Origin: Blepharisma stoltei ATCC 30299
Taxonomy: Eukaryota > Protista > Ciliophora
NCBI GenBank assembly: GCA_965603825.1
Contig: CBFDEM010000014.1
Location: 62,001 to 126,000, forward strand
Direction of reading: 5' to 3'
Length of the DNA: 64,000 bases
The notes below the pieces were generated by a model. That model was not told the DNA's origin. It did not search any database and saw only the letters and a program-made list of their open reading frames with translations. The translations under genes and the position numbers were made by a program. This document shows positions 1 to 64,000 of this stretch, piece after piece. Position 1 is the stretch's first letter, and each line of letters begins with the position of its first letter.

Positions 1-868
1 CCATAACTGAATTTGCAAAATCTATATTTCCACAAGAAATAGTAGAATTTTCTCTAACTTTTAAAGCAGGTTGCTGAGTTTTAGGTGACTTATATATAGC
101 TTTTATATGAGGGCGCGATGCCATAAAATCAATTGGATAATTCAATTCAATGTTATGTGCTTCTAAAATCGCTCTCAGCTTACTACTTTGATTCATATCA
201 ACACGACGACAAAATGCACCCAAAAAACTGTCATTTCCATTTGAAATAAGCATAAATGCGTTAAATATACACCATATGCCACTTTCATTTGGATTTATGC
301 ATTGCTTAATAGAGTATTTATCATATATTTTAGCATTTGGAAAGCACCCACCCCAAAGGCTAGGCCCTCTATGAGGCTCTTCAAAATTAATTTTTTCCTT
401 TAGTAGGGATTTTATATTTTCAGGAATTTGACAACCATTCCCAGATGAATCAATTAGAAAAATTAATTCAGATAAGTTTCCCAGAGGTCTTCCATCAATA
501 AGTGTATGATTCTTAGGGAGAATTACTATTATTTGCCAAGTATAACTATACTTGAGCTGTTGATCTGATAATTGTAAATTTTCTTTAGCTAATATTGCTT
601 TTCAGCAGGATACAATTGGTATCTTCAATTCTTGGTCTGAGTCTTGCATTATTTCTTGGATTTTTGTAATAAAATCCAGATTTCCTGAAGATTCGAGATG
701 CCCGCCTAAAGTAAATTCTCGATCTATGAAGTGAATTTTATCATTATATATAGCTTGAAACGCATTTTTGATTGCCTGAAATGATGCATAACCTTGATTG
801 GCACTCGTCTGCATTCAATCATCAAGCTGTAAAAATTTCATATACAAGTCTTTTTCTGCAGTTATCAT
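1..868 (-). CDS. Hypothetical protein, runs off the window start; weak resemblance to Ulp1/CE-clan protease-like fold
   Basis: ATG at 868 (MITAEKDLY) is in frame with ORF 602..814 through two TGA(Trp) codons; no TAA/TAG was found down to base 1. Motifs WQIIVI, LIDS and KQ..N.NESGIWCIFNA are present. Confidence 0.65.
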
Positions 869-1039
869 AATTTTATTAATATTAATTCAAAAAACTTTAA
901 TTTTAAAATGTTAAGTAAATATGGCCCCCAGCTAATAGACTGAATTCTTAAATTTAACTCTAAGATTTGTAAGAGGAGACATATAAGCTAAACGGATTGA
1001 GCTAAGGAGGAATGATCATTGCCCATTCATTCTTGCACT

Positions 1040-1763
1040 AGAAGTTGCCACAAAAGGGATGGGGACATTGAGGGGCTCTCGAAATGCCCTCAGGGGATCC
1101 ACTAACAAGGAAACCTTTGAAGATTAAAAATTAGAATAAAGCTGCCTTCGCAGAAACTGACTGTACCTATCAATCCAATTCTCAAAGAAGGAGTCATCAA
1201 TTTCGCGGTAAATGATGCAAGTCACAATGATGCCAGGAATTTTTGAAGAGGTATTAGATGAGGCAGAGAATTGATATAAGGGCATAGAGGTGACAATCGA
1301 TAACGCTGTTTAAAAACTGAGCGACTGTCTGCATTTTAGTGTTAACTCGAGGTTTATCCTTAAAAGAGAGTTTGAGTCAATGGAGAAAGCTAGATCTACA
1401 AGATGAACTAACTGTGAGGGAAAAGAATATGGATAAACATCCGCATCACTCTTTTAGGATCTGCAGCAATTTGGATACAATGGTGAAGGATATGCCAGGA
1501 TAGCCAAGTCAAGAGAAAATTAATAAATGGGAAAAAATGAAAGGGAAGAAAGGAAAGGAAGCAGCAGAGGTGCAAATGGAGGGTTCGAGCAATAGCAGGA
1601 TGGAACTGGAGTTGAATAATTGTCTGGAAACTAACATAATAATGCAAATCAGACTATCATACCTTGCTCAACCCATAATTTGCATTAGTGAAAATAGAAG
1701 ATTGGGAAAATCTTAAACCAAAAGTGAGAGAGCTAAGCCTGCGTGAAGCTATAAAAGCATGGT
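1040..1763 (+). mobile_element. Probable decayed APE-endonuclease region of a non-LTR retrotransposon
   Basis: Purine-rich and less AT-rich than its flanks, with stops and frameshifts. Degenerate APE-like motifs appear in the right order: DIEGL (~1064), FAET (~1150), KGIEVTI (~1278), VYP (~1352), ICSNLDT (~1459), SRME (~1594), KSDYH (~1646). Confidence 0.4.
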
Positions 1764-2143
1764 AAAAATTTCTGCTAGCGCTCTTTTAAGCTATCCTATT
1801 TATTTTCAAGGATATTTGACCCAAATTTCTTTCGAAATCTGCTTTCTCTATTTCATTTGAGTTTATATCATATCATTTCTTTCTTATTTTTACTTCTCAT
1901 CTTCAGATCTATCATGCTCTCCACAACTCCTATGACTTCGATGACCCCAAAACTCTATGAACCTGCTGCTTTTCCTCTCACTTAGCGATTGGCTCACTGC
2001 TTCTTGCTCACTAGTCCAAAATGGTTTCGGAAAAAATCAACCCAACGAGTCTCCTTCAAAACATTTAAAATCCATTTTCCTAAAACTCCATGTTATGTAT
2101 ATAATTTACGATAAGGAAATAGGCACAAATTAAACTCATTTTA

Positions 2144-5335
<3,192 letters not shown>

Positions 5336-5354
5336 GTAATCATTTCTCTATTAA

Positions 5355-7025
5355 TTATTTTGTTAAGAAGTCCATCCAGTTGTTAAGGAATCCTTTTGTG
5401 AAAGGATTTTTAAACCTCAGCTTCAAAGTCCCGTCTATGCTTTGAAAAGGAGCAAAAAGATACCTATATTTATGCCTATTTAAGACTTCATTAGCTGTAA
5501 GACCATTGGAAATGCTGTAGATTTCTAATAATAAATACCAAAAAGAATACCAAGCTATAGGAATTGTGAGGAAAACAGTCAAAATAATGATGGGTTTTTC
5601 AGATAATAAAGAATAAACGAGCTTGACGAAATATGTCGTATAGTGGTCAGAGGTAATTGAAGCGTCCAGGTAGGCCCAGACTAGGAAAAGGTAAAAAATA
5701 CAGCCAAGATAGTGGGTATTTAGGCCTATCACGAATTTTTTATGGTTATCTTGCCCTATGCATTTGTTTAAAAAGAGACAGTGGTGGTCATAGACTGGGA
5801 CACAGATATTGCAAAATCTGCAATGTTTTGAGCGCTGAGGCCGCACCATATAGCAGGAGTAACAAATTTCTTCACACTTAGGCATTTCTCTGAAATTTCC
5901 GAGCTCGAACTGTTCGCCAAAAGTTTTGTACAGCTGGTTGTCCACTGATTCTCCTTTTTTCGCTAAAAACCCAGGCTTTGAGCATTTTAATAATCTATAT
6001 ACCATTTACATAAAAATCACTGGCATACACAGCACACACAAATTAAACCCTAAGCTTGAAAACAAGAATTGAGCAGTAAACGGCAAAATAAACCAAATAT
6101 AAGTTCCATATATTAAGATCCAATAAAGCAGAAACCACAGCGTAAAATGTGTATATATGCTTCCTCCATCCCTACAGTAATTCCTAAGCACTTGTCCAGA
6201 CCCTTGAGAATTCCACTCTTTTGAGATATCGCAAGGCTTCCTTTTCTTTTCGTCTAAAACTTCTTTATTAGCTCCTTCAAATAGCAGCCATTCTATTGCG
6301 TCAATTGCGTTAGACATAGCAGCTCTATGCAGTGGGGTCATTCCAAGCTTATCTTTCCCATCAATTGAGATTCCATAAGATTTTAATAATCTCATAAACA
6401 TCACATTATTCTTATAAGCCGCCCAATGCATTGCTGTACACTCATTACTGTCAGTCGCATTAATATTCGCCCCTCTGTGCACCAATACAAAAAACGACCC
6501 AATTTGGCCGCTCTGTACCGCACACAAAATTGGAGTCAATCCTAAGTTGTCAATTGCTTCAATGTCTGCCCCTCTGTCAAGGAAAAGCTTAATTAATTCG
6601 TAATTTCCTTTGGCAGCAGCCAGCATAAGTGGGGTTTGGCTGTTCCCGCTGCGCAAATCATAAGGACAAGCTGCCTTTTCTAATAATCGGTTTACGGAAT
6701 CTATATCTGACCGCCAAACAGCCATATGTAAAGCTGTGAAGCCTGCTGGGTCCATAAAATCGTAGTCTAGTTTCCCAGCTATAATTGCTTCAACTAGAGG
6801 TTTTAGGTTTCCAGCTTGGCATTGGTCTAGACATTCACGGATTAATTGTTCACGGCGTTCTTGTTCTGAAACTTGTTTTGGCTCTTCTTTTTTAATGGTT
6901 GGGCCGAGGACTGATTGAAATTTGGCACGCTGGTCTGGAGGGAGGGATTCTATTAGTTTTTCAAGCTCTTGGTTTTTATTCTCTGTTGGCTTTGGGCCTG
7001 TAAGCTGGGAATGCCAGTCTGACAT
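5355..7025 (-). CDS. Ankyrin-repeat DHHC palmitoyltransferase (AKR1/ZDHHC17-like), one 15-nt intron
   Basis: Ankyrin repeats (GFTALHMA, QTPLMLAA, GMTPLHRA), TM helices and a Cys-rich domain RSKHC..C..CV..YDHHC. ORFs 6006..7025 and 5355..6005 join by removing intron 5995-6009. Confidence 0.93.
5995..6009 (-). other. 15-nt spliceosomal intron GTAAATGGTATATAG
   Basis: GT..AG with A at position 10; it contains the in-frame TAA that separates the ankyrin and DHHC parts. Confidence 0.9.
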
Positions 7026-7374
7026 TTATGGAATTAAATAAGTTAGGAATCTTTTAAGGAAATAAATGTTTCAATTATAAATAGCATTTTGATATACAGT
7101 TTTTATAATTATTAGAAAAATTTGGCTTTTTTAATTAAAAAATTAATTAAATTAATTATTTGAATTTATTTTTTTCATTTATTTGCCAAGCTCTGAACTT
7201 TATTATTATATTCAAATTGAATCGAAAATTCCAAAATTATTGATTTCCTGCAGCCTTTTTAAAAAACCATCTTTTCTCCATCTTTTAAGTCTGGCCAGGT
7301 TTTTCACGAAATTTCCTCTCTTCTTCCCAGTATTTCACTGGTCCCATATTTTTTAATCGCTTATTATATAATAA

Positions 7375-8088
7375 ATGGAGGTATCAAGTTCACAAGTATT
7401 GCCTGGCTTCCCAGAATGCCAAAGCAGAGAATTTCTTGGGCTTTATTTATTCTACACCTTAGGAAAAATTATCGCTATTACAATCTTATTATCCCTGCTA
7501 CCATCAGATTGTGGAAGCTTAGTTGACTTATTCATGATTATATATGCGATTATTGAGGCTTATGAGTTCTTATTTTTATGTTCTTTACTTGCTAGGAAAT
7601 GCTTGCATTTTCATGGCAGATTGTCACCTTATTTCGTGAGGTCTGTGCAGCTTAGCTATGAATGGTAAAATTTATGCAGTTTCCGGTTTGTGATGGTGAT
7701 CGCATTGTCGTCACAGCTTACAAGTAATCCAGATTATTGGGATAAGCCGACTGGAATTCTGGCGACGGTCTTTATAAATATCGGATTTTTAAAAGTCCTC
7801 GCTGGGTTGGTCTATACGGCGATGTATTTCAGACAATTAAGAACCCTTATGGCTGACCAAGCTCCACAAAGCTATACAGTAAAATTTATTTAGCTTACAA
7901 AAGAGCAGCTAGAAGTATACATAAAACTACCACAAAGGGAAGGGTTATGCTCAATTTGCTTAGAAGATATTAGTCCTGATGCAAAGTGCATGGTGTTGCC
8001 ATGTGATCACAATTTTCATGTAAAATGTTTAAAGGACTGGGTTGCAGTAAAAGGAGTGTGTCCTATGTGTAGGACGCGATTAATTTAA
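7375..8088 (+). CDS. Transmembrane RING-H2 E3 ubiquitin ligase, two 15-nt introns (7665-7679, 7879-7893)
   Basis: About 4-5 hydrophobic helices, then CSICLED..LPCDHNFHVKCL.DW...CPMCR, ending TAA at 8088. The introns GTAAAATTTATGCAG and GTAAAATTTATTTAG each remove an in-frame stop. Confidence 0.9.
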
Positions 8089-8478
8089 GAATTCGATTGA
8101 ATTTTTATTGTCATAGTGCATGAGTTTATATACGTTTCGAATTTTAAGTATTTTTTAAATCTATTTGCTTACCAAAATAAACGAATATAATAAAATGACT
8201 TGTTTGTTATTCTTTGTCTAAGCGTTTTAATGATATAGGTTTTCAGATTAGCCCATTTATTTGGAGAAAATTTTGAATATCTAAGCCCATTTTTGTACTT
8301 AACTGAAATACCATTTTAGTCATTTTAATAAATATATATTCAGATTAGCCTCATCAATAATTTGTATAAATAGCCCTGCATTTCTATGATAGACTTATTT
8401 AATTATCTATTAAATATCTGTTTTTTTATTCAAAAATAGATAATTTTAAAGTATCCCTAAATAAAATAATTTTTTATT

Positions 8479-9027
8479 CTAATTAAGCCTTTTAGATTTA
8501 CCTGGAGAGGATTCAGTATCATATTTAAATAGTTGATCTTCTTCATTCTTTGCAGGACTATCTTCTTCATTTTTTGTAGGGCTATCTGAATATATTGGTA
8601 AATCAGTCGAAAAACTCTTCCTATTTAAGTTCGCAATAAAAGTAGCTGTTTCTCCTTTCTGAGTAAAAATCACCTTATTTTCAATGCTGTTATCAGCTCC
8701 TGCATCTATAAGCAGAGAATAAATTAATTCATTCTGCTGAACTGCTGCCAAATGCAGAGGAGTTTCCCCATGGAAATCTTGAGCATTTACATCAAAACCC
8801 TGCCTTAACAAAGATTCCACTGCTTCTTTTTGGCTGAGAAATACAGCCAAATGCAAATATGTTCAATTAAGCTGTATTAATTTTACATATTTTAAACGAG
8901 TTTGCTTATCAAGATTTGTATATTCGAAGCTAGAGTTGTCAGAAATAATGGCTTCCATTACAGTTGAGGTCTAATTATGGAATACTCTTGCGTTTTTGCG
9001 ATTTTTAGAGGAAAAGCAAGCACCCAT
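8479..9027 (-). CDS. Small ankyrin-repeat protein with N-terminal acylation motif (MGACFS); 1-3 tiny introns
   Basis: ATG at 9027. Intron 8971-8985 removes a TAG; 8872-8886 and 8659-8673 are candidate stop-free introns. LN-W(TGA 8863-8865)-TYLHLA and HGETPLHLA are ankyrin motifs. Confidence 0.85.
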
Positions 9028-9139
9028 TTTCTTAGATGATAAAAATTATCGGAAATTTCAATAATTGTAGATAAAATCGGCTTATTTTTGAAATTTTGAG
9101 AAGTTTAAAGGTGTTTTATATGGGTTTAATAAAATTATA

Positions 9140-9364
9140 ATGGACAGCAGTTGGCTTGAAACAAAAGAAAAAATTTCTAACTATCTTGATGAAAAAATAG
9201 CACCTATAAAAGATGAACTTAACATTCAGCAAGAATTACTAGCGAAATTATTAATAGTTATTCAAGAGTCTTGTACTGGAGAGTTTATTGATAAGAGGGA
9301 AACTGCTCCAAATTCAGTATCTCCAAATAAAAGCCCAAAATTGAACTTTAAGAAAAATAAATAG
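9140..9364 (+). CDS. Short hypothetical protein (74 aa)
   Basis: ATG follows an AT-rich leader, composition is coding-like and the stop is TAG; no recognisable domain. Confidence 0.45.
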   Translation: MDSSWLETKEKISNYLDEKIAPIKDELNIQQELLAKLLIVIQESCTGEFIDKRETAPNSVSPNKSPKLNFKKNK

Positions 9365-9770
9365 CTTATTAATTAATTTATAATTTGATATTATTTTCTT
9401 TCGAAACCGAGCAATATAGTAAGGAAAATTAATAGCAAAATTGCAATAAATGCTTAAAATAAAGCTAGATTTATAATTTAACTTGATTGAATCTAAGATT
9501 TTACAATTACAATCAAAAATAGCGTGATAACTAATATTTGGATAAATTGCAAAAATTATTGTTTTCATAATGGTTATTTACATTATGGAATGATCTGGCG
9601 ATTTTGGAAATGATGTCTCACTTGCATATAAAACTTTTTAGCTTTATGCTTTTCTTTTTATTGCCTATAGGATTTATTTTATATAAGAAATAGACTTATA
9701 TACTACTAAAAGCATTTGAAATTGAGCTAGAAGAACTAATTCTTTTAATTCAAGTAATTTTTAATAAAAG

Positions 9771-12700
9771 ATGGACGAAGAGCGTTATCTAAAAGACGAA
9801 GAAGAATTAGGCTACCTTATAAGTAGGATCCGTGACTTATACAACCTCTATAAAGATTTTAAATTCAGATACAAAGAATTTACTCAATTTTCAGAAAAGG
9901 CGCCAGAACATATTTTCTTGAAAGATCCAGACATTCAAAGAAAATTTCGTGATGAATTTATTGAAAAATTATCTGAAATCCCTTCTCCGCCTCCTATACC
10001 TTTATATCCAGACACTCTTCTTTCAGAATTTTTATCATTAAAATCTGGCCCTCGTGCTGATAATTTTATCAAAATATTGAGTGAATTTTATTACAATCAA
10101 TCTACTTATATAAAGCACTACAAGCTGAAATTTCTATTAAACTGGGCACATCTATCACAATTTGTGCGAGTTGACCATCTAAACCAGCACGTAAACCAGA
10201 GAATAGTAAAATTAACTGATCTCCTAAAGCTTTATAATAAGCGTTATTCTTTATTAACAAGCGAAGATGAAGCAGCAATTACAGAAGCCATCGAAAGCCC
10301 TTCAATTTTTGACAGCTATATCAGAGACTACATAAATATAAAATCCAACCTCTTAAACACCCACAAAAGTATCGACAGATTTCTTCAGAGACTGAAATGG
10401 CTTTCAGTATCTCATAGGTCAGAAATATGAAAAAGGTCTAATGAAATTTTATATGAGCTTAAACAACGGTCTATAGAAAGAATGAAATTAATCACAGGAA
10501 GGGAGGACATCGGGGAGTATAAGCTTGTGGTAAATCTTATGACGAATATTAATTTGAGGAATTTAAGAAAACAAAGAGAAATCATGAAAAGGGCCAAAGC
10601 TATCCATTCAACTTTTGCTGAAGAACATTTGAACTTAAACGAGCAACTTCTGAATTCTCATGTTGATGAAATTGATGGCCCACCTGTCTTTATTTTAAGT
10701 AAAAAGCAGCTAGCAAAAATTCTGTATTCAATTCAAAAAGAATTCGCCTTAATTTCTAATATTGAAGAAGACAATGGGAGTTCTTTATTTTACCAAATAT
10801 CGAATTTATTTCCTATTATTTTTCAAAATCAATCAAAAAGACTTGACTGAATCCCAGCAGAAAAATTTGAAAAAGACCAGTTAGATATAAACAGACTTTC
10901 TAATGTAAACGCTTCAAAAGCATTCAGATCTGTTCGCAGAAATTCTCTATATGTCCCGATCTCTTATCAGACCTTAGGAAATAGGCCAGTAAGAACCATT
11001 TATATAAAAAATGCTGATTGGCCTAAAAATTCAAGAATAACCCCTGCAATCCCTGCCTGGCAGAAAAAGCAGTCAGCTCAGCTAAAAAGTTTCTTAAAAA
11101 TTGATAATTTGTTAAGCAGCTCTTTTTTGATATTAGAAGTGCAAGACCAATCAGTCGTCACCAAAATTGTTGAAGAGTTTTCTCACACCTATGTAGACCG
11201 TGCAAGTAAACGAGGAGTCTTGCTGAGTGAACTTGGGCTTTCTAATGAGGATTTACTAAAACGATATTTTGCATCCTTAATAAATGATGCTAATATTGAT
11301 ATAAGCAGCACTCAAGAGCCAGAAGAGCCATTAGACCTGCCAATTCACAATATAAAAAGCTTATTTTTATTGAGACTTTTGAAATCAAGGTTCCAAAAAC
11401 AGTCAATTTTAAATATTTTAAATGCCATGAAGTCCATTGAAAGAAGGATTTTTTTTGATATGCAAGATTTAATGCAGGGCCAAAACACAAAATTAATAGA
11501 AAATGTCAATAAATATGTAGAAGAAGAAAATATCACCCATTATTGGCCTGATAAATGTGCAGAATTATATGGGAGAAAAAACAACATTGAAACTTTAGAA
11601 GGAGAAATTTATGTCCAAGACGAGTTTGGGTATAATATTTTATATAAAGAAGCAGTAGACGATTTTAATGAGCTACTAGAAGAACTAAAAAAATTAGGGA
11701 GCTTTTATATTGATAAATTTGAACTGTGAAGCGAAGAACAAGGAGAGTGTTTTCCAGTTATAGATAGAGACTTAATGCTAGGAGAAATGCTTGATGAAGA
11801 GCTGAAATTCCAAGAAGAAAAATTAAAATTGATATTTTTATATAACGAATTATATGATCATGCCATAGACGCAGGAATGCAAGGGACCATTGCAAAGCAA
11901 ATTTTAAATTTAATTGCAATGAGGCCAAGATATTTTCTTAATGGGTCGTATTTCACACAAAGCTATTGGGCACACATAAACTCACTTCAGCAGCATTTTC
12001 AGACTATTAATATAATTTTAGAAAATTCAAGATCCGCACTTCATGTCCCAGAAGTTTTCGAATCTTCAGGGAATGCTAGAGAAATTGAGATTTTTGAAGA
12101 AATTTCTTGGATACACAAGGCATGGCCACTTCTCCAGCAATGCATTGATGAGCTTTCTTTAATCCACCAGATAGAAACGCCTTTATTTTCAAGTGCCCTT
12201 GAACAAGCGGTATGGGAATTTTCGCAGCATGACTGACGGTATTCTCAATTTTCAGGCCGTGGGCATTTTCCTGAAGAAATTTTGATTGACCGTGGAGAAC
12301 TTGTGACATCAATTATTTCTGAGCTTGAAAGAGAAGTCAAGGTTAAAAATTGGAGGATGCTGCCCAAATTAAGTTTATTAGCTGATGGTAGGAAAGGCCC
12401 TGTTGATAGTAATATACCAAGTCTTCAACAGTTATATGCGAATTCTTTAGAGATCTGAAAATTTCGATCAGTTTTAGAAAAGACCCTTGAGGAAAGAGCT
12501 ATTTTAGAAGAAATTTATATAGCACAATTCAAAAAAATGGGCAAAGAGATCACTGAAGCTCCTCCTGCAAATTGAGATGTTGGGTTTTACTTAACCTCAA
12601 GAGTCGACGAAGGCCCAGGCTCAAGGATAGACTTTTCTCTTTCCGCTTTTGAAATAGATCCAAGCTTAAGATCAAATTTGCATTTCGGGAACGTCCACGC

Positions 12701-15700
12701 TATAAAAACTTTATTTCTGACCTGTGGACTAGAAGAAATAAGAACAGTAGCTTTATATGAAATAATGAATAAGCATTTATTAACAATCGCTATACAAACA
12801 AATCAAGCTGCAATTGAAGACTCAGAAAAACAAATTTGTGATATTGAGCTTGCAAGAGATTTAGCTTATGTCCCAAAATTATCAAAAGTAAAGTGAAATA
12901 ATATGTTTGGAAGAAAAGGAGAAGGACTAATTCCTGATAAAATTGAAAGAGAAGTCAAAAGGCTCCAAATAAAAATGTTAAGTGAAGCAAGTATGTTTGG
13001 CTTTGATATTAAACATAAAAAACTGAACCACAGAGAAAATCTTGAAAATAATTATAAAAGAATTGCAGAAAAATATAAAACTATTTTTGAAGAAGAAAAT
13101 TTGCATCTTGTATTGAGATATACAAGATGCTTGTGTGTTCAGGCTTACTGCAATGAGGTGTTAAGAGAAGCATATCATGACTCAATTAAGCTGCAAGTCA
13201 TTAAGGTTTTAAGCGAATATTGTCTACTTTTGAAATTGGTACCAGAAGACTTGTACAATGCATTTGTAGAGGAAAATCCAAAACCAAACCAATTAATAGA
13301 TGAAGAAGGGAAAATTGTGAATATTTTATATATACCAACAATTGAAGATATTTTAGCATTACCAAGCTTTACAAATAATGAAAAATCAAGCTGGGCAGAT
13401 TGGGATCCTTATTTAATAGCAGAAACCCCAGAAATTTACCATAAAAAACTCAAAAATCTTTTATTGAAAAATTCGATTTCCCATGATTTCAACTATGGGT
13501 CATTAAAAATTTCTAATGACTGGCATTTTAATTCTTCAGTGAAAAATTATTTAGAATTATTGATCACTATGAGCAGGATTTTTGGAATTTTATTATTTTC
13601 AAACAGCATGGAGCTACCAGGAAAAGATATCACTAATATGGTAGATTTATTATTGTATAAAAATAAATATTGAAAAATAATTCAAGAAAATGAAGAAACA
13701 GACCCCAGAGCATTAGCAGTTTTTAGAATGCTAAAAGAAAGCAGTCCTCAGTTAGTTTTGTATAATATTTTTAAAAAAATCATAGATTTTCTTAAAGGAA
13801 TGCAGAGCGAAATGCAGACTTTAAATAAAATAGATCAATGCAAATACCTTATTTTTGAAGTAAAAAGAATTTTTCAATGCATGGCAATTTCTATATTTGA
13901 ATGCTGAAATTGATGCTTAGAAAATCATAATGAAAGTGATGGCAAAGAAGTATTAGAAAATATTTGTGAAAATTTCAGGCTAACACGTAACAATTTTATT
14001 CACGGGTTAAAAAACTCGATAAACGCTAAGTCATCAGAAAGCTTTCTAATAAATTTAGGCGAAAATTTAGTATTTTCTGATAACCAAAACTATCTAAGCC
14101 TAGGACTTGTAGCAAGTTCATCTGTGCTCAAATTATCGTCAACTTTTGTAGACTGCTCTATAGAATGCAGAAATTATTTTTTTAAAAAATTCATTATGAT
14201 AGAAAAAGACAGCAGAAAAATGATTTTTAATAAAAATAAATCTGACACAGAATCAGTGGCAACTCTTGAAGAGGAACTTGAAGCTTGGAAATTGAAATTA
14301 TCATGGCTTTCATATAAATTCGAAATCGATATCCCTTCTAGCTCTCAAGACTATTTGTCATTAATAAAGGAATATTATGACACAATAAAGACAAAGGCTT
14401 CTTTTCTTATCCAAAAACAAAAATCCCCAGAAAATTTGTTCTTGAAATTATTTTTTCAGATTTCCTTGTGTAAAGAGTCTATAAATCTACTTCAATCTCA
14501 ATTAATAAGCCTTATAGATACCACAGGCTTAGATATGGGCATAACAGGAAAATCTGAGTTTGCTTGTAATTTTGATAAAAATACCCATATAAAGGACCTC
14601 CGCCCTGGGGATATTCATAATTTTATAAATACAATAAGAAACAGAGGAACTGCAATAGAAGCCCCAACATCAGGTAAATCCTTTACTTTTGCTTTGTCTG
14701 ACTTAAATTATTTAACTAAAATGCTTGCTAGCCGCATAATAAAATACGCAGAAACTGAGGTAAGAATCAAAGAAGAAGCCAATCAAATAAAATCTCAGCT
14801 ATTTGATTTCCAGCTAAAAGCCTTATCCAAAGAAGAAAAATCGGTAAAAAAAAGTTTGGAATTATTTAAATCAAATTTTGAAGGGCTTTGCAATTCAAAT
14901 ATATCAACAAGAGGTAATAAATTGATTTATACATTAGATTCAGCATTTAGAGAATTAAATGAGATTAAGTCCAATATGAAGCATTTGTATAAGCAAACTG
15001 ATGAATTTATATATAAAGATTTTAAAGAAGAATTACAAGAAAAAGGTAGAAAAATTCATGATTTAAAAGAAAACCATAGAGACTATTATAACGAAATGGC
15101 TCAAACCTTAAAAACAAATTTGACTGATAAAAAAGAAGAAGCCCTATTAGAAGTCAAATCTGGAACCTCTGAATACAAAGCATTCGAGCTACAAAAATTT
15201 ATTCTCGATGATAAAAATGATACAGAAAATAAAGAAAAAACTGAACTAAGCCGTCTGCAAGACAATATCATAAAAATCCGTATCATGAATAAATGGATTT
15301 TACACAGAATAAAAGAACGCAAAGAAAAACAAATAAATGAGCTTAAAGAAACCCTCCAATCTAATCAATACTTATGGGAGCAAATAAATGAATCTGAACG
15401 ACGAGAAGCTTTATTAAAACAAGAGCTTTCTTTAACCCAACAAAATCTTGCCACAGGAGAAAAGCTAGCAGACTATTTGCAAGGACAAATAGAAGACATG
15501 AATAATCAAAGGCTAAGGCTACAGCAATTTAAAACCACAAAAGGAAGAAGAATAATTGAGCTAGAAGCCAAAGTGAAAAAACAAAATTCAGCAGATAGGG
15601 CCGAAAACCAAACTTTTTTACGTGGACTTTATATCCAAGACAAACTATTAAAAAAAAATTTTAATAATGAAGCTGAAGGTGCGTTGGAATATATAGAAAA

Positions 15701-16028
15701 ATCTCATGAATATTCAGCAAAAATAAAAAATTTAGAGGAAAAAATTAAAAGGGAAAGGCAATTGAAATTGGATGGGTTTAATGAGGTTGTTATGCTGAGA
15801 GATGATATGAATAAAATTGGAGGAAAAGATAGGGAAGCATTGTGGAAATATAGATATCAAGAATTGCTAGCGGAGTCTGAGAAATTAAAAGAACAAAATG
15901 CACAGCTGAATATTCATTTGGTTACTCATGGAGGAAATCAGGTTGAAGTTGTGGATTTAAATAGAACAGTTCAGAATTTGCCAAAAATTGAACCTAAAAA
16001 TAGGAGGTTGAATACTACTTTGATATAA
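9771..16028 (+). CDS. Large CCDC162/DUF4549-like coiled-coil protein (~2085 aa)
   Basis: Seven listed ORFs (9771, 10482, 11109, 11775, 12678, 12903, 14124) share one frame, broken only by TGA, and end TAA at 16028. Segments YVQDEFG..ILY..A..DF.EL.EEL..LGSFYIDK and IDR..ML...F.E.K..L...Y.ELY.HA.D...RPRY...YF resemble CCDC162 as I recall it. Confidence 0.85.
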
Positions 16029-16663
16029 AATATATCTATATTTTAATTTATTGAAATAAAATAATAAAAATAAGAAAGTTTTAAAAAATCGGAAATTTTG
16101 ACTATAGATAGATGGAGTGTTATTATAGAATGAACTCAAAGCTATCTTTTAGTTAATTAACCACTATAGTGAGCTCAATAAAAGCATCCCTAAGAAAAAT
16201 ATTGCTAATAGAAGTAATCTTTATAAATAAGTTCTTCTATTCTACTTTACTACTAAATTAAGTGGCTAGCTATTCTTCTTATAATGCTAAAATATACAGG
16301 CTCAATTAAAAACAAAAATTTTTGAATGATTAGGTTTAGGATAAGTTTAATTGCATTTTAATGAAAAAAAATACCAACAATTATAAGCTTTATTTAAGAT
16401 ACCTCATAAAATAATATTTGCAGAATTCCATTTGATTATTTTCTAGCAAATTTCTTTACCTGCGTTATATATATTTTTTTAAATTTCAATTAAAGCATAA
16501 TTAATGAAAACTTTTAGATATTTTTCTGCATTTTTTTAATTTTATATTCAACATTATTATTCTTCTTAAATTTATAAAAAAACCTCGGATTACTCATCAA
16601 ATCTATTGTAAAACGGCTTTAATTTCCATTTTTTCAAGGATAAATCATAAAATATCATATTTT

Positions 16664-17629
16664 ATGTTGAGAAACGGATTCTTAGTCTTGATCCTAGCCA
16701 ATTTAATTCTGGGTTTACGCACACATATAAGTCAAGAAGGCGCTGAACTTGAAGTGACATCAGAATCTGCAGAAATTGAAGTAACCAGTGAGCCTGTTTC
16801 TACTGAAGAAGTAGAAATTGGAATAATAATTGATGAGGAAGCTGGAACTGTTTGTTCTACCTGCATAACAATAGATGAATTTGGAGCATTAATCAGTGGG
16901 GAAGCTACTCCTGTAATATCAGAAATTTATGATATTGAAGATACAGAGCAGCCATCAGAAGAGGAGCCAAGCACTTCAGAACCTGAAGAAGCAATTCCAG
17001 AAGAACAAGAAGCTGAGGAAGAAGCGACTGAAGAGGAACCAAGCATGTCAGAACCAGAAGAACAAGGAGCTGAAGAAGAGCAGCCAAGTGAAGAAGAGCA
17101 GTCAAGTACTTCTGAATCAGAAGAAGTAGAGCCTGGTGAAGGAGAAACTATAAGTGGCGAAACCTCAGTCGCTGATAATGTGTATGAGACCTCAGACATA
17201 CCAACTGGAATCCCAGTCGAAAACTGTGTACGAGAAAATCTGGCAGCTATTTCTTGGGATGAAGGTGCCCACATAAGAGTTTATCAAGCTCATGATGGGA
17301 TTGTTCAAGAATGGTGTCAAGATGGATATGGATGGTATACTACTGATTTTTTTGCATATGGTAAAGCAGTATCAGCCATTGCATGGGGAGATGGAAATAT
17401 CAGAGTTTATGTAGGTGATGGTAAAAATATTGTGGAGTATTGCTATGGAAGTGGAAATGGCTGGTATATGGGTGAATTTGAAGTTGAAGGAGTTACTTCA
17501 TCTGTAACTGGCTGGGAAGATGGAGGGAATGTGATATTCAAGCTTTATGTTATAAACGCTGATGGAGGAATAGATGAATATTCTTATGAAAATGGCTGGG
17601 GAATACTTTCCGGTATGAGTTCAGAATAA
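16664..17629 (+). CDS. Secreted protein: signal peptide, Glu-rich region, three RSL/AAL-type fucose-lectin beta-propeller blades (paralogue 1)
   Basis: Hydrophobic N-terminus. Blades AAISW..HIRVY...EWC.DG.GWY, SAIAW..NIRVY...EYCY...GWY.GEF and SVTGW...FKLY...EY.Y.NGW match the Ralstonia RSL/BambL repeat pattern. Confidence 0.88.
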   Translation: MLRNGFLVLILANLILGLRTHISQEGAELEVTSESAEIEVTSEPVSTEEVEIGIIIDEEAGTVCSTCITIDEFGALISGEATPVISEIYDIEDTEQPSEEEPSTSEPEEAIPEEQEAEEEATEEEPSMSEPEEQGAEEEQPSEEEQSSTSESEEVEPGEGETISGETSVADNVYETSDIPTGIPVENCVRENLAAISWDEGAHIRVYQAHDGIVQEWCQDGYGWYTTDFFAYGKAVSAIAWGDGNIRVYVGDGKNIVEYCYGSGNGWYMGEFEVEGVTSSVTGWEDGGNVIFKLYVINADGGIDEYSYENGWGILSGMSSE

Positions 17630-18240
17630 ATTAAAAATTTTAATAATTATAATTAGGAAATGAAGAAAAAATGATTAAAAATTCAGCAGAAAGCTTTAGA
17701 CCTAGACAATGATAGTTTCCTTACAATTATAAAAGTTTTTTAATTTTAAACTTTTATTAGTTAAATCAAAAACTGATAAATTTACCAATCTCTGAAAATT
17801 ATATAATTTTAGATTTTAAAAATTATCTCTTTAATAATAACTGCAGTTTTTCTTAAAATATAGATAGCGAATAAAAACTTTTTTTTTGATTTACTATCTT
17901 TCATAATTAGCAAAATAATTGATATCTTAATTTAGTGAAAAAATTTAATAAAACTTTAATTAGTAAAAAATTGCTAAAACCTTTAATGCTTAATAAATAG
18001 CTTTTGTCTTTATTTATTATATTAGACGATTTTTTATATTAAAAAATTTCTAACTATTGTATAAAGCTTTTAATTAATAGAATTATTTATCTTCATTCCA
18101 AACAAAAAGTGACAATTCCCGCTAAATCAATCTCTTTCAAAAAATTGATATCCACCAGCAAAGCAAATTATAAAATAAATCTATTTATAATAATTTATAA
18201 AAACTCTCTCAAATTGATACAATAAAATGTCCAATTATAT

Positions 18241-19089
18241 ATGTTAAAAAACGGATTTCTGTTTTTAGTCCTAGCTAATATTATCCTCGGTTTACGCACA
18301 AAAATCACCCAGACTGCTCCTGAGCTCGAAGAAAGCTCAGAATCCGCTGAAATTGAAGTTTCAAGCGACTCTTATAGTACAGACACAGTAGAAATTGGTG
18401 TAATAATTGACGAAGAAGCTGGAACTGTTTGCACAAATTGCATTACTATAGACGAATTTGAAGCTTTAATAAGCGGAGAAGCAATAGCTGACATTAATCA
18501 AATATATGACACTGAAGAAACAGAACAGCCATCAGAAGAGGAGACAGAGCCAGAAGAAGAAAGCACTTCTGAATCAGAAGAAGTAGTGCCTGGTGAAGAA
18601 GAAACCATAAGTGGATTACCCTCTGTCGCTGATAATGTGTATGCGACCTCAGACGTACCAACTGGAATCCCAGTCGAAAATTGTTTAAAAGAGACTTTAG
18701 CTGCTGTTTCTTGGACAAATGATATTACTCATTTGAGAGTTTATCATGCTCATGATGGGATAATCGAAGAATGGTGCGAAGATGGATATGGATGGTTTTC
18801 AACAGGATATTTTACTATTGGAAAGACAGTCTCAGCAATAGCATGGGGTGATACTAATATTAGAGTTTATGTAGGTGATGGTAAAAATATTGTGGAGTAC
18901 TGCTATTCAGGAGGAAATGGCTGGTATAAAGGGGCTTTTGAAGTTGAAGGAGTTACTTCATCTGTAACTGGCTGGGAAGATGAAGGAAATTTGATATTCA
19001 AGCTTTATGTTGTAAACGCTGAAGGAGGGATAGAAGAATATACTTATGAAAACGGCTGGGGAACACTTTTCGATATGAGTTCACAATAA
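18241..19089 (+). CDS. Secreted three-blade fucose-lectin-like protein (paralogue 2, shorter acidic linker)
   Basis: Collinear paralogue of 16664..17629, 39 aa shorter, with most of the difference in the EEQPSEEE repeat region. Confidence 0.88.
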   Translation: MLKNGFLFLVLANIILGLRTKITQTAPELEESSESAEIEVSSDSYSTDTVEIGVIIDEEAGTVCTNCITIDEFEALISGEAIADINQIYDTEETEQPSEEETEPEEESTSESEEVVPGEEETISGLPSVADNVYATSDVPTGIPVENCLKETLAAVSWTNDITHLRVYHAHDGIIEEWCEDGYGWFSTGYFTIGKTVSAIAWGDTNIRVYVGDGKNIVEYCYSGGNGWYKGAFEVEGVTSSVTGWEDEGNLIFKLYVVNAEGGIEEYTYENGWGTLFDMSSQ

Positions 19090-19184
19090 ATTAAAATTAT
19101 AATTAATTTTAGTGAAAAGATGGAAATTGCCTATAGAATAGAAACTATAAAGAAACATTGCAATTTTAAATTGTATAAATTTCG

Positions 19185-21011
19185 TTAATGTTTTAATTTG
19201 AGCACTTTTCGTACCAAATGTCCTCGGATATTTGCTTGTATAAACATAATAGCATCTAAGATAATTTTATAAAGACTCCTTACGCTGAACATTTTAATGT
19301 TTTTTTGTATTTTAATAATTGCTGCCTTCGTTCTTTGATATCTTTTTCTTGCTAAAAATCCCCGAATTCTTGCTTGAATGTAAGTTAAAGTTCCAAATAA
19401 TGTTTTAGTTTTCGCAAATAAATCTGATGATTTTTCTTGGTGTTTAGGGGAAAATTGTTGGCTAAAATCTTTTAAATTATATTTTTCTTTCCTTCTTTTA
19501 TTGAAACTCCGTCTAAATCACCTTTGAATTACTCTAGCTGCATTTTTCATTTTCAAGAATTTCTTCCTGCAAAGTCACCTTCTTATAAAAGTTTGAATTA
19601 CTATACAATTTAATGTTTTTCTTGATAAATCTGCAGATTTAGCTTCAGAGCTGCATTTTACACTGTTTTCTTCTGGTACATTTTTTAAAGGGTTTTTATA
19701 TACATTTTCGAATTTATTTAGTCTTTTTTTGATAGTTGATAGTTTATTCCCTATAGAATCCAGCTTTTCATGAATCGTTTTAGTTATAGGTGAAGTCTGT
19801 TTTATAAATTTGTTTTTTATGGGAAAATTGTGTTTTACTGATTTTGGTTGATTTATTATTGGATTTATAGGGTCCAAATGTATTGATCTTTTGGTAGAGT
19901 TCCCATTGCTATGGGAAATTGGAGTTGCTGGTAGCTTAAAAAATTCTATCGATAATTTAGGCTTTTTTCTACCGATATTTTGAATTTTTTGTGTGTTTTT
20001 TTGGTCGAGTGATATAGGATTTTCAAATGGCACTTCACTGTTTTGCTTTTTATGTCTTGGCTTATCTTTATTAACTCTATCAATATTTTTACTCGTGTTC
20101 TTACGTAATAATGAGGTCGGTGATAATGATGTTTTTGATTTTTTTTTGCTAAATCATGAATTTTCATTAGTTTGCTCAAAATTATTTATTTTTTCCTCAG
20201 TTTTTCCTGTCAAATTTGTCCAGGGTCCAATTGCATGACTACCGTCCTGCCAAGGTGTTGTATCAAGTAAAATCTCCCCAGGAGAATTTAGCAACAAATT
20301 TCTTTGTTTTAGTCTCAAATCAGGCAAAAAAGACTGAAAGTTCTTTTCCTTAATAATTTCATCAGTGCTCGAATTCATATAACTTTCCAAAGTCAATGAA
20401 CTTTCACTTGGCTCTTGCTTTTTCACAATAAAATTTTTAGTAATTTCATGATTTTTCCCTAATTTTTTCAAAGCGATTTCATATCCTTTTTTCATATAAA
20501 ATTCTGCTTCATTATAATCCCCTAATTTTCTAGCTGAATCAGCAGCATTCTGATAAGCCACAACTCAAGATTTAACTCATTCATTCGACAAATCATTATG
20601 CTGCTCAATAGTTTTTATAGCATTTACCGCATTTTCTAATGACTGTTTATGATTCCCCATAACAGAAAATAATGAGCAAATATTAAGATAAGTTCCAGCT
20701 AAATTAATATAATGTGGCAGTTTGCGCTCATATTCTAAGGCTTCGAATAAATAATCTAAGGACTTTGAAAATTGGTTTTTCTGCTTGTATAGGCATCCTA
20801 AGTTATTTAATGTGATTCCTTTAAGTCTTAGAACAGAAAAATTGCTACTCAGCTGCTTCAATAGGTGGTTTGCTCTATTTAGTAAAGAAACAGCAAGTGA
20901 AAATTCATCATTTCGTAAAGCGTCAACGGCAGCTTTATTGATGTTTAAAATTGTGCTGTCAAGATCGTCGTTAGAAGCGGCTTGTGCAGAAAATTTCGAA
21001 GAAATATCCAT
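19185..21011 (-). CDS. TPR-repeat protein with C-terminal IQ calmodulin-binding motifs (~608 aa)
   Basis: ORFs 20577..21011, 20154..20561 and 19575..20033 share a frame across TGA codons. TPR motif TLNNLGCLY; IQ motifs IQTFIRRW, IQRWFR, IQARIRGFLARK and IQANIRGHLVRK; ends TAA at 19185. Confidence 0.88.
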
Positions 21012-21083
21012 TTTCTCGATGGAATTAAAATGTTGATATTTATTAGGATTTTAGAATAATATTTTATTAAATAATTAGCAGTA

Positions 21084-21617
21084 TTAGAATTTAATATTTT
21101 TCTTTTTGCTTAGAACTCTGCTATGTATAAAATCTTTCTGTTTTGCTTCGCCTTCCTTAAAATATTCCTCTGATATTTGAAGCCCATAGCTATTATCTTT
21201 TTCGTTTTTAAGCGTCCAAGCTGTTGTAGCTATTCCCAAAATTGCTAGGGAAGCAAAAAATACCTTCATTCAGCTTGGGACAACTAAAACTTCTTCTTTT
21301 TTGGCTTCAGCATTTCCCTCTTCCTTATATTTTTTCTTTTCTTTTCATTCATATTGTGGCCGCTCATACATAGTGTTGCTTCAATAATATTGTTCTTTAG
21401 AAAAACCTTTTGTTGGCTTATTGCTTATATTTTTATAATTTTTGTCATTTTTTTTCAAAAATTCATAAGCTTCGACTAATTCTTTGAATTGTTCTTCATT
21501 GCCACTTTTTGCATCTGGATGCAATATTTTAGCTTTAAGCAAAAAGGCTTTTTTGATTTCACTTTGGCTTGAAGATGAGCTAAGCCCTAAAACTCTTAAA
21601 GATTGGCTAAGTTTCAT
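21084..21617 (-). CDS. DnaJ-domain protein with one TM helix (~177 aa), possibly mitochondrial
   Basis: J-domain VLGL...EIKKAF...AK.LHPD...F.EL.EAYE.L; joined to ORF 21084..21269 through three TGA codons. Confidence 0.85.
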
Positions 21618-21894
21618 TTTGTGTTTATTTATCAGTCATTTTTATATAAGAGAAAGACTATAAATTTTATCCAGATAAGCCCAACACATTTAGCAAAGAA
21701 TTACTATACCTAATTGAAAAATTAAAGGTTTCTATAATAATTAAAATAATAAAGAAGCTAAAAAAAATCTTTTAAAGCTTTATATAATTATCAATTATCT
21801 TATCTTTAATAGATATTTCTTTCAAAAAACAATAAATTACAAATAAAAATCCATAAAATCTGCAATTTAGAAAATGCGATAAAATTAACTTAAA

Positions 21895-22188
21895 TTAGCC
21901 TCTATGGCGTCTCATAACTTCTATAAATTCATTGAATTCAATAACACCATTATGATTTGTGTCAGCTTCTCTGATCATGTCACGGATTTCTTGGTCTGAA
22001 ATTCTTTCTCCCGAGATTTGGCTCATAACAGACTGTAATTCAGAAGAATCAATACTTCCATTGCCATTTAAATCGAATAACACAAACAGATCTTGGAGCT
22101 TGGTATCGTCTCGGTTGTCATAGAACTCAGACATCAGTTTGGTTACTCTTTCAAGCTCTTCGTGATTTAGCTGAATATGCCGAGCCAT
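21895..22188 (-). CDS. Small calmodulin-like protein with two EF-hands
   Basis: EF loops DLNGNGSIDSSE and DTNHNGVIEFNE. Confidence 0.92.
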   Translation of the reverse strand: MARHIQLNHEELERVTKLMSEFYDNRDDTKLQDLFVLFDLNGNGSIDSSELQSVMSQISGERISDQEIRDMIREADTNHNGVIEFNEFIEVMRRHRG

Positions 22189-22924
22189 TTATATTGTTTA
22201 AAAGTTTATAAATTTGAGGTTTAGATAAAAAATTTAATAGTTGCTGGGGTTATAAGCGAAGAGCTTGTTTAAGCTGAGATATTTTTAAAATTATCATTTT
22301 AATTGAACTTCTATAGCTCTAGCTATTTTAATAATTCATAAAAAATAAAATAAAATTACTTATAAGATTACATGCTTTTATTAATTTTAAGCTATTTATA
22401 AAAATAGTAAAATATTCATAAGCCAATGAAAATACCAAAGACAATACTCTCTAGCATAAATTTTAGTAGGTAAAATATTTAATATTGATGTTATTAGAAA
22501 GCGAAGGGGATAAGGAATTATAAATTTCTATTGCAAAATCGAAGTATTCAATTATTGTGATATGTATTCCTTAAAAATTGAAGCTGAATTATGCAATAAT
22601 GTAAAAATCTCAGAAAAGAATAAATTTTGGAAAGTGAAAGAAAAATCTATTTTTCAGTAAAAATCAATTTCTCCATAAAATAAATGGAAATCAGTAAAAA
22701 TAGCCCACTCTGGGTCATATTTTATAAGTTAAATCATTTCTAATCTACTCCTGATAACGAATCAGTAACATAACGAATAAAATCCGAAAGAAAAAAATTA
22801 ATTCCGATTTTCCTCAAAAAATCCTATAATTTAATTTCCCAACCCAAATTTTCCACAGCCATTTCTCTATTTTGATACAAAAATTAAAGCTTCATCATTA
22901 TAAATGTTTCCAATCTCCTTATAA

Positions 22925-23377
22925 TTAATAACTTTCTTTAAAAAGACTTTTACTCTCTCCAGGGATCATATCCTGCAAAAAATCGAAAATATCCGTTCTC
23001 GCTATGCACGCGGCTATGTCATTTCTTTGTAAAGTCCTCCTTTTGCCTTCTTCAGTATGGATCCATGATCGATGAGTGACTTCCAATATGAACATTTCGC
23101 AAGCTTTTGCAAATAACGCTGGGGTTTCTGCACTTATCATTCGGACGTCTTCGTCTGCTTTCATTATTTTCTTGACCCTGGCTAGAGGCAGTTGATGCAC
23201 TTTGAGCTCTTCTATATTCATTTCTTCAATTTCTCGCTTTTGTGATAAAAAGAGAGTATCAAGCTGGGATATATGATTTTGGTAGTTAGAATGATCAAAG
23301 TTTTCAAAACTAGGATTCATACATAATCCGAGCATCGATATCTCGTTTTTATCTTCCATTTTGTAATTATATGTCAT
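22925..23377 (-). CDS. NFYC: NF-YC/HAP5 histone-fold CCAAT-binding factor subunit
   Basis: [62 protein letters not shown]. Confidence 0.93.
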
Positions 23378-23661
23378 ATTTGAAAGAGTAAAGAAAGAAA
23401 ATGAATTGCAAAGGATAAAAAAATGTTTATTTTTAGGTTGGTTAAAAAGACTTTGAGGTAATTGATAGAAAATACCAAAATTTATTTTTTATTTTTTGTA
23501 AAATTATTGAGTTTTATAGGAAGAGCTCAAAAAATATAGAATTCGAGACGAATGTCTTCTTATAGTGAATCACAAATTATCTTTTTTGCTCAAAATGATT
23601 ATATCTATTTTCCCTTAAAAATATGAACATTAATTAAACTCTCAAAAAAATTAATTAAAGA

Positions 23662-24468
23662 ATGGCATCACCCAGCTTCAAAGATCGCTTCCAAAACAAG
23701 ACTTCCACAATGTCAAGACTTGGAGAACTCGACCTCGATACAAGCCGCGCTATAACAATGCCAAACAGCCACCAAATTCATAAAACAGTTATGCAAGTAT
23801 CTGCATCTAATATAATTAAAGGCCCTATTCAATCTCCTAGGGCTCCTGCAGCTGACTATCCCCAATTTCCATCTCAAAATCATATATCAACCTTTGATAA
23901 TAGCTCTTATTTGAACTCTTCTACAAGCAATGATACGTCAGCTTATAAACACCATCTCTCACGATCAGTAGATTTTTCCAATCCTCCGCTAATTCCTGAT
24001 GTTTACCACAACTTACATCAGAAAACCATCGATTCTCATAGAAGAAATTTCTCTTACTCAGCTGCTCAGAGAAAGGTCGCAGAAGACTATAATAATGCTT
24101 TAAAAGAAACCCCAAAAACAAGGCAAGCCCAATACGAAGGGGACTACTACAGATCTAAAAAAATCCAAGGCGGGTTTAAGCCATATACCTTGAATGATTA
24201 TAAAGCAATAAAACCGGAAAAATATTACGAGCTGGGTGGGCTTGGGCCAACAATAGGCTCTGACGACTGACTGAAAAAGAGAGAAATCCACGAAAAACGA
24301 AAAGAATATGCTGATAAAATCAAGCAGACGAAGCAAAATATTGTGCCGCCTTATAATTTGGTTACTCCTTTCAAAGATGAAAAAAACTTTAGTTTGAGGC
24401 AGTCGGATAATGGGATGCCAGTGCCACTTTCACCAGTGAAAATTATGAACCATGATGAAAAAATTTAA
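23662..24468 (+). CDS. Hypothetical protein with JHY-like (ciliary) motif
   Basis: Reads through TGA 24268-24270 to TAA 24468. FKPYTL.DYK...LGGLGP...KRKEYA.KIK resembles the JHY C-terminal motif. Confidence 0.7.
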
Positions 24469-24530
24469 CCTCTAACTGTATAAGAAAATTTTCATATAAA
24501 ATCATAAATCTCGCGAATTCTTTGTTTAGC

Positions 24531-24992
24531 TTATAATCTTCTTCCTCTTCTACCTCCAGCTCTTCTTGTGCTATCTGTAGGAATAGGTGTAACATCTTCG
24601 ATTCTGCCAATAAGCATTCCATTTCTAGCTAAAGCTCTTAAAGCAGCTTGAGCTCCAGGTCCTGGTGTTTTGCTTTCAGTTCCACCTCTAGCTCTGATTT
24701 TAATATGAAGTGAGTTTATGCCTAATTTTTTAAGGCGATTGCAAACTTCTACAGCAGCAAGCATTGCAGCATATGGTGAACTTTCTTCTCTGTCAGCTTT
24801 AACCATCATTCCTCCTGTTACTCTGGCTAAAGTTTCTCTACCAGAGAGATCTGTAACATGAATAAATGTGTCATTGAAGGTCGCTAAGAGATGGCATACT
24901 GCGAAAATCTTTTCCCCGGTAAGGTTTGGACCTAACATAGCTTGTTCAGGCTCTTCTACCTTCTCTGCTTTACGTCCTTTTGCTTTTGACAT
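24531..24992 (-). CDS. RPS14: 40S ribosomal protein S14 (uS11)
   Basis: [42 protein letters not shown] and GGRRGRRL. Confidence 0.98.
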
Positions 24993-25790
24993 ATTTTATC
25001 CACTAATATTTATTGATATGGTCTTTCATAAAGACAGAAAGGATAGAAATTTGCCTGGATTGGGGATTTTCGATAAATTAGCTTATATAAGAAGGTAAAT
25101 TGTGGAATTATAGGTAGTTTAGTAATTAAATTGAAATTATAATCTTAAATAGCTGTGGCTATACTTTATATTTATAATATTTTTGAACAATTTCATCGAT
25201 ATCTGTATCATTCAAAGTTCTTCCTTTAAATTCAGGTAAAATTACGGAAAGGACTGCTAATTTAGCAACTGTATCGGCATGTTGAGTTCTACTTGGGATA
25301 AACCTGATATTCAGTCTGAGTTATCTTAATAGTGCATCACTACAACTTACAATTGATTCCTATAGCTGCTAAATTATTGTATGTATTTTGATTACCAAAT
25401 AAAAACCCTTAACTCCAGCACTTATTTATTTCTATTTGCTGATAAATGATTTTCTACTTGAATTTTGTTTGCAAGTATCTTGGAGAAAAACAAAGTTCTC
25501 TTTCATATCTTAAAAGCAAAGTTTTTCATTTTCTTCTGAGTATATGTCATCAATGTCCATTTTTCTTATTTTATTCACTTGGCTTTAAATTTCATAAAGC
25601 AAAGCAATTCATTAAATCGAAAGTAGGAACTCATCTATGCTATACCTAATAAAGAGTTATAACTTTATGCATGCTATCCTATATAATCTCCAAATAATTT
25701 TAATTGCCTGTTTTAATATATCTTAAAATTTTCTACTAAGCTTTCTCTTATCACTTTCATTATCTATGTCGAATTAATCAATCTATTTCC

Positions 25791-26462
25791 TTACAAATTA
25801 TTAATCAGCGACTTCACTTGCTCTGATAAATGCGATTCTGTAATCGTATGGCCTCTTTGCAGCTCAATAATTTGATTTACCGTCAAAATAAATTTTCTAT
25901 TCAAATTATCAGTCAGCTCCTCTATCGACCTCGCTATAAGTGGTCCTCTTTCATACACCTCCATAGTAAACTTTTTCATAACTTCATTTATCCTCTGATG
26001 TTTTGAATTTATATACTGCAATATCTGATTGGAAACGGCCGTTGCATTTTTTATGCAGTCTTTTACCACTTTATCAGGGTTCTCTTGGTCTTCTTTTACC
26101 TTCAAATAAATAGCTTGAGAATTCATATTATTGATTTTTTGCATACTTTTTTTTATAGTCTGGACTAGTAAATGGTCTACAAGTTTTACTTGAAATAAAT
26201 TATCAATTGATTGCACGTCAAGGGTATTTAGATGGGCTTCTAATAAACATCTTTTAAATGTATCATTGAAATCTAATAGTGAATAATCGACTTCAAAATC
26301 AATTGATGAAGATTGAGTAATCTCAATATGGACGCCTACTTTATTTTTCCGTTTAAAATCAAATTGAATATCAGTAATCCGAGAATAAATGGTGTTGGCA
26401 GGAGAACTTTGGGAGCGCTGGACTATTGCACTCACACCTTTAGCACTTTCAGAAAAGTCCAT
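25791..26462 (-). CDS. Hypothetical helical protein (223 aa)
   Basis: Intact ATG..TAA ORF with coding-like composition. Confidence 0.7.
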   Translation of the reverse strand: MDFSESAKGVSAIVQRSQSSPANTIYSRITDIQFDFKRKNKVGVHIEITQSSSIDFEVDYSLLDFNDTFKRCLLEAHLNTLDVQSIDNLFQVKLVDHLLVQTIKKSMQKINNMNSQAIYLKVKEDQENPDKVVKDCIKNATAVSNQILQYINSKHQRINEVMKKFTMEVYERGPLIARSIEELTDNLNRKFILTVNQIIELQRGHTITESHLSEQVKSLINNL

Positions 26463-26530
26463 TTATAATTCTTATAGGTGTTATTTAGTAAAGAAATTAT
26501 TTTTAATATGAAAATCAATTTTTTAATAGT

Positions 26531-27712
26531 TTAGACACCTTGGTTAGGAGGAGCCCCTTCTCTTGAGAAAAAGTGCTTAAGCCTATCATAAAGCTCTTGC
26601 AGTCTAGTATCAACTCTTCCTAATTTTTCCCAAAATTTGTCAAACGTATTTTTTAATCCTTCTTCATAATTATCGTGGGTGAATTTTTTAGTTAAATCGT
26701 CTTTGATTGTTTCTAAAGCAATATCTCTGAGGCTTGCTATAGGGTATTTTGTAGGAGCTTCAGAAATAAATTGATGCTTAAGAAGATCATCGACTGAAGG
26801 GCGCTCTTCTGGGATTAATTTTATGATTCCTTGAATAAAGCTTATAGCATTTTCAGAAAAATGGGATGGAAATGAATAGTTTAGCTCTAGAGCTTTGGTG
26901 AAGATTAAGTAATCAGAACCGCCTTGGAATGGGGGATAGCCAGCTAACATATAATAAGCCATACAGCCTATGCTCCACATATCACTTTTAAAGGAGGAAT
27001 CTTTATTTTTTATGCATTCTGGAGCCATAAAATGAGGTGTTCCGACGAAATTTTCGAATTTTTTTTTTCGCATTGAATTTCCAGGGACCTCGACTTCTGG
27101 ATGTTCTAAATCTTTTGCGGTGCCGAAATCAATTATTTTGATTTTTCCTTCATTTGTGATTAAAACATTTTCTGTCTTGATATCTCTGTGGACGATCCCC
27201 CTTGCATGGACTTCTTTCATAGTTTCTAAAAATTGTCTTAAAAAATACCTCATTTGGATTTCTGGCATCCCAAAAATTTTGCATCTATCCCATATTTCTC
27301 CACCTTCAACTCTTTCGTATAGAAAATAAAGATCCATTGAGTCTTTAAAGCATTCATATAGATGAACGACCCCTTCTAAGTCTTTTAATCTATTCATGAC
27401 GTGCTTTTCCATCAAAATGTCAGCTTGCTTTCTCAATTGTGTGACTTTTTGTTTGTTTACTTTTTTTAGTGCATATTGCTTTCCTGTTCTTCTTTCTTCT
27501 ACATGAATAATCTCAGAAAAATTGCCAATTCCAAGTATTTCTAAAAATTGGAAATCATCAGCTGACCTAGGTGGGTGATATCCTTCACAGGTCCATTTAT
27601 GAGTTTTTCAATGTTTTCCTTGGCATTTTTGATCGCAGTAATAAAACTTATGGCATAAAGAACACCTATTAGGAACATTTTCTTTTCCACATGTCGCGCA
27701 GATATTTTCCAT
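26531..27712 (-). CDS. MYND zinc finger + PDK1-like AGC Ser/Thr kinase (~393 aa)
   Basis: N-terminus CATC..RCSLC..YYCDQKCQGKH-W(TGA)-KTHKWTC. Kinase motifs GIGNFSEI, HRDIKTEN, DFGTAK, FVGTPHFMAPE and PPFQGGSDYLIF. Confidence 0.92.
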
Positions 27713-28154
27713 TTATTTTAAAATTATTATTTTTGAGCATCATTATCTTCTTTATATATAAAAATATGCACAAACTGATTAACGCAATAGTTGATCTTTT
27801 TCATGATTTTTCTCGATTTTTTTTATGTTTTTCTGAATTAAAAACTTATTTTTTCATAATTTAAAAATCTAGGCATTATATCTTAAACTCAATTTTAATA
27901 TAAATTGTATAGAGCTCGCCCAACAAAAATTGACTTCCATTTATCTAATTTTTATAAATTTCAGTTAATTCAAGTGCAGTTTGATATGCCATGCATAGAC
28001 ACTGATAAGGACATCTAAATGCTAGATATATAGAAGAGTAGTAAAAATTCAATATAAGGAATTTTTAAAAATGAACAAAAGAAAATTAATAAAACAATCA
28101 AGTCTATTAGCATTTAGGGGTCGAAGAAATTAAAATAATTAAATTAACACAATG

Positions 28155-28385
28155 TTAATTCAAGTTAATGGATATTTCACTTGAAGATGGTGAATGCCCG
28201 GTTTGTGGTGTTTGGGTCTTTCTTTTTCTATACAAATTATTTTGCGTTAGATCAAGTTTTATTGTGTGCTTTTTTGTTGACTTTTTATCAAGCACTGCTT
28301 TAGTTTTAGATTCTTGAGGGATGCTAGGAGGTTGAACTGGGTCACTTACAGTGTCAGTAGATTGCTTGCAGCAGTTTATGCCCAT
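28155..28385 (-). CDS. Small putatively acylated protein (MGINCCK)
   Basis: Less AT-rich ORF inside AT-rich flanks; Gly2 plus a Cys pair suggests myristoylation/palmitoylation. Confidence 0.65.
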   Translation of the reverse strand: MGINCCKQSTDTVSDPVQPPSIPQESKTKAVLDKKSTKKHTIKLDLTQNNLYRKRKTQTPQTGHSPSSSEISINLN

Positions 28386-28799
28386 TTTTAATATATAATT
28401 TTATCAAAATAGAACAGAATTTTGCTGTTAATATTAAAAGAAGAAGGAAAATACAATGATTAAAAAACAATTATAGCTTTTTAGCTATCTCTATATCTGA
28501 AATAACTAGTATATAGCAAAAATATATAGTCAATAAATCTTTAAAGCACTTAAATGTAGTTTATAACTGATGGCTGTACAAAAAATATCTAATAAAGATT
28601 TGTTTCAGTAAACAATAATTAAGTTTCATCGAGCTACTGCTACGGCCAATCTCAATAAAAAACTCCTGAGAAAGAACATAAATTAAATATAAAAATATCA
28701 ATTTTATTATTTTTATTTAGGGGACATAGCATAAATGAATGGCTTAATGATCTAATTTTATTTTTAAAATTTTCGATTTTATTATTATATATATCACGT

Positions 28800-30419
28800 T
28801 TAATTTTTTTTCAAGTAAACTTGGAATAATGATAAAACTCCACTTGTCAGCAGGGCAAATATTTTTGATAAAAATTTAGAGTCAGCTGTTAGCCCCATAA
28901 TTTTTACTGGCCTAACCTTTTCATCTTGCTCTAGCTTCCTATCAACTAAATTCAAAGCTTGATAAACTTTATTATCAAGTCCATTTTCAGTGTTTCTTAA
29001 ATGCAGTATATTACTACACATTTCTACAATAAAGTCTCTATGAATATTTATTGTATCATTTATTTGAGAGCCAATTAAAATCATCCAAAATATTAAACTC
29101 AGACTTGTAAAAGCAAGAAAAATTACCCCAATCATTGCAGGAATGCTTATAATTTGTATCATTCCAAAAAACTGAATAATTAAAAAAGAAATAATTAAAG
29201 TGCATAAAGGAAAAATCAAGGAAGCATAAATAAAGATCCTATAAGTATATCTTTTCCCAAAATCCAAAAACGCTGTTCTCATAGTATACCAAGAATCAAT
29301 AGTCCTAATATCATTGAAATCTAGCCTAGGAATTTTATATTCTTTCAAAATTTTGCAATAAGTTTCTCTTTTGCTAATTAAAGCACTGATTTGACTCATA
29401 AGAAACTTTTTTCTTCTCATATCAACGATCCCAGTAATTATATATTTTATGAAAACTTTTGCGACATGATATGCTAAATATAAAGAATAAAACACATAAA
29501 AAATTTCAGCAATACCAAACTCGAGTTTTTTAGCACCAAATTGAATAAAAATTGATAATATTGGGCTGAGTCCATAAAAAAGCCCAATTAATTCTGGAAG
29601 CCAATTGTCTGCCCTTGAAATGCTTTTAGGTACTGAAAAATCAATTAGAATTTGGGCAAAGACCATAGTAGGGATGCATGGCTTATTATCAGCATGTGAA
29701 AGATACTTTATATCATGACGAATTTCTATATTATATCCACTCTTACTTTTATTTATCAGATCTTTGAATTCTTTTGATATTTCAGTTTCAAAAACAATAC
29801 ACAATTCATCAGGAGAACGACTGCATCTTCCAAAACTTTTCAAAATTTCATGCAGTATAATATCAGATGGAATTTTTCGTCAGCCAACTAGGATTAATTG
29901 GCTTCTTAAGACTTCAAGCTCAAGTTCTTCATCATTCATCATCTGCCAAAATTCTTTAGTATAAAAGCCATATTTAATAGAGACCAGGATTGTTTTTATT
30001 ACAATGATTGTTTTTGTAGCTAAAATCAAGCTAAGGAGGATCATAAATTGGGAAGAATTAAATATAAGGAAATTTATAGTGTAAAATATTCAGCTCCAAG
30101 CCATAAATTCTCCTTTATAAAATGGGTGCCAGTTGAAACCCATATTTGTGCACAAATTTTTCCCAAAAAGTCATCATAGCAAGGGTATTGAAATAGGCCC
30201 AAAAAGTGCATGAATAAAATGAATTGCTAATGCTATCAGTGTATGCTTATAAAAATAAGTTATTTCTAATTTTAATTCTTCATTGATATCGCTTAAAGAG
30301 CTGAATTCGCTTCGATTTGTTCGGAATAATTGATTTTCTTCACTGCTATTTTTAATTCCTGAATCTATAGCTTCAACAAAGGTTTCTGGCAAAATTGCAG
30401 CGTTGGAGTTACCATTCAT
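28800..30419 (-). CDS. Multi-pass membrane protein of unknown function (~539 aa)
   Basis: ORFs 30174..30419 and 28800..29843 share a frame across TGA codons, including tandem TGA-TGA at 30171-30176. Several hydrophobic helices are present. Confidence 0.8.
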
Positions 30420-31348
30420 GGATTTATTTATTATAAAAATTGGAAAATTTAGTGGATTTTGAAATTTAATAAAAATTGGTTTATAATTGCGGGTGTTTTT
30501 TAAAAATTGATTTAAATGAAATATTTATTTAAGATTTTGGTGATAATTGCATTCTTAAAAGAATTATTTCTGTTACATTTTTAAAATTAAAATTTGATAA
30601 TTGTACACGTGAAGTTTAATTGTTAGATATAAAGCTGAAATTGTGTATTAATTGCAATTAAAGTATAAAAGAATTAGTGCAAAATTGCGGATAAGATTAA
30701 ACTATGAGTAATTCTTGCAATCTATAAAATCAGAGCAATTCAAGATATAGATAAACTTTTATTTGCTAATTTTTTATCCATTACTCAAAATACATAAGAA
30801 TATTTTCAATTCCCTAGTGTTTATCCAGACTCACAGCATGCACTAAGAGTCTTCTTGTAATCTAGCTTATATTTTTAACTAGCTTAAGAATAAAAAAATT
30901 ATAAATCAAAAACTTCATATAATTGCTTTGACTTCCAATGAATCTCCGACTAAATATCTATAATGATAACATACTATTTTCATTAAATCAAACTTAATTT
31001 ATTGAAAATCATGCATATTTATAATTTTAAGCTTAGCTAATTCAATATAAAGATATTTAAAATAAAACTCTTTTGGCTACTTTTTGTTTTAAAATCTTTG
31101 TTGCTAATTTTCACCTCAATTGTATTTTTGCTGCCAATATATTTTATTACTTCAAGTCTTTTTAATTATCTCAGCTTGCTACAGACTTATTGATTCATGA
31201 TATACACATCATGTATTTCAAAAATTAGACACTCGAGGAAACGTTAATTAAACTATTCCTGCATGAACTGAATTATTAAACAAAATTCTGATATCAAAAA
31301 AAAAATTTTAAAAAAAACATTATAAAATCAATAAATAGAAACATTTAT

Positions 31349-32149
31349 ATGATGCTTTTCAAAAGTGAGCCAATCTCAAAAGAATTGAAATACTCAAAAA
31401 GTGTAAATAGCATGAAAACTACAACCTCAATCAAAATTGATGCTAAACCAAGAAACTCATTAAAATTGCCAGAAAGAAAAAAATCAGTCGACATTACAGC
31501 ATGCTCTATAAGTATTTTAGACGAAAATTGTACATTTACTGAAATAAAATTATCTCCCCTTGGATTTTCAATCCCTTCTAAAAATTTTCCAGTTATTCCA
31601 ATAAATCCCTTTCAAAAAAATGGAGCTCCCAAACAAAGAAATTCTTATAGTTTTAGCAAAAATGCTAGTTTTGATAATTTGAATATAAAAGAGCAGAGAA
31701 GATCTTTGTCAGAAAAATGAAACCAAATTAATGTTTCCCAAATGTCAGAAAGCTTTGAGAAACCATTAAATAAAAGCGTTAAAGGCTGGATTACAATTAA
31801 TAATGCACCCGCCATACCAAATCAGCCATTTAAGTCAAAATGTAAAAAAATCAACCCTTTAGTATTTTTAAAGCCTCACAATAATTTAAGAAAATCCCAA
31901 GGACTTACATCTGATAAAATTGAGATCATTGAAAAGACTTTCAAGCAAAAAGAAATTTTCTTAAAAAAAATAGAAAATTTAGTAGTAGATGCGAATTTAA
32001 AGGAAAAAGGAATTATTAAGAAAACTAAACGAAGAACCAAAAAAGCATTGAAAGCAGCTAATGTGTATGAGTTTGCTGTCTCTTTAGATAAATTTGCTAA
32101 AGAAGGGATTAAAGAATACCACGTTCCAGCATATGAGTATTGTAAGTAG
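31349..32149 (+). CDS. Lys/Ser-rich hypothetical protein (gene A, copy 1; 266 aa)
   Basis: ORFs 31349..31720 and 31742..32149 are in frame across one TGA; ends TAG. Confidence 0.75.
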
Positions 32150-32261
32150 ATTGCAATTAATAATTCTAAACAGACACCAGTTTAATAAATAGATAATCAT
32201 TATATTTTTTAAGCCTTTTCAATAGATTATATATTTTTAGCATAATTTTTGGACCATAAAA

Positions 32262-33302
32262 ATGATGCATTTTATATTCTTTTACAGCTTCTTCTTTGGC
32301 TGTAACTGGTTTTTATGCCTCTGCTATAAATTAGTATACAATCAGTGGGCTGGACTCTGCGAAATATTCATTTGAATATTTATAAATACTGGAATTTTTT
32401 ATTACCTTGCTCCTGCAGAAAAAACTATTGATGAAATTGGAATTTCGCATATGGATATTGCTTTAACCTCCGAACAGCCTACATTTATAGGCGATTTGGC
32501 TGAAAATAATTGAAAATTGTCCTTAGAATCTTTGAATTTGAATAATCTAATACCTATCATATTGCTCCTCTGAGTCTTTATCTGGCAATCAACTAATCCA
32601 AGTCAAAAAATACTCTTCTCGCACTTTCTTATATTTTTAGATACAAGCTTCGCGAATTATTACATAGGTAGCAATACCTGGGAAATTAATTTATCAAAAA
32701 TTATTTTTTCAATTTTTATGATGATCTTCACATTTAATTATTTTCTCAGAAAATATGATGCAAGTGTCGAAAAAAATGAAAATCAAATTATTTTAGGCTT
32801 CATTTTCAATACAGCTTGGCTCTGTATTACGATATTTACTCGTTCTAATCATTTTTTGAGTATTGAAACATATGAATGGTTTATGCCTGCAACAATGAAG
32901 ATGTTTGAAGAAGTCTTGGTGAACTTTTTTTCTTTAATTTTTGTACTGTGTTTGATGTGAATTACACAATCAATACTTGATGAATTAGAAATCAATTTAT
33001 ATATATCAGAATCTAGAGTATTTTGACGAAGAGAACTTTCAAATATATTGATGGACGATTTGTGAAACATTTTTTGACTAATTTTTATCAGTCTCATTAT
33101 GTTTAGCATTCACTGGGGTCTAGAAAAAATTTATTTTAGCCCATTGATTCTTACTGAAGGGTTTATTATGATATTTTCTTGAATTTTATCGTATTTTTGA
33201 TATGATGGAGATGTTGACAATCCGAATAAATTATACAGTAATATAGCAGCAATTTATTTGGATATTTGTGCATTTAGATGGATTTTATCTTTCACCGCTT
33301 AG
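32262..33302 (+). CDS. Multi-pass membrane protein (gene B, copy 1; 346 aa)
   Basis: ATG 32262 to TAG 33302 is open when TGA=Trp; hydrophobic; same length as copy 2. Confidence 0.8.
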
Positions 33303-33514
33303 AATTAATTAAATATATCCATTTTTTATTATAAGCTTACTAGTTTGTATTATTATGCTTGGATACTTTATTTTACTAGCAGGATATGATTTCTCAATTA
33401 TAAAAATGGTTTATTAATTTTAAATATAAGAAAAATCATGGATTTATTGAATCTTAATAATATTTAAAATAATTTATTTTATTTAATTTTAATATATAGT
33501 CTCGAATTCAAACA

Positions 33515-33735
33515 TTGCGGCTGATAAAGAAGTATCCCTTGGTGCAGCTGAAAGATCCCTTTTCAACTTGTCTCCCATTTACCCATGATGAAAAATACTC
33601 CCCCATGATTTAACTTTGTTGATCAGCTATTATGTCCCACCTTAAAACCTAAGAATTCACACACATGACACCTCGCTCTCTTCCTTAATGTCTCTAGTTC
33701 ATAATTTCAGACCGATTGATCACGCTGTTTTATAC
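33515..33735 (-). mobile_element. Possible decayed non-LTR reverse-transcriptase fragment at the duplication junction
   Basis: Unique, less AT-rich insert. Broken-frame peptides SV.NYELETLRKRA and GSFSCTKG..TSLSAAMF recall RT motifs (AYDSV...L.KR; GxxQGxxLSPxxF). Confidence 0.28.
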
Positions 33736-33771
33736 ATTAATAATATAAAATCAATAAATAGAAACGTTTAT

Positions 33772-34599
33772 ATGATGCTTTTCAAAAGTGAGCCATCTCA
33801 AAAGAATTGAAATACTCAAAAAGTGTAAATAGCATAAAAACTACAGCCTCAATCAAAATTGATGCTAAACCAAGAAACTCATTAAAATTGCCAGAAAGAA
33901 AAAAATCAGTTGACATTACAGCATGCTCTATAAGTATTTTAGACGAAAATTGTACATTTACTGAAATAAAATTATCTCCCCTTGGATTTTCAATCCCTTC
34001 TAAAAATTTTCCAGTTATTCCAATAAATCCCTTTCAAAAAAATGGAGCTCCCAAACAAAGAAATTCTTATAGTTTTAGCAAAAATGCTAGTTTTGATAAT
34101 TTGAATATAAAAGAGCAGCGACGATCTTTTAGAAAAATGAAACCAAATTAATGTTTCTCAAATGTCAGAAAGCTTTGAGACACCATCAAATAAAAGCGTC
34201 ATAGGCTGGATTACGATTAATAATGCACCCGCCTTACCAAATCAGCCATTTAAGTCAAGATGTAAAAAAATCAACCCTTTAGTATTTTTAAAACTGCACA
34301 ATAATTTAAGAAAATCCCAAGGACTTACATCTGATAAAATTGAGATTATTGAAAAAACTTTTAAGCAAAAAGAAATTTTCTTAAAAATAATAGAAAATTT
34401 AGTAGTATGCGAATTTAAAGGAAAAAGGAATTATTAGGAAAAGTAAACGAAGAGCTAAAGAATCATTAAGAAAAGTAAACGAAGAGCTAAAAAAGCATTG
34501 AAAGCAGAGAATGTGTATGAGTTTGCTGTTTCTTTAGACATATTTGCTAAAGAAGGGATTAAAGAATGCCACGTTCCAACATACGAGCATTGTAAGTAA
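33772..34599 (+). pseudogene. Frameshifted copy of gene A
   Basis: Relative to copy 1: a 1-bp deletion at ~33795, 2-bp deletions at ~34129 and ~34407, and a 32-bp tandem duplication at 34433-34496. Confidence 0.75.
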
Positions 34600-34743
34600 A
34601 ATGCTTTTAAATAATTCTAAATGACATTAGTTTAATATTTCTATTTAATATATAGGCTATCATTATATATTTTAGGCTTATTCAATAAATATATTCAAAC
34701 AAATTTTTTACTAGATAATGATTGAATTATTTATTTAATAAAA

Positions 34744-35784
34744 ATGTGGTATGTTATATGCTTTTACAGCTTTTTCTTTGGCTGTAATGGGCTTTTATGC
34801 CTCTGCTATAAATTCGTTCATAGCCAATGGGTTGGACTCTGCGAAATATTCATTTGAATATTTATAAATATTGGAATTTTTTATTACTTTGCTCCTGAAG
34901 AAAATGCTTTTGATGAAATTAGAAAATCTTATATGGATATTGCTTTAACCTTCGAACAGCCTACATTTATAGGAAATTTAAATGAAAATAATTGGAAATT
35001 TTCCTTAGAATCTTTGAATTTTAACAATCTAATAACCATCATATTATTCCTATTAGTCTTCATCAGGCAATCAATTGATCCAAGTCAAAAAATACTCATC
35101 TCACATTTTCTTATATTTTTAGACACAAGCTTCGCGAATTATTACATAGACAGCAATACCTGGGAAATTAATTTATCAAAAATTATTTTCTCAATTTTTA
35201 TGATGGTCTTCACATATATTTATTTTCTCACAAATAATGGTATAAGTGTCAAAAATAATGAAAATAAAATTATTATCTGTTTCATTCTCAATACAGCTTG
35301 GCTCATTTTTACGGTATTTACTCATTCTTATCGATTTTTAAGTACTGAAGCATATGAATGACTTATACCTGCAGCAAAGAAGATTTTGGAAGAAATCATG
35401 ATGAACTTTGTTTCTTTGCCTTTTCTACTTTGTTTTGCATGTATTACAAAATCAATACTTGATGCATTAGAAATGAATTCATATATACCGGTACCTAAAG
35501 TATTTTGGCCAAAAAAATTTTTACGTATATTGATGGACGATATAGGAAGAATTCTTGGACTAGTTTTTGTTTGTTTCCTTATGCTTGGCATTCACTGAGG
35601 TCTAGAAATAATTTATTTTTGTCCAAAAATCCTTACTGAAGGGTTTATAATGATATTTTCTGAGATTTTATCGTATTTTTTGTATAATAGAAATAGGCCC
35701 ATTTCGGGGGAATTAGACAATAATTTAGTAGCATTTTATTTGGAAATTAGTGCATTTAGATGGATTTTGTCTTTTGTATCTTAA
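34744..35784 (+). CDS. Multi-pass membrane protein (gene B, copy 2; 346 aa)
   Basis: ATG 34744 to TAA 35784 is open with TGA=Trp and aligns without indels to copy 1. Confidence 0.8.
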
Positions 35785-36325
35785 GATTATTTAAATATAT
35801 GCATTTTCTATTATAAGTTCACTATTTAGTATTATATTATACTTGCGATACTTTATTTTGCCAGTAGGATAAGATACCTCAATTATGAAAATGGTTTATT
35901 AATTTCAAATATAAGAAAAATCATAGACTTATTGAATCTAAATAATATCTAACATATTTTTATTTTATTTAATTTAAAAATCAATTTTCCTGCTAATTTT
36001 AATATATACATTCTCCTTTTATACAGAGTCTTTTCATGAATTAATAAAGACTTGACTATATAAGTAATTTATCCAGTGAAATAGGGACATTTAATTCATA
36101 TATAATTATCTGTCATTTTTATAAGCATTTATTCCCCAGTTATTTTTTCCTCAACAAATTTCATTTAAAACTCCCTCAAAATTGCTATCTAAATCTGAGC
36201 ATCTTCCAAACTTCATTTTTTTATGTGAAACTCTCAATTTTCTGACAAAACTCAAAATAAAAAATCAAAAATTAAAGGATTTTTAATTGAATTTATACAC
36301 ATTATTTATTTATCGATATGTCTAC

Positions 36326-37111
36326 TTAACTAACCTCAATGTTCATCTCTGTCTTTATCTTTTTCCTGGGGTTTCCTTCAGGATTCACCTTCCTTGCTTT
36401 AATCACCAAGTTATCAATAATTAGCGGTTTTATACTTGGCATTCCTACCGGATTTACAACAAGGAAAAAGCACCCATTGCGAAAATGTGACGTGACTTCT
36501 TTTATCACGATTTTACTGAAAACTATTTGGCTTGAACTTTCCACCTCTACCGTCCCTCTCATGATTTTGTCCCCAGATGTATTAATTGTTAACACCTTTG
36601 GAGGGTTTTCTGACGTAAAAAGCATAATTTTGAATTGTACATGGTCTGCAAGTTGTACTTCATTTCCCTGCAAATCAACAATTTGAGCTGTGAGTGTGAA
36701 AGCTCTTTCTTTGAAAACAGGGCTTGGGATTTCACTTGTCAACTTAATAGAGTATTGAAACTCCGCAGTACTTCCACATAAAGTTGACAAAAGGCTTCGT
36801 GAAGATGTAGATTCTTCAGGTAATTCAACAAGGGGAAGACCAGTATCTTTTGGTCCTAGTGATTCTAGCTTGGCAAGGACACAAGCCAGCTTTTTGTTAG
36901 TGACTTCGTTTTGTTCAGCCAGCATTCTGATTATGGTCGACTGTTGCTGAAGGATGTGGACCAGGCAATTTGGTGGCATCGAAGTTTTGGGCAGCCTCAT
37001 TGGCTGAGGGCAAACAATTCCTTGTACAGGGGTAAACCCTTTGCATGGAGCGTTTTCAGGGCAGCAGCAGGTTCCCTCACCTTCTTTGCATTCAACATTA
37101 AACTTGCACAT
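36326..37111 (-). CDS. Hypothetical protein: Cys-rich N-terminus, short coiled coil, beta-rich C-terminal domain, basic NLS-like tail; candidate transcription factor
   Basis: Intact 261-aa ORF with PRKKIK. The C-terminal domain pattern recalls Ig-fold DNA-binding domains (CBP60/CudA-like), which is an inference. Confidence 0.7.
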   Translation of the reverse strand: MCKFNVECKEGEGTCCCPENAPCKGFTPVQGIVCPQPMRLPKTSMPPNCLVHILQQQSTIIRMLAEQNEVTNKKLACVLAKLESLGPKDTGLPLVELPEESTSSRSLLSTLCGSTAEFQYSIKLTSEIPSPVFKERAFTLTAQIVDLQGNEVQLADHVQFKIMLFTSENPPKVLTINTSGDKIMRGTVEVESSSQIVFSKIVIKEVTSHFRNGCFFLVVNPVGMPSIKPLIIDNLVIKARKVNPEGNPRKKIKTEMNIEVS

Positions 37112-38158
37112 ATTTTATTATTACACTTGTGATGATCAACTTTTACGAAAATGGTTGTTGATGGCTATAAATGAATAATTCGACAATAAAATTAGGAAGG
37201 AATTATAATTTGAATTAATTTAGTTGAATAAATAGTTCAGTAAAGGGTAAAGTTTAAGTTTATAAGAATAATTCATGACCGAATTTTAAAGTTTGTATAA
37301 AGAATTTGGAAACAAAAAGAAAAACTGAGATTTTAATCGGTTTCTGTTGTGATAAGAAAGCGGATAAATGTGGAAGTCTTGAGCTGCTGGTTAAATGGAT
37401 TATTTAAGTGCCTAGAAAGTGAAGTAGTTATCATGATTTTAACAACACCTTTTAAAATTTCTTATGAAAGTTGTAATAGTAATAAGCCATCAGAAAATAC
37501 TTCTAGTAAACATATTGAATTGAAATTATTATTCAAAAATGGTCTTCGTTATAATCCAGTATTATCGCTGCGAAATAGAGTTTAGCTATTTATATTAGAA
37601 AAATTTCATCAACATTTATCAATAATTTTGGTAAATTTAAAATAAGCTTGAAAATAAGTATTAATTACTATGGAAAACATTTTATTTTTTAATAAGCCCG
37701 CTGTCAGTTATGCTTTAGCTTAAAATTGGCTAAATAAGCTATAAAGGAATTTTAATTATAATTATGCAATTTTTATATAGAATATTCTAGAAATGCGGCA
37801 AAAATTTTGCCTGAGCTTATCTCGGCTATAGAAATGGAGACATAATGGTCCACTACCAGAATATTATTGAATAAAAACAAATTTGACTGAGTCTTAGCAA
37901 GTTCAAAGTCCGCCTTATATGCAAGATATATTACCTATGATTTTTTCTAAGAATTATTTGTTTATGAAAAGTATTTTATTTTATTGTTAATATTTTTCTA
38001 GTTCTTCACATAAGTAAAATATTTAACATACAACGTTTAATTTGTAAAGAAAAGTCACAAATAGAAAAAATAAAAATTTCTATTTACCTCTTAAAAATAA
38101 GCAAAAAATAAATAGCCATTTTTACATAAAATTAATCCTAAGTTAATCGTTTGCTTAT

Positions 38159-39805
38159 TTAAAGTTTTGGGTCTGGCATTGAGAGCCAAAAATGCTGCTG
38201 AGGCTTTTTCCCAGCATTTGGGTCAATGCACACATTAACCACTCTGACCCCTTTAGTCGCTGTAGCCTTCTTCATAACTTCTTCTAATTCTTTCAAATTT
38301 TTGGCTCTATATCCAATTCCTCCTAATGCTTCAGTCAATTTTTCATATTGAGTAGCTGGGTTTAATGCATTTGGTCTAATTTCTTTAGGATCTTCAGGCA
38401 GACTGTCAACCCCAAATGCAATTCCATTATTGTTAATAATGACGATAAGCATATCAAGCTTAAACCTAGTCGCTGTCTCTATCTCCATTGCGCTAAACCC
38501 AAATGACGAATCTCCTACAATAGCAAAAATTTCTTTATCTGGATTAATAGCTTTTGCGGCGATACATGCAGGAATTGCCACTCCCATAGTTCCAAAAGAC
38601 CCTGCATCAAGCCTAGCTCTAGGAAGATAGCTTGGGACTACAGTTCTAGCAATATCCATTGTATTTGAGCCTTCTATGACTAAAATTGCATCTTTTCTAA
38701 TAAATTCGTTAACTTTATTCAAAGAATTGTAATAATTAAATTCAGGAGCATTGGTAAAATCTTGTGAAAGCTGATTATTTTTCTTTATAGAAGCATTAAT
38801 TTTTGCCCACCATTCTTGGCTTGCAAATTTCCAATTTCCTAGCCCTGCGATAAGCTGAGGTATAGCTAATGATAAATCAGCATGAATAGATACCGCATCT
38901 CTTACATTATTACTCAGCTGGTGAGGGTCAATATTAATTTGTATGAATTTTACATTTGGGTTAAAGCGAGGAGGGAGCCCAAAATGAAGAATCCAGTTAA
39001 GTCTAGCCCCAAGCAATAAAATTATATCAGCGTTTCCTAATACTGTAGAACGGGCTGGGGATACACAAAATTCAGAGGAATCTGGGATAATTCCTTTCCC
39101 CATAGGTGTCGGCAAATAAGGAAGCCCTGTGTTTGATATCAATTCATTAACACTAGTCTCAGCTCTAGCATATGCGACCCCTTTTCCTACAATAACCAGT
39201 GGATTTTTTGCATTTTTTAGCAATAAAATAGCTTCCTTTATGCACTCAGGATTCCCCATAGGCCCTAAAAGTTTGTTAAAATAAGGCAAGTAAGCTGGCT
39301 CTTCAGGAATAGTCGCTCTTAAAATGTCAGCTGGCAAATCAATATAAACAGGCCCAGGCCGTCCACTCATACTGATTCTGAAGGCTCTTTCAATTACTCT
39401 TGGTATCATTTCTAGGCATGTGACCCTGATGCTCCATTTTACAAATTCTCTGGCAGCTTCAGCTTGATCGAATTCTTGAAATGCGTCACGGCCAAGCTGG
39501 GCGACTTCAGAAGACCCTGAAATAAGGATCATTGGCCAAGAATTGTCTCGGGCATTTGCTAAACCACTAAGGGCATTTGTAAAGCCAGGACCGCTTACAG
39601 TTGCGCAGATTCCTGGTCTTTGAGTTAAATATCCTTCAATTCCTGCAGCATAGGCAGCACCTTGTTCGTTTCTAAAGGCGATCCATTGAATGCCTTCTTG
39701 ATGAAATGTCATAGCCATCTCAATGATGGGGAAGCCCATAATCCCATAGCATTTTTTCACTCCTTGAGACTGGAGAGCTTTAGCAACGATGAGATTTGTT
39801 GACAT
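38159..39805 (-). CDS. HACL1: 2-hydroxyacyl-CoA lyase / oxalyl-CoA decarboxylase family TPP enzyme, peroxisomal
   Basis: FRNEQGAAYAAG, VSGPGFTNAL.GLANA, RLDAGSFGTMGV and the TPP motif GDSSFGFSAMEIET..NNNG; C-terminal PKL is PTS1-like. The likely start is MSTNL at 39805. Confidence 0.93.
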   Translation of the reverse strand: MSTNLIVAKALQSQGVKKCYGIMGFPIIEMAMTFHQEGIQWIAFRNEQGAAYAAGIEGYLTQRPGICATVSGPGFTNALSGLANARDNSWPMILISGSSEVAQLGRDAFQEFDQAEAAREFVKWSIRVTCLEMIPRVIERAFRISMSGRPGPVYIDLPADILRATIPEEPAYLPYFNKLLGPMGNPECIKEAILLLKNAKNPLVIVGKGVAYARAETSVNELISNTGLPYLPTPMGKGIIPDSSEFCVSPARSTVLGNADIILLLGARLNWILHFGLPPRFNPNVKFIQINIDPHQLSNNVRDAVSIHADLSLAIPQLIAGLGNWKFASQEWWAKINASIKKNNQLSQDFTNAPEFNYYNSLNKVNEFIRKDAILVIEGSNTMDIARTVVPSYLPRARLDAGSFGTMGVAIPACIAAKAINPDKEIFAIVGDSSFGFSAMEIETATRFKLDMLIVIINNNGIAFGVDSLPEDPKEIRPNALNPATQYEKLTEALGGIGYRAKNLKELEEVMKKATATKGVRVVNVCIDPNAGKKPQQHFWLSMPDPKL

Positions 39806-39937
39806 TTTATATATTAATATGCATAATAACAGAGTTTTAAATTCACTTTGCTGACCCTCAATTACCAGCATTTCTACGAGTCAACAGTAAATAAAATTAT
39901 TTTTGGAGTAAAATAAATGCATTTAGCGTTTTTAGGA

Positions 39938-40564
39938 CTAATATAACGGTCTTCCCACATATGGCAAGGATTTAAAAGGCAGCTGAGGGACAAAGCTGGC
40001 AACTTTGTTTGGCGCTATTTCTTGGTAATATGTGCAAGGCCTGTCAATGTCATTATAGCTAGGTATGAATACGTCTAAAAAAACTGAATTCTCAAGAGCT
40101 TGAATCTGATGCAGATTTCCACGCTTCGGAGTTAGAAATAAAAGTTCACCTCCTCTAGCTTCTCCTTCCATACATAGAGATAAATTAATAACACCTCCTC
40201 GTTCTCTTGATAAAATGTCATAATTCCGATACTGCAGTCTACCAGAAAGCACAAACGTAGCTGCAAGCATTGAAGGATGGTCATGAATGGGAAAATTACA
40301 TCCGGTACTCATGCCAAACAGACCCATTGAGAGTTCTGGGGTTTCTATCAATTCTGTATAGACTATACATCGTGGTGTATAGTAATTTCCAGGGGTAAAG
40401 CCAACGTCTAAATGAGTTAAAGAGCGGAATTTTCTCTCGAGTTCTGAAATTGCCGTATTTGAGCGATTAGTTTCAACTTCTGCAATCAGAGCTTGAAGCG
40501 CATTGGAATCAGTCGCCAGCCTCCAGCAGGAATAATAGAGAGACTGCATGTTGTTTCTATCCAT
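39938..40564 (-). CDS. ADO: Cysteamine dioxygenase / plant cysteine oxidase family thiol dioxygenase
   Basis: Cupin motifs PIHDHPSM..FVLSG, LTPKRGNLHQI.A...FLDVF.PSY and RPCTYY. Confidence 0.9.
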   Translation of the reverse strand: MDRNNMQSLYYSCWRLATDSNALQALIAEVETNRSNTAISELERKFRSLTHLDVGFTPGNYYTPRCIVYTELIETPELSMGLFGMSTGCNFPIHDHPSMLAATFVLSGRLQYRNYDILSRERGGVINLSLCMEGEARGGELLFLTPKRGNLHQIQALENSVFLDVFIPSYNDIDRPCTYYQEIAPNKVASFVPQLPFKSLPYVGRPLY

Positions 40565-40943
40565 CTTAAATGATAAATATTATGTAACTAATCAATGAGT
40601 ATCTATCCTAAGAATTATGGCTTCTTTGGGATGAAAAGATATTGAAAAGATTTTTAAATGGCTGGCGAATTAAGAAATTTTTAAGATTCTAGAGGAGAAG
40701 GGATATAGATTCGAAATTTTATATATTAAGATCATTTAAATTGGGTGGGTGACAAAAATGCTTTAGGTTAAGAAATGTTGGATAATATATAAAGATATTG
40801 AAAATTATGTAAATATGGACCAGGTTTATTTTTTGCTTTTTGGCACCAAAAAATAAATTTCAAAGATGCAAAGCTTTGTATAAATAATGATATTTAACTT
40901 ATAGGACTATTTTGAGATGATTTAAAATTCTGAAATTTTTATT

Positions 40944-41288
40944 TTAAGCATTTCTATGAAGCTCAGTTTTGCATTTTTCAACCCAATTATTCCCAAGATT
41001 TCCTGAAGATTCAAACTCAATCAAAGATTCTTGGAATTTCATTTGGTAAAATAAAGCCTGACCTTTCCTAAAATGAGCTAAAGAAGATGATGGATCGATC
41101 TCGATTGCTCGGGTTGCTGAGATTTCTGCATTGTGTAGTTCTCCAAGCTTCAGATAAGAGGAAGATAAGCCTATTTGTGCTTCTAATGAGCAACTAGCAT
41201 CAGCAAGGGCTTCTTGGTATAGCGGAATAGCTGAACTAAATTGATCTTGAACAAAGAGGGAATTCGCTCGATTAAGACTTTCCATCAT
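40944..41288 (-). CDS. Small TPR-repeat protein (like the SGT1 N-terminal domain)
   Basis: Three TPR-like units, e.g. A..SATRAIEIDP...AHFRKGQALF. Confidence 0.85.
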   Translation of the reverse strand: MMESLNRANSLFVQDQFSSAIPLYQEALADASCSLEAQIGLSSSYLKLGELHNAEISATRAIEIDPSSSLAHFRKGQALFYQMKFQESLIEFESSGNLGNNWVEKCKTELHRNA

Positions 41289-41414
41289 ATTTTAATTTAT
41301 AAATAAAGTTCTTTCTACGCAAGTTCTAATTTTATATAATAAAAACCTCTCTAACAAACAGCTAAATATAATTTCTTATAATTCCAATTAAATATTAAAA
41401 ATTCACAAAATAAT

Positions 41415-41909
41415 CTAACTGACATCCTTTTCTATAAACGAGTTTTCGCCTTGGCTCGTCTTAACTGTATTAGTAGTGCTCGTTCTAAATCTGTTTATAA
41501 CTTCTTTAAGCTCAGTACTTGATATTCTTTTAAGCTCAGGCAGCTTGCTTTTACTTTTACTTCTAGATGGACTTACCTTTTTTAGCCTTGGTGATTTTTT
41601 CTTAACATCAGGAGTTTGTGAGCGAAGTTTTTTTTGTGTGTTACATTTACGTAAAGATTCGTCAAAAATGGGCCGAAAAGCGATCCTGTCGTTAATAAAT
41701 CCTCTTCGGGTTATCTATATTAAGTTTACAAGTTTTTGGTCAAATAACAATTTACGCTTGTATTTACTAGCGAAAAATCCAACCAAATTGGGGTCGCGTA
41801 GGCTATTATAGTCTGGAATTAGAGAGGATCTTGAAGCTGTGTCAACAGAGAATCCTGTATGTTTTCTTTTCTTGATAATTGATTTTCTCGATCTTATTTG
41901 AATATCCAT
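41415..41909 (-). CDS. Basic protein with ERICH3/DUF4590-N-like motif, one 15-nt intron (41715-41729)
   Basis: YNSLRDPNL.GFF...RK.L...KL|ITRRG.I after removing GTAAACTTAATATAG; exon 2 is open to TAG at 41415. Confidence 0.8.
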
Positions 41910-41924
41910 TACAAATAATTCCTA

Positions 41925-43454
41925 ATGGACGTTCAAAGAACATTTAACTACAACTTAGGTGTCTTAGGACACATAGATTCAGGCAAAACAAGCTTAGTCC
42001 GTGCTCTAAGCACCATTTTATCTACAGCCGCCCTCGACAAATCCCCTCAATCTCAAGAACGTGGAATTACCTTAGACTTAGGATTTTCTGCATTTAGAAT
42101 AGAAATGCCAAGTCACCTAAGCAGAGACTACACAGACCTCCAAATCACCCTTGTAGACTGTCCAGGCCACGCCAGCTTAATCCGGACCATTATAGCTGGA
42201 GCTTCTATTATCGACAAAATGCTATTAGTAATAGACGCCACCAAAGGTATCCAAACCCAAACTGCTGAGTGCATCGTTATAGGAGAACTTCTATTAAAAA
42301 GCAGCCTTATTGTCGCTTTAAATAAAGTTGACCTTGTAGACCAGGACAAGCTAAATAATGTGGAAAAAAGAATTAATGCAATGCTTTCTATGACAAAATT
42401 CAATAATAAATTCGGAATTTTAAAAGTAGCTGCTGCACCTAGAGAAGGAGATCCTATAGGTATAAGAGAGCTTATTGAAGCTATTTCAGGGTCTATTGAT
42501 GAGCTGCCGAGTAGAATAAATAATGAGCCACTTTATTATGAAATTGATCATTGTTTTCCAATAAAAGGACAAGGAACTGTGATGACTGGGACTATTTTGC
42601 ATGGAAATATGAGGGTAGGGGACACTTTGGAAATTATTCCTTTGGGGATTCAAAAAAAAATAAAATCAATGGAGTGTTTTCATCAGCCTGTAAATGAGGC
42701 GAAAAAAGGGGATAGAGTTGGAGTTTGCGTGACAGGGTTTGATTCTAAATTGCTAGAAAGAGGGGTTGCCTCTACCCCTAATACCTTGAGAGTTATACAG
42801 AAATCAATTATCCGCGTACAAATAATCCCGCATTATAAATTCCCGATAAAATCTAAAGCGAAATTCCATATCACGTGTGGGAATGAAACAGTCATGGGAA
42901 GCTGCGTATTTTTTTCAAGCCCGAATTTAAAAAATAGCCCAAATGAGGAGGATTTAGAAAGGTTTAGCCCAGATATGCTTTATCATTATGAAGATGAAGT
43001 TACTAAGTCTAATAAAAAGTATTGGGCTTTATTAACGCTGGAGAGTCCTATTTGTACTCTTGCTGACAGCTTAGTTATTGGTGCAAAACTTGATATTGAC
43101 GTAAATTCAAAAGCTTGTAGAATCGCATTTTCTGGGATCACAGAAGTTTTGGATCCTGAAATTTCTTGTGATTTTATCAAAGTTTCTAAACCAAAGAAAA
43201 AAGTAGGCCAAGTTGATAGAATTCAAGACCCTTATACTGCAATTGGTGTTGGAATGTTTAATAAAGAAACTGATATATCAAAATTTGTAGGACTTCAGGT
43301 AAAAGTTAATGGAAAAATTGGGGTAATTGTAAGCTCTTTTGGAAAAAGTGGGAAATTTAAGATAAATTTCCCTGAAGGAGATGCGGTGACTGGAGAAGTT
43401 GTATTAGAGTTCAATCGTTTGTTATGGGACCCACGAAATCAGATGGTTCAATAA
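41925..43454 (+). CDS. EEFSEC: Selenocysteine-specific translation elongation factor (eukaryotic SelB)
   Basis: NLGVLGHIDSGKTSLVRALST..STAALDK.PQSQERGITLDLGFS, TLVDCPGHASLIRTII.GA.IID, GIQTQTAEC, DHCFPIKGQGTVMTGT, KFHIT.G.ETV, CRIAFSG and FGKSGKFKI. Confidence 0.95.
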   Translation: MDVQRTFNYNLGVLGHIDSGKTSLVRALSTILSTAALDKSPQSQERGITLDLGFSAFRIEMPSHLSRDYTDLQITLVDCPGHASLIRTIIAGASIIDKMLLVIDATKGIQTQTAECIVIGELLLKSSLIVALNKVDLVDQDKLNNVEKRINAMLSMTKFNNKFGILKVAAAPREGDPIGIRELIEAISGSIDELPSRINNEPLYYEIDHCFPIKGQGTVMTGTILHGNMRVGDTLEIIPLGIQKKIKSMECFHQPVNEAKKGDRVGVCVTGFDSKLLERGVASTPNTLRVIQKSIIRVQIIPHYKFPIKSKAKFHITCGNETVMGSCVFFSSPNLKNSPNEEDLERFSPDMLYHYEDEVTKSNKKYWALLTLESPICTLADSLVIGAKLDIDVNSKACRIAFSGITEVLDPEISCDFIKVSKPKKKVGQVDRIQDPYTAIGVGMFNKETDISKFVGLQVKVNGKIGVIVSSFGKSGKFKINFPEGDAVTGEVVLEFNRLLWDPRNQMVQ

Positions 43455-43515
43455 TATAACGCCTTTTTATCTAAATTTTCCTTATAAATATGAAAATAAA
43501 TTGCTAATCTATTAA

Positions 43516-44412
43516 ATGTTTCAGAAAAGTAAATCCCAAAAAGTAAGTCCAAAACACACAGAAGCCCCATATAGGCTTGTTTTACCCCAAAATTTTGCTG
43601 AAGATGTCCTTAACCAAGAAATGGCCTTAAGCATTCAATGTTCAATTCCTCAAGTATCAAGATTAATGGAGCTTTATTCAGTAAAATCGAAATAGGCAGC
43701 TATTGAATATTATGAATCTATTCCAGACCTTAAGTACCTTCATTATCAAGAGCGGCTTCAAAAATTACTAACTCGCAGGGATGTTCTAAAGCTTCTAAAT
43801 GATCAACCTCACCGATCATCAAAATTATCAGAATCAGCCCCAATTTCTATTAGAAAACCTCCAGAAAAACTGAAATTAAAAATAAAGCCAGTCATCCCAT
43901 ATGAAGAAATAGCACCGACACAGCCAGTCATTGTTAGAGGAGCTGAGGAAGTAATAACCACTCATAATAAAGAAACTAATATTACAAGTAATAAAGTTAG
44001 AGATAACATACGAGTCCAAGAAGGAAAAGAGCTTAAAGAAAGACTAGAAGCAAGGAAAAGGTCTAACAGCTCACAGCCAATCCAAAGGAAAAATAGCTAT
44101 AAAAATGGGAAAAAGCCAGACATGGAAAATCAGATGGAGAAATATCAAGAAGAAATTGAAAAAATAATCGAAAAATATTTAGAGAAAAAAATTGTGAAAA
44201 TTCAAGAAATTAAAGAAAAATATAAAGAGCAAATGAATGAAATTAAAGCTATGGGAGATAATGGTAAAAAATATATAGATACAATTAAGGAGATTTTAAG
44301 AGAAATGGATAAGCAAATGCTTCGAGAAATTGAAGAGATTACACAGCAGTTAGCTCAGGAAAGGAAAAATGAGATTGCAGAGCTGAAAGGAAAAAATATA
44401 TTTGAGTTGTAA
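43516..44412 (+). CDS. Coiled-coil hypothetical protein, one 15-nt intron (43681-43695)
   Basis: ATG 43516. Removing GTAAAATCGAAATAG gives LMELYS|AAIEYYES and joins in frame to ORF 44122..44412. Confidence 0.82.
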
Positions 44413-44423
44413 AGATAATTAGT

Positions 44424-45638
44424 TTAGTGCTCAAGTGTATTAAGCTTATTAGTAATTTTTTCTTGCGAACTTTTTTCTGCGAAATATGGTTTAAATCCGA
44501 AATATTTCAAAACAAAGTTTACCGCTTCTTTTGACTTTTCAGCCATAAGATCAATATCTGGCTTTGAAGCTTGAGCTGTTCCAAACGAATCTCGGCTTAC
44601 CAGTACATTAAAAAATTCTTCAGGCTCTAAAAACCCACTATCATCTAGATCCAGTAGCTCCACAAACACCTTTATCTGAATATCACTAATACTAAGTCCA
44701 TTATTTCTGCAGAATTTTGAGTCTTTGCATAGCTTGGCTAAGACTTTTTTAATGTCTTTTCTGCTTAATGCTCTACCATGTTCAGTTCGTTTAAATAACA
44801 AAGCGTTTTCCAGTCTTTTGCTTTGTTGAAGAATAATCATAAATGCCATGTATTCGGAATATTTAACCCTTCCTTTTAGTTTTAAGGTCTCTAGTCTTCT
44901 TAAATATTCAGCAGCTTTGGAGACAGGCATATAAGAAATGATACTTTTTGCGAAATCTTCTGAAGAAATGCTCATATCTTCGTCAACTTCAAAAGCATGG
45001 AATTCATAATAAAGGAGTTCTTCCATTATGAGATTTTTTAGATTCATAAATTCTCTCCAAGAAATCAGATTTTTATCATTTTTGAAGAAGAGTTCTGATA
45101 AAGTTAAGCAGGACTCTCTAAACTGCTCGTCCGTCACATTTGAGCTCCTCGGATCCAGATGGCCTTTAGTATTGACCATATGTTTCCCTTGTGGAGATCT
45201 CTTTTTTGCTTCTTTCATTATTTCAATAAATTGCTCTCTGGTTACAGTTCCTCCATATGACTTAAACATTTCTTTAAACCATTTAGCCCCTGTGCTCAAC
45301 AAAACTATAAAAAAGAAATATTCTGAAAAGCTTAATTTCCCATCTCCATTGGCATCAGCGATTTTAAACACTAAACTCTCATGAGAATCGAAAAAATTCT
45401 GATTCACGCATGAAGAATAGTTGTAAGGAGTTATGGCTTTAAAGAAATCTGCAACCGACATATAGTAATTTTTTCTTTCTTTAATTGATGCGAAAGTTTC
45501 GAAGACTTTTTCTGGGTTTGCGTTTTGGCGGATTTTATTTTCGTAAGTCCCACGAATGTTTTCATTATAGGGTGCTGGGGCTGAGAATACTACTGAAGCT
45601 TTGGCAAGTGGAAGAGCTAAAAGGATGTATTTATTCAT
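44424..45638 (-). CDS. MICU1-like mitochondrial calcium-uptake EF-hand protein
   Basis: YENKIR...PEKVFETFAS, YMS..DF..AITP, DANGDGKLSFSEYFFF, ISSEDFAK and LDLDDSGFLEPEEF. Confidence 0.88.
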   Translation of the reverse strand: MNKYILLALPLAKASVVFSAPAPYNENIRGTYENKIRQNANPEKVFETFASIKERKNYYMSVADFFKAITPYNYSSCVNQNFFDSHESLVFKIADANGDGKLSFSEYFFFIVLLSTGAKWFKEMFKSYGGTVTREQFIEIMKEAKKRSPQGKHMVNTKGHLDPRSSNVTDEQFRESCLTLSELFFKNDKNLISWREFMNLKNLIMEELLYYEFHAFEVDEDMSISSEDFAKSIISYMPVSKAAEYLRRLETLKLKGRVKYSEYMAFMIILQQSKRLENALLFKRTEHGRALSRKDIKKVLAKLCKDSKFCRNNGLSISDIQIKVFVELLDLDDSGFLEPEEFFNVLVSRDSFGTAQASKPDIDLMAEKSKEAVNFVLKYFGFKPYFAEKSSQEKITNKLNTLEH

Positions 45639-45938
45639 TTTTTATTATATTTACCTTTTTCATGCTCCATGATTATGTTTTTGACTTATATTTTTGGCTA
45701 ATTAGTTATTATTAATATATAAAACAAAGACTTTTATATTAAAAAAATTATAATTTAGGAGGTATTTATTTATTATATGATTTTTTTTATTTAATTTACT
45801 TGTACATCAAAATGCTTATCAATACGGCGGAAATTCTGTTTTTTCTATTAAAATTTACAAAAAATGATTTTAATATCAATGCTCTTAAAGAATAATATTT
45901 TCATTGTAATCACCACATGAATTAACGGTTTAACATAA

Positions 45939-47438
45939 ATGGAAGGTACACCAGGAACAATAGGCCTTAGACGTGAAACAAAAACGTACTGGGAGAGGCG
46001 TGTAGCTATTACACCTAAAGATGTCACAGTCTTGATAAATGAAGGAATTCGTGTTTTAGTTCAGCCATCTCCAACCCGATGTTTTTCTGACATCGAATTT
46101 TTAAAAGCTGGAGCAGAAATAACAGAAGACCTTTCTGAAGCTCAGTTGATTATTGGGATCAAAGAAGTTCCCATTGCAGAGCTACTGCCTAACAGGTCAT
46201 ACCTATTCTTTTCACACACATATAAAGGCCAGCCCTACAATATGCCATTGCTAGATGCATTGTTAGAGAAGCGAATCAGGCTTTTTGACTATGAATTAAT
46301 CAAAGACGTCAACCCACCTCACAATCGTCTTGTAGCTTTTGGGGTTTTTGCCGGAAATGCAGGGGTTATTGATTTTATTCAAGGTCTTGGGAAATTTTTG
46401 CTGATGAGAAATATCTCGACTCCTTTTATTTTGCAAGGATTTTCTTATATGTATAGAAATCTAGCAGACGCCTGCCAGAATATAAGAAATATTGGAGAAA
46501 TCATATCAAAAGAAGGATTTTTACCTTCCTTGTCACCTATGATTTTTGGAGTAACAGGAACCGGAAGATGCGCTGAAGGAGCGATGCAGATTTTGACGAT
46601 TTTCCCTCATGAAATATTGACTCCTGAGGAGTTGCTGAAATTTGAGCCAACTCCGGAGTCGAGGTTCAAGATTTATATTGTGCAATTTCCCTCTGATAAA
46701 ATTATAGAGAGAAAAGAAGGAGGCGGATATGATAGAGAAGAATTCCATGAAAATCCTGAGCTGTATCAAAGCACGTTTATTAAATATGCAGAAAAATTGT
46801 CAGTCATTGTACATTGTGCATTTTGGAGCACAAAACAGCCAAGATTATTAACTATAGAACAAGCAAGAACACTTAAGGGGAGGCTCTTAGGTATTTGCGA
46901 TATTTCATGCGACTTTAATGGTGGAATTCAAATTTGCCGAAAATTTACAACGCCAGAAGACCCATTCTATCTATACTGCCCTACTGATGATAGAATTTAC
47001 AGACTCAACCAAGAGCATGCCCAAACTTCAATTCTCTATCACAGTATGGATTTTTTGCCCTCTGAGCTGCCTAGAGATGCCTCAGAGCATTTTTCTCACA
47101 AAATATTAGGATATGTCCGAGAACTTGCATGGGATAACGCTAATAAACCATTTGAAGAAATGTCGCTTCACCCTGAAATAAAGCACGCTATGGAGACTTG
47201 CCATGGAGATTTGACGCCGAGTTTCCAATATATTAAAGAATTAAGGAAAAAAACAGTCATTCCTGTAGACACCCATGACCATGTCTATGAAATGGGCCAA
47301 ATTATTTCAAAAAATGAAGATTTATTAGCAGACCTTGAAAATACAAAATATAGACAAGGGTTAATACCAGAGTCAGAAAATGCTATATATCAGCTGAGTG
47401 AGATTATTGAAGATAACAATAACATAATACAAGGGTAA
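45939..47438 (+). CDS. Lysine-ketoglutarate reductase (LKR domain of AASS), stand-alone
   Basis: IGLRRET..YWERR, VLVQPS..R, IGIKEVP, FFSHTYKGQPYNMPLLD, RLVAFG.FAG.AG, ICDISCD..G and DFLPSELPRDASEHFS. Confidence 0.9.
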   Translation: MEGTPGTIGLRRETKTYWERRVAITPKDVTVLINEGIRVLVQPSPTRCFSDIEFLKAGAEITEDLSEAQLIIGIKEVPIAELLPNRSYLFFSHTYKGQPYNMPLLDALLEKRIRLFDYELIKDVNPPHNRLVAFGVFAGNAGVIDFIQGLGKFLLMRNISTPFILQGFSYMYRNLADACQNIRNIGEIISKEGFLPSLSPMIFGVTGTGRCAEGAMQILTIFPHEILTPEELLKFEPTPESRFKIYIVQFPSDKIIERKEGGGYDREEFHENPELYQSTFIKYAEKLSVIVHCAFWSTKQPRLLTIEQARTLKGRLLGICDISCDFNGGIQICRKFTTPEDPFYLYCPTDDRIYRLNQEHAQTSILYHSMDFLPSELPRDASEHFSHKILGYVRELAWDNANKPFEEMSLHPEIKHAMETCHGDLTPSFQYIKELRKKTVIPVDTHDHVYEMGQIISKNEDLLADLENTKYRQGLIPESENAIYQLSEIIEDNNNIIQG

Positions 47439-47487
47439 TTTAGTTTAAGTTAAGTTAAAATATAGATAGCTTTAATTGATAATAAAT

Positions 47488-48849
47488 ATGGTTCTGGCGA
47501 ATTTACTCATTGGTCTCTTGATGATTTATACTAGTAGTTCAAATACCATTGATGAAAAAGACTCCTTATGCAAGGAATATGACTCTAATAATAAAATTTC
47601 TGACAATTCATTGCAAAATGGTTGTTTAGAGAATTTACATAATAATTGTGAGAAGAATCTGAAAATCGCATTTTTTGGAGATCATATTAAAAGCCATAAT
47701 ACCCCAGCTTATCCTTTGGTTCAATCCCTTATAGCCACCGGTCATGAAATTTGGTATTTTGGGTATATAGAAGATAAAGTCCCAATAGAAAAAATAGGTG
47801 GAAAATTTTTCCTGTATCCTGATAATAAAGGAATTGGTCATACTAGTGCAAATATGAGGCAAGTCACTAGAAATGCATCAGGGCTATTTAATATTAAAAT
47901 TTTGACTGGGTTAGCTGAAATTTATGCACCATGGTTCATTGAAAATTTCAAAAATGAAAAATTTGATGCGGTGATTTATAGCTTTTTTGGAATCTGGGGA
48001 AATGCAATAAGCAAGTTTCTTAATGTTAAATCAATTTGTTCAAACCCTAGCTGGCTAAGAAAGCCTGAAATGGTTGAAATTACGTTTACAGAAGGCAAAG
48101 ATCAGCAAAACTCAATATTAAAATCATTTAATGATAAATACCATACATTTTATATCCCAACAGATATAATTACTTGCTGGAATGCTGATAAAGTCATAGT
48201 TTACTCGTCTCAAAATCTTTTTCAGGCAGCTTTAGGGTCTGAAATGCCAAATCCTGATAAATTTTTCTTTTATAATAGTCGAGTTCCTGATCCTGATTCT
48301 CTGAGTATATCAAAAACCCTTTCCCAAGGCAGCACCATTTATTGCACTTTAGGGACCATGTTTAACTGGAATGAAGAGTTCTACACCTCATCAATAAAAT
48401 ATTTAAGCAAAACAGATTATAAGCTTATAATATCAGCCGGAGGAAATAAAGAAATTTATGATAAACTGAAAACCCTTTATCATTTTGATAATATTGAAAT
48501 CCATTTATTTGTAAACCAAACTGAAATTTTGCATAATTCAGCCGTTTTTATATCCCACGGAGGGCCGAGTAGCTTTTTTGAAACATTATTTTATAGGGTT
48601 CCTATAATTGTAGTGCCTCAAGGAGGTGACCAGTTTGCGATTGCTAAAGCTGTAGAGAAGTTTAAAATCGGGGTTGATTTGACGAAATTTAAAGAAAATC
48701 TTGATGAAGGAATAAGTTTGGCTATGAAAGAAATAGAAGCGAATTATGGGCTGTATCAAAAAAATATAGAAAATGTCATTAGAAACTATTTGGTAGGGAA
48801 AACTACAGAAGAAGTAACGAGTGATATTACAGATTTTATTTTAACTTAA
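47488..48849 (+). CDS. GT1 UDP-glycosyltransferase, MGT/OleD-like, with N-terminal signal peptide
   Basis: HNTP.YPLV..L...GHEI, IY.TLGTMFN and the UGT signature FVNQTEIL..SAVFISHGG.SS..E.L...VP.IVVPQGGDQF. Confidence 0.88.
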   Translation: MVLANLLIGLLMIYTSSSNTIDEKDSLCKEYDSNNKISDNSLQNGCLENLHNNCEKNLKIAFFGDHIKSHNTPAYPLVQSLIATGHEIWYFGYIEDKVPIEKIGGKFFLYPDNKGIGHTSANMRQVTRNASGLFNIKILTGLAEIYAPWFIENFKNEKFDAVIYSFFGIWGNAISKFLNVKSICSNPSWLRKPEMVEITFTEGKDQQNSILKSFNDKYHTFYIPTDIITCWNADKVIVYSSQNLFQAALGSEMPNPDKFFFYNSRVPDPDSLSISKTLSQGSTIYCTLGTMFNWNEEFYTSSIKYLSKTDYKLIISAGGNKEIYDKLKTLYHFDNIEIHLFVNQTEILHNSAVFISHGGPSSFFETLFYRVPIIVVPQGGDQFAIAKAVEKFKIGVDLTKFKENLDEGISLAMKEIEANYGLYQKNIENVIRNYLVGKTTEEVTSDITDFILT

Positions 48850-48952
48850 ATAGAGATAATTATGGAAGTGCAAAAAAGAAAATTAATAAAAAATAATATT
48901 TAAGCAAAATATTGAATAAAAAGTATCTATTAGTAACATAAAACTATCAATT

Positions 48953-50626
48953 TTACTCATACAAAGTGATAGTCTCTTCCTGAATATTCTTGGCTGACCC
49001 CGACTTCTTCAAAAGTGCTCCAAATATTATATTCTGTTTTGACCTCTGCATCAGCACCGGTCCCATATCTTCATCACTTTCAGCTAATTTTTTTAGATTT
49101 TTCCACGCATTTTTGATATACTGCGTTTCCTCAATCATTTCACTACACAAAAATCTGGTAATATCAATAGCCAAAGTTGTCGTATATACAAGTTTGCATT
49201 TTTCTATTATATCTTCTTCATCATTAATTTTATTTTCAGGGCTGGCTGGTTCATCTGTGCTATCAGTTGCTGCCCTTTGTTTTGGGGCTTGAATTGTATA
49301 AATATCATATTTGCTTTCGCTGCATTTTACTCTTTTATGGGTTGGGCGTGGTGGAGCTTTAGGGTGTTCAATAGAGCCATATGTCAAAATTGCGTGTCCT
49401 GGCTCAAGAGTGATGGTCCTTATTAGTGATAAATCAACGACTTCATTTCTGTCTGATACAAAACCCATCAGAATTATGGACTGTTTTTCGTTGATTTTTT
49501 CGACTATTTCATAGTCAGACACAAAAGTGTCTCATTTTTTCCTGAGGTGGGGTTCAGTAATAATGTCAATTATGGTGTCGAGGGAAGCGTTAATCTCCAT
49601 TTCACATTTGGCTTCGATAAAATTCCCTGATTTTTTGTAGCTGAGCTCAAGATTGCCTGGGTAGCCATCTGTGTTCAGCTTTTTCCAGGAGGAAGAGGTG
49701 TTATCGCTGGCAGAGCGTGGGGAAATTTGTGGCTGGAAGGTATTTTCGTTTCAGTTTTCAAAGGCTATGATTGCTTTTCTGTCGTCATTTAGAATGTAGT
49801 TTAATAAATGACTGTCTCCAAGCTGCTCTTTGATTTTCCCACAAATTTGCCAGGCAAGTTCTGCGGAATCTCCCTGGAAGGCTCGATTTAAATGAAGGTT
49901 TAATTTCATATCTCGAAGCACATCCATGCTGATTTTCATCATTGCGTCAATAATAGTTTGATAATACCTGAAGGTAGTTGAGCTTGTGAGTTTATATAGA
50001 ATGTCCAATGCTTTTGATCCTATTACTTCAACCCCGCACAGAGGCATAAGTTTCATCAGTAAAATTGTAGCGACTGGCATCGAAATTTCTTGTTTTTGGT
50101 TAAAAAACTCCCTTTCGAATTTTTCTATGGCTTTAAGTCTTTTATGTTCTGACTGGTCAACTCTTTTAATAAAATTAGCAACACACAACTCAGTTGGACT
50201 TAGCTTGCAAGTTGCTGATTTCCCACGATCTAAAAATAGCAACCGGAAGTTTTCTGGAATTTCAAGGAATTCACCCAAACTTTGGAGGGTTTGTGGGAAA
50301 TTTAAGGAAGAAGAAATTCATTCCTCCAGAACCCTTTTTCGGGATTCTATACATAAATGATGCTTTTTCCCGAGAAGTTTCTTCTCAGGGAACTTTGGAA
50401 GCTGGGGCCAATACTCATCGGAATTTGGGTGGGTCCTCAGAGCGTTTCTGAGTTGATGAAATTGACTGTAGCGCTTAAAAATTCTGTACTTGTAGGTGTG
50501 AAATGTTATAAGGACTTCGTATTCCTGAATGAATTTTACTGTGAAATTGCTTTTAAATACTTGATTAGTGCATCTTAATGCGGTTCTAGGAATGGTAACA
50601 TTAATACAACTATCTAAAAGTTCCAT
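48953..50626 (-). CDS. PX-domain + START/SRPBCC lipid-binding protein (~557 aa)
   Basis: PX motifs RIFKRYSQF..L, LPKFPEKK and ESRK..LE. START-like W.KL, RKK-W(TGA)-D, R..VDL and SIEHPKAPP...RV. Three ORFs share a frame across TGA codons. Confidence 0.85.
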
Positions 50627-51091
50627 GACTTTTTATAAAATAATGTTACGTCATAATTTATTTTAGAAAGGAGCAGTTATTTAAGAAAAATTGATGATGA
50701 AGAATTATTGTGAGAAATAAGTGAAACGAGTTTTATTAGAGGATTAATTATTTAATGCTACTTAAAAATTATAAATGGTTTATAAATTTTATTAAATAGG
50801 AATAGCCAATGTAAATTGCCATTTTCTGGAAATCATTTGATAAATATGTTCTAAAGTTTGATATATTGATTTATAAGGCATTAATCCTCTATTTTTCTAA
50901 TAAATTCAAAGATTATGCATAAGCAAATCTCTTATAAAGACATATATACAAAAATCATAATTAAATAATTGCTGCCAGCAATATAAATTCTTAATAGCCT
51001 CTTCCAAATCCCAAAAATTTTATCGAGCCTTGTTTACATTTCAAACTAAATTAATTTTAAATTCGGTTAAAAGTATTAAAATTGCAGATAT

Positions 51092-52804
51092 TTAATCAGT
51101 AATTGTTCTCTCAGCTCTTTCCTCTTCATTTAAAAACCATTCATGCTCTAACAAAGCACTCAGAGATATTCTATTTGCTGGTCTTCTTGTTAATAAATTT
51201 TTAATTACATCTTTTGCTGCTTCACTTATATTGCAGAAATTTTTCCCTTCTAAATCAATAGGTTTTTTAAGGATTCTTGTCGCTATATCTTGATCATTTT
51301 TTCCATAAAATGGCATTCTACCTACCAAAAGGATATAAGCTATTACTCCAAGTCCCCAAATATCTACTGATTCTCTATAAGGAATCCTTGATAAAATTTC
51401 TGGCGAGGCATATTTTAAAGTTCCTACCGATTCCTGAGAATATTGATGTGGGCCTAAAATGCAGCTTAGTCCAAAATCAATAAGTATAGGCTTTAAATTC
51501 CTATCCTTATCAGTTTCAATTAGGATATTTTCTAGCTTAAGGTCTCTATGAATTATTCCATTAGAATGTAAAAACTCCAAAGCATTTGCTAAATCCTTTA
51601 TAATTTTTTTTGCAACATTTTCTCTGATAGAAAATTCTCTATCTTTAAGCCAGGTAAATAAAGATCCACCTGATATATAATCTGTGACTATAAAAAGCTC
51701 ATTTGCGGTCTCATATACAGATTCTAGTCGTAAAATGCTTTCGTGTGTTATAAGTTTTAAGATATTAATTTCTCTTCTTAGTCTTGTTTCTGACCTTGCA
51801 TCTAGTGGTTCTTTTGATATAACTTTTACAGCGACAGTATTGCCTGTATGCTTATTTCTGCCTAATTTGACTTCTCCATAAGCGCCTTTTCCTATAGTTT
51901 CGGTGGTTTCATAATCAGCATAAAAATCTTTAAATTCCGTTTCACCCCTTATTGATGCCATTCATTTTTCTTTTTGAGCTAGGCTTTCAGCTTCAAATGT
52001 GTATTCAAATTTAGTATTTTTCAGTACAAAACTGTTCCCTGATGATTCTTCCACAAATAAATCGCTGGCAAAAATAATTCCAGCTGGATTACTCGCTACT
52101 CTATCCTTGCTTATTGCATAATACAAACTTTTATTTTTCAATAGAAAATAGTAATCTCTGTTGCTATATATAAGTTTCCCTTCCATCACATTTTCTAATC
52201 CTTCACAAAGTAATTTTTTAGGTAAAAAACACTCGTCAATAATCGCAGGAAATGAGTTAAAAATACATTGCAAAACTAATTCACCGACTTCACTATTCAG
52301 CTGGATTGACTCTTTGAATTCTTCTAAATGAATATAATCTCTGTCTTCGAAAAGTTCCTGGACTTTTTCTTTATAATCCCATACAACCATAAGTCTCTTT
52401 TTGCATTTCGGACAATACATAGGCAAGTAAGATAAAATGAATAAAACATCATTTGAAGATATATGACTACTTTTACTGAAATCAAAAATTTTAAATAGTA
52501 TCTCAGAAATTTCTCCAAAGGTTCCTTTATAGAGAAGAATTAATCCATTCAGAAACTCTTTGATATCCAATTTGTTATCTTCATCTTCGTCTAGCGAATT
52601 GAATAACTGCTCGCCTAAAATACCCGAAAGTTTGGTAAACCTTAAAAATTGATCACGATTGATTCCATCATCAGATTGACCACAGCGTTTAGAGAGCTCT
52701 CTGAAAATTCTTTTGAGTTTCCTCCTCTCAGTTTTAGAGCCATCATGGCCAGATAGTTTTAAAGCTGCTCGCATTTTAAAACTTGATAAGGAATTTCGGC
52801 ACAT
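51092..52804 (-). CDS. EF-hand + PH + Ser/Thr kinase (alveolate CDPK7-like architecture; ~570 aa)
   Basis: EF loop DEDEDNKLDIKE, PH C-terminal helix QKEK-W(TGA 51962-51964)-M..I, and kinase motifs GKGAYG, HRDLKLEN, DFG and GTLKYASPE. Confidence 0.9.
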
Positions 52805-53144
52805 ATTCTAATATTTATATTAAGTTAAATTTCTAGCATAAAAGAAATCATCATGATGAATTTAATGAAAAATCCAAGTAAGATGGAGAAATTTATTTGA
52901 ATGCAACGCTAATCTGAAAGATGTATTTAATTTATGATAAATTAACAAAATAGATGACGGCTTAAAGAGTTTATTTAAGTACTGATTCATATACTGACTA
53001 ATAAAATGAACTTACATTATATTCTAGATAAATTAAAATGAGAATTATAATAGAATTCAAAATTTTTTGATTCGTGTATGATGGCTCATTTATAATTTAA
53101 TTTAACTGCATATGAAAAATTAGCTGATAGTTCAATATATAATT

Positions 53145-54323
53145 TTAATAATTAGGATTCTTATTAAACGAAAACCACGTAGAAAACATGCTCTCTTCTC
53201 CTTCAGTTTTAAACTCTATCAAAGCACTTTCATAAGCAGAAAGTTTTGATTTCTCGTCAGTGCTTTTAGAAAAAACTTCTTTATTTGTCTTTGTAAACAG
53301 CTGCTTGTTAGGGCTTCTTAATAAAAAGGATTTGTCTTTTTTGTCCAAAGAAGCAGCAGAGTTTGATTTTTCTTCGGTAGGGAATATAGAATTAGAATAC
53401 AGCGAACTTGTCAGCACAGATTGTTCGTTATTAATTGGCTGAGGCTCAGGGAAAACTCCTCCTATCTGCTTCCAATAATAATAAAGCTGCCATGGCACAG
53501 GTGATTCCAAGCTTAAATAAATATCCCCAATAGTAATTTTCTCCTGGCTTCTATTAAATTCAATTAATTTTCCTTCCCATGATGCCAATAGTCCTATCAT
53601 ATAATCATTCGTAGAGCTCTCTATAAATGCAGGGTTTCACTTTACCTTAAGATGATCTAAGACCTCAATAAGCAGCATATTAGACCTCATATATAATTCC
53701 AATCTAGGGTTAAATCCATGCCTTACGAGCGCTTTGTGATAATTTGGGCTAAACGGCAATAATTGGACGTTTAAAGTATCAGGTACTCCTCTATATAAAA
53801 AATACTTCAGTACAAAACTTCCTCTATTTTTATTTTTCCCACAAAATTGACAAATTCGATCTTCGTCAGATTGACGCAAAAGTGGAGGGATGCCTAATAA
53901 GGATTTTTGGGGATGGTTATATTTGGATTTTACAGTGAAAGATAAAGCTTTCATACAGTTCTAAATATTTTTTACTGAGAAAAGGGTCATATTTTTTGAA
54001 AGGGCTCTCACTTCTTTTTTAAGGTGTGATGAAGAGCCTAAGGAGGTTAAATCGAAATTACTGAGTTTGAAAAATTCTGGGTTAGGGAGACTGGAATTCA
54101 AGGGCATTCCTGCTGATTCACAGAGTTTTTTTATAGTAATTAAACCGCGATAATATAATAATTTTACTTTTTCTGCTGTTTCTCGGCCTTGGTTCTAAAT
54201 AATCATCACTTTTCTGAGCTGAAGAAAATAAAGTTGCAGGGCTTTGTAGTCAGGATCAATTTCCATGGCTTGATAAAAAGCTTGTTTTTCTTTTTCGCTC
54301 CAAATTTTCCAAAGATCCGCCAT
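53145..54323 (-). CDS. SANT-domain TKI1/Cramped-like chromatin protein, two 15-nt introns (54195-54209, 53961-53975)
   Basis: WSEKEKQAFYQA..KVKLLYYR, then VQLLP...GFNPRLEL...VLDHLKVK-W(TGA) and TIGDIYL.L.SP...L.Y.W. Both introns remove TAG codons and keep the frame. Confidence 0.82.
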
Positions 54324-54509
54324 TTTACAATAATAGTAAGCTGTATCTGAGCAGAATTAGAATTCCTTTTCGCGTTTTAATATCTCATTTCCTATACAAA
54401 TTATTTACAATTTAAATATTTTTCAATCCCTATTCAATACGAATATGAATTTTATCCAATAATTTATTAGAAAATTTAATTAAAAGATTCTAATAAGAGT
54501 AAATATACT

Positions 54510-55568
54510 CTAAGCTAATGCAAAAGAATGCTTCCTAGAGATTCTTCTTTCGAATTTTTCCCCTTCATCATTATCATTATCATCAAGCAAGCTTTCCCTC
54601 ATTTCTTCAGTTTTCCCCTTTTCTTCATCTAAATAGAACTTTTCTTCAGTATCTCCTGGAATTTTTACCTTGGATCCTGCATAAGTAACAGTGAGATTTC
54701 CTGCCATAACAATGGCTCCTCCAATATAAGTGTATATTGCAGGAGGCGGCTGAATCCCTACAACCCAGCCTATAAATGACCCAATTACTGGCTCAAAGTT
54801 AATAAATACTGAAATGACAAGACAGGACATGAATTTAAGCAGCCAATTTATAGCACCATGGCCTAATGCTCCTGGGACTAAGCCTAAATATATCACAATA
54901 AGCCAATCGCTTGTATAGATCCATTGAATCCCTTCAATTGGGGCGTCTCCTTGGACTGCAACTGCAAAAATGTAGGCCCAGAGTGCAGCTTCCATATTAG
55001 CTATTGTCAAATAAGTCCACATAGGGACACATTTTTCCATAAGTTTCTTTCCTATAAGCATATAAATTGCCAATGTAATTGCCGTCATGAAGGCTATGAC
55101 GTCTCCATACCAAGTAGACCCTTCGCTTTCAGAGTTCCCAAAAATAACGACGCTAAGTCCTACAAATCCTATAACTACTCCAACGATTTCTAAAGGAGCC
55201 ACTTTTTTGCAGAGTAGAAAATATGCAACTACCACTACAAGTGGAGCTGAACAGGAAAACAAGAGCGAGTGGGCGATTGACGTTAAATCTAAGCTCCAAC
55301 ACCACAGGCTAAAAGTAAGCCCAAGGCAGAGGCCAGAGATTAATAAATAATGCCAGCAGTCTCTGATCATGGTTTTGACTGCCTCTGGATCTTTACGAAT
55401 CTCGTAAACCATAGGGACGATCTGAAGAATTGCAGTCACTTCAAGTCTCCAACAAGCTTTCATGAACGGGCTAACTGAAGTTATTTGTTCAAAAGCTGCA
55501 GCGGCTGAGCTCAATGCAGCCATTGCAAAAACTAGGATCCCATACAACCCTATATCGCGGGCGTGCAT
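54510..55568 (-). CDS. EamA/DMT-superfamily transporter
   Basis: About 10 TM helices in two repeats; SLDLTSIAHSLL...PL, GDVIA, GHGAINW.LK and FEPVIGS.IG. Confidence 0.92.
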   Translation of the reverse strand: MHARDIGLYGILVFAMAALSSAAAAFEQITSVSPFMKACWRLEVTAILQIVPMVYEIRKDPEAVKTMIRDCWHYLLISGLCLGLTFSLWCWSLDLTSIAHSLLFSCSAPLVVVVAYFLLCKKVAPLEIVGVVIGFVGLSVVIFGNSESEGSTWYGDVIAFMTAITLAIYMLIGKKLMEKCVPMWTYLTIANMEAALWAYIFAVAVQGDAPIEGIQWIYTSDWLIVIYLGLVPGALGHGAINWLLKFMSCLVISVFINFEPVIGSFIGWVVGIQPPPAIYTYIGGAIVMAGNLTVTYAGSKVKIPGDTEEKFYLDEEKGKTEEMRESLLDDNDNDEGEKFERRISRKHSFALA

Positions 55569-55784
55569 TTTATTATTGTAATTTTATGAAATTAGATTGA
55601 ACTGAAATAAAAAGGAAAACGATATTGATTTTAGGCTATTTTTGCAAGCTAATTTTAAGATAAGCAATAGAAATAGTCGTTAAAAATTAAAAATAGCTTC
55701 GTTATAATAAAAGAAGTTATAAATAACACATTTTTGTAGGAATTTGATTTTTGGATGATGACGTAATATATATTATTATGGTAA

Positions 55785-55866
55785 TGTAGGCAATTAAATA
55801 GTGAATTATAATTTATTATGCTGATTGTAGGCAATTAAATAGTGAATTATAATTTATTATGCTGAT
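55785..55866. repeat. Perfect 41-bp tandem direct repeat, two copies
   Basis: TGTAGGCAATTAAATAGTGAATTATAATTTATTATGCTGAT at 55785-55825 and 55826-55866. Confidence 0.95.
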
Positions 55867-56605
55867 GATTGAATTATTTCAATCTGGAAATAGAAGTTTA
55901 TCTAATTTAAGGCAGGCATGATTTTAAATAAAACAAAAGATTTATTTACATAAATAATGTGATATCATATTATCCAGAAATAAATCAATGCTATTTTGTG
56001 TGTTTAAAGTACATGATATTTTATTAATAATGCCCATCTATCTCTGCAAATCAATTCCTTATTTATTAATATTTTTCGCAATGGAAAATTCATTTAAAAT
56101 CACAGTTATTATGATTTTTAAACCTACATAAATAAAAAAAGTTTAATCAAAATTTAATACATTAAAGCTTGTCTCTGATATACATAATTTCTGGAGCAAT
56201 AGTTTGTCAAAATCATAGCAATCTTGACCAATATTATCAGCCCAAATAGTCATGATTAGTAATTGCAGTTTTTTCTGGATCCTTAAAAAGCTTATGATTG
56301 CAGCTTGAGCGGTAGCAAGTCTTGCTTAGCGGTATATATTCAAGGCTTGATTTTTAGATGGCTGTATTATTGAAATAGAATTGATTGAGTCAGTATAGGG
56401 AGTGCAGGAAATGCTTGTAAAAGTTGAGATACAATTTTTCTCTTATTTCTGGCGCATACTTGAGCTTTGAGGCTAACTAAGTTATTGGCAAATATTCAAA
56501 GAATTCCATTAGCTCATCAGTTTGAGCATTAAAATTTCTGCAAATAAGTTATTATTCTTCAAATCGTAAGTCTATCTTTGGAGCCAAAGATATTATAATT
56601 TTCTT

Positions 56606-56651
56606 AAGAGTCTTTATTCAATCGAATTTATTCGATTCAATCAAGACTCTT
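56606..56651. repeat. Imperfect inverted repeat (21-bp arms, 2 mismatches, 4-nt loop)
   Basis: AAGAGTCTTTATTCAATCGAA-TTTA-TTCGATTCAATCAAGACTCTT. Confidence 0.85.
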
Positions 56652-57272
56652 GGCATTTATATATCTAGTTGGATTTGGGAAAACAGCTGAGGATTCCATT
56701 ATTAATTATAAAAAAGTAATCAGTTTACAAATCAAGGATGATTCCTAAGCATTAAGTTCATGCCAATTATATTTATAAGTATTGGTAAAGTTACCTGAAT
56801 TTGTCATTTTTGAGCCAATTCTGGGTACTTATATTAGCCTTAAATTTATAAATTTAATTATTCTAATCGAATCTGCTGATTAAATATCGTAACTGCAAAA
56901 ATCATAATATCTCAAAGTCAAATATTATTAACTCTATGGAATATCCAAGTATAACCATTAGTAAATCTTTCTAATATACTTGACACGCAAAAGCTTTAAT
57001 AAGCGAATATATATATATATATACCTAATAAATCCGCCAGCAATCTTTATTTGAAGCCTCTCTATTAGAATTTTTATTTATCATGATGCACCTAGTTAAT
57101 ATTAATTCCGCTGTAAAAGTCTTAATAGTATTCAAGAAGCACAATTTTTATAAAAATTTCTATTTAAAATAAGCCGAAAATAAAAATTAAACCTATCCTC
57201 ATTTAACACATTTTTATTTTATTTTTCATATTTATTTCTACGATCGGTATCTAATTTATTCTAAAATTTATC

Positions 57273-58379
57273 ATGTCGCTTAATAACTTCGAAATCATTT
57301 CAAAAATTGGTGAAGGCTCTTTTGCACAGGTTTTTAAAGTAAAGCGACTAGCAGACTCCAAATATTATGCTCTTAAACAGATTCGGATAACTGATCTAAG
57401 CTCAAAAGAAAAACTTAACGCCCTCAACGAAATAAGAATTTTGGCCTCCATCAATCACCCTAACATCATAGGCTACAAAGAAGCGTTTTTTGACGACAAT
57501 TCCCGGACTTTATGGTAATTCATAGTCAGCATTATAATGGAATATGCAGATGGAGGAGATTTACATACAAAAATTAAAAATCATATACTATGCAATACAT
57601 CTTTTCCAGAATCCCAAATTTGGACTATTTTTATCCAGCTGATAAGAGGGCTTAAAGCTTTACATGATAATAAAATCTTGCACAGAGATCTGAAATCGGC
57701 CAATATTTTTATGTGTAGTGATGGGACTGTTAAAATAGGAGACATGAATATAGCAAAAATTAGTAAAAATGGATTTGCAAATACAATGGTTGGTACTCCA
57801 TTTTATGCAAGCCCAGAAATCTGGCAATATCAGACTTATAATTTAAAAAGTGATATGTGGTCTTTAGGCTGCATTATTTATGAAATGATTACACTTCACC
57901 CTCCGTTTATCGCCAGTGATATAAAATCACTTTACAAAAAAATTTCATTAGGAAATTATAAGAGGCTTCCTACGCAGTATTCAACCGATTTAAATAATAT
58001 AGTAAGACAATTGCTTTCTATAAAGCCAGAATTCAGGCCTTCCTGCAGCAGGCTCCTAAATATGCATGAGGTTTTAAAAAATGCTGAGCTAAAAGAAGAT
58101 TCTTCTTCCATTTGTCTTTTAAAAACTATCAGAATAAAGGATTCTTTTACTATGTCTGGGGTCGGAAATTTTCCACCATCAAATTATAAAACTGAAATTT
58201 CAAACAGTGCAAGAAAGACTCCCAGAATTACAGTCACTCTTTCTCCTAAGAAAGAAATAAAAATGCCAAAGCGGACAATCAGAAGAAGTATTACACAAAA
58301 GCAACCCCTTCCGCCGCTAGAAAAGAAATTAGAAATCATCAGATTCAGGATTTTATCGATTCAAAGAACTATGAAATAA
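57273..58379 (+). CDS. NEK/NIMA-related Ser/Thr kinase, one 15-nt intron (57515-57529)
   Basis: KEKLNALNEIRILASINHPNIIGYKEAF; splicing restores TLCIIMEYADGG; HRDLKSANIF, KIGDMN and GTPFYASPE follow. Confidence 0.94.
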
Positions 58380-58462
58380 CTGTAATTATGCATAAGATTT
58401 TTACTAAATTTATTGACTCAAAAAACTATGAAATATATAATTATGCATAAGATTTTTACTAA
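58367..58462. repeat. Imperfect ~40-bp direct repeat spanning the NEK stop codon and the intergenic region
   Basis: AACTATGAAATA...TAATTATGCATAAGATTTTTACTAAA occurs twice (~58367 and ~58424). Confidence 0.8.
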
Positions 58463-58500
58463 AAATTATTAAATATAATTGAAAAATATTTGCAAAACAG

Positions 58501-59871
58501 ATGAAAAAGAAGACAATTATTCTCATCGGCATATATACTGCATATTTCGCCAATGCAATAGTCTTTACTTTGGTGATCCCATTTGCAAGCAAAATGGTCA
58601 TTAAATTTGAAATAGCTGATGACAGATCATCAACAGGCACCTGAGTTGGCCTTATGACCTTCTCTTTGATGTTTGGTAGAACAATTACATCAGCCTGCTG
58701 AGGATCAATTTGTGACAGATGGGGAAGAAAGCCTGTAATGCTTATTGGAATTGCCTCAATTACGATTTTTTCGTTACTTTTTGGCTTTTCGCCTAATTTC
58801 TGATGGGCACTCACATCAAGGTTTCTTTTAGGAGTTTTTACACCTTTAGCAATAGTAACAAAGACCTTGATTTCCGAAATTTGCCCAGACGAGGAACAGC
58901 CTTCAGCCATGGCTTTACAATCTATGCTATGACAAATAGGGCTGGTTGCTGGAAACGTGCTTGGAGGTGTATTAGAGGACCCTGAAAGTTCTGGACTTAT
59001 TAAAAGTGGAATTTTCGCTGACTTTCCTTTTTTATTGCCAAATTGTGTAGCTGCTTTAATAGCATTTCTGTCGTTTTGGCTTGTATACCCGAATTTAGAA
59101 GAAACCCTTCAAAAAACGGAATTAATTGGAGGGAGCTCTATTTCAAATACAAGGACGTCAAAACAGATCATTACAGACCCGGTAGTCTGTAAGATTTTGT
59201 CTGCTTACACAATTTGAGCTAATAACTCAACCGCAATGAACGAGCTTATGGTTTTGTACCTATGAACTGACATTAAATATGGAGGATTTGAGCTAAATCC
59301 GAAAGAAATTGGCCTATTTTTAGGCGCTTCTACCATTTTGATAGCAATTTTTCAAAAAAATATAGCTTCATTTATGATAAAAAAGTATGGACTTGTGAGG
59401 ACTGCAAAAATTACGACGTTTTTGGCTATCCCGATACTTTTATTAGCACCTTTGGCAAGCTTGCTTAATAGAGATTTAGTATTCAGATGAGTAGTTTTGG
59501 CACTGATTCAGATGACATGGATTACTGTGAATATTATTTCCTTTACAGCTATAAGCTGTATGTCTAATAATTCAGTTATTTCACAAGAAAGAGGAAGAAT
59601 GAATGGACTGTTTATGACGTCTGCAAGTTTAGCTAAGTCTATAGCACCTTTGCTGATTGGATTTACTTTTACAAGCACTGTTAAGGATGGGCTATTTTTT
59701 CCTTTGAATTATTCGTTTTCGTTTTATTTGATAGCTGCTATAGAAGTGGTAATGTGGAATATTTGCAAATGGTTGCCAGTATCGTTGAATCAGTCGAAAG
59801 AAAAGCAAGGGTTTCAGCTGATGAAACATCCAGAAGATGACCAGACCGTTATAACGAATATTAATAAATAG
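58501..59871 (+). CDS. MFS transporter, ZIFL/DHA1-like (~456 aa)
   Basis: ATG 58501 is open to TAG 59871 with seven TGA(Trp) codons; motif A W(TGA)GSICDRWGRKPV, RFLLG, FPFLLPN and ERGRMNG. Confidence 0.9.
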
Positions 59872-59949
59872 ATAAGCCAAGCTTTTTGATAATAAAATAA
59901 TGCCTTATGCTTATTAATAAATTTTCAGATGGCTTATTTTTTATCAATT

Positions 59950-61401
59950 TTACAAATAATTATTTATTAAATCACTATTATCAGAATCTACATCAACAGT
60001 CGCATAATCTACTTCTAGATACCCTTGCATATACCGAACATGGAAATTACTAAAAATAGTCCCTAGCATATATGGCAGCCTTATTTGTGGGAAAAAATAA
60101 TAGCTGTTCGTATTCGCAAGATTTTGAAATAAATCAAAAATTAGTCTTCCAAGGTAATAATGGCTTACAGCGTCAACATTACTATTAACAATATCAATTG
60201 AAATAATTTTTAGTCGTAAGGGATAGCCTTTTAAATAGTAATTTCCATCAATATAAACATTGATTAAATATTGCAGCTGAACTGTGGCATTAAAAGCTGA
60301 TATAAATTCATCTTTATCCATTGCCATTACATTGGCATTTACAATTAAATTTCCTTGCAGACCTAGATTAGGAATAGATTTTATGTATGGGATGGAGCCG
60401 TATGTAATATTAATTTGCATAGGAGTTGTTCCAAAATGTGAATAAACTTCAGGAAAATACCCAGAGTTTGAGACTAGTTGTATGTTGAAGCTTGCAGGAA
60501 AAGAGCTCACAAGGAAATTTGGGTATGCGGTCCAAATTGCCCAAAAATACGAATTAATCATATACTCCGACATAAAAATCTGGGTATTATTTATTGATTT
60601 CGGATCCAAATTTCTCGTCGGCATCTCCACAGGTGGCGCTATCTCACTTATCAGCTGTGCATTCCCCTTAGATGGCAAAATCGTCCCATTATACACAAAT
60701 GCCATATATTCATCAGACACAATCACCTCATTATTAGCTCACGATATATCAACCACAAAAGGAACCCCAAAAACCAGCCTCGGATAATAATTAAAATGCT
60801 GAAAGAAAAAATTAATTTGGCTTTCAAAAGAACTCGCAAATGCTGCATTTGCATGTGTTTGCAACAAAGATACAAGGTTTTGCTCAATAGTATCTTGGAC
60901 TTTTTGGTTTAAAGGCAAATTTAAATCTAGGGACGTCACATTTAATATCAAATATTCCATTTTTACCTGTGGAATCGAGTTTATTTCAAATAAAGACAGG
61001 TTAAAATACAATTGAGCGTCATTCATAACGGCATTTCCATGCCCTGTGTTATTTATAGCAAAGCCAAGCTCTTGGTAATCAAAGGAGATATTTCCTTGAA
61101 AATCGTGAAATAAGACATATAGATAAGACGGAGAAGTCAACTGAATGACTGTGTCTTGTGGAATCACTTTAGCATTAACAAGGTAAATATTGGTGATATT
61201 CATGGTAATTTCTCGAAAACCATCATAAGAGTTGTAGAAGATTGGGCTGAGCTTGCCTGAGGAGATACCAAGGAACATGTTAGGGAGCAGCTCTTTGATG
61301 TAGGTTGTTATATCGTTCATGTTTCTTGAGAATATAAGGCCTGGGTTGATTGCTGCTGTGAGGATTATTGTGATAGAAATTATTGAAAAATTCCACAACA
61401 T
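59950..61401 (-). CDS. BPI/LBP/CETP-superfamily lipid-binding protein, secreted (~483 aa)
   Basis: Signal peptide followed by INPGL, and FMSEYMINSYFWA typical of BPI C-terminal domains. Two ORFs join at TGA 60739-60741. Confidence 0.78.
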
Positions 61402-61508
61402 TTATTAATTATTAATTTTTTCAAAATTTCTAGTAAATTAGCCTATAAAAATCCCAGCGTATTATTTATTGCTATTTTTTATAGTCACTTTTACATGTAA
61501 AACTAAAA

Positions 61509-64000
61509 ATGAGTTATTCTGAAATTTGTGACAAATTCGACTCAATTGCAGCTAATCTCAAAAAAGGAACACAAGTGGTATCAGCAATTCACGTTTTCTT
61601 TAAAGGTTTTAAGAAAAACCTTGACTCTTTTAACCAGCAGCTGCAGAAACTATCAGAAGGTCTTTTTGCAGATCTCCCAAAAGAAGGAAACACAGACACT
61701 TTGTCAGGGGCTTTAAATGAGCTGACCACTTATATGAAGCTGCATATACAGACTCAGGTTCAGTTGTCGAAAAACGTGCAGATTGATATAATTGAGCCTT
61801 TAGAGCTGTTTTTAGAACATTTCACCACTACAAATTCAAGCTTGGTAAGCAGAGGGTCAATTGCGGCAAAGGACCTTGCGAAATCAACTGAAAAAGTACA
61901 AAAAACCAAAAAAAGTTATATTGAGTCTGCAAAATTAGCAGAGAGGTCAGAGCAAATGATTGCTGAAGAAGACACTAGAGAAAAGCAAGACAAAGCTTTA
62001 AGGCTAGCTCTTTATAATAGAATGCTTGCTAATAAAGCTTCAGAAAATTATACAAAAGCCCATGAAGAAATGAACACTTCTTGGGAATTTTTTGATGCAG
62101 AAATGCCAGAGGTGATGGAATTTATTCAACAAAATGAAGAAAGCCGCATTCATTTTTTGAAATATACGTTTGATAAATATATCAGGCATTATAAATCTTA
62201 TTTTACAGTAATTGATGAGGCTTTAGATGATTTCAGCGCAGTTTCAAGTAAAATTAATAGTTCAATTGACGTCAAAATTTTTGTGGAAAATTTAAAAACG
62301 GAGCCACAAAAACGTGAAGAGATGGTGTCATATGAGCGCTGAAAAGAAATCCAGAAAGAAAAAAGCAAGCAAGAAGAAACCCAAAAAGAGCCAGAAATAA
62401 CGACAGAACTCCTAATAAAAATCCTTAATTTCTTGACAAATAATGACAGTAGCCCAGAAGATTGAATTGAGGTGGCATCAAAAGATTCTTCTAAGCCAGA
62501 AGACCTAGACCCTGTCTATTTTGGAAGAATTTCTAATGTTTTCCACACCCCAGAAGGTCGAACACTATTTTGTGATTCTCTAGAAAGCTTAAAACATAAA
62601 AGCTCACTAACTCCGACAAAAATTTTACAGTTGGCAGCAATAATTACGTCTCTTTTAACTGTTATTATGATGGAGGAAGACCACGACACAATTGTTTTCT
62701 GTAAACTTGTTGTACTTTCACACATATTTTATACAGAAGATGAACAAGGGAAACGAGTTTATTTATCTGAGTATATATCGTCTCATAATATATGGCATGA
62801 TAAAGAGAGGTGGGTCGAAGCCATTGAGTGTGGTATTTCTGCAAAAATTTCAGCTGACAAAGATAATTTGCAAAAATATCATTCTTTAAAGAAAAAAGGG
62901 AATAATTTATTTGGAATTTTAAAAGGAATAAAAAATAAGTTTCCACAGAAAATTGCAGAAAATGAGCATATAATAAAATCTGCTGCAGTAATGATTATTA
63001 GCCAGTTCAGCTTCCACATGATTCATTTAGGAATTCCTTTTGAGACTGCTAATGCAGTCATTTTAAAATGCTGCCAGAAAGTAAATCTTGATACTGATAG
63101 AACATGTGTTTTATTAGCTGAGCTGCAAGCGAATCAAAGGATGAATTTGCAAGTTGAAGATGAATGAAAAAGATCATTAAGAAACCGTGAAAAAGAAAGG
63201 GAAATCTGGAACGGTCTCCTACCTATTGGGCTAGCCTTAGATTATTTAAATCACTCTGAAAGCTTTATATTACTACAAGTATGCAAAAAATGAAATAAAA
63301 AATTCTATGTCCCAATCCTAAAAAAGTGACTGTCAGAAGCTGAAGAATCTGCCCAAAAAATTCGAAGCAAAGCCTGAATTGAGCTATTGAGAGACCATAT
63401 GCCACCCATTGAATATCAAGCATTTGTTCAAAGAATTACGTCAGAGCCAAGCATGATTAGCGAATTAGAAGAAATTATCAACATGGATGTATTGAGAAGT
63501 TATAAAGATTCTCTTGTCAACCCAAATTCCCTTAAAAATCTGCTAAAAACATATGCATTTTATAACCCAGAAGTAGGGTATTGCCAAGGGATGAACTATA
63601 TAGCAGGTACTTTACTTATTCAGCTTCAAGATGAAGAAATGAGCTTTAAATGTTTTGCAGCACTTATTAAGAGGTTTAACATGACAAATATTTTTATAGA
63701 TGATTTACCAAAACTAAGGCAATTTTTCTATATGTTAGATCGATTAACAGGACTTTTATTACCAGAAGTCTACGAATTTTTCATGGAAGCTGGGATCACT
63801 TCAGCCCATTTCAGCTCTCCTTGGTTTATTACATTATACGCCAACATTTTGCAGCACAAATCACACATTTTAATCAAGCTTTGGGACTTGTTTTTCCAAA
63901 AAGGCTGGAAAATCATTTTTAAAGCTGCAATAGCCATTTTAAGCAGAATGTCCAGGGAATTAATAGGAACTCGGTACGAAAACGTTATGTCTGTGCTGAC
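61509..64000 (+). CDS. F-BAR + helical SBF2-like region + F-box-like motif + TBC Rab-GAP protein, 3'-truncated by the window
   Basis: F-BAR features (CDKFD.I, IIEPL..F, IQQNEESRI.FLK). TBC features (RSKA-W, INMDVLRSY, L.TYA.YNPEVGYCQGMNYIAG, PWFITLY, LWDLFF.KGWKIIFK). The frame is open across TGA codons. Confidence 0.88.

Follow-up and report, generated by a model that had tools for sequence, protein, structure and literature searches.

UGA very probably has two meanings in the ciliate Blepharisma stoltei: tryptophan (Trp) in ordinary genes, and selenocysteine (Sec) in a few genes with a SECIS element just past the stop codon. A first-pass annotation had proposed such a double meaning from the 64,000-nucleotide stretch analysed here (the window). 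The genome contains a tRNA-Sec, SECIS elements, Sec-type genes, and genes in which UGA reads as Trp. Every tested part of the Sec pathway except PSTK was located in the genome (41.5 Mb in 64 contigs), one of whose encoded proteins matches an NCBI Blepharisma stoltei entry at 100% identity.

An intact eEFSec gene

The gene at window positions 41925-43454 very likely encodes the working eEFSec of B. stoltei, putatively supporting Sec insertion. Its ORF runs from ATG to TAA without interruption, with no TGA and two TGG codons. Pfam recognizes GTP_EFTU, D2, euk_SelB_III (E 1.3e-27), and eEFSec_4th (E 2.1e-20); the models for domains 3 and 4 (PF21208 and PF21131) score 97 and 73 bits, each with a cut-off of 27. 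The top PDB match is human eEFSec (E 1.7e-132), about 95 orders of magnitude ahead of EF-Tu (5.7e-37). Every named protein among the best 120 homologues is an eEFSec, and the rest are unnamed proteins with the same domains. A quick tree, built without an EF-Tu outgroup, nests the protein in a 23-protein clade (SH-aLRT 100). The original reading of an intact eEFSec gene is thereby upheld, and the protein groups with eEFSec rather than outside it. In the copy-number search, the next genome matches are GTPases about 30% identical.

Assignment to bacterial SelB was rejected. The TIGR00475 score of 227.5 bits falls short of the cut-off (242.25 bits), and the match ends at residue 316; bacterial SelB also needs a winged-helix SECIS-binding domain 4, a combination that the gene does not show.

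The P-loop, switch 1, switch 2, and guanine-binding motifs of domain 1 are all intact in the motif columns of the alignment. Four residues define the Sec pocket of human eEFSec: Phe53, Asp229, His230, and Arg285 (PMC5059743). Phe54 corresponds to the first of these, and the counterparts of the others are given in Table 1. The resemblance to human eEFSec (PDB 5IZK, 7ZJW; PMC5059743) thus extends over the four-domain layout, the GTPase motifs, and the pocket residues, and also over the partners: SBP2, SECIS, and a 9/4 tRNA-Sec. The B. stoltei protein differs in its length of 509 aa, in its shorter domain 4 (equally short in close relatives), and in having Glu, as in EF-Tu, in the column of human Gln271. 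The rival at UGA would differ as well, being mainly tRNA-Trp rather than eRF1.

Table 1. Features of the window and of other genome loci (entries without a contig or locus label are window positions)
Feature	Position	Strand	Basis or remark
eEFSec gene, 509 aa, intronless	41925..43454	+	single copy in Blepharisma stoltei genome
eEFSec domain 1 (GTPase)	41952..42488	+	PF00009 residues 10-188
eEFSec Asp208-His209 = human Asp229-His230, Sec pocket	42546..42551	+	alignment; pocket per PMC5059743
eEFSec Glu250 (GAG), human Gln271 column	42672..42674	+	alignment with 119 homologues
eEFSec Arg264 = human Arg285, Sec pocket, conserved	42714..42716	+	alignment
eEFSec domain 3, eukaryotic SelB type	42807..43136	+	PF21208 residues 295-404
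eEFSec domain 4 (eEFSec RIFT), short form	43176..43379	+	profile positions 3-71 of 119 covered
2085-aa ORF, unbroken only when its 10 TGA count as sense	9771..16028	+	ORF reading
MYND-finger kinase	26531..27712	-	TGA directly follows position 31 of the MYND profile
Membrane-protein paralogue A, 9 TGA	32262..33302	+	internal control for UGA = Trp
Membrane-protein paralogue B, 3 TGA	34744..35784	+	paralogue alignment
PX-domain gene, 3 TGA, TGA/TGG swaps vs sister species	48953..50626	-	syntenic comparison
MFS transporter, 7 TGA	58501..59871	+	ORF reading
tRNA-Sec, anticodon TCA (UCA), 9/4 fold	G000:C30:34444-34529		75.6 bits vs cut-off 47; one copy
PUB-domain selenoprotein gene	L073:309-878 (G000:C54)	-	SECIS + penultimate TGA
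49-codon ORF, penultimate UGA + SECIS	L059:856-1005 (G000:C41, about 102050-102200)	+	ORF reading
Decayed tandem copy of 49-aa gene	L059:1340-1553; SECIS G000:C41:102697-102749		35-bit SECIS, 32-nt gap kept
Penultimate-UGA gene end, motif + GUGA core	G000:C12:362067-362106	-	pattern match, gene end only
Penultimate-UGA gene end, motif + GUGA core	C25:53958-53997	+	pattern match, gene end only

UGA as tryptophan

The first-pass annotation took dozens of in-frame TGA codons in neighbouring genes for Trp, and several comparisons bear this out. Thirty hand-picked ORFs of the window contain 51 TGA and 131 TGG codons, and all end in TAA or TAG; six further TGA lie in an ORF that runs past the window end. 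The residue facing TGA in paralogue alignments is Trp in 18 of 30 cases (some TGA sites enter in more than one pair), and any other residue appears at most twice. Membrane-protein paralogues A and B show four TGA/TGG swaps and one shared TGA among 11 TGA sites. The syntenic locus of a sister species, which retains eEFSec, has such swaps in the kinase, PX-domain, and 44424-45638 genes. In the MYND-finger kinase, TGA occupies what we take to be the conserved Trp of the family; a PP1 gene elsewhere in the genome has TGA at two Trp positions, presumably conserved also.

UGA as Trp is already published for Blepharisma, with a genome-wide count of 44,087 TGA vs 78,535 TGG. The proposed decoder is a B. 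stoltei tRNA-Trp(CCA) with a 4-bp anticodon stem (bioRxiv 2023.10.09.561518). Two approximate tRNA-Trp patterns run on the genome matched no tRNA.

Two arrangements in the window may be recorded. A two-gene block stands in tandem duplicate at 31280-35784, where the copy of the first gene, near 33762-34430, looks frameshifted. At 16664-19089, two tandem secreted proteins combine an acidic region with Trp-rich repeats; their Trp codons are TGG in 14 of 14 cases.

Selenocysteine machinery and selenoprotein genes

The genome search proposed with the original annotation found tRNA-Sec, SBP2, and SepSecS. SBP2 lies on contig C53 (E 1.2e-20 to human SBP2), and SepSecS on C40 (423 bits), with two 15-nt introns and one Trp-TGA. 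The search for SPS2 and PSTK succeeded in part: a Cys-type selenophosphate synthetase (SPS) is encoded on C13 (214 bits), and PSTK was not found with TIGR03575, which yielded only a KTI12 gene, rejected as a candidate, and an unrelated match; a divergent or intron-split gene could escape such a search. The tRNA-Sec(UCA) was figured earlier (bioRxiv 2023.10.09.561518). That study concerns the same genome and the same two decoders, tRNA-Sec(UCA) and 4-bp-stem tRNA-Trp(CCA), but does not list selenoprotein genes, SECIS elements, SBP2, or eEFSec.

Seven genes were read, each with exactly one TGA, located at the Sec site, and a GUGA-core SECIS: GPx; TrxR; a Sep15-like protein; two SelW-like proteins; a PUB protein; and a 49-aa protein. 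The SECIS core lies 13-27 nt past the stop codon in all seven, and Sec sites are found up to 379 nt upstream of the element. The products measure 537 aa (TrxR), 189 aa (PUB), 167 aa (GPx), 98 aa (Sep15-like), and 86 aa (SelW). Family searches produced the GPx, TrxR, and Sep15-like genes, and the SECIS model with pattern scans led to the 49-aa, SelW-like (CGS-U), and PUB genes. The GPx TGA aligns with the catalytic Cys of six paralogues. TrxR terminates in GC-TGA-G-stop (GC-U-G), the same as in eight relatives; SECIS elements of the same kind occur in TrxR relatives. The 49-codon ORF has a myristoylation-type start and no Pfam match; its decayed tandem copy has no ATG and carries an in-frame TAA. 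A near-identical transcript from a relative, and both SelW paralogues, keep UGA with SECIS.

The literature lists PUB among the selenoprotein families of algae. Its ten relatives are all truncated at one common column; DNA was read for one of them and shows TGA with a SECIS. The public B. stoltei PUB entry has a start 24 aa longer, and Trp at the Sec site. As this one entry checked shows Trp in place of Sec, the selenoproteome is likely hidden in databases.

Rfam RF00031 missed every SECIS here, so a custom model was used. In a seven-sequence SECIS alignment, pairing reaches 89.5% and 12 of 15 pairs are doubly changed; none of 500 shuffles was as good, and the alignment also beats slid controls, its structure having been set from those same seven sequences, which favours the pairing score. 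The TrxR, 49-aa, SelW, and PUB elements were recovered at 24-37 bits by a model trained without them. The gene list is a lower bound, because the model scans (150 candidates scored) passed over known elements and at least two escaped the patterns. Thirteen weak SECIS candidates were rejected, either on the model or for a position antisense to a gene, and the sole Rfam SECIS_1 match in the genome, inside a PP1 gene, was set aside as chance. The window contains no tRNA and no SECIS-model match below E 0.3, in keeping with the earlier remark that it holds no recognizable selenoprotein.

Among the SECIS-bearing genes that had been suggested for a search, GPx and TrxR have UGA and SECIS, and the SelT-like gene is a Cys form; MsrA and SPS were rejected as selenoproteins for the same reason. 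Most GPx paralogues are Cys forms, and only one TrxR-type gene is present among eight TrxR family matches. MsrA, on C39, provides a negative control within a redox active site: TGA at a Trp beside the catalytic Cys, and no SECIS. Rdx-family matches with TGA were rejected as Sec genes, the TGA codons being at Trp sites. The SelK family search of the genome gave no match and was uninformative.

Several long proteins (L027-L030, L032-L036) have an N-terminal CxxC Rdx-like domain with TGA for Trp. One GPx paralogue (L017/L018, G000:C37:534387-534703) lies in two frames, as a pseudogene or a gene with a tiny intron.

Probable basis for choosing selenocysteine over tryptophan

A SECIS accompanies every Sec-site UGA and none of the Trp-site control UGAs. 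These observations suggest a model in which UGA would be read by default as Trp by the near-cognate tRNA-Trp(CCA) with its 4-bp anticodon stem. In a few mRNAs, the GUGA-core SECIS just past the stop would bind SBP2, which would license eEFSec-GTP-Sec-tRNA(UCA) to win the A site. As tRNA-Sec(UCA) appears to be the only cytosolic tRNA cognate to UGA, the SECIS-tethered cognate presumably beats the mismatched decoder, aided by C or G at +4. Failure at an internal Sec site would then result in a full-length, Trp-substituted enzyme rather than truncation, and a degree of leakage to Trp would be expected at Sec sites. Near a stop codon, residual eRF1 may also compete. The first-pass annotation held that Sec insertion competes with a sense decoder rather than with termination. 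The first half stands, the weak near-cognate tRNA-Trp(CCA) being the competitor; the second yields at penultimate UGA codons, where residual eRF1 activity has been proposed (bioRxiv 2023.10.09.561518).

The base after Trp-UGA is A in 55% of 108 codons. After the nine Sec-type UGAs, A at +4 is avoided, and GG or CG comes next in all nine; the five Arg codons in this position are all CGY, though CGN accounts for 25% of Arg use. In yeast, UGA-A favours tRNA-Trp (PMC4748822). The +4 context rule is weakened by the conserved Gly or Arg after Sec, by paralogy, and by CGA in a standard-code-type relative.

The penultimate UGA codons may call for something more. Five gene ends, those of TrxR, PUB, and the 49-aa gene along with two on contigs C12 and C25, share three elements: UGA-SGY-UAG; the motif CARAAGAUUG, 8 nt behind the UGA; and a gap of 32-33 nt to the SECIS core. 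A tentative addition to the model is that SECIS is insufficient at a penultimate UGA, where this lineage-specific cassette might pause the ribosome or repel eRF1 and tRNA-Trp. The motif is exact in all five ends; among 139 gene ends, none but TrxR and PUB has fewer than two mismatches. The C12 and C25 ends also agreed with the motif at positions outside the pattern asked for. However, the four internal-Sec genes contain no copy, and the motif could alternatively act as a signal for 3'-end processing or for stability. Comparison with standard-code-type relatives cuts both ways: neither six TrxR relatives nor the PUB relative has the motif, whereas UGA-SECIS gaps of 31-34 nt occur in such relatives too. 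A TrxR of 78% identity carries a variant of the motif with three mismatches. In support of the cassette, Trp-UGA in window genes is never closer than 34 codons to a stop; against it, an exact copy of the motif also occurs, probably by chance, in a coding region at window position 62455. A short UGA-SECIS distance is published for Condylostoma (PMC4967479).

A stronger claim, that Blepharisma evolved, together with UGA as Trp, a sequence-specific signal choosing Sec over both Trp and termination, seems to us somewhat unlikely; in that reading, the EF-Tu-like Glu250 of eEFSec might be a matching adaptation. If true, the motif would be a cis-rule that settles which of two amino acids a single codon receives, of which no description was found. 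Our literature search, largely without subscription journals, found no publication on the 10-nt motif or on a B. stoltei selenoprotein list.

The copy in the coding region (62455-62464) accompanies an out-of-frame TGA-NNN-TAG with no SECIS core behind it, and is probably fortuitous. In the standard-code-type TrxR relatives L049, L052, L053, and L054, a GC-rich hairpin sits just past the TrxR stop, about 6 nt from the Sec codon, where Blepharisma has its motif; this hairpin resembles the Sec redefinition element. A hairpin after the Sec codon was rejected as a general rule, being present in 6 of 9 TrxRs and absent in GPx.

Selection on codon use could in principle achieve the same sorting: any UGA in a SECIS-bearing mRNA would receive Sec, and Trp-UGA would be removed from such mRNAs. 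Whether Sec genes avoid Trp-UGA was among the checks originally suggested. They do: the seven genes write each of their 13 Trp residues as TGG, even 5 codons ahead of the SelW Sec and 3 codons behind it (p about 0.017, given a TGA share of 28% in the window). But the avoidance is not special to them, since TGA makes up just 3 of the 36 codons for Trp in twenty conserved housekeeping genes, mostly redox enzymes (Fisher p 0.39). A special avoidance rule was therefore rejected. Blastocrithidia SelTryp, moreover, carries both kinds of UGA in one gene (PMC12153298), unlike the seven B. stoltei genes, with one UGA each, and Euplotes TRs carry both kinds for Cys and Sec (PMC3737529). On balance this explanation is improbable, and SECIS-directed choice between Trp and Sec is preferred.

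Glu250 of eEFSec

Residue 250 is Glu in B. stoltei and Gln in 119 of 119 other homologues, among them a sister protein of 80% identity; in EF-Tu this column is Glu. Because a separately assembled contig of the same organism shows no difference there, Glu250 is not an assembly error. The pocket residues tested in PMC5059743 do not include this column. The Gln-to-Glu change could weaken eEFSec.

It is nevertheless very improbable that the Sec system is decaying, with eEFSec a weakened relic and UGAs at former Sec sites by now translated mostly as Trp: Glu250 in a column otherwise always Gln, the missing PSTK (TIGR03575 search), the many Cys-type paralogues, the decayed gene copy that still has its SECIS, and the Trp annotated at the PUB protein's UGA would fit such a history, but all tested pocket and GTPase residues are intact, no second TrxR-type gene exists among the eight family matches, SECIS stems are preserved by compensatory changes, and UGA with SECIS is kept in both SelW paralogues and the relative's near-identical transcript. 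The first-pass annotation had itself considered a relic eEFSec in a genome devoid of tRNA-Sec, SECIS elements, and selenoproteins; tRNA-Sec, SECIS elements, and Sec-type genes are present.

Comparison with other dual-use codes

Double use of UGA for Trp and Sec is stated in Swart 2016 (PMC4967479), Bachvaroff 2019 (PMC6394959), and PMC12153298. Published examples of the principle are Condylostoma, Parduczia, Amoebophrya, and Blastocrithidia, so the situation in B. stoltei is not a new one. What remains of interest is the 10-nt motif, the +4 context rule, and Glu250.

Every Trp/Sec case found in the literature rests on sequence. Blepharisma lends itself to a clean test: UGA never serves as a stop, cultures can be grown, and there are one eEFSec, one tRNA-Sec, and few targets. 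The Sec/Trp ratio would be measurable at named sites, and changes to the +4 base, to the gap, or to the motif could be made singly.

Condylostoma magnum and Parduczia (PMC4967479) are ciliates in which UGA likewise means Trp and Sec, with a tRNA-Sec(UCA) and a TrxR Sec codon unusually near its SECIS; there, UGA is also a stop, whereas Blepharisma genes end in UAA or UAG only. Blastocrithidia (PMC12153298) and Amoebophrya sp. (PMC6394959) share UGA as Trp, Sec machinery, selenoprotein genes, and the lack of a cytosolic tRNA-Trp(UCA); unlike Blepharisma, they have reassigned all three stops.

Euplotes crassus (Turanov 2009, as described in PMC3737529) has a UGA that is never a stop, encodes two amino acids, and is tied in its choice to SECIS, much as in B. 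stoltei. The second amino acid there is Cys rather than Trp, and the dual meaning was demonstrated by 75Se, whereas that of B. stoltei is deduced from sequence. In the same account, Euplotes TR mRNAs contain seven UGAs with Sec limited to the last 20 codons; Blepharisma Sec extends to the 379-nt distance given above.
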